A stretch of 32,000 nt of DNA from Nocardioidaceae bacterium (GTDB lineage Bacteria; Actinomycetota; Actinomycetes; Propionibacteriales; Nocardioidaceae), in NCBI GenBank assembly GCA_050998615.1, contig JBPCQA010000008.1, positions 71,699 to 103,698 on the forward strand, given 5' to 3'. Of the stretch, positions 1 through 32,000 are shown piece by piece (positions within the stretch are counted from its first letter, which is position 1; each line of letters begins with the position of its first letter). A program made the position numbers and the translations under genes. Below the pieces are notes generated by a model, which ran no database searches, was not told where the DNA came from, and saw only the letters and a program-made list of their open reading frames with translations.

Positions 1-125
1 GCGTGGGTGTGCTTGTTGACAGGGCACTTGGGCTGGAGCACGACGCGGTGGCGGCCGCCGTACGAGACGCATTCGACGCTGGTGGGGGGCGCATGGTGGC
101 AGCAGCGGCCAGCTGGCCAGCGCAT
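1..125 (-). CDS. possible 5' end of a Cys/His-rich protein running off the left edge (partial, family unknown)
   Basis: Absent from the ORF track because it has no stop in the window. The minus frame from ATG 125..123 reads MRWPAGRCCHHAPPTSVECVSYGGRHRVVLQPKCPVNKHTH. Its third codon positions are mostly C, as in the confident genes here, while the co-phased plus frame 7..156 is G3-rich. No family recognised. Confidence 0.25.
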   Translation of the reverse strand, partial: MRWPAGRCCHHAPPTSVECVSYGGRHRVVLQPKCPVNKHTH

Positions 126-156
126 GCAGCGCCAGCCGCTGAGCCGGCCCAATGAG

Positions 157-1080
157 ATGGAAGACAGTCTGAGTCTCGTCGTCTCGGTCGTCACGGCGGT
201 GTGTGCTGCGGGAGCATTCGGCGCCGCTGGAGCCTTTCAACATAGGGCCACTCAGACGGCACCACCGAGAAAGGCGCTGCGGCCGGGCTTGCTGGTGGAC
301 CTGATCCGCGTGCAGGGTTTCCGCTCCGGGGTTTTGCTCGGCGCTCTCGGCTTCGCGTTGCAAGTCGTGGCGCTGCGCTTCGGGCCGCTTACCTTGGTGC
401 AGCCGCTGCTGGTGACCGGGATGTTGTTCTTCATCGGCTTCGCGTGTTGGCTCGAGCATCGAAGGCCCGATGTGAGGCTGATCGCCGGCGCACTGGCGGC
501 CCTGGCTGGCTTGTCTGCCTTCCTGGTGGTTGCGCAACCGTTGGCCGGATCCGGGCGGTTCGACAGCTCGGCTGCGCTGCCGCTCGGGATCGGGCTGATC
601 GTGGTTGTCGCAGTATGCCTTAGCGTAGCCTCGCGCCTAAGCCACGAGGTTCGCGCGCTTCCGCTGGCCGGTGCTACCGCTGTCTGTTACGGCACCACGG
701 CGGGCCTGGTGCGCAGCCTGACGTCGATGCAGGTCGGCGATCTGTGGACGAGTTGGGAGCTGTACGCCGTCCTGATCGTGGGGCCGTGCGGCTTCCTGCT
801 CAACCAGAACGCCTTCCAAAGCGGGCTGTTAGGTGCCGCCGCCATCGCCACGATCACGGTGGGCGACCCGGTGGTCTCGATCGGCATCGGCATCGCCTGG
901 CTCGGTGAGGCGATCGGCTCGGCGCCGGGGCAGATCGTCGGTGAGATCCTCGCGCTGGCAGCGACCGCCATCGGCATCGCGCTGCTCGCCCATCGGTCGC
1001 AGGAGATCGCCGCCTGCTTGGAGAGCGCCGAGCAGGAGCCGGCGCGCCAGCCATCCCGCCCGGACACCGCGACACCGTGA
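157..1080 (+). CDS. DMT-superfamily (EamA/NIPA-like) polytopic membrane protein
   Basis: Part of ORF 7..1080. The first hydrophobic span follows M51 (ATG 157). There are multiple TM-like segments, and GALGFALQVVALRFGPLTLVQPLLVTGMLFF resembles the DMT helix pattern. The start is inferred. Confidence 0.6.
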   Translation: MEDSLSLVVSVVTAVCAAGAFGAAGAFQHRATQTAPPRKALRPGLLVDLIRVQGFRSGVLLGALGFALQVVALRFGPLTLVQPLLVTGMLFFIGFACWLEHRRPDVRLIAGALAALAGLSAFLVVAQPLAGSGRFDSSAALPLGIGLIVVVAVCLSVASRLSHEVRALPLAGATAVCYGTTAGLVRSLTSMQVGDLWTSWELYAVLIVGPCGFLLNQNAFQSGLLGAAAIATITVGDPVVSIGIGIAWLGEAIGSAPGQIVGEILALAATAIGIALLAHRSQEIAACLESAEQEPARQPSRPDTATP

Positions 1081-1115
1081 TGCAGCGCCTCGGCGGCGCA
1101 GTGGCTCGGCGACCT

Positions 1116-1163
1116 GTGGCCCAGTGGCCCAGTGGTGCCGTGACCCAGTGACCCGGTGGCACG
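1116..1163. repeat. six tandem 8-bp units, GTGRCCCA-like
   Basis: Read directly: gtggccca gtggccca gtggtgcc gtgaccca gtgacccg gtggcacg. Lies in the intergenic region between the DMT stop (1080) and the SDR start (1205). Confidence 0.85.
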
Positions 1164-1204
1164 GCCGCCGGGTGAACATGGCAGCTCAGTGAAGAGGTGA
1201 TCTC

Positions 1205-1963
1205 GTGACGAAGCTCGACGGCGCGCTGGCGCTGGTGACCGGCGCGTCAAGCGGGATCGGCAGAGCTACCGCGTTGGAGCTGGCGGCTGCCGGCTGCCGG
1301 CTGCTGCTCTGCGGACGTGACGAGGCACGGCTGGAGCGGGTGGTCGTCGACACGGATGGCGACTACGTGGTCGCCGACCTGGCGGATGCCGACGACGTAC
1401 GGCGCCTCGCCGAGCGGGTCAACGCCGGCCCCCTCCCCGACCTGGTCGTGCACAACGCGGGCGTGGGGCTTTCCGGCCCGCTCTGCACCCTCGGTGACGC
1501 CGAGATCCAGCGTGTGTTGGCGGTGAACCTGCTCGCCCCGATCGGGCTGACTCGCGAGTGGCTGCCGGGGATGCTCGAGCGTGGCGGCGGGCATTTCGTG
1601 TTCGTCACCTCGATCGCCGGCCTGCTCGGCGTACCGCAGGAATCCGTGTATGCCGCGTCCAAGGCCGGCCTCACCATCTTCGCGGCGAGCCTGCGGAGCG
1701 AGGTCGCCCGATTTGGTCTGACGGTGACGACAGTGGCGCCCGGTGTCGTCGCCACGGAGTTCTCCTCGCGTCGCGGTGAACCGTATACGCGTCGGTTTCC
1801 TCGGCCGATTTCGGCGGATCGGGTCGCACGCGCTCTCGTCGACGCCGTCGAGCACGATCGCGCGGAAGTGGTGGTGCCCGGCTGGCTCAAGCTCGCCGTC
1901 GCTGTGCAGGCACTGGCCCCGCAGCGCTACTCCACCCTCTCCTCCCGCTGGGGCCACCCCTAA
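1205..1963 (+). CDS. short-chain dehydrogenase/reductase (SDR) family oxidoreductase
   Basis: TGASSGIGRATALELAAAG cofactor motif, NAG, and the YAASKAG catalytic Yxxx(K) motif. GTG start preceded by GAAGAGG. Confidence 0.9.
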   Translation: MTKLDGALALVTGASSGIGRATALELAAAGCRLLLCGRDEARLERVVVDTDGDYVVADLADADDVRRLAERVNAGPLPDLVVHNAGVGLSGPLCTLGDAEIQRVLAVNLLAPIGLTREWLPGMLERGGGHFVFVTSIAGLLGVPQESVYAASKAGLTIFAASLRSEVARFGLTVTTVAPGVVATEFSSRRGEPYTRRFPRPISADRVARALVDAVEHDRAEVVVPGWLKLAVAVQALAPQRYSTLSSRWGHP

Positions 1964-1974
1964 TCTCCGCCGAC

Positions 1975-2040
1975 CCGTCACTTTCTTCCTGCCGAGCCGT
2001 CACTTTCTTCCCGCCGAGCCGTCACTTTCTTCCGGCCGAA
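1975..2040. repeat. three tandem 22-bp repeats, CCGTCACTTTCTTCCNGCCGAG
   Basis: Units at 1975-1996, 1997-2018 and 2019-2040. They are identical except position 16 (T, C, G) and the last base. The array begins 12 nt after the SDR stop. Confidence 0.9.
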
Positions 2041-2100
2041 CGCCGATGGCTCCTGGCGGAGCGCCCCTGCGCCATGAAGATGGGCTCATTTTCGAGGGAG

Positions 2101-2160
2101 CCGTCAGCTTCTTCGCGCGAGCCGTCACCAACTTCCGCGTAAGCCGTCACGCGTCCCAGA
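2101..2160. repeat. three degenerate copies of the same 22-bp unit
   Basis: ccgtcagcttcttcgcgcgag / ccgtcaccaacttccgcgtaag / ccgtcacgcgtcccaga. Each starts with CCGTCA at a 21-22 bp period, 60 bp downstream of the first array. Confidence 0.6.
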
Positions 2161-2259
2161 GGCTCTTCGTCGGCTCGACTTACGTGTACGAACCGCGTTC
2201 CTATGCCCGTCCGAACCACCGTTCGCCACGAACGCGACTCACGCCCGCGGGAGGAGCGT

Positions 2260-2654
2260 TCACGGACACGATTGGACGCCCGGCTGGACCTGCTGAACCG
2301 GCCGTGAGAGCAGACAGAACTCGTTGCCCTCTGGGTCGCTGAGAACGACCCAGCTGACATCAGATTGCTGGCCGACGTCGACACGCCGCGCGCCCGGAGG
2401 CTCAGCAATCGATCGAGTTCCTGCGAGGTCGCTACCCCATCTGCGCGCAGGTCCAAGTGCAGCCGGTTCTGAACGGTCTTGCGCTCAGGAACGGTCAGCA
2501 CGTCGATGGTTGGCCACGCGCCACCGGACGGTGCGATGCTGATCACTTCGGCATCCTCTTCGACCACCTGCCATCCCAGCACGCTGCACCAGAAGCCTGC
2601 GATCAAACGCGGCTGGACGGCGGCGATGGCGACAACTGCAATGCGGCTCGGCAT
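2260..2654 (-). pseudogene. VOC (glyoxalase/bleomycin-resistance fold) family gene with a frameshift near 2395
   Basis: The N-terminal frame reads MPSRIAVVAIAAVQPRLIAGFWCSVLGWQVVEED...RLHLDLRADGV...ELDRLLSL. The family-typical C-terminus GARRVDVGQQSDVSWVVLSDPEGNEFCLLSRP continues in another frame (2 extra nt at about 2395-2396) and stops at TGA 2262..2260. The 210-aa track ORF (to 2022) is out-of-frame read-through. Confidence 0.7.
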
Positions 2655-2732
2655 GGTGCCATTCTTGCCTTCAGCCTATCCGCACGTCAGGTAGCCGCCC
2701 GATCGCTAACCCACTTAAGGTCAAGCAAAATC

Positions 2733-2765
2733 GGTGGGCATGTGGGTTTTACCCACATGCCCACC
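2733..2765. promoter_or_regulatory. perfect inverted repeat (15-bp arms, 3-nt loop), candidate operator of the TA module
   Basis: GGTGGGCATGTGGGT-TTT-ACCCACATGCCCACC read directly. It lies 45 nt upstream of the antitoxin GTG. A -10-like TATGCT sits at 2774-2779 and an SD GAGGAGGG at 2795-2802. Confidence 0.45.
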
Positions 2766-2809
2766 TGAAGAGGTATGCTAGGTCGATCTAACACCGAGGA
2801 GGGACAGCA

Positions 2810-3094
2810 GTGAGCGCACTTGTCGGCTTCGAGCCGGTCGCCGAAGTAGCGGCTGACGATCGAGGGCGGATCGCATTCGGGCGCGCCGGTGTGCACCGCA
2901 ACGACAGATTCTTGGTGTCCATCAGCCCGAGTGGTGAGATCCTGCTGTCGCCTCTAGCCAGCATCCCAAGGCGGGAGTTGCTGGTATGGGAGGATCAGGC
3001 GCTACGCGAGTCGCTCCTGCGCGGCATGGCCGACGCCTCTCGGGGGCATGTGCACCGCAGGGATGACCTGCTCGAGGATGACGCCGACAGGTGA
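2810..3094 (+). CDS. type II antitoxin, AbrB/SpoVT-like N-terminal domain
   Basis: 94 aa. DDRGRIAFGRAG...DRFLVSISPSGEILLSPLASIP resembles the looped-hinge AbrB/MazE fold pattern. The C-terminus is acidic. The stop overlaps the toxin start (GTGA at 3091-3094). Strong SD. Confidence 0.6.
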   Translation: MSALVGFEPVAEVAADDRGRIAFGRAGVHRNDRFLVSISPSGEILLSPLASIPRRELLVWEDQALRESLLRGMADASRGHVHRRDDLLEDDADR

Positions 3095-3396
3095 GCGCGC
3101 CGCCCTTCGCGCTGGTTTACACCGATGAGGCGCTTCGCGTCCTGAAGGACCTCGCCAAGCCTGCCCACGCCAAGAAGTTGAAGAAGGTTAAGAAGACGTT
3201 GCGGTTGCTCCGCGACGTCGGCCCCGGCCATCCGGGGTTGAACTCCCACAAATACCAGTCCCTCACCGGCCCGGCAGGCGAGGAGGTGTGGGAGTCCTAC
3301 GTCGAGAACAGGACACCAGGTGCTTGGCGGCTGTGGTGGCTGTATGGACCAACGCCGGACACTCTCGCGATCCTGACAATCGGCCCACATCCATAA
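3091..3396 (+). CDS. type II toxin, RelE/ParE superfamily
   Basis: 101 aa. The C-terminal GAWRLWWLYGPTPDTLAILTIGPHP matches the RelE/ParE beta-strand pattern (xYRiiY...I.Il.Ig). 4-nt overlap with the upstream small gene. Confidence 0.7.
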   Translation: MSAPPFALVYTDEALRVLKDLAKPAHAKKLKKVKKTLRLLRDVGPGHPGLNSHKYQSLTGPAGEEVWESYVENRTPGAWRLWWLYGPTPDTLAILTIGPHP

Positions 3397-3567
3397 CGTC
3401 ATGGCGCCGCTTCCCCCGGCTGGGCCGGGCGTCGTCTCGCGCATGACGCGTCCGGCGAACCCCCCCTGCACCACGCAGGCGTACCACTCATGGATCCGGG
3501 TACCGGCGGGACTGGCGCACGACGCCGCGGCCTTGTTCAACATTGAGCGCCGTGACTAGGGTGCCTC

Positions 3568-3779
3568 ATGCCAGTTCGGTTCCTGTCCGACGCTGAACCT
3601 ATCTCGGCGACGCGCTCGACGCCCTCCGAGCTGGTGGCCACCCCGTCACTGACGAAGACGCAGCGCACATCACACCCGTGCAGCACGACCACATCAGCTT
3701 CTACGGCATCTACTCATTCGACCTCGAAACAGAGCTGCGCCGCGAAGGACGCCGTCCACTCCGCTGTCCAGCTGCCTGA
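3568..3779 (+). mobile_element. Tn3-family transposase remnant (N-terminal 10 codons joined out of frame to the last ~60 codons)
   Basis: ATG 3568 gives MPVRFLSDAE, a DUF4158/TnpA-type N-terminus. From 3600 a different frame reads YLGDALDALRAGGHPVTDEDAAHITPVQHDHISFYGIYSFDLETELRREGRRPLR*, which matches the conserved Tn3 TnpA C-terminus (...LRAEGHxVxDEDVARLSP..HINMLGRYSF...LRPL). The body of the gene is missing. Confidence 0.6.
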
Positions 3780-3927
3780 CCGACGCTCGGCAGGGCAATG
3801 GGACCGGACCAGATTCGCTCCGCTGCCAAGGTGACGTCCAGCGTCGGCTGCGCTGCAGTGGATGGCTCAAAGACGGTACTGCGACGGCGGCGTGACGATC
3901 CGTCGCGGCCGGCTGCTAAGTAACGCG

Positions 3928-4536
3928 TCAGTGCTTCTGCTCGCTAGGCAATGGACGAGGCGCCATAGAACTGGGAATATCTGACATGAACTGTGCTTTG
4001 GAGAGAAGTGTTCCTTGAGCGACCAGTGGGTTTGGAGGATCCTGATAGTTTGGGCAGTTCATGTTCACCCACCCGGCCGCATCCACCCAAAAGGCCCCCA
4101 ACATCCCGTCGGTCACATAGAAACTCTGGTCAGGATCCTCTGTTAAGAAAAGAATGTATTCGCCGGGATGAAGCAGCGCCTGGGATGGGACACCGTCTTC
4201 GGAGACGTTAGTCGGAGCCGGAGTCCCCGAGCGCGAAAGCAGAACACTAACGTTGTCGAGCGGGAACGTCCACTCAGTTGAGTCCGAGTATGTCCCTGGA
4301 CCGACGGTCGCATCAATAACCGTATCGCTCGCATCCGCTTGATTTGCCACATCTGAAGAAGTGGGGTAGGTGCAAGGCGCATCCGGAGGCAGAGGAAGTG
4401 CAGGGACAAGGCGAGATAGACTGCGCGAGCTTGCTTGACCAACCGGTGCTCGCGAGGCGGCATCTCCGCACGCCACCACCCCTAAAAGAGAGAGTGATAG
4501 AATAATACCACAACGCAATACAGACGCTGGTCTCAT
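3928..4536 (-). CDS. lipoprotein of unknown function (low-GC cassette, gene 2)
   Basis: MRPASVLRCGIILSLSLLGVVAC has a basic n-region, a hydrophobic core and a lipobox V-V-A-C. ATG 4536 forms an ATGA overlap with the upstream stop (the track start at 4545 is an alternative). No family recognised. Confidence 0.7.
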   Translation of the reverse strand: MRPASVLRCGIILSLSLLGVVACGDAASRAPVGQASSRSLSRLVPALPLPPDAPCTYPTSSDVANQADASDTVIDATVGPGTYSDSTEWTFPLDNVSVLLSRSGTPAPTNVSEDGVPSQALLHPGEYILFLTEDPDQSFYVTDGMLGAFWVDAAGWVNMNCPNYQDPPNPLVAQGTLLSKAQFMSDIPSSMAPRPLPSEQKH

Positions 4537-5372
4537 TGAGCCCATAATATCGCTCCATTGTTAGTGCAGGAATGGTTAAGCCCAGTCCCCATTGAAATCG
4601 TGTTAAAATTTTCAGCAAATACTTTGGTTGGGGGACACGTGGCGCCATAGCCATAATAGGCCTGCGCCGAATAAGACGCGTACCAGATGCCACCGTGACG
4701 GGTCTGAAGAGCTGGATTGGCGCCGACAGGGCCTAGTTGTGAGTTGCGATCTATGGGATTGCCCGAACTGAGTTCGGCTACTGAAAATGGCGTATGCCTT
4801 CCGATCCCAGAAGCTTTCACCTTGAATGCAGACCCGGGCAATTCGCCCGTCCTTCCGCCAGCATTCCATTGATAGAACCCGTTACCCACATACTTGTTCA
4901 CGTATATTGAAAAATTGGCGTAATCGGGAATTGTGACACCGCAGGACACATCGATACTCACCTTACGGTTCCCAGCGGGGCCGAAAGCTTGAACGAATTC
5001 AGACATTTGATCTCTGCAGCCAGGGTAGTTGGTTGCCGTGCCTGCTTGATAAAAGCTTCCATTTCCCAATGTCGAGGCGATCCAGACAAAGACGGTGGCG
5101 CCACTTGGTTCGTACTGGGGCAGCGGGAAATGGCCCAAGAAGCTTCGGGCTCCAGTAGCGTAGTGGTCGGTTGAATCTGTGCTTTGGGCTCCCACTTGCC
5201 AGTAATACCCGGACGTGGCCAAGCTGGCGGACGCCGCTCTGCTGGATGCGGCCGCAGCCGAGTCGCCTGGTGGGGGTGTAGCGACGCCGCCAAGTACGAA
5301 GCCAAGCGTCAGCAGCGCACCCACTGGACCCAAGCGTGAGCTGCTCGCCATCACTTTTCGCCGCATGAACAT
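4533..5372 (-). CDS. secreted protein of unknown function (low-GC cassette, gene 1), weak resemblance to G1 glutamic-peptidase motifs
   Basis: Signal-peptide-like N-terminus MFMRRKVMASSSRLGPVGALLTLGFVLGGVA. SD GAAGG lies 6 nt before the ATG. 279 aa, rich in G/Y/N/S. See findings for the motif comparison. Confidence 0.75.
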   Translation of the reverse strand: MFMRRKVMASSSRLGPVGALLTLGFVLGGVATPPPGDSAAAASSRAASASLATSGYYWQVGAQSTDSTDHYATGARSFLGHFPLPQYEPSGATVFVWIASTLGNGSFYQAGTATNYPGCRDQMSEFVQAFGPAGNRKVSIDVSCGVTIPDYANFSIYVNKYVGNGFYQWNAGGRTGELPGSAFKVKASGIGRHTPFSVAELSSGNPIDRNSQLGPVGANPALQTRHGGIWYASYSAQAYYGYGATCPPTKVFAENFNTISMGTGLNHSCTNNGAILWAQ

Positions 5373-5429
5373 GAGACGCCTTCACGGTTCCCGGCTCATC
5401 CGAACTGTTAGGGTCGGGAAGCTCCGCAG

Positions 5430-5445
5430 ATGCTTCATGAAGCAT
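5430..5445. promoter_or_regulatory. perfect 16-bp palindrome ATGCTTCATGAAGCAT upstream of the cassette
   Basis: Read directly. It lies 58 nt upstream of start codon 5372 in the least GC-rich part of the 5373-5600 spacer. Confidence 0.35.
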
Positions 5446-5536
5446 GTGTTTGAAGATATAGGCGCTGAGTACCGCATAGCGAGACGTTCGTCTACGCTCA
5501 CTCGCTTCGCAACGGTCCTGGCAGGTAGCGCAACGA

Positions 5537-5567
5537 GGCAAGTTTCTGTTGCCGGGGGGAGTGCCCC
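5537..5567 (-). terminator. two short hairpins just downstream of hpnH (weak terminator candidate)
   Basis: GGCAA-gtttctg-TTGCC (5537-5553) followed by GGGG-agtg-CCCC (5556-5567). No U-tract, so weak. Confidence 0.2.
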
Positions 5568-5600
5568 TTCCAGACGAACGTCAGCTGTTGCGGATGAACG

Positions 5601-6608
5601 TCAGCTGCGGGCGGCCCGCAGGGATTCCTTGAGGGAGCCCATGGTGGCCATCACGGCGGTGGGTTCGTAGCCGCAGTGGGCCATGCAGTTGGCGCAGCGT
5701 GGGTCGCGGCCGCGGCCGTAGGAGTCCCAGTCGGTCGACTCCACCAGTTCCTTGTAGGTGCTGGTGTAGCCGTCGGCCATCAGATAGCAGGGCCGCTGCC
5801 ACCCGAACAGCGAATAGCTCGGGATCCCCCACGCCGTACAACCGAAGTCGACGTCGCCTTGCAGGAAGTCGAGGAACAGCGGGGAGTGGTTGAGACGCCA
5901 CCGCTTGCGGTTCCCGTTGGCGAACGCCTTGCGGAACAGTTCCCGCGTCTCGGTCACACCCAAGAAGTGCTCTTGATCCGGTGCCTTCTCATAGGCATAC
6001 GCCGGGGAAATCATCATCTGGTCGACCTTGAGGTCGTCGTTGAGGAAGTCGAGCACGTCGATGATGTTTTGTGGGCTGTCGGTGTTGAAGAAGGTCGAGT
6101 TGGTGGTGACCTTGAAGCCGCGCTCTTTCAGCCAGCGGACCGCGGCCACCGCCTCCTCGAACACGCCCTCCTGACAGACCGAGGCGTCATGGCGCTCTTG
6201 CAGCCCGTCGATGTGCACGGTGAACGCGAAGTACGGCGAGGGGTGGAAGTCGAACTTGTCCCACCACTTGCGCACCAGCATCGCGTTGGTGCACAAGAAC
6301 ACGAACTTCTTTCGCGCCACCAACTCGTTGACGAGTTTGTCGATCTCCGGGTGCATCAGCGGCTCTCCACCCGCGATGGAGACCATCGGTGCCCCGCACT
6401 CCGCCATCGCCTCCAGCGCCTGCTCCACCGGCATCCGGCGACGCAACTCGTCCGCCGGATGCTGAATCTTGCCGCAGCCAGCACATTGCAGGTTGCACGC
6501 GAAGAGCGGTTCCAGCTCGACAAGCAGGGGGAACTTCTCCCGGCCGCTCAGCCGCTGCCGGAGCAGATAGCTACCGATCTTCAGGGTTTGACGCAAAGGC
6601 ATATTCAT
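5601..6608 (-). CDS. hpnH: adenosyl-hopene transferase, radical SAM (HpnH)
   Basis: 335 aa with CNLQCAGC (CX3CX2C) near the N-terminus. Full-length resemblance to HpnH (…FLCTNAML…HIDG…WGIPSY…CANCMAHCGYEP). ATGA overlap with the upstream gene. Sits in a hopanoid cluster. Confidence 0.95.
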   Translation of the reverse strand: MNMPLRQTLKIGSYLLRQRLSGREKFPLLVELEPLFACNLQCAGCGKIQHPADELRRRMPVEQALEAMAECGAPMVSIAGGEPLMHPEIDKLVNELVARKKFVFLCTNAMLVRKWWDKFDFHPSPYFAFTVHIDGLQERHDASVCQEGVFEEAVAAVRWLKERGFKVTTNSTFFNTDSPQNIIDVLDFLNDDLKVDQMMISPAYAYEKAPDQEHFLGVTETRELFRKAFANGNRKRWRLNHSPLFLDFLQGDVDFGCTAWGIPSYSLFGWQRPCYLMADGYTSTYKELVESTDWDSYGRGRDPRCANCMAHCGYEPTAVMATMGSLKESLRAARS

Positions 6609-8122
6609 GCCGGACGTACCTCCTTTGGGAGCGTGAAGTGGACTTGCTCGGTAACCACATGCCGTTCTTGTACGTCGACCGGACCGAGGCCGGCGAGCGC
6701 CTCGACAACCTCGTCGACAAGAGCACTCGGGGCCGACGCCCCCGCCGTGAGACCCACGCGTGGAGCCGCGGTCAACCAGCTCAGCGCAATGTCGGACACA
6801 TCGTCGATAAGGTACGCCGGCGTGCCCATCCGTGCCGCCGTCTCCACCAGCCGGTTGCTGTTGGAGGAGTTCGTCGATCCCAGCACCAGCACGACCTCTG
6901 ACTCCGCCGCAACCGCGCGAAGCGCAACTTGTCGGTTCGTCGTCGCGTAACAGATGTCGTCGGACGCCGGCGCCCGCAATGCCGGGAAGCGCTCACCCAG
7001 CACCGCCACGATGTCGGTTACTTCGTCGGTGGACAACGTGGTCTGGACCAGGTAGGAGACATGCTGCTCGTCGGCGACCTGGACCGTTCGAGCGTCGTGC
7101 AGGTCTTCGACCAGCACCGTCCGCCCCGGTCGCTCACCCATTGTCCCGACAGTCTCCTCATGACCGGCGTGCCCAATGAAGATCACGGTGTCTCCACGGT
7201 CACTGAATCGCCGTAGCTCCGTGTGCACCTTGGTGACGAGCGGGCAGGTCGCGTCGATGACGTCGAGGCGACGATCCTCGGCAGCCTCACGGACCGCGGG
7301 AGCCACCCCATGCGCGGAGAACACCACGGTAGCCGCATCGGGCACGTCGTCGAGCTCGTCGACGAACACCGCCCCGCGCTGCTCGAGCTCACGGACCACA
7401 TGCAAATTGTGAACTATCTGTTTGCGAACGTAGATCGGTGCCCCACGTTGATGCAAAGCGCGCTCGACAACCTCGATCGCCCGCTCCACACCGGCACAAA
7501 ATGACCGCGGTCCGGCCAGCAACACGGTGCGGGCTCCCAACGCAGCGGACCAGTCCGCCAGCCCCGGGCCGAGCCGGGCCAGCTCGGAGACGGCGTGACG
7601 TACTTTGCCGAGCGTGGCCGGGTTCACCAGCGATTGGCCAGCAGTGTCCGCCACCACCCGCACCACCACCTCCGGGCGGTTTCCGTTGAGCAGCCAGGCC
7701 GACTCCATGTCGACGGCCAGGGCACCGCAGGACGCGAGCTGTTCGCGCTCACGCCCTGCCACTACATGATCACTTGTCACGACCGAACCGATCCACACAG
7801 GCAGGCCCGAGGCCCGGAGCCGGGAGGCCAACAGGGGTGCGCTTGGGCAGCGCATCTCCGGCAGTGCACCGCCGGCATGCCTGACCACATCTGCGACGAC
7901 CACGTCTCCGGGCCGCAACCGGCCATCAAGACCGCCGGCAATGCCCACCACGGCCACCGCCGGCGCCGCCGCGAGCCGAGCAGAGGTGGCGGACCGTGCC
8001 GATCGGGTCCGTCCCACGCCGGTTCGCGTCACCGCCGAGCGTGACGACTCGACGAGTCCGCGGCGCAGGCTGGACGCCTCCATCCTGAGCGGCGTACAGA
8101 AAACCGCCCGCTGCTGATTCAC
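6605..8122 (-). CDS. ispH: fusion protein: N-terminal PNP_UDP_1/HpnG-like nucleosidase domain + C-terminal IspH (HMBPP reductase)
   Basis: Residues ~1-150 carry VVGIAGGL...GDVVVAD...GALAVDMESAWLL (MTA/SAH-nucleosidase / HpnG type). From ~residue 196, RTVLLAGPRSFCAGVERAI...DATCPLVTKVH...HAGHEE...DDICYATTNRQ is IspH with its three Fe-S cysteines. It is a single 505-codon frame with no internal stop. GTGA overlap with the shc stop. Confidence 0.9.
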   Translation of the reverse strand: MNQQRAVFCTPLRMEASSLRRGLVESSRSAVTRTGVGRTRSARSATSARLAAAPAVAVVGIAGGLDGRLRPGDVVVADVVRHAGGALPEMRCPSAPLLASRLRASGLPVWIGSVVTSDHVVAGREREQLASCGALAVDMESAWLLNGNRPEVVVRVVADTAGQSLVNPATLGKVRHAVSELARLGPGLADWSAALGARTVLLAGPRSFCAGVERAIEVVERALHQRGAPIYVRKQIVHNLHVVRELEQRGAVFVDELDDVPDAATVVFSAHGVAPAVREAAEDRRLDVIDATCPLVTKVHTELRRFSDRGDTVIFIGHAGHEETVGTMGERPGRTVLVEDLHDARTVQVADEQHVSYLVQTTLSTDEVTDIVAVLGERFPALRAPASDDICYATTNRQVALRAVAAESEVVLVLGSTNSSNSNRLVETAARMGTPAYLIDDVSDIALSWLTAAPRVGLTAGASAPSALVDEVVEALAGLGPVDVQERHVVTEQVHFTLPKEVRPA

Positions 8123-10044
8123 TTTGTCCTCCCCTGGCCATACCCAAGGCAGCGGCCGAGCGCGCTGATCGGGAACACCACCCGGTAGAGGTGATAGTTG
8201 ATGTAGAAGTCGCCGGGGAACCCGGTCCCGGTGAACTGCGGCTCGTCCCAGCCGCCGTCGTCACGTTGGTTGACCGCCAGCCAGGCGAGGCCGCGAAGCG
8301 CGGCCTCGCCGGCCGCCTCGCCAGCGGCATGCAGCGCCAACAAAGCCCACGCCGTCTGCGACGCCGTCGACGGCCCTCGCCCGATCATCGCCGGGTCGGT
8401 GTACGAGCGAAGGTCCTCACCCCAGCCGCCGTCGCTGTTTTGGTGGTCGGCCAGCCATCGTACGGCGCGCTGGATTGCCGGCGTGTCAGGGGAGACGCCG
8501 GCCGCGACAAGCGCCGGGAGCACCGCGCCTGTGCCGTAGACGTGATTCGCTCCCCACCGCCCAAACCACGACCCGTCGGCCTCTTGAGCGGCCAACAGCC
8601 AGTGAACTCCTCGCCGCACCGGCTCGCTGGTTGACCGGCCCTCGTGCGCCAACATCTCGACGACGTGAGCCGTGACGTCCGCGCTGGGTGGGTCGATGAC
8701 GGCACCGAAGTCGCAAAACGGCAACTCGTAGGCCAGCTCGCGAGCGTTGTCGGCGTCGAAGGCCGCCCAGCCGCCGTCGCGCGATTGCATCGCCTCCAGC
8801 CAACTGACCGAACGCCGCACCGCCGCGTCAACGCAAGCGCGCGGAGCGGTTCGGCGCAACCCCAGGGCGACCTCGGCGGTGTCGTCGATGTCGGGGTAGC
8901 CATCGTTGTCGAACTCGAACGCCCATCCGCCCGGATCGCCCCCTGGCCGACGTACCGTCCAGTCGCCGTACACCGAGATCTCCTCGTCGACCAGCCAGGT
9001 GGCGGCCCGGCGCAGCGCCGGGTGTTGCGGCTCGAGCCCGGCGTCAGCGAGCGCAATCACCGCCAATGCGGTGTCCCACACCGGGGATTGGCAGGCCTCA
9101 ATCCAGCGGCGCGGACCGTCGGGGCTGTCCTCCACGACCGTGAAACGCTCCCATCCGTTCAATCCGCGGGCCATCACCGGGTGGTCGACGGCGAAGCCGA
9201 ACGCGTTCAGCGCCATCAACGAGTAGACCCACGGTGGTTGGATGCCTCCCCACGATCCGTCGGCTTCCTGCCGGTCGAGGATCCAGTCCGCCGTACGACG
9301 CAGGGCGTGCTGGCGCAGCGGCTGGAAAGGCAACCGGTCGTAGGCGTGCAAAGCAGTGTCGAGGTGCTCGAACGCGCGTGACCATCCGGTGGGCCGGGTG
9401 GGTCTGGCGTCGGGGCGGTGTGCGCGCAGCTCGCCGACCTCGACTCCGAGGTCGCGTTGTGGACGCAGGGTCGCCAGCATCGTCAGCGGCGCGATGGTCT
9501 GCCTGGCCCAGCACGCAAAGTCGTAGAGGTTGAGCGGCACCCATCGGGGCGCGAACACCAGCTCGGGCGGCAGCGCCGGCAAGTCGTCCCAGCTCCATTG
9601 CCCGAACAGGGCCAGCCAGATCCGGGTGAACACGCGCGTGCTCTCCAGTCCGCCGTGCTCGAGCACGACGGATCGAGCCCGCATCATGTGCGGTTCCGTT
9701 GGATCGTCCCCGGCCAGCCGCAGCGCGATGTAGGCCTCCGCGGTGGTCGAAGGGTCAGCCGGCCCGTCGAAGAAGTTCGTCCAGGAGCCGTCGAAGCGTT
9801 GCTGGCCGCGAATCCACACGGCGCTTGCTCGCGTCTGCTTCGCAGTCCTCACGCCGAGGAACTGGCGCATCATCAGATCCTCGGCATCCATCGTGACGTT
9901 GGTCTCCAGCAGGCCACGCCACCAGCCGTCGTGGTGTTGCCGGCTCAGCAGGTGGTGTACGGCGCGATCCAACGTCGCTTCCAGGGCGTCGCGGTCGACG
10001 GCGCGCGTCGCCGCTGTCGCCCTGGCGTCACTGGTCAGCGTCAC
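8119..10044 (-). CDS. shc: squalene-hopene cyclase
   Basis: 641 aa. The DIDDTAE (DXDD) catalytic motif is present, along with multiple QW repeats (QHHDGWW, QEADGSW, QSRDGGW, QNSDGGW, QRDDGGW). Confidence 0.97.
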   Translation of the reverse strand: MTLTSDARATAATRAVDRDALEATLDRAVHHLLSRQHHDGWWRGLLETNVTMDAEDLMMRQFLGVRTAKQTRASAVWIRGQQRFDGSWTNFFDGPADPSTTAEAYIALRLAGDDPTEPHMMRARSVVLEHGGLESTRVFTRIWLALFGQWSWDDLPALPPELVFAPRWVPLNLYDFACWARQTIAPLTMLATLRPQRDLGVEVGELRAHRPDARPTRPTGWSRAFEHLDTALHAYDRLPFQPLRQHALRRTADWILDRQEADGSWGGIQPPWVYSLMALNAFGFAVDHPVMARGLNGWERFTVVEDSPDGPRRWIEACQSPVWDTALAVIALADAGLEPQHPALRRAATWLVDEEISVYGDWTVRRPGGDPGGWAFEFDNDGYPDIDDTAEVALGLRRTAPRACVDAAVRRSVSWLEAMQSRDGGWAAFDADNARELAYELPFCDFGAVIDPPSADVTAHVVEMLAHEGRSTSEPVRRGVHWLLAAQEADGSWFGRWGANHVYGTGAVLPALVAAGVSPDTPAIQRAVRWLADHQNSDGGWGEDLRSYTDPAMIGRGPSTASQTAWALLALHAAGEAAGEAALRGLAWLAVNQRDDGGWDEPQFTGTGFPGDFYINYHLYRVVFPISALGRCLGYGQGRTK

Positions 10045-11066
10045 TAGTGGTCCCTCCTGCTCAACAGTTCCGTCAGCGAGACGAGCTCTTGGCGCACGCC
10101 GTGCGGCAGATCCAGGTCGGCCAGCGCGTTCACCGCGGCTACCGACTCCAGATCAGCCTCGGCCTGCGTCCAGGCCCGACCGCCGGCTTCCTCGACGAGC
10201 GCGGCGGCACGCTGCAGTTCAGCTTCGGCAAGCTCGTGACCGCTGTGGTAGAGAGCGCCGAGCTCCCGGGCCGCCGAATCGTCCGATTCGAGCGCGGCGA
10301 CCACCGGAACCGACTTCTTGCGGGCTCGAAGATCGGACCATACCGACTTTCCGGTGCGTGCCGGATCCCCCCAGATCCCGAGCAGATCGTCGGTGAGCTG
10401 GAAGGCCATGCCGAGATGCATGCCGTAGTCGGCAAGACCGAGCGCCAACTTGGCCGGCGCGTCGACGAGCACCGCCCCGAGCGATGCCGAGCAGGCCAAC
10501 AGTGCTCCGGTCTTGTCCCCGATCATCGCCAGGCACTCCGCCAGTGACACGTCGTTCCTTGTCTCGAACGCCAGGTCTGCGGCTTGGCCGGCGATCAACC
10601 GCCGGGTGGTGGCATTGAGACAGCGCAGTGCCCAGCCGACCGTTGGGGATAGTGCTTCGGACAACAGCTCGTTGGCCAGCGCCAGCAGCGCGTCCCCGGC
10701 CAGGATCGCCTGCGAGGTGCCGAACGCGGCCCATACCGTCGGCTGGTGACGGCGTTCGCGGTCACGATCCATCACGTCGTCATGCACTAGCGAGAAGTTG
10801 TGCACCAGCTCGCACGCCGCCGCGGCCGGCACCGCTCGCTCAGCCGGTACGCCGGCGGCTTTTGCCGACAGCAGCGCCAACGTTGAGCGAACGCCCTTGC
10901 CGATGCGAACACCGGGGCTTCCATCGGCGTCCCAGTAGCCGAGGTGATAGCCGCAGGCGCGTCGGGTGAGTGGGTCTAGTCGGTCAAGTGACGCGCGCAG
11001 AGACGCGTCGGTCAGCCGCCAGGCCAAGTCGTGCGCGTTCACCCGCAATGCCGACGTGTTCGTCAT
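10044..11066 (-). CDS. polyprenyl diphosphate synthase (FPP/GGPP synthase family)
   Basis: First Asp-rich motif LVHDDVMD and second motif FQLTDDLLGIWGD. ATG 11066 forms an ATGA overlap with the hpnE stop (track start 11078 is an alternative). Confidence 0.9.
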   Translation of the reverse strand: MTNTSALRVNAHDLAWRLTDASLRASLDRLDPLTRRACGYHLGYWDADGSPGVRIGKGVRSTLALLSAKAAGVPAERAVPAAAACELVHNFSLVHDDVMDRDRERRHQPTVWAAFGTSQAILAGDALLALANELLSEALSPTVGWALRCLNATTRRLIAGQAADLAFETRNDVSLAECLAMIGDKTGALLACSASLGAVLVDAPAKLALGLADYGMHLGMAFQLTDDLLGIWGDPARTGKSVWSDLRARKKSVPVVAALESDDSAARELGALYHSGHELAEAELQRAAALVEEAGGRAWTQAEADLESVAAVNALADLDLPHGVRQELVSLTELLSRRDH

Positions 11067-12445
11067 GTGGATGCCCACCTCACGTGCGGGGTCGAGTCAG
11101 CGGAGGCGAAAGAGGAGGGAGAGCCCAGCACGTTTGCGGCGGTGTCGCCGCTGCGAACAGCGCCCTCCATGGTGTCGGGCCAGCCGGTGGCGGTCCAGGC
11201 ACCCGCCAGCAGCAGCCCGGGAAGTCGAGTCACCACGCTGGGCCGCAGCGGTCCGGTGCCCGCCTGCTGACGGAACGTGGCACGCGGTTCACGGGTGACG
11301 AATGCGTCACGGAGCCGGGCCTGCCGGGTGGCCGGCAACAATGTCGACAGGGCGCCAAGATGTGTCCGAAGGATCTCCTCCGCGGGGCGCTCGATCAGGT
11401 CGTCGGCGGCCGACAGCGACATCGCAAGGTACTGCCCGTCCACACCCGAGGCCGTCGTACGGTCGAAGATCCACTGGATCGGGGAGCCCAACGCCGCCGC
11501 AAACGGCAGCTGCGTCACTGCGCGGTCATAGCGGACGTGCACATTGACGATTGGCGCTGATCCCAAGCCGGCCCAGGCGTCTCGATCCGGCGCGGCGGCT
11601 GCCGGCACGATCCGGCTGGCCTGCCAGTGTGGAACGGCAACGACCACAGCATCGACAACGGCGTCTCCGCCGCGGGTCCGGACGATCCACCCTGAATCGA
11701 CCTCCGAGCTCGGGCAGGCAGCGATCTCGGTGACCCGTTCCCCGGTGCGGCATCTGACCCCGAGCCTGGCCAGCAGCCGGCGAGCGGGTCCATCATGCAG
11801 ATCGGACAGCGGCACTAGCGGTATCGCGATGTCACCGGCATCGACCTCGTCGAGCAGCCCGGAGCGGAACACCTTGGCGGCAAGGGCGAGCGATGCCTGG
11901 TCCGGCTCGATATTGAGCGCAGCTACGCAGATCAGCCCCCAGAGTCCGATGATGGCCTCGTCTCGTTGGCCGTGGCGGCGTAGCCAGTGTCCGAACGTCT
12001 CGTAATCGTTGTCAGGTTGGTCGGGATCGACTTTCCTGAGCCGCGACGCTGCCCAGGCGGCGCGCACCCGATCGGCGGCCGACAACGCGCCGAATCCGGC
12101 CAGCGCCGGCAGCAAGTGCAGCGGCGCGGGGCCACGACGGCCCCGGCGCAACCAGCTGACCTGACGGCCCGATCGGAGCACCGGGATCGCCAGTCGTTCC
12201 TGCACCGGCACCCACGAGCCGACGCCGAGCCGAGACAGCAGCGAGCGGTACTCCTGGTAACTGCGCAGCAAGACGTGCTGTCCGGTGTCTACGGTCAACC
12301 CGTCGCGATTGAACGAGTACGCCGCACCGCCCAACCGCGGGCGCGACTCGAGCAACGTGACGTCCCACCCACGATCTGCCAACGAGCTGGCCGCGCTGAT
12401 GCCTGCTAGCCCACCGCCGACGACGGCGACTCGGTTGCCGATCAT
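11063..12445 (-). CDS. hpnE: FAD-dependent hydroxysqualene dehydroxylase (HpnE)
   Basis: MIGNRVAVVGGGLAGISAA...LLESRPRLGG Rossmann N-terminus and an amine-oxidase/phytoene-desaturase-like body. ATG 12445 forms an ATGA overlap with the hpnD stop. The 96 upstream codons of the track ORF lie out of frame inside hpnD. Confidence 0.85.
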   Translation of the reverse strand: MIGNRVAVVGGGLAGISAASSLADRGWDVTLLESRPRLGGAAYSFNRDGLTVDTGQHVLLRSYQEYRSLLSRLGVGSWVPVQERLAIPVLRSGRQVSWLRRGRRGPAPLHLLPALAGFGALSAADRVRAAWAASRLRKVDPDQPDNDYETFGHWLRRHGQRDEAIIGLWGLICVAALNIEPDQASLALAAKVFRSGLLDEVDAGDIAIPLVPLSDLHDGPARRLLARLGVRCRTGERVTEIAACPSSEVDSGWIVRTRGGDAVVDAVVVAVPHWQASRIVPAAAAPDRDAWAGLGSAPIVNVHVRYDRAVTQLPFAAALGSPIQWIFDRTTASGVDGQYLAMSLSAADDLIERPAEEILRTHLGALSTLLPATRQARLRDAFVTREPRATFRQQAGTGPLRPSVVTRLPGLLLAGAWTATGWPDTMEGAVRSGDTAANVLGSPSSFASADSTPHVRWAST

Positions 12446-13320
12446 GCCGTCCCCCTCGCCAGCGCCTGGACAGCAACCGCGGCCTTGGCGTGCGAGGGAA
12501 GCGACAGCCGCCGAGAGCGAACGGCCTCTGGGTCCGCGGCAATGCGTCGGAGCAGGCGGCGGTAGATCCCCGCCATCGCCGCCGTACAGGCGGCACTTCG
12601 GCGGTCCAGCAGCGGCAGCAGTCGCAACCCGCGCTGGTACCAGTTGTCGGCTCGCTCGGCCTCGAAGCGGATCAGCGCGGCGAACCGGTCTGCGGGATCG
12701 CTCAGCCGCCCCTGGTTGGCGTCCAGCGTGCACCCGAAACGCCGCAGATCTTCGGTCGGCAAGTAGATGCGGTCGACGAGGCGGTCTTCGAGCAGGTCCC
12801 GCAAGACGTTCGTAAGCTGCAAGGCGATGCCGAGCGTATCGGCCAGCGACCAGGCCCGCTCCAGGGCGGGTGGGTCATAGACGCCGACCGACAATCGGCC
12901 GACGGACCCGGCCACGGATCGGCAGTAGCCGACGAGGTCGTCGAAGCTGGCATAGCGGTGGACTGTCACGTCGGCTCGACAGCCGGCCACGATTTCGTCG
13001 AACGCCGCGAGTGGAATCGGGAAACGAGACGCGGCGTCCGCCAGCGCCGACAGCACCGGATCGGCGACAGCGAACTCCCGGTCGGGCAGGTGGTGCAGCG
13101 AATCGCGTATCCCCGCCAGTGATGTCAGCTTCTGCTGCGCCGGCAAGTCACCGTCCCCGATGTCGTCGATGCGGCGTGCGGTCGCGTAGATCGCCGACAG
13201 CGCCTGCCGTTTGGGGCGGGGCAGCAACCGGATTCCATAGGAGAAGTTGCGTGCCTCTCGTCGCGTGATCTGCTCGCAGACGGCGTACGTGCTCTGCTCG
13301 TCCATGATGAATCCGGTCAC
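12442..13320 (-). CDS. hpnD: presqualene diphosphate synthase (HpnD), squalene/phytoene synthase family
   Basis: ARNFSYGIRLLPRPKRQALSAIYATARRIDDIGDG plus a second Asp-rich region. GTG 13320 forms a GTGA overlap with the hpnC stop (ATG 13305 is an alternative). Confidence 0.85.
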   Translation of the reverse strand: MTGFIMDEQSTYAVCEQITRREARNFSYGIRLLPRPKRQALSAIYATARRIDDIGDGDLPAQQKLTSLAGIRDSLHHLPDREFAVADPVLSALADAASRFPIPLAAFDEIVAGCRADVTVHRYASFDDLVGYCRSVAGSVGRLSVGVYDPPALERAWSLADTLGIALQLTNVLRDLLEDRLVDRIYLPTEDLRRFGCTLDANQGRLSDPADRFAALIRFEAERADNWYQRGLRLLPLLDRRSAACTAAMAGIYRRLLRRIAADPEAVRSRRLSLPSHAKAAVAVQALARGTA

Positions 13321-14144
13321 CCGGGGCTCCGCACGCTTGCGCGTAGCCAGGTCGACAAGATCTTCCGGGCACCCGGTTTGGCGACGCCGGACATCGGGTC
13401 GAAGTCGTGACGGCCCAGCTCGGCTGCGGCCGCCCGGCCACCGGCTACGTATCCAGACACGGCCAGCCGTGCCCAGCCATGCAGTGCGGACACGAGGTAG
13501 GCACCAGCATCGAGCCAGCACAGTGCCCGGTCGGTCTCGAAGGCGATCAACGACCGAACCGACGCGGTGGCGACCGGTTGGTCGAGATCGGACTCGCCTA
13601 CGCCGAAACGGCGCAGGTCTTCCTGCGGCAGGTAGATGCGGCCATTCGCCCGGTCTTCGGCGACGTCTTGCCAGTGCTCGATCAGCTGCAAACCGGTGCA
13701 CACCCGATCAGACAACGCGATGGTGTCGTCGGTGTTCTCGCCAAAGATGTGAAGCACGAGCTCACCGACCGGGTTAGCCGACAGCCGGCAATAGCCGAGC
13801 AGGTCATCAAACGTCGGATAGCGAGTGACCTCCTGGTCCATCAGGTTCGCGTCGACCAGCCGGAGCAGCGGCTCCTTCGGGATCTGATGGCGCTCGATCG
13901 TGGGGCGCAGCGCGGTCACTGCCGGATGGGCCGCGGCCCCGCCGTCGTACAACGCGAGCACGTCAGAGCGCACGGAATGCAACGCCTTCACCCGGTCACC
14001 GACCCCCACGTCACCCAGGTCATCCACGTATCGCGCGTAGCCGTAGATGGCTAGCAGATCGCTTCGGACGGCAGCCGGCAGGATGCGCAACGCCACCGGG
14101 AAGTTTTCCCGCCCGCGGCTGCGCAGTGAATCCACGAGATACAT
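13317..14144 (-). CDS. hpnC: hydroxysqualene synthase (HpnC), squalene/phytoene synthase family
   Basis: RENFPVALRILPAAVRSDLLAIYGYARYVDDLGD (ENFPVA is HpnC-typical). 275 aa. Starts 7 nt after the dxs stop. Confidence 0.85.
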   Translation of the reverse strand: MYLVDSLRSRGRENFPVALRILPAAVRSDLLAIYGYARYVDDLGDVGVGDRVKALHSVRSDVLALYDGGAAAHPAVTALRPTIERHQIPKEPLLRLVDANLMDQEVTRYPTFDDLLGYCRLSANPVGELVLHIFGENTDDTIALSDRVCTGLQLIEHWQDVAEDRANGRIYLPQEDLRRFGVGESDLDQPVATASVRSLIAFETDRALCWLDAGAYLVSALHGWARLAVSGYVAGGRAAAAELGRHDFDPMSGVAKPGARKILSTWLRASVRSPG

Positions 14145-14151
14145 CGGCGTC

Positions 14152-16026
14152 CTACTTCAGCGCCCGGCTCGGGGTGGCTGCGGCCACCAGGCGAAGCTGT
14201 CGTCCGTCGGGGGACTGGCGGCCGAAGCTGCGGCGTACGGCGGCGGCCACGCCGGCCCCGTCGAGCCCGTAACGGGAAAGCAGCTCGGCCCGATCGCCAT
14301 GGGGTATGAACTCCGACGGCAAACCCAAGCAGTGCGCCGGCACGTCGACCCCTGCGTCGGCCAGTGCCCCGGCCACCAACGCCCCGACTCCACCGGAGCG
14401 AACGCCGTCTTCGACGCACACCACGAGCTGGTGCTTGCTGGCCAGCTGGATCAGTCGTGGGTTGACTGGAATCACCCACCGGGGGTCGACCACCGTGCAC
14501 TCGATGCCGCCACCCGCAAGCTCCGCTGCCGCGCTCAACGCGGCGTGCGCCATCACGCCTACCGCCACTATCAACACATCAGGCTGGTCAGCCGAACGCA
14601 GCACGTCGATGCCGCCGACCCGCTCGGTGGCCGGCACCTCCTTTCCGAGTCGTGCCTTCGGGAAGCGCAGCACGGTAGGACCGGTGCTGACAGCGACTGC
14701 CTCGTCGAGCTCGTCGACGAGGGTAGCGGCGTCGCGAGGGGCGGCCACCCGGATGCCTGGCACGATGCCGAACATCGCGAGATCCCACATGCCGTGATGA
14801 CTTGCCCCGTCGGGCCCGGTGATGCCAGCCCGGTCGAGCACGAACGTGACCGGCAGCTCGTGCAGGCCGACGTCCAACAGCGCCTGGTCGAAGGCGCGGT
14901 TGGCGAACGTCGCGTAAAGGGCGACGACCGGATGGGCTCCGCCGATGGCAAGACCGGCCGCGGAGGTCACCGCATGTTGCTCGGCGATGCCCACGTCGAA
15001 GCAGCGACCCGGATATCTGTTGGCGAACTGCTGCAGCCCGGTTGGCCCCCGCATAGCGGCGGTCACGGCGACGATGTCACGACACCTACCGCCGAGCTCG
15101 ACGAGCGCGGTGGCGAAGGCGTCGGTCCAGGTGGCGGCGACCTCGGTGCCGGGTCTGCCGGTGAGGGCGTCCACGACGCCAACCGTGTGCAGATGGTCCG
15201 CCTGGTCTGCCAGCGCCGGGACATAGCCGCGTCCCTTCACCGTCAGGCAATGCACGATGACCGGGCGGTGCTTGTCGCGGGCCATGGTGAGCGCGCGTTC
15301 GACGGCGGCTAGGTCGTGTCCGTCGACCGGGCCGAGGTAGCTGAAGCCGAGTGCACCGAAGAGCGTGTTGGCGCGGCCTTCCTGGTCGGGCAACCTCGCC
15401 GTGCCCCCGAGGCGGCCGACGAGCTCGTCGTAGCCCGCTTGGTCGCGTAACCGGGCCAGGTGCGCGGGGAGCCCGCCCACTGTCGGGGAGTACGAGCACC
15501 CGTTGTCGTTGAGGACGACGACGACGCGGCGACCGGAGGCGCCGAGGTTGTTCAGCGCCTCCCACGCGAGCCCCCCGGTGAGCGCGCCGTCGCCAATCAC
15601 CGCGACCACGGGGCGATCCGCCTCCCCGCTGACCGTGAACGCCTTGCTCAGCCCATCGGCGTACGAGAGTGCGGTCGAGGCATGGGAGTTCTCGACGACG
15701 TCGTGGACGGATTCCGCGCGGTTGGGGTAGCCGGACAGTCCCCCGCTGGTCCGGAGCCCGGCGAATCCGTCTCGCCGGCCGGTCAGCAGCTTGTGGACGT
15801 ACGCCTGGTGCCCGGTGTCGAAAACAACCGGGGTATGGGGTGAATCGAAGACCCGGTGCACGGCCAGGGTCAGCTCGACGACGCCGAGGTTGGGGCCTAG
15901 GTGACCGCCGGTGCGGCATACCGAGGAAACCAAGAACTCGCGGATCTCGTCGGCCAGCGCCTCCAATTGGCTGGCATCGAGGCCGCGCAGATCGGCCGGG
16001 CTGCTGAGCGCGTCCAGGATGGGCAT
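14152..16026 (-). CDS. dxs: 1-deoxy-D-xylulose-5-phosphate synthase
   Basis: MPILDALSSPADLRGL...LADEIR..., GHQAYVHKLLTGRR and GDGALTGG. ATG 16026 is preceded by GGAGG (GTG 16047 is an alternative). Confidence 0.95.
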   Translation of the reverse strand: MPILDALSSPADLRGLDASQLEALADEIREFLVSSVCRTGGHLGPNLGVVELTLAVHRVFDSPHTPVVFDTGHQAYVHKLLTGRRDGFAGLRTSGGLSGYPNRAESVHDVVENSHASTALSYADGLSKAFTVSGEADRPVVAVIGDGALTGGLAWEALNNLGASGRRVVVVLNDNGCSYSPTVGGLPAHLARLRDQAGYDELVGRLGGTARLPDQEGRANTLFGALGFSYLGPVDGHDLAAVERALTMARDKHRPVIVHCLTVKGRGYVPALADQADHLHTVGVVDALTGRPGTEVAATWTDAFATALVELGGRCRDIVAVTAAMRGPTGLQQFANRYPGRCFDVGIAEQHAVTSAAGLAIGGAHPVVALYATFANRAFDQALLDVGLHELPVTFVLDRAGITGPDGASHHGMWDLAMFGIVPGIRVAAPRDAATLVDELDEAVAVSTGPTVLRFPKARLGKEVPATERVGGIDVLRSADQPDVLIVAVGVMAHAALSAAAELAGGGIECTVVDPRWVIPVNPRLIQLASKHQLVVCVEDGVRSGGVGALVAGALADAGVDVPAHCLGLPSEFIPHGDRAELLSRYGLDGAGVAAAVRRSFGRQSPDGRQLRLVAAATPSRALK

Positions 16027-16100
16027 CGAATGTGTAGCCTCCGTCACGATGGGGTGACCGGTCGCATCCGAATATATCGTAATCCGACCTTGCTACGGCT

Positions 16101-16589
16101 TTACCCAGTCTTGCGAACCTCATTCGTGTCGGACAGTTTGTGCGAATCGCCGCCGGACAGCTCGACTATGAACTCGGTGGACAGACGTTCGAGCAGAAAC
16201 TCGGAGATGTCGAGCTGCGCGGCCACCCGCTCCAGCTCGGCCAGATGCGCGGTAGCCAACTCCTCTACCACCTCGCGGCCCTTGGCGGTGAGCTGCACTC
16301 GCACGATGCGCTGGTCGTCTTCGTCGGGCTCACGCACCACCATCCCCAGGTGGCCGATCCGGCTGGTCAGCTCAACGGCGCTGTGGTGCCGGATCAGCAG
16401 GTAGTCGGCAAGCTCACCGATGCTTGGTGGCTTGTCGCCAGGATGGGCGCGCACGGCGAGCAGCAGCTGGTGCTGTTGGGGGGTGAGCCCAAGCGACTTC
16501 GCCTGCTCTGCGCTCCAGTTCAGGTATTGGCGCAGCGCGCATCGGAAAACCAGCAGCACGCGGTACTGCTCGTCGCTCAAGTTCGCCAT
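16101..16589 (-). CDS. MarR-family transcriptional regulator
   Basis: Winged-helix pattern LTPQQHQLLLAVRAHPGDKPPSIGELADYLLIRHHSAVELTSRIGHLGMVVREPDEDDQRIVRVQLTAKG. Start set at MANLSDEQ (ATG 16589). Ends 74 nt upstream of dxs on the same strand. Confidence 0.85.
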   Translation of the reverse strand: MANLSDEQYRVLLVFRCALRQYLNWSAEQAKSLGLTPQQHQLLLAVRAHPGDKPPSIGELADYLLIRHHSAVELTSRIGHLGMVVREPDEDDQRIVRVQLTAKGREVVEELATAHLAELERVAAQLDISEFLLERLSTEFIVELSGGDSHKLSDTNEVRKTG

Positions 16590-16654
16590 GGCCTCAGGTG
16601 GCTGCCCGGGGGTTGGTTGGCGACGATCCGGAGCGGCCCAGACATAGGATATAG

Positions 16655-16728
16655 GAAGGCCTTCAAGCAAGGACACTGCGCGCTCGCTGCTCAACCAGCG
16701 GGGAAGTCTCGCGGAGCAGCAGAGACTT
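16655..16728. promoter_or_regulatory. candidate operator sites in the marR / ABC divergent region
   Basis: 10-bp palindrome GAAGGCCTTC (16655-16664), flanked by the direct repeat ATAGGA-TATAGGA, and an inverted repeat AAGTCTC-N11-GAGACTT (16704-16728). No consensus is known to me. Confidence 0.25.
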
Positions 16729-16746
16729 TGGTAAGTTCTTGCGATT

Positions 16747-17556
16747 GTGCGCGCGTCGGCAAGAGTGTGGTGGCAGCTGGCGCTAGGCGGCTTTCGAGCT
16801 CAGTCCCACTATCGGCTGGCGATGCTTGCTGGGTTGTGCACGAACGTGGTCTTCGGCTTCATCCGCGCCGCGATCTTGTTCGCCGCTGTTGACAGCGCGG
16901 GAGGGACACTGGCCGGGTATGACCGCGGCACGATCAGTGCGTACGTGTGGCTATCCCAGGGCCTGCTCGGCGCCGTCGAGCTGGGGATGGCGCCCACCGA
17001 GATAGGTGAACGGATCCGCACCGGCGACATCGCTGTCGACTTCATCCGGCCGGTCGACGTGCAGCTCCGCTATCTGGCGGCGGACCTGGGCAGGGCGGCG
17101 TACACGTTCATCCCACGTGGACTGCCCAGCGTTCTGGTGGGGTCACTGACGGTAGGGCTCGCGTTACCGGTTTCGCCGTGGCCGTATCTGCTCGGGCTGT
17201 TCAGTATCATGCTTGGGGTCACGATCTCGTTCCTGTGCCGGTACGCCGCCAACATCTGCGGCTTCTGGCTCGTCGAAACCCGCGGGATCCGGGCGCTTTA
17301 CACGGTGGCCGCCTCGTTCTTGGCGGGGCTGTACGTCCCGGTGCACCTGTTCCCGTCGTGGCTGGCCGCCATCGCCGCGGCCACGCCGTTCCCCTCGATC
17401 TTGCAGAGCCCGATCGACGTGCTGTCTGGCCGGGTCGTCGGTGTCGATGCACTGCGGGTGGTCGCGGTCCAGTGCCTGTGGGTGGGCGTCAGCTGCCTGA
17501 TCGGGCGGGTGCTGACCAGCGCCGGTCGGCACCGGCTGGAGGTGCAGGGTGGCTGA
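16747..17556 (+). CDS. ABC-2 family transporter permease
   Basis: 269 aa with about six hydrophobic spans. The N-terminus WWQLALGGFRAQSHYRLAMLAGLCTNVVFGFIRAAIL is typical of the ABC2_membrane_6-type permeases. First of three coupled genes. Confidence 0.75.
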   Translation: MRASARVWWQLALGGFRAQSHYRLAMLAGLCTNVVFGFIRAAILFAAVDSAGGTLAGYDRGTISAYVWLSQGLLGAVELGMAPTEIGERIRTGDIAVDFIRPVDVQLRYLAADLGRAAYTFIPRGLPSVLVGSLTVGLALPVSPWPYLLGLFSIMLGVTISFLCRYAANICGFWLVETRGIRALYTVAASFLAGLYVPVHLFPSWLAAIAAATPFPSILQSPIDVLSGRVVGVDALRVVAVQCLWVGVSCLIGRVLTSAGRHRLEVQGG

Positions 17557-18367
17557 TGTAAGCGGCCAGGGCTGGAGTGCGCCGTACCGGGCGGTGATCG
17601 GGAGCCGGATCCGCGCTCAACGTGCCTATCCGACGTCCTTCTTGCTCGATCTTGGCGGTTCGCTGCTCGTCGGCGTCACAGAGTTCGCCGAGGTATGGGT
17701 GATCTTCCACAACATCTCGGTGCTTGGCGGCCTGAACTTCGACGCCGTCTTGTTGCTCTTCGGGCTCAGCAACCTGACGTTCTCAGCGGCCGACCTCGTC
17801 GTCGGCCACATCGACAACCTCCCCACGTTCGTGCGGATGGGGACACTCGACGCGTTCTACCTGCGCCCGCAACCAGTGCTGGCGCAACTGATGACGTGCG
17901 AGCTCTCGCTGCGGCGACTGGCCCGCATCGGGGTAGCGCTGGTCGCGCTTGTCGCCGGGCTCACCCACAACGACATCGCATGGGACCCGGGAATTGCGGC
18001 GATGCTGGTGGTGGCGGTGATCGGTGGGACCGCGATCTTCGCCGGCCTGTTCGTGTGCGCCGCCAGCCTGCAGTTCTTCCTGGTCAACGGCGCGGAGCTC
18101 ACGAACTCGTTCACGTACGGCGGCTCGTACGCGTCTTCCCAGCCGACCTCGATCTTCCCGACCCCGCTGAAGATGCTGTTCGGCTATCTGGTCCCCGTGA
18201 CGTTCACCGGATACCTTCCGACGCTGTGGATTCTCCGATTGCCGGGGCCGGCCGGGCTGCCAACCTGGCTGGGCTGGTTCACGCCGCTCGCCGCGCTGTG
18301 GGTGTGGGCGCTCGCTCTCACCTTGTGGCACTGGGGCAGCCGGCACTATCAAGGCGGTGGTGGATGA
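17549..18367 (+). CDS. ABC-2 family transporter permease (second subunit)
   Basis: 272 aa polytopic protein. GTG start overlaps the upstream stop by 8 nt. The stop forms an ATGA overlap with the ATPase start. Confidence 0.75.
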   Translation: MADVSGQGWSAPYRAVIGSRIRAQRAYPTSFLLDLGGSLLVGVTEFAEVWVIFHNISVLGGLNFDAVLLLFGLSNLTFSAADLVVGHIDNLPTFVRMGTLDAFYLRPQPVLAQLMTCELSLRRLARIGVALVALVAGLTHNDIAWDPGIAAMLVVAVIGGTAIFAGLFVCAASLQFFLVNGAELTNSFTYGGSYASSQPTSIFPTPLKMLFGYLVPVTFTGYLPTLWILRLPGPAGLPTWLGWFTPLAALWVWALALTLWHWGSRHYQGGGG

Positions 18368-19398
18368 GCCGGGGCACCGTCGACCAGTCGATCGTCGACG
18401 AGTCGATCGTCCATGTGCGTGACCTGACCCGCACGTTCGCGATCCGACGCAAGAAGGGAGTCGGGTCGCAACAGCGCACGAGCCGGCTGCCGCGCCGGGC
18501 CCGCTCGGTGCTGACCGCCGTGGACAACATGACGTTCACGATCGAGGCCGGTGAATCAGTCGGCTACATCGGCGCCAACGGGGCGGGCAAGTCGACCACG
18601 ATCAAAATGCTCACCGGCATCCTGGTGCCGTCGGCCGGCACGGTGCGCACCTGCGGACTCGACCCGCTGCGTCAGCGTGGCCGGCTGGCACGACGGATCG
18701 GGGTGGTGTTCGGGCAGCGTTCGCAGCTGTGGTGGGACCTGCCGCTGCGAGAGTCGTTCGCGATCTTGGCGGCAATCCATCGACTTGACCCTGATCAGGC
18801 TCGTGACCGCACCCACGCGCTGGTCGAGCAATTGGAGATGGCCGACACTCTGGACACCGCGGTGCGTCAGCTGTCGCTGGGTCAGCGGATGCGGGGTGAG
18901 ATCGCTGCGGCGTTGTTGCACTCGCCCCAACTCCTCATCCTCGACGAGCCGACGATCGGGCTTGACGTGTTGAGCAAGCAACGGCTCCGGGAGTTTCTCA
19001 AGTCCGAACGAGAGTCCCGCGGCACCACGTTGCTGCTCACCACCCATGACATGGGAGACATCGAACGGCTATGTGAGCGAGTGCTTGTGGTGGACCATGG
19101 CAAACTCGCGTACGACGGGTCGCTGCGGGGGCTGGCGGGGACGGTGGGTGCCCGACGGGTTCTCGTCGTCGACCTCGCCGAGCCGACTCGCGACCTCACC
19201 GACATTCCGGGTGCAACTCACCTTGCCAGCGACGGCGGTGGGCTGCGTCAGCGGCTCGCGTTCGACGCCGCGCGGACGACCGCGGCAACTGTGCTCGCAG
19301 CGGTGTCGGAGGCTGCGACCGTGCTCGACCTGGCAATCGAAGAGCCGGACATCGAAGACGTCGTCCGCCGGATCTATTTGGAGAGCCAGCGCGGCTAG
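18364..19398 (+). CDS. ABC transporter ATP-binding protein
   Basis: Walker A GANGAGKSTTIKML, signature LSLGQRMR, Walker B LLILDEPTIGLD and H-loop TTHDM. The start is set at the ATGA overlap; the 567-aa track ORF is over-extended. Confidence 0.9.
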   Translation: MSRGTVDQSIVDESIVHVRDLTRTFAIRRKKGVGSQQRTSRLPRRARSVLTAVDNMTFTIEAGESVGYIGANGAGKSTTIKMLTGILVPSAGTVRTCGLDPLRQRGRLARRIGVVFGQRSQLWWDLPLRESFAILAAIHRLDPDQARDRTHALVEQLEMADTLDTAVRQLSLGQRMRGEIAAALLHSPQLLILDEPTIGLDVLSKQRLREFLKSERESRGTTLLLTTHDMGDIERLCERVLVVDHGKLAYDGSLRGLAGTVGARRVLVVDLAEPTRDLTDIPGATHLASDGGGLRQRLAFDAARTTAATVLAAVSEAATVLDLAIEEPDIEDVVRRIYLESQRG

Positions 19399-19456
19399 GG
19401 AGTCACCGGGCTCGCGGCCCATCGCATCCCGGCTGACTGCGCGGATAGGGAGGCGG

Positions 19457-21649
19457 TCAAGTTGTCGCGAGCTGGTGGGCGCGGGCTAGCACGTTGTGGG
19501 CCCGCTGCTCGAGCAGCGACAGCTCGCCTCCGCGGGGCGGCTGGTGTCCGAACTCGGCCTGGTTTAGCACGCGCTTGATCACCCCGGCAACCAGATCGCG
19601 GGCTCGCCCGAGCTGGGCGAGCTGTCGGGTACGGGTCGTGTACGCAGAGTCGTTGGTGGCCGAGCCGGTCGCTGCCGCGTTGGTGGCGGCACGCAGCGTG
19701 TCGATGCCAAAGGCGCCGACGCAGGCGTTGAGCTGCTTGTAGGTCTGCGCCAACGCCAGCACCGCGGCGCCTCTTGCCGCGGGCGGCGTCGCCGCGGGGG
19801 TGAGATCCTCCAACAGCACACGTCCGTCGCTGAGGTAGTCATCGTTAAGACCGAGCAATGAAAGCATCGTCGGCCGGATGTCGGTCTGGTCCGACCACGT
19901 CGAGTTGTCCAGACCCTGCACCTTGATCCCCGGACCCGCCAGCCCCAGCCATGTCACGTTGACGTCCGGCGCTACGGTGCCGTGGTTCCAGGCGTACGCC
20001 GGGTTGATCTGCACGTACGGCGCGCTGGGACAGCCGTAGCCGGTCTGGCACTCGTAGTAGTCGGGGCGCCCGAATGCCAAGAAGGTCGGCGTGCGTTGCG
20101 GGTCGGCCGTCACCATGTGGAGCAGTTTCAGCTCGGTGCGGTCGGCGAGGTAGCGGTTTACGTGCTCACGTTGGTTGGTGTACGGGTTGGTCGCGGTCAC
20201 CGCCAGGGTGTCGCGTTCGAGCTGTCGGGTAGCCGGAGCGCTGGCGGACGGGTTGCCATGCAGGTAGAACGCGGGGGCGACACCGGCGTACAAGTCGAAT
20301 GGGGTGGTGTTGCCTCGCTGGCTTTGCAGCAGTCCTTGCACGTTGGTATTGATCTCGCCGATCTGTCCCGGCCCGTATTTGCAGGGGACATGGACCCCGT
20401 CGCAGCCCGACTTGGTGACGCCGATGAAGTGGTCTCCCTCGTCGGCGGTGACCACGAACTGGGTGTTGGCGGTGGTGATGCCGTCATGGCGCAGCCGGGT
20501 GAAGAATGCCGCGAACGCGGCGTCGTAAGACCGCAGCTGGCGCTCCATGCCGGCCGCGCCTGGGCCGTAGGAGCCGTTGTGCGACTGGCCCATGTGCGGG
20601 TCGTGCACGTCGGACAGGTAGGCGTAGGTGACCGGGACACCGGCTTCCTGCATGGCTGCGACATAGCCGAGCGTGTTCGCCGCGGTCATCCCGTCGAAGC
20701 CGGGAAAGCCTGGCTTGGGCCCTCCGTTTGGCCCCTTGGCGTAGGGGTTAGTGATCGTCTTACCGAAGATGTCCTTGACCTTGACCGAGTGGTCGGCTGT
20801 CAGGTGGGGACCGATGTACTTGTTGCCGACGAGCATCTTCTGCCCGACGTAACCACCGGGCTCGTCCGGCAGCCGATCGGCGACCGCGTGTGGACCTGAG
20901 CAGAGGCTGCTGCCCTTGGCGCAGTGGATCGCGAGGCCGCCATAGTCGGCAACCTCTGCGTCCTTGTAGGGATCGGGGTCGTTGCGGACCTGCCTCGCCT
21001 CTGGTGAGTGCGGTCCGAAGATCTTCGGCACATCGGCAGAGGGGTTCTCCACGATGGCGTTGCTGGAGGCGATGGCGCCGAAGTCACAGCCGGCCCGGGT
21101 GAAAGGCACCCAGGGCGCGGGAGTGTTCTTGCCCCCACGGGTGACCAGGCTGTACGACGTGTCGGTCGGCGTGGCGGTGCCGTCGTACACCTTGTCGGTC
21201 CAGTAAGTGAACGTGTTTGCCTGGGAGCTCGTGCCGTCGGGGTGGAAGTAGCGGTAGCTGTTGCTGATCGGCTGGCCGTGCCGGTCGCCGTACAGTCCGG
21301 TGGCGGCGCTGAGCAGGTCGGTGCCGGTGTGCGACATCAACGGCGTGTGATGGTGGGAGATCAGGCTGCCGTTGCTTTCCAAGAAGTTCAGCAGGTGCGG
21401 CATCTGCTGCAGGTCTGACGGCACGTTCGGGTTGTCTCGGGTCAGGTGCACATTGTCGAACGTCAGGTAGATCACGTGCTTGGTCTGCCCGTTCGGTCCG
21501 AGCACGCAGCCACTACCTTGATGCTGCGCCGAAACGTCCGGCGGCTGCGATCGTGGCGACGATGCCACGGCGCCCAGGGGAGCGAGCAGGGCGGTAGTCA
21601 GTGTGACAATGCCGGCCACCGTCGACCACATAGCTCGTCTACTGACCAT
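19457..21649 (-). CDS. exported alkaline-phosphatase-superfamily protein (type I phosphodiesterase/nucleotide pyrophosphatase-like)
   Basis: Start at MVSRRAMWSTVAGIVTLTTALLAPLGAVA (SRRxMW, Tat-like). HVIYLTFDNVHL...MPHLLNFLESNGSLISHHHTPLMSHTGTDLLSAATGLYGDRHG follows the metal-site/nucleophile-Thr pattern of that superfamily. The large C-terminal part is unassigned. Confidence 0.65.
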   Translation of the reverse strand: MVSRRAMWSTVAGIVTLTTALLAPLGAVASSPRSQPPDVSAQHQGSGCVLGPNGQTKHVIYLTFDNVHLTRDNPNVPSDLQQMPHLLNFLESNGSLISHHHTPLMSHTGTDLLSAATGLYGDRHGQPISNSYRYFHPDGTSSQANTFTYWTDKVYDGTATPTDTSYSLVTRGGKNTPAPWVPFTRAGCDFGAIASSNAIVENPSADVPKIFGPHSPEARQVRNDPDPYKDAEVADYGGLAIHCAKGSSLCSGPHAVADRLPDEPGGYVGQKMLVGNKYIGPHLTADHSVKVKDIFGKTITNPYAKGPNGGPKPGFPGFDGMTAANTLGYVAAMQEAGVPVTYAYLSDVHDPHMGQSHNGSYGPGAAGMERQLRSYDAAFAAFFTRLRHDGITTANTQFVVTADEGDHFIGVTKSGCDGVHVPCKYGPGQIGEINTNVQGLLQSQRGNTTPFDLYAGVAPAFYLHGNPSASAPATRQLERDTLAVTATNPYTNQREHVNRYLADRTELKLLHMVTADPQRTPTFLAFGRPDYYECQTGYGCPSAPYVQINPAYAWNHGTVAPDVNVTWLGLAGPGIKVQGLDNSTWSDQTDIRPTMLSLLGLNDDYLSDGRVLLEDLTPAATPPAARGAAVLALAQTYKQLNACVGAFGIDTLRAATNAAATGSATNDSAYTTRTRQLAQLGRARDLVAGVIKRVLNQAEFGHQPPRGGELSLLEQRAHNVLARAHQLATT

Positions 21650-21843
21650 GCGTTCGCCGGTGGGACGGTGCGGCGCGAATGCTGTCACGTTTGCCTCCAG
21701 ATGCCGAGAAACCCAACTGAGCCTATGGCTGCGGCACGGGTGTCCGCAAGAGTGTCCGGGGTGTGTCAATTCCGAACTCCCGACGGCTTGCTTCATCTTG
21801 GCCGTAGGCTCGAAACCTGTCGACGACGTGGAGGGCGCCCCCG

Positions 21844-22701
21844 ATGAAGTTCCTGATCGTGCTGATCGTGCTGGCAGTCGTGATAGCTGTCGTTTGGTAT
21901 CGCAAGCAACAACAGCGTCAGCGGGAGGTGGAGGACAACCGAGTGCACGATGTCGAGGTGGGCCGCAAGGCCGTCGACGAGGACGTCACGCGGTTCGGTG
22001 AGGAGTTGCAGCGTCTCGACGTCGCCGGTCACGGGCTGGACGAGGCAGCGCGGCAGGACTATCAGCGTGCGTTGGACTGTTATGACCAGGCCAAGGAGTC
22101 GCTCTCGGCGGTCAGGGTGGCCGACGAGATTCGCAACGTGACCCAGGTGCTGGAGGACGGCCGTTATGCGATCGCCTGCGTCAAGGCGCGGCTGTCCGGC
22201 TCACCGCTTCCGCAGCGCAGGGCGCCATGCTTTTTCAATCCCGCCCACGGTCCGTCCGCCCGTGACATGCCCTGGGCGCCGCCCGGTGGTCAGCAGCGGG
22301 AGATCCCGGTCTGCCCTGCTGACGCCGAGCGGCTTGAGCAAGGCGCCGAGCCCGACATTCGCACGGTGATGAACGGTCCTCGTCGAGTGCCTTACTGGCA
22401 AGGCGGTCCTGCCTATGGTCCGTACGCCCAGGGTTATTTCGGCTCCTATGCGATGGGTGGGCTGTTGCCCGGCCTGCTGATCGGGTCGGCGCTGTCTGGT
22501 GGTTGGGGTGGTGACTTCGGCTTCGACGGCGGCTGGGACGGCAACGGTGGAGACGGGGGTTACGACGGCGCCGACGGGGGAGGGTACGACGGTTCGGATG
22601 CCGGCGGTTCTGATGGCGGGTATGACGGTGGCGCGGGGTTCGACGGTGCCAGCGGCGGCTTCGACGGTGGAGGCTTCGACGGCGGCGGTTTCGACTTCTA
22701 G
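21844..22701 (+). CDS. membrane-anchored protein with CFFNPAHGP motif and Gly/Asp-rich C-terminal tail
   Basis: N-terminal TM MKFLIVLIVLAVVIAVVWY, a helical charged region, then PCFFNPAHGPS...VCPADAERL. The last 67 aa are G/D/Y/F repeats. SD GGAGG upstream. Confidence 0.7.
   Translation: MKFLIVLIVLAVVIAVVWYRKQQQRQREVEDNRVHDVEVGRKAVDEDVTRFGEELQRLDVAGHGLDEAARQDYQRALDCYDQAKESLSAVRVADEIRNVTQVLEDGRYAIACVKARLSGSPLPQRRAPCFFNPAHGPSARDMPWAPPGGQQREIPVCPADAERLEQGAEPDIRTVMNGPRRVPYWQGGPAYGPYAQGYFGSYAMGGLLPGLLIGSALSGGWGGDFGFDGGWDGNGGDGGYDGADGGGYDGSDAGGSDGGYDGGAGFDGASGGFDGGGFDGGGFDF
22498..22698 (+). repeat. coding low-complexity repeat (GGYDG/GGFDG units)
   Basis: GGWGGDFGFDGGWDGNGGDGGYDGADGGGYDGSDAGGSDGGYDGGAGFDGASGGFDGGGFDGGGFDF. 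Confidence 0.8.
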
Positions 22702-22822
22702 TGGCCTCGGAGATGATCGATCAGGACCGACAGGTTTCATCAAGGGCACGGCGTTCTTCGGGTGTCAGCGAAATCTGAGTCCGCAACATGACGTAAGACC
22801 ACATCATCTCGAAAGACATCCC

Positions 22823-23758
22823 TTAGGTTCGGGGCAGCGGCTCCGTCGGGTGTGCGCTGGTTGGGTCGAGGAAGACGTGGCGCACCTCGGGGAAACGCTC
22901 ACGCACTCGCGAGTCAACGTCGTCGGCGAACCTCTCCAGATCGTCGCCGGACGCAGCGTCGTCCATGTCGACGCGAACTGCGATCAGCACCTCGTCCGGA
23001 GCCAGCCGCATCGTCAACAACTCGATGACCTGGTTCACGCCGGGGGCGGCGGTGATCTCGCTCCGGACGCCCTCCTGCGTGTCGCGGTCAAGCGCCTGAC
23101 CGATCAGCATCGCCTTGTTCTCACGGCCCAGCACATAGGCGACGCCGATCAGCAAGACTCCGATGGCCACCGACGCCGCACCGTCCCAAAACCCCTGCTC
23201 GGTGAGTGCATGCAAGGTGATTCCCAGCGCCGCCAGCACAAGCCCGATCAGCGCGGCGCTGTCCTCGAAGGCGACGGTCTTGGCGGTCGGGTCGGTGGTA
23301 CGCCGCAGGTGTTCGAACGTGCCGATGCCCTGCTGCCTGGCCTCGTTCCGCACTTGCAGCATTGCCTTGGTCCACGAGACTCCCTCGAAGACGAAAGAAA
23401 CCCCGAGCACGCCGTACGCGATCACTAGCCCGCTCAGTTCTTTGGGTTGCAGAATCGCACTCACACCCTCGAACATCGAAAAGCCCGCTCCGAGCACGAA
23501 AATTCCGACGGCGGCAAGCAGCGACCAGAAGTAGCGCTCCATCCCATACCCGAACGGGTGTTGCGCGTCGGCGGGCTTGCCGCTCCGCTTGATCGCGGTC
23601 AGCAAAAAGACCTGGTTGAGCGTGTCGGCCACCGAGTGCGCGCCCTCTGCCAGCATCGCGGTGGAGCCGGTCAGCAGCCCCCCCAGCACCTTTGCGATGG
23701 CGATCACCAGATTGGCTCCGCCGGCGAGCAAGACGGTGCTGGTGGACTCCTCAGCCAT
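22823..23758 (-). CDS. cation diffusion facilitator (CDF) family metal efflux transporter
   Basis: LVIAIAKVLGGLLTGSTAMLAEGAHSVADTLNQ (HxxxD in TM2), HPFGYGMERYFW, six TM spans and a C-terminal cytoplasmic domain. Confidence 0.9.
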   Translation of the reverse strand: MAEESTSTVLLAGGANLVIAIAKVLGGLLTGSTAMLAEGAHSVADTLNQVFLLTAIKRSGKPADAQHPFGYGMERYFWSLLAAVGIFVLGAGFSMFEGVSAILQPKELSGLVIAYGVLGVSFVFEGVSWTKAMLQVRNEARQQGIGTFEHLRRTTDPTAKTVAFEDSAALIGLVLAALGITLHALTEQGFWDGAASVAIGVLLIGVAYVLGRENKAMLIGQALDRDTQEGVRSEITAAPGVNQVIELLTMRLAPDEVLIAVRVDMDDAASGDDLERFADDVDSRVRERFPEVRHVFLDPTSAHPTEPLPRT

Positions 23759-24191
23759 CGATGCCGGGCTCGTTCACGACGTGTACGGCGGCCTCCTCCG
23801 AACTTGCGGCCGCTCCGTCGATCCCGACCTCGGCACCGATCAGCTCCTGGTCGACGTCCTCGCCGAGCCCCTGATCGGGATCGACGAGCCGACCGGCGCG
23901 CTCATCACCGACCTCGCCGTCGTCGAGGGTTTCGGTTAGCGCGGCGGCGTCGGGATCCGCGTTCGGATCCGGCTCCTCCTGGGCCAGTCGCTGGTCGAGA
24001 GTCTCGCCCTCGGCCTGCTCACGCGCGGTGTTGCCGAACTTCTCAGCGGCCGACCAGTGCTCGGGCGGGGAGTAGCCCTCGTCGAGCACGTCGTCGGTTC
24101 CCCGCTCGACAAGCGTGTCGTCGGACTGCAGCTGATCGAGCTGCTCGGAGGCCTCGAGGTTGTCGTCCAGGTTCTCGGTCATGTCCTCCAC
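23751..24191 (-). CDS. highly acidic DUF5709-like protein
   Basis: 146 aa, D/E-rich. LDEGYSPPEHW...GETLDQRLAQEEPD...RAGRLVDPDQG...IDGAAASSEEAAVHVV matches my recollection of the DUF5709 pattern. 8-nt overlap with the CDF start. Confidence 0.7.
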   Translation of the reverse strand: MEDMTENLDDNLEASEQLDQLQSDDTLVERGTDDVLDEGYSPPEHWSAAEKFGNTAREQAEGETLDQRLAQEEPDPNADPDAAALTETLDDGEVGDERAGRLVDPDQGLGEDVDQELIGAEVGIDGAAASSEEAAVHVVNEPGIDG

Positions 24192-24387
24192 CTTGCCACG
24201 CCTCCCCGCCCTGCCGCCGAGATCAGGCGCTCAACCGGTCCTGGCGAGCTCACGGTCCGATCCTTTCGCACGGCGGCGCCAAGATCAGACGTTGCGGCTG
24301 TTGGGACGAGCCTGTTGGGACGAGCTCAGCGCCGGAAGCTCGCGCTGGTGCCGGGGTGCGTCGCAAGCCGCGCAGGCCAGACGATCC

Positions 24388-25059
24388 TTAAAGGGTCCAG
24401 TCGATCGGGTCGGCGCCTTGCTCGACAAGTGCGGCGTTGGCCCGGCTGAACGGACGCGAGCCGAAAAATCCGCGCGCGGCCGACAGCGGGGACGGATGCG
24501 CGCTCGCGATCACAGGTACGCCGACGAGGGCGGGGCGCAGCGACTGCGCCTGGCTTCCCCACAACACGGCGACCAGCGGGCCACCGCGACGTACCAACCC
24601 CTCGATGGCCAGCTCGGTGACGGCCTCCCATCCTTTGCCGCGGTGAGACCCCGGCAGGCCGGGTTGCACAGTCAGCACCCGGTTGAGCAGCAGCACGCCT
24701 CGCTCGAACCAGGCCGAAAGGTCACCGTGCACAGGCGGCGTGACGCCGGTGTCATCGCGAAGCTCCCGGTAGATGTTGGCCAGGCTGGGCGGAAGCGGTC
24801 GCACCGATCGGTCGACCGAAAACGACAGCCCAACGGGATGGCCGGGGGTCGGGTACGGGTCTTGGCCGACGATCAACACCTTCACCTCGCCGAGGGGGCG
24901 CGTGAACGCACGCAAGATGACGTCACCGGCCGGCAAGAACCTGCGGCCCGCTGCGGACTCGGCCCGCAGGAAATCTCCCAACGCGGCAACCGCCGGGGCC
25001 GCGGGGGCGAGCACCGCTGACCAGTCGGGAGCGATCAGCTGATCAAGCGTCGCAGGCAC
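24388..25059 (-). CDS. ung: uracil-DNA glycosylase (family 1)
   Basis: [40 protein letters not shown] and [15 protein letters not shown] 25059 lies 1 nt after the otsA stop, and the N-terminus then aligns with mycobacterial Ung. The track start at 25212 lies inside otsA. Confidence 0.92.
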
Positions 25060-25060
25060 G

Positions 25061-26557
25061 TCAAACGCCGGCGGACTGCCTAAGCCGGCCGGTTGACCTC
25101 TGTCCGTCCACGTCCGCCGGCTCACGAGTTGGCGTCCGCTCGCGTATTCCACCAGGGTCCCGTGACGACTGGAGATCACCGAGGAACGCACGCGCCCACG
25201 ACGCAATGTCATGCTCGCGAACCTGTTTGCGCATCGTACGCATGCGGCGTGACAGGTCCGCCGGCTGAGCGCGCATCGCGGCGAGAAGCCTGTTCTTCAT
25301 GCCATTGATGTCGTGGGGGTTGACGAGGAAGGCTTGTTTGAGCTCGTCGGCGGCACCGGCGAATTCCGAGAGCACCAAGGCGCCGGTGTTCTCGTAGCGG
25401 CAGGTGACGTACTCCTTCGCGACCAGATTCATCCCGTCGGCGAAGGGAGTCACCACCATGACATCCGCGGCGCGATACAGCGCGGCCATCTCCTCGCGAG
25501 GAAACGACGAGTGCAGGTAGTGGATCGGCGGGCGCCCGATCCTGCCAAGCTCACCATTGATCCGGCCTACCCAGCGTTCGATGTCGTCGCGTACGTCGAT
25601 GTACTGCTCCACCCGCTCGCGGCTCGGGGAAGCCACTTGCACAAACACCGCGTCTTCGACGCTGACGTGGCCGTCCACGATCAGCTCGCCGAATGCCCGT
25701 AGCCGCTGTCGGATGCCTTTGGTGTAATCGAGCCGGTCGACGCCGAGCAGCACGTGTTTGGGATCACCAAGCTCACTGCGGATCTCGTCGGCCCGGGCCT
25801 GGACGTCAGGTGAGCGGGCCAACTTGTCGAACGCCTCGAAGTCGATGGAGATGGGATAGGCGCGCGCGGCCACCCGCCGGCCGTCCCCCAGCACGATCTT
25901 GTTCCGGTGTGTCTTGTGACCTAGGCGGAGACGGACGAGACGGGCGAAGTTGCCGGCAGCGCCCGGACGTTGGAATCCCACCAGGTCGGCGCCCAGCAGC
26001 CCCTCCAGAATGCGGTCGCGCCAAGGCAGCTGCTTGAACAACTCCGTAGGGGGAAACGGGATGTGGAGAAAGAAGCCGATCCGCACGTCAGGGCGCATCT
26101 CCCGCAACATCGCGGGGACAAGCTGCAGTTGGTAGTCCTGCACGCACACGACCGCATCCCGGTCGGCAGTGGCGGCGGCGGCGTCGGCGAACCGGCGATT
26201 GACTGTCACATAGGCGTTCCACCACGCCCGGTGAAACGCCGGTTTGGCAACCAGATCGTGATACAGCGGCCAGATCGTCCCGTTGGACATGCCCTCGTAG
26301 TAGCGCTCGACCTCGTCGTCGGACAGCTTGATCGGAATCAACGAGAGCCCATCGGCCTCGAACGGCCGATATCGGTCCAGCCCGGAGCCCGGCCAGCCGA
26401 TCCACACGCCTTTATGTTCACGCAAAACCGGTTCCAACGCGGTAACCAGCCCACCCGGTGAGGTGCGCCATATCATCGACCCGTCGGGACCCTCCCCCCG
26501 GTCGACCGGCAAGCGGTTCGCTACGACGACGAATGTGCTCGTTGGGTTAGTAGGCAC
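25061..26557 (-). CDS. otsA: alpha,alpha-trehalose-phosphate synthase (GT20)
   Basis: [10 protein letters not shown]...[13 protein letters not shown]...WIGWPG...VQDYQL.LVP..LR...FFLHIPFP, full-length OtsA pattern. Confidence 0.95.
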
Positions 26558-26692
26558 CCGGTCAGCCTAGCGTTCGTTGACGGTGTCTCTGCCAGATCGT
26601 TTGCCGGGTAAGGATATCTGAGCGTCAGCTCGGCGGCGGGATAGCCGTCCTACGGTCCGCTGTGCGCACGCCCAAAGCAACCGGCGAGCCGA

Positions 26693-26722
26693 ATGACATC
26701 GCTGTGGTTTGTCGCCTAGAAT
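26693..26722 (+). promoter_or_regulatory. candidate sigma70-type promoter for the DUF3263 gene
   Basis: ATGACA (26693-26698), an 18-nt spacer, then TAGAAT (26717-26722), about 60 nt upstream of the start. Confidence 0.35.
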
Positions 26723-26785
26723 GACGGCGTAGCGAGGTGGGACGAGCCGCGCAGCCCGCCGCACGAGTTGTCTGGAGTGGACGAG

Positions 26786-27085
26786 ATGGATGCCGCGAAC
26801 GTCGTGACGTCGGCTGGGTCAGCATGCGCTGTGGACGCATTGACCGTGCGTGACCAGGAGATCTTGGCCTTTGAGCGGCTTTGGTGGAAGTACGCCGGGG
26901 CCAAGGAGCAGGCGATTCGCGAGCAGTTCGCGATGTCGGCCACTCGTTATTACCAGGTGCTCAATGCGCTGATCGATCGCCCCGAAGCCATCGCGTTCGA
27001 TCCGCTGCTGGTCAAGCGGCTCCGTCGGCTCCGGTCCAGGCGCCAGCGGCAGCGCTCGGCCCGACGCCTGGGTATCGAGATCTGA
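26786..27085 (+). CDS. DUF3263 domain protein
   Basis: LTVRDQEILAFERLWWKYAGAKEQAIREQFAMSATRYYQVLNALIDRPEAIAFDPLLVKRLRRLR. ATG 26786 is preceded by GGAG (TTG 26768 from the track is an alternative). Confidence 0.75.
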   Translation: MDAANVVTSAGSACAVDALTVRDQEILAFERLWWKYAGAKEQAIREQFAMSATRYYQVLNALIDRPEAIAFDPLLVKRLRRLRSRRQRQRSARRLGIEI

Positions 27086-27088
27086 GCG

Positions 27089-27568
27089 ATGGCGCTGCCA
27101 TCGGCCGTCACACTCGGCAGTCTCACCCTCGTCGTGGCTGCGGGGGTAGGGCTTGTCGTGGTGTCCTCCAACGCCGACGAGAAGCCGCAGCACCATCAGG
27201 TTTCCCACTCGGCAGTGGCGCCGTCTCCGCGTGCTCCCTCGACGTCGACAAGGGCAGTCACCAAGACCGCTCAACATCCTCGGCCGCGAGCCAGCGACGC
27301 GGTGCCTACGGTGCTGGTGGAGGTCTTCAACAACTCCGGCGTCACCGGCCTGGCCGCCACGAAGGCCGCGGTGCTGCAAGGCGCAGGGTGGAACGTGGCC
27401 GCCACTGACAACTGGTACGGCAACATCCCCGCGAACACCGTCTATTACCCGGCGAAACTCCAGACCGCCGCGCGCCAGCTCGCCAAGACGTTGCACATCA
27501 CGAGGCTCCGACCCGCGGTCTCCCCGATGCAGTTCGACCGGCTCACGGTCATTTTCACGTCCCCCTGA
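27089..27568 (+). CDS. LytR_C (LytR cell-envelope-related C-terminal) domain membrane protein
   Basis: N-terminal TM, a Pro/Ser linker, then VLVEVFNNSGVTGLAATKAAVLQGAGWNV...YYPAKLQTAARQLAKTL. Starts 3 nt after the DUF3263 stop. Confidence 0.7.
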   Translation: MALPSAVTLGSLTLVVAAGVGLVVVSSNADEKPQHHQVSHSAVAPSPRAPSTSTRAVTKTAQHPRPRASDAVPTVLVEVFNNSGVTGLAATKAAVLQGAGWNVAATDNWYGNIPANTVYYPAKLQTAARQLAKTLHITRLRPAVSPMQFDRLTVIFTSP

Positions 27569-27618
27569 GGTCAAGATCCGCTGGAGAGCGGGCCCAGCCA
27601 GGCGACGCGGGATGCTGG

Positions 27619-28464
27619 TTGACTAGACCTGTGGCTATCGACCCGCAGACCCCCGCCGGACGAGCCGGGCTGGATGCGCTCTTGGCGGACCCTCTCCACG
27701 CCTTGGCGGCCTTCGATTACGACGGAACCTTGGCGCCCATCGTGGCCGACCCATCGCGCGCCGTACCGCATCCAGGCGTGCTCTCGGCGCTCGTCGGCCT
27801 TGCCGAGCATGTCGACCAAGTAGCTATCGTCACCGGCAGACCGGCTCGAGTGGCGGTCGAGTTGGCGGGGTTTTCGGTGGTGGACGGCCTCGACCGGTTG
27901 GTCGTCATCGGTCAATACGGCCTGGAGCGGTGGGACAAGGCCACCGGCGAGTTCGCCTCGACAAGGCCGCCGAGCGGGCTTGGCCGGGCGCGAGCCGAGC
28001 TGCCGGGTCTGCTGGACACACTGCGACTTGGTCAGGCTGTCATTGAGGACAAGGGCCTGTCGGTGGCCGTACACGTGCGGCGGATGCCGCGTCCGCAAAC
28101 GGCGTACGACGACATGGTCGGACCCCTGACGCAGCTTGCGACGCGAAACGGGCTGACCACCGAGCCCGGCCGGATGGTGGTGGAGCTGCGCCCCACCGGG
28201 ACCGACAAGGGCCGGGCGTTACGAGCCTTGGCCGACGAGCGCGGTGCGCGCACGGTCATGTTCACCGGAGACGATCTCGGCGACCTGGCCGCGTTCGCGG
28301 AGGTTGAGCGACTCCGCGAACAGGGCGGAGCGGGTCTGCTCGTCTGCTCCGGGTCAACCGAGGTGACCGCCCTCGCCGAGCGTGCTGACATCGTCGTCGA
28401 CGGGCCACCGGGAGTGGCAACCTTGCTGCGCGCGCTCGTCGACGCGTTCCGCGAACGGCAGTGA
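27619..28464 (+). CDS. otsB: trehalose-phosphatase (HAD superfamily)
   Basis: FDYDGTLAPIV (DxDxT), VAIVTGRP, ELRPTGTDKG and FTGDDLGD. TTG start (GTG 27631 is an alternative). Confidence 0.9.
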   Translation: MTRPVAIDPQTPAGRAGLDALLADPLHALAAFDYDGTLAPIVADPSRAVPHPGVLSALVGLAEHVDQVAIVTGRPARVAVELAGFSVVDGLDRLVVIGQYGLERWDKATGEFASTRPPSGLGRARAELPGLLDTLRLGQAVIEDKGLSVAVHVRRMPRPQTAYDDMVGPLTQLATRNGLTTEPGRMVVELRPTGTDKGRALRALADERGARTVMFTGDDLGDLAAFAEVERLREQGGAGLLVCSGSTEVTALAERADIVVDGPPGVATLLRALVDAFRERQ

Positions 28465-28522
28465 ACGCAAGTCACCGTGAACCGGCTCTCGGGACGGCCA
28501 CAGCACACGCCCGTCAAACCTC

Positions 28523-29833
28523 TTGGGCGACACGCCTAGGCTCGAACCCGTGAGCATTACCAAGCCGTCGCTTACAGCCAACCGCACCCTGGCCGCAACG
28601 GCTCGACCGTTCGGCAATGCCCGCGCACTCGTCTGTCGTGAGTGCGGCGCCGAGGAGCCGCTTGGGCCTTCCTATGCCTGTGCCGAATGCTTCGGGCCGC
28701 TCCAGGTGAGCTACGACTTCCCGCGCGTCACCCGCGACCAGATCGAGGCGGGTCCGAATAACATCTGGCGCTACGCCCCGCTGCTCCCGGTGCGGCCGGA
28801 CATCGCGGCGATCCCCAACACCGAACCCGGCTGCACGCGCTTGCTGCGGGCCGACAACCTTGCCCGCGTGCTCGGCATCAAGACGCTGTGGCTCAAGGAC
28901 GACTCGGGCAACCCCACGCACTCGTTCAAGGACCGCGTCGTCGCGGTGGCGCTGGCTGCCGCTCGGGAGCTCAAATTGAACGTGCTCGCTTGTCCCTCGA
29001 CTGGGAATCTCGCCAATGCCGTCGCGGCAGCGGCGGCCCGCGCGGGGATCCGCAGCGTCGTATTGATCCCCGCAAACCTCGAGACACCCAAGATCGTGGC
29101 GACCGCGGTGTACGGCGGGACGCTGGTGGCCGTCAACGGCAACTACGACGACGTCAACAAGCTCGCCTCGGAGATCGCCGGAGAGGAGTCCGGCTGGGCG
29201 TTCGTCAACGTCAACGTACGGCCCTTCTACTCAGAAGGCTCCAAGACGCTCGGCTTCGAGGTCGCGGAGCAACTCAGCTGGCGGCTGCCGGGTCAGATCG
29301 TTATCCCGGTGGCTTCCGGATCGCAGCTCACCAAGGTCGACAAGGGGCTCGGTGAACTCATCGGTCTCGGCCTGGTAGACGCCTCGCCGTACACAATCTT
29401 CGGCGCTCAAGCGGCTGGTTGTGCACCCGTGGCCAGCGCGTTTCGGGAGGGTCACGACGTGGTGCGGCCGGTGAAGCCGCACACCATCGCCAAGTCGCTC
29501 GCGATCGGCAACCCCGCCGACGGCCCCTACGTGCTCGACGTGTGCCGACGCACTGGTGGCGCTGTCGAGTCGGTGACCGACGAGGAGATCCGCGACGGCA
29601 TCTTGCTGCTCGCCCGAACCGAAGGAATCTTCGCCGAGACGGCAGGCGGGGTCACGGTGGCGACGCTGAAGAAGCTTGTCGACACGGGTCAGCTCGACCC
29701 GGACGTAGAAACCGTCGTCTTCAACACGGGCGACGGACTCAAGACGTTGGACGCCGTCGCCGATCGAGTGGCTCCGGCTGCGACAATCGAACCGACCTAT
29801 GACGCATTCCTTGCCAGCGGATGTTGTTCGTGA
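28523..29833 (+). CDS. threonine-synthase-fold PLP enzyme with N-terminal Cys4 zinc ribbon
   Basis: CRECGAEEPLGPSYACAEC, NPTHSFKDR (PLP lysine), CPSTGNLANAVAA, and FGAQAAGCAPV near the C-terminus. The start is uncertain (TTG 28523 or GTG 28550). Confidence 0.85.
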   Translation: MGDTPRLEPVSITKPSLTANRTLAATARPFGNARALVCRECGAEEPLGPSYACAECFGPLQVSYDFPRVTRDQIEAGPNNIWRYAPLLPVRPDIAAIPNTEPGCTRLLRADNLARVLGIKTLWLKDDSGNPTHSFKDRVVAVALAAARELKLNVLACPSTGNLANAVAAAAARAGIRSVVLIPANLETPKIVATAVYGGTLVAVNGNYDDVNKLASEIAGEESGWAFVNVNVRPFYSEGSKTLGFEVAEQLSWRLPGQIVIPVASGSQLTKVDKGLGELIGLGLVDASPYTIFGAQAAGCAPVASAFREGHDVVRPVKPHTIAKSLAIGNPADGPYVLDVCRRTGGAVESVTDEEIRDGILLLARTEGIFAETAGGVTVATLKKLVDTGQLDPDVETVVFNTGDGLKTLDAVADRVAPAATIEPTYDAFLASGCCS

Positions 29834-29886
29834 GTGCTGCCCACCAAATTTTGCCCTAACGAAGCTAGTGGATTGTGAGTACGCCG

Positions 29887-30162
29887 ATGAGTGTGAGTGT
29901 CCGAATCCCGACGATCTTGCGCAGCTACACCAGCGGCGCGTCCGAGGTTAGCGCCGACGGAGCAACGCTGGCCGACGTGTTGGACTCGCTCGATGGCGCC
30001 TACCCCGGCATCCGGGGCCGCATCGTCGATGAGCAAGGCTCCTTACGTCGCTTCGTCAACGTGTATGTCGGAAACGACGACGTCCGCTTCCTCGACGGGC
30101 TCACCACGCCGGTCGACGAGGGGACGCAGGTTTCGGTGATCCCGGCGGTGGCCGGCGGCTGA
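29887..30162 (+). CDS. MoaD/ThiS-family sulfur-carrier protein, CysO-like, C-terminal GG
   Basis: MSVSVRIPTILRSYTSG...RRFVNVYVGNDDVRFLDGL...VSVIPAVAGG*. Closely resembles my recollection of M. tuberculosis CysO (…VSIPTILR…HRFVNIYVNDEDVRF…ILPAVAGG). GTG 29875 is an alternative start. Confidence 0.85.
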   Translation: MSVSVRIPTILRSYTSGASEVSADGATLADVLDSLDGAYPGIRGRIVDEQGSLRRFVNVYVGNDDVRFLDGLTTPVDEGTQVSVIPAVAGG

Positions 30163-30273
30163 GGGCCACGGCCGGCTGACCAGGGTTGTCTGGCCGGTCT
30201 GGTGTCGGGCAGCCGCCCGGATGGACTGTCGGGTCAGTTTGGCTAGGCCGCCTCATCCGACGGTGGCCGACGT

Positions 30274-30299
30274 TTGCACTCGGCCCCGCAGAGTGCTAA
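30274..30299 (+). promoter_or_regulatory. CIRCE (HrcA operator) copy 1, overlapping a candidate groEL promoter
   Basis: TTGCACTC-N9-GAGTGCTAA versus the consensus TTAGCACTC-N9-GAGTGCTAA. TTGCAC (30274-79), 17 nt, then TAAAAA (30297-302) could be the -35/-10. Confidence 0.85.
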
Positions 30300-30306
30300 A
30301 AATGGG

Positions 30307-32000
<1,694 letters not shown>

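Follow-up and report, generated by a model that had tools for sequence, protein, structure and literature searches.

A horizontally acquired gene pair behind hopanoid genes codes for a secreted protein with a predicted glutamic-peptidase-like fold and a membrane-tethered partner

Among the catalytic classes of peptidase, the glutamic one has, to our knowledge, the fewest members and has been studied least. Structures have been solved for few of them, namely eqolisins from fungi, neprosin from plants and a single mucinase from Bacillus. Eqolisins are pepstatin-insensitive endopeptidases with an acidic pH optimum. Neprosin, which we take to be MEROPS G3, and enzymes of its type are of applied interest as acid-active proteases. 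A different kind of described system is the operon in which the gene of a secreted hydrolase is followed by a small co-transcribed gene for its binding partner, as in AprA-AprI/Inh, staphopain-staphostatin, SpeB-Spi and LipA-Lif. The partners in such operons protect the producer or fold the enzyme, and Lif is membrane-tethered. We know of no description of a lipoprotein partner gene for G1 enzymes, nor of a prodomain function supplied in trans by a lipoprotein anywhere in the glutamic class.

The eqolisins (MEROPS G1) are made as preproenzymes with a basic prosegment, the preprosegment measuring about 55 amino acids, and their hallmarks are Gly8, Gly44, Trp67, Glu69 and a Cys47-Cys127 bridge (PMC6154417). 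What neprosin has in common with scytalidoglutamic peptidase (SGP) is limited to the fold, the catalytic Glu and the place where the assistant residue sits (PMC9343461). A propeptide is present in G1 and G3 enzymes alike (PMC6154417, PMC9343461). The mucinase HC7 has been named a 'di-glutamate mucinase' (PMC13003899).

Here we analyse two adjoining genes, A and B, in a stretch of 32,000 nucleotides from a Nocardioidaceae bacterium (the window). We favour the explanation that they are a horizontally moved module made of a very divergent secreted glutamic-peptidase-like enzyme (A) and a dedicated membrane-tethered partner (B), the pair being a two-gene operon and the intact cargo of a mosaic of acquired DNA. 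To this explanation, taken jointly and leaning on a modelled fold, we give about an even chance. The features of the locus are listed in Table 1.

Table 1. Positions of the gene pair, its signals and its neighbours in the window
Feature	Position	Strand	Properties and basis
Inserted segment	1964-5600		3.6 kb, from SDR stop (1963) to hpnH stop (5601); empty syntenic site in relatives, GC profile
VOC/glyoxalase-like ORF	2022..2654	-	Pfam Glyoxalase_6, E=1.6e-13
Pair of short, overlapping ORFs (94 and 101 aa), TA-like arrangement	2810..3396	+	Inside the inserted segment
Tn3-family transposase gene, 3' remnant (last ~40-60 codons)	3600..3779	+	150 nt from the B stop; translation, Pfam
Gene B, 205-aa lipoprotein	3928..4545	-	ORF; alternative start at 4536 (3928-4536) gives 202 aa
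GGAG of B	4553..4556	-	Spacer of 7 nt to the ATG at 4545; inside A, near its 3' end
Gene A, 279-aa secreted protein	4533..5372	-	ORF
Shine-Dalgarno-like GAAGG of A	5379..5383	-	6 nt upstream of the A ATG; read from the sequence

Between hpnH and the convergent SDR gene, segment 1964-5600 forms a small patchwork of DNA gained by horizontal transfer, and it is unrelated to hopanoid synthesis. In the four closest hpnH relatives (L006-L009) tblastn shows the order shc-ispH-hpnH followed by the convergent SDR gene, which lies 34-98 nt beyond the hpnH match, and then by a membrane-protein gene. Since hpnH directly precedes the SDR gene in these relatives, the VOC remnant, the TA-like pair, the Tn3 stub, B and A are together an insertion. 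An original prediction for this DNA had proposed a foreign unit at 3857-5600 and had asked whether hpnH is followed by the VOC gene in relatives without the patch. The foreign origin stands, both by composition and by the empty site, but the patch is larger and includes the VOC gene, and what follows hpnH in the relatives is the SDR gene. The low G+C content on which that prediction was built is equally real: the lowest 600-bp GC of the window is 0.507, at 4501, whereas the window apart from the inserted segment averages 0.669 (sd 0.024) and never falls below 0.605. GC3 amounts to 0.561 in A and 0.527 in B, against 0.68-0.87 in 14 other genes of the window, and the earlier hand counts of G+C (49/120 at 4501-4620 and 41/60 at 5701-5760) proved exact. 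The ends of the segment bear repeats: 20 nt are duplicated in tandem at the hpnH stop, and tandem repeats of 22 bp lie on the SDR side. A search for direct or inverted repeats that would mark the limits of the insertion found no matching pair across 1964-5600, and neither a tRNA nor an Rfam element was found at the insertion site.

Two neighbours of the pair within the insert are remnants. The Tn3 stub, expected from the earlier reading, was recovered with the Pfam family DDE_Tnp_Tn3 (profile positions 352-389 of 389, 26.4 bits with a cut-off of 24). The VOC ORF has its domain limited to residues 8-95, with a 3' half that enters the 22-bp repeats; being missing at the syntenic site in L006-L009, it belongs to the insert and lies outside the conserved backbone. 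VOC-like genes flank the pair at two further loci (L002 and L086), and we considered the VOC gene as a component of the module; this was rejected, as the three VOC proteins have no detectable similarity among each other. The TA pair that had been suggested nearby holds as an arrangement of two small overlapping genes and is TA-like in this respect only, with no match for its products in Pfam, NCBIfam, PADLOC or PDB.

At other loci the A-B pair is found next to an IS110 transposase (L003), a weakly integrase-like gene (L086/L087) or an RHH-domain gene (L089), and a GC3 dip of the pair is seen in L003 and L086 as well. In L092, at 58.6% GC, the pair has a host-like composition and may be resident in its host, which makes this lineage a candidate donor. 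Sitting among remnants such as the Tn3 stub and the degraded VOC ORF, and with a codon usage that poorly fits the host, the cassette might be inert foreign DNA, a decaying cargo of a dead transposon that has no function in this host. We regard this as very improbable: both ORFs are intact and retain every family-conserved residue, conservation of the pair, including its overlap, extends to homologues of only ~30% identity, and an identical copy has been assembled independently from a sequencing run (L005).

Both minus-strand ORFs named in the original prediction are present, and the good Shine-Dalgarno sequence ascribed to the first gene is found as GAAGG. The shared ATGA at 4533-4536, linking the stop of A to the start of the shorter B, is a real overlap, but the likelier start of B lies at 4545. 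The ATG at this position has a GGAG with a 7-nt spacer and agrees better with the N-termini of homologues than the ATG at 4536, which makes the 205-aa form, overlapping A by 13 nt, the likelier product; it is also the version on record in the protein collection (P0005). The position of the GGAG inside the 3' end of A suggests that B is translationally coupled to A. Export signals had been claimed for both proteins, and rule-based checks agree. Protein A begins with basic residues and a hydrophobic stretch that leads to an ASA site, and a hydrophobic leader was detected by rule in 40/45 A-family members with complete N-termini. Protein B bears the lipobox LLGVVAC whose Cys is residue 26 when counted from the start at 4545 (MGSMRPASVLRCGIILSLSLLGVVA-C), and it is classed as a bacterial lipoprotein by a rule that looks for an N-terminal basic residue, an uncharged hydrophobic stretch, a lipobox [LVI..][ASTVI..][AGS]-C and a Cys at 15-35. 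Lipoboxes are also present in the B homologues of L001, L002, L003, L086, L089 and L096, while those of L092/L093 have none and keep a hydrophobic N-terminus alone. With a merely hydrophobic N-terminus in place of the lipid anchor in L092, it is the membrane tether alone that is conserved in the B family.

Behind the lipobox, B continues with a low-complexity tether of ~30 aa and a domain of ~140 aa, in which alignments reveal PCxYP as a conserved motif, beside PGxYILFL and a second Cys. The partner in L096 is recognisably related to it (hhalign probability 99.6%); Pfam, NCBIfam, PADLOC and PDB gave no usable match for B, and it has no detectable relatives of known function, foldases included, in Pfam or PDB. 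That the two genes might occur together in other genomes had been put forward as a check, and they do: a B homologue lies immediately downstream of A in 8/10 contexts examined, with genes that overlap or abut (junctions of -13 to +8 nt across eight loci), and the pairwise identities of A and B correlate (r=0.81), B diverging faster than A. Two A-family contexts or subfamilies have no B. Our inference is that B binds A as its cognate partner, with the B domain hanging on the flexible tether at the outer face of the membrane. Most likely B would act in trans as a latency or self-protection factor, an inhibitor in place of a missing prodomain, and less likely as a folding chaperone or a surface anchor.

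Protein A consists of a signal peptide with a Pro/Ala/Ser-rich linker (residues 1-~55) and a 225-aa all-beta domain with conserved Cys at 119, 144, 246 and 269. Its sequence retrieved nothing usable from Pfam, NCBIfam, PADLOC or PDB, a profile search of the PDB with the A family returned nothing relevant, and the earlier description of the proteins as uncharacterised is borne out by Pfam, NCBIfam and PDB, where A and B fall into no characterised sequence family. An exhaustive search of 1.84 billion representatives brought up ~60 relatives of A (counted as clusters), whereas none was found in 185,579 GTDB species representatives; scans of metagenome contigs for A and B found nothing, and plasmid and phage collections had no match. 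We are dealing with a rare family that is described in no searched database and for which a glutamic-peptidase-like fold is predicted.

This scarcity bears on a second reading of the module as one of antagonism, with A as a secreted peptidase toxin directed against envelope proteins or peptidoglycan peptides of competitors and B as the immunity lipoprotein of the producer. The patchy and rare distribution would fit, and so would the association with mobile elements and TA-like genes, the foreign composition of the pair and the faster divergence of B. An effector gene followed by its immunity gene with an overlap is typical of antagonism modules, and A and B are arranged in this order. However, A has a Sec signal only, with no dedicated secretion or targeting domain and no polymorphic-toxin hallmarks, PADLOC and Pfam give no match, and the L092 pair with its host-like composition may be resident. 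We hold the antagonism module to be unlikely; it overlaps with our main explanation and differs from it only in the physiological target.

AF2 reached a pLDDT of only 30 for A when given 4 sequences, and a confident model needed 55; with these the pLDDT was 87 overall, with 212 residues of at least 90 and ~97 over residues 56-279, the mature domain, which is modelled as all-beta. The best Foldseek matches of this model are 2ifr, 2ifw and 1s2b (E=3.9e-6 to 5.9e-5, probability 1.00), led by SGP 2ifr with E=3.9e-6 and a TM-score of 0.59 normalised to target. Of the 13 PDB matches with E<=0.001, 12 belong to glutamic peptidases or to YncM, and entries of the former are met as far down as rank 17; TM-scores are moderate (0.45-0.59), with an rmsd of 5-6 Å. 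On the predicted model, A matches the two-sheet antiparallel beta-sandwich (7+7) of G1. The architecture proposed in the original prediction, an exported enzyme with a membrane-tethered partner, is consistent with this glutamic-peptidase-like model.

Lectins and glucanases have the concanavalin-like sandwich too and stand lower among the Foldseek matches, with galectins, GH16 glucanases and fungal lectins at E 1e-3 to 1e-2; a viral structure library produced only generic ConA-like or jelly-roll matches. Protein A might then be a non-proteolytic sandwich such as a secreted lectin, a carbohydrate-binding protein or a glycanase, with a coincidental likeness to the Gln and Glu of eqolisins and with B, as a co-expressed lipoprotein at the surface, working together with it on a glycan of the cell wall or the environment. 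The lack of a significant sequence link between A and any peptidase family speaks for such a reading. We nevertheless assign it a low probability, given the near monopoly of glutamic peptidases and YncM among the best matches and lectin matches that are 100-1000 times weaker. Moreover, retaining GH16 glucanases of the ConA-like fold need an ExDxxE-type pair of carboxylates. Membership of A in the GH16-like glucanases and ConA-like lectins, sought as two catalytic carboxylates on one strand or a lectin sugar-binding site, is not borne out: the sole invariant acidic residue among 55 sequences is E200.

We return to the reading of A as glutamic-peptidase-like and to its candidate active site. According to column counts the most conserved polar positions of the family are E200 (55/55 members), Q109 (52/54) and G111 (54/54), accompanied by W97 in 48/52 and a Gly at position 99 in 45/52; at position 109, that of the assistant residue, no member has Glu. 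The G1 feature W39-x-G41 followed by Q53-x-G55 thus has a counterpart in the A family, at the level of motifs only. By analogy with Glu136 and Gln53, which face each other in the cleft of SGP, E200 would activate water as general base, and Q109, in its Q-x-G, would assist. Such an enzyme would be a very divergent relative of the eqolisin-type peptidases, a Sec-exported and disulfide-bonded beta-sandwich whose activity is probably favoured at acidic pH.

Sequence comparison gives no statistically significant similarity of A to G1 or G3 in hhalign, the PDB profile search or Pfam. An hhalign comparison of the A family with SGP and AGP was non-significant (probability 0.1%), and A itself did not match Pfam PF01828 (Peptidase_A4) at E<=0.1. 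Peptidase_A4 is still the best Pfam match across all 55 family members: the only member to hit it, P0009, aligns residues 48-123 with profile positions 12-91 at 15.2 bits, below the family cut-off of 22.3. No neprosin-domain match was found in A or its family. The register favoured by hhalign, with YWQVG on AWVGIDG, was discarded because it aligns no conserved catalytic residue. In local alignments to the SGP+AGP HMM, each of them individually non-significant, the W-x-G...Q-x-G block of the A family repeatedly falls on the eqolisin block, an observation which also argues against a lectin or glycanase. The Q109 column lies on Gln53 in 8/19 alignments that cover Gln53, and P220 lies on Pro158 in 4/5 that cover Pro158. 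The register of Q109 on Gln53 is collinear with a match of E200 to Glu136, although the single local alignment that covers Glu136 places E200 one residue off. The weak Pfam match, too, has Q109 on Gln53. The spacing from Q to E is 91 residues in A versus 83 in SGP, and that from E to 'PA' is 20 versus 22. Plausible counterparts in the A family exist for Gly8 (G61, 42/45), Gly44 (G105, 44/53) and Trp67 (W125 or F126, the latter in 54/55). By contrast with these, the position of Glu69 is variable (Q, C or A), and the Cys47-Cys127 bridge has no counterpart, as the four conserved Cys of A do not correspond to it.

Judged from leader lengths and AxA sites, a G1-type prosegment is absent from the A family. 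A median of 37 residues precedes the first domain strand and the AxA sites lie 2-6 residues before the domain; read in this way, A has no propeptide and its mature form starts a few residues before the first strand. Since G1 and G3 enzymes do have one, B might compensate for the missing intramolecular-chaperone prodomain by serving as a steric chaperone or foldase tethered to the membrane, in the manner of the lipase foldase Lif, or might be a surface anchor that keeps A on the cell, and not an inhibitor. The tight coupling and co-divergence of the two proteins would agree with such a role, as would the long flexible tether behind the lipobox and the conservation of the tether alone. On the other side stand the dissimilarity of B to known foldases and the two A subfamilies without B, from which it follows that B is not needed to fold the A domain in general. 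A chaperone or anchor is in our view improbable, and a latency or self-protection factor acting in trans is still our preferred role for B.

It might even be possible that A founds a new bacterial family of glutamic peptidases with a Gln/Glu dyad and no propeptide, in which latency, folding or retention is set in trans by a co-evolving lipoprotein of a new fold family, and that the pair moves among soil Actinomycetota as a mobile two-gene module. This wider proposal is tentative, and we consider it rather doubtful. If true, a family that is bacterial, propeptide-free and invisible to sequence profiles would extend the glutamic class, and a prodomain function supplied in trans by an obligate-looking lipoprotein would be a new mode of regulation for it. 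Some ~60 clusters of 'hypothetical proteins' gain a testable function, and a new partner family is defined.

Like the eqolisins (SGP 1S2B/2IFW, AGP 1Y43, Alicyclobacillus pepG1), which are its best structural match, A is secreted and modelled as a beta-sandwich, with W-x-G, Q-x-G and a later invariant Glu in collinear order. Unlike them, it has ~20 extra residues, a different C-terminal part, a different cysteine pattern and a conserved lipoprotein partner gene. Neprosin (7ZU8/7ZVA) is the second-best structural match to the model (E ~5e-5); it is a precedent for a glutamic family tied to G1 by fold, catalytic Glu and assistant position alone (PMC9343461). Neprosin has a Glu/Glu dyad and a lysine plug, its pro-domain extending to residue 128, whereas in the A family the assistant position carries Gln and a prodomain is missing. 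HC7 from Bacillus cereus (8PN3/8PN5), a glutamic-type peptidase that the bacterium secretes, has a related sandwich (E 6e-4, TM 0.53 normalised to query), but it has a Glu/Glu dyad, a carbohydrate-binding module and a specificity for glycopeptides, is ~100 residues longer and shares 6-8% identity with A. The small YncM of Bacillus subtilis (4HFS), which is without assigned activity, has the same fold as the A model (E=1e-4, TM 0.59 normalised to target), with no detected sequence similarity to A. Compared with the operons of secreted proteases or lipases and their partners, the present pair stands apart by a lipoprotein B that resembles no Pfam or PDB family, and the glutamic class would be new for such a pairing.

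Behind the hopanoid gene hpnH, the two minus-strand reading frames claimed by the original prediction are both present, one for a secreted protein (A) and one for a lipoprotein (B). Its hand-counted G+C values (49/120 and 41/60) were reproduced exactly, and a GC scan showed that the sharp drop in composition is real and the strongest in the window. The lowest 600-bp value is 0.507, at position 4501, compared to a mean of 0.669 (sd 0.024, minimum 0.605) in 600-bp windows outside the inserted segment described below. Likewise GC3 is 0.561 in A and 0.527 in B, compared to 0.68–0.87 in 14 other genes. As claimed, the first gene has a good Shine-Dalgarno sequence (GAAGG, 6 nt upstream of the ATG of A). 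The proposed ATGA stop/start overlap (4533–4536) exists in the sequence, but a GGAG stands 7 nt ahead of the ATG at 4545, which gives a form that the N-termini of B homologues match better. Hence the product of B is more likely the 205-aa form, overlapping A by 13 nt; this is also how the protein collection records it. Export signals were judged by sequence rules: A carries a Sec-type signal (basic N-terminus, hydrophobic core, AxA sites) and B a canonical lipobox (...LLGVVA-C), both as predicted.

Features of the A–B region
Feature	Position	Strand	Description
Membrane-protein gene	7-1080		counterpart of the gene following SDR in relatives
Inserted segment	1964-5600		between SDR stop and hpnH stop
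22-bp tandem repeat	1949-2047		CGAGCCGTCACTTTCTTCC..., four copies
Looser copies of 22-bp unit	2098-2118, 2118-2150		~100 bp further in
VOC-like ORF	2022-2654	minus	210 aa; VOC/Glyoxalase_6 domain only at residues 8-95
Inverted repeat	2733-2765		GGTGGGCATGTGGGT / ACCCACATGCCCACC; perfect, 15 nt, 3-nt loop
TA-like pair	2810-3396	plus	two small ORFs, 94 and 101 aa, 4-nt overlap
Tn3-family transposase remnant			last 40-60 codons; Pfam DDE_Tnp_Tn3 profile 352-389 of 389, 26.4 bits
B	3928-4536 or 3928-4545	minus	ORF, 202 or 205 aa
A	4533-5372	minus	ORF, 279 aa
Tandem duplication	5568-5607		TTCCAGACGAACGTCAGCTG / TTGCGGATGAACGTCAGCTG; 20 nt, 17/20 identical
ispH-labelled ORF	6605-8122	minus	505 aa

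The hpnH protein was used as query for relatives among GTDB species representatives, and the four closest were compared: a Nocardioidaceae MAG (L006, 84% identity), a Nakamurella lactea MAG (L007, 83%) and two uncultured Actinomycetota (L008, L009). All four have the order shc-ispH-hpnH, followed by a convergent SDR gene 34–98 nt past the hpnH match and then a membrane-protein gene. In the window 3.6 kb separate hpnH from the SDR gene; this segment is an insertion, larger than the patch originally marked. The expectation that the VOC gene would directly follow hpnH in genomes lacking the patch did not hold, as the SDR gene takes that place and the VOC gene is part of the insertion. The ORF between shc and hpnH, which by eye we take to be ispH, is longer than expected for IspH alone; by eye its N-terminal ~190 residues resemble a fused nucleoside-phosphorylase (HpnG-like) domain, and the long form was matched over ~500 residues in L006, L008 and L009.

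Composition is graded along the segment, with a GC of 0.60–0.65 in the VOC and TA-like parts and 0.52–0.56 in A and B, which suggests a mosaic from several events. The Tn3 remnant was confirmed by its Pfam match. The neighboring TA pair stood as a gene arrangement, but neither product had a match in Pfam, NCBIfam, PADLOC or PDB; the end of the second resembles RelE/ParE toxins by eye. The first TA-like ORF is preceded, at a distance of 45 nt, by an inverted repeat, a possible operator or terminator. The VOC gene has probably decayed or been lengthened by read-through; beyond its domain the ORF is Ser/Arg-rich and its 3' half enters the 22-bp repeats, which lie exactly at the SDR stop/insert junction. 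At the other junction a tandem duplication includes the hpnH stop, and the opposite end of the segment has no third copy. Neither a tRNA or Rfam element at the insertion site nor a repeat pair bracketing the segment was found. A Logan contig (L005, 2494 bp) from the public sequencing run SRR33880238 is 100% identical to window positions 3201–5694, so that the same strain is present in that run; the two ends of the contig lie within hpnH and the TA-like pair.

When 1.84 billion representatives were searched exhaustively with a profile, no more than 60 proteins related to A were recovered at E<=1e-3; 55 of them form the family alignment. E200 is the sole invariant residue (55/55), and F107, Q109 (52/54), G111 (54/54), F126, W169, C246, C269 and W277 are near-invariant. 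With this alignment (four sequences were insufficient) AlphaFold2 gave a confident, all-beta model of A with a mean pLDDT of 87, ~97 over residues 56–279 and >=90 for 212 residues. The top Foldseek matches of this model in the PDB were scytalidoglutamic peptidase (SGP; 2ifr, E=3.9e-6; 2ifw; 1s2b), followed by neprosin (9qr8, 7zu8, 7zva, 7zvb and 7zvc, ~5e-5 to 2e-4), B. subtilis YncM (4hfs, 1e-4) and HC7 (8pn5 and 8pn3, ~6e-4), a di-glutamate mucinase (PMC13003899). Generic jelly-rolls, galectins and GH16 enzymes ranked lower, with E values 100–1000 times worse.

Sequence comparison links A to the G1 peptidases (eqolisins) below threshold but consistently. The best Pfam match among all 55 members is Peptidase_A4 (PF01828), in P0009 (residues 48–123 on profile positions 12–91; 15.2 bits, under the cut-off of 22.3). 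An HMM was built from SGP, verified against 1s2b, and aspergilloglutamic peptidase (AGP). In local alignments to it the Q109 column falls on Gln53 in 8 of the 19 covering that residue, with G111 on Gly55; W97/G99 fall on Trp39/Gly41 in six, and P220/A221 on Pro158/Ala159 in 4 of 5 covering Pro158. In the Q109-on-Gln53 register E200 would correspond to Glu136, and the spacings of A and SGP are 91 vs 83 (Q to E) and 20 vs 22 (E to PA); in the sole local alignment spanning Glu136, E200 is off by one residue. By hhalign the A family against SGP and AGP was non-significant (probability 0.1%), and the register it preferred aligns no conserved residues. Neprosin and SGP, at 11% identity, have nothing in common but the fold, the catalytic Glu and where the assistant residue sits (PMC9343461), and because of this it is plausible, by analogy, that A is a third family with this kind of relationship. 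The A family lacks a prosegment (median leader 37 aa, AxA sites 2–6 residues before the first strand), whereas G1 enzymes have a preprosegment of ~55 aa (PMC6154417); the family conserves neither Glu69 nor the Cys47-Cys127 bridge of G1, and its cysteine pattern is another one. Thus A is not in PF01828 by that family's own criteria; the predicted enzyme probably works like a member of it.

In B the lipobox Cys is followed by a low-complexity tether of ~30 residues and a domain of ~140 residues, in which PCxYP, W-T-x-P-L, PGxYILFL and a second Cys are conserved. The alternating hydrophobic pattern suggests a mostly beta domain and the conserved second Cys suggests a disulfide. Neither single B sequences nor the B profile matched anything in Pfam or PDB. 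The B proteins of L092/L093 lack the lipobox Cys and keep only a hydrophobic N-terminus, so it is membrane tethering that is conserved, not lipidation as such.

A set of 5.8 billion clustered proteins contains only four near relatives of A, and the B query at first matched itself alone. The pair co-occurs elsewhere: a B homologue lies directly downstream on every contig of the near relatives, with overlaps of 7 nt (L001, L002) or 4 nt (L003, L004), and beside distant relatives (30–38% identity) in L086/L087 (8-nt gap), L089 (7-nt overlap), L092/L093 (2-nt gap) and L096 (7-nt overlap; partner against B profile, hhalign probability 99.6%). Across eight loci, pairwise identity in A is correlated with that in B (Pearson r=0.81, 28 non-independent pairs), B being the more divergent. 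Mobility or addiction genes adjoin the pair repeatedly: an IS110 transposase (L003), a weakly integrase-like gene (L086/L087, E=0.038), an RHH-domain gene (L089) and the Tn3 stub of the window. VOC-like genes, unrelated in sequence, also flank it in L002 and L086. Again the GC3 of the pair is low compared to the flanks in L003 and L086, two high-GC hosts; in L092 (58.6% GC) its composition matches the host's. As far as they were searched, GTDB representatives, plasmids, phages and JGI metagenome contigs contained no member of the close subfamily.

The partner is missing in two contexts, that of P0011 and that of a membrane-anchored subfamily represented by P0039. In this distant subfamily (P0036, P0037, P0039, P0046, P0056, P0059, P0065) an N-terminal transmembrane anchor with a 30–50-aa linker replaces the cleavable signal, and B is absent in the one context examined (L095); a self-tethered A may need no tethered partner. 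Two unrelated contexts have ECF sigma factor genes close to A-family genes: L092 (8312–8719) and the P0011 contig, where the gene is divergent and adjacent, with a 251-aa gene. They may hint at envelope-stress regulation.

The reading of an exported enzyme with a membrane-tethered partner is supported, with a larger patch, the VOC gene inside it and the B start at 4545 as corrections. A would leave the cell through Sec, form two disulfides as it folds outside and act, by analogy to the known enzymes, as an endopeptidase, with E200 activating the water and Q109 as its assistant; like the G1 and G3 enzymes it would probably work at low pH. It has no prodomain of the kind that inhibits and chaperones other glutamic peptidases, and B would be made in fixed proportion by translational coupling and held at the membrane surface. 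For these reasons B is most likely a cognate binder, predicted to keep nascent A latent or to protect the producer's envelope; in that role it would be an inhibitor, a prodomain in trans. Alternatively B could be a Lif-like steric chaperone, assisting folding, or a surface anchor; or else it might be the immunity protein of an antagonism module.

We found no description of such a glutamic-peptidase-like family in literature searches. We rate A, its catalysis being predicted, as a profile-invisible, propeptide-free family of Gln/Glu type with an orphan lipoprotein partner. The systems nearest to A are the eqolisins (G1), neprosin (G3), HC7 and the uncharacterised YncM. Protease genes are paired with inhibitor genes in AprA-AprI, staphopain-staphostatin and SpeB-Spi, and a lipase with its foldase in LipA-Lif; it is these pairs that the operon logic of A and B would resemble.
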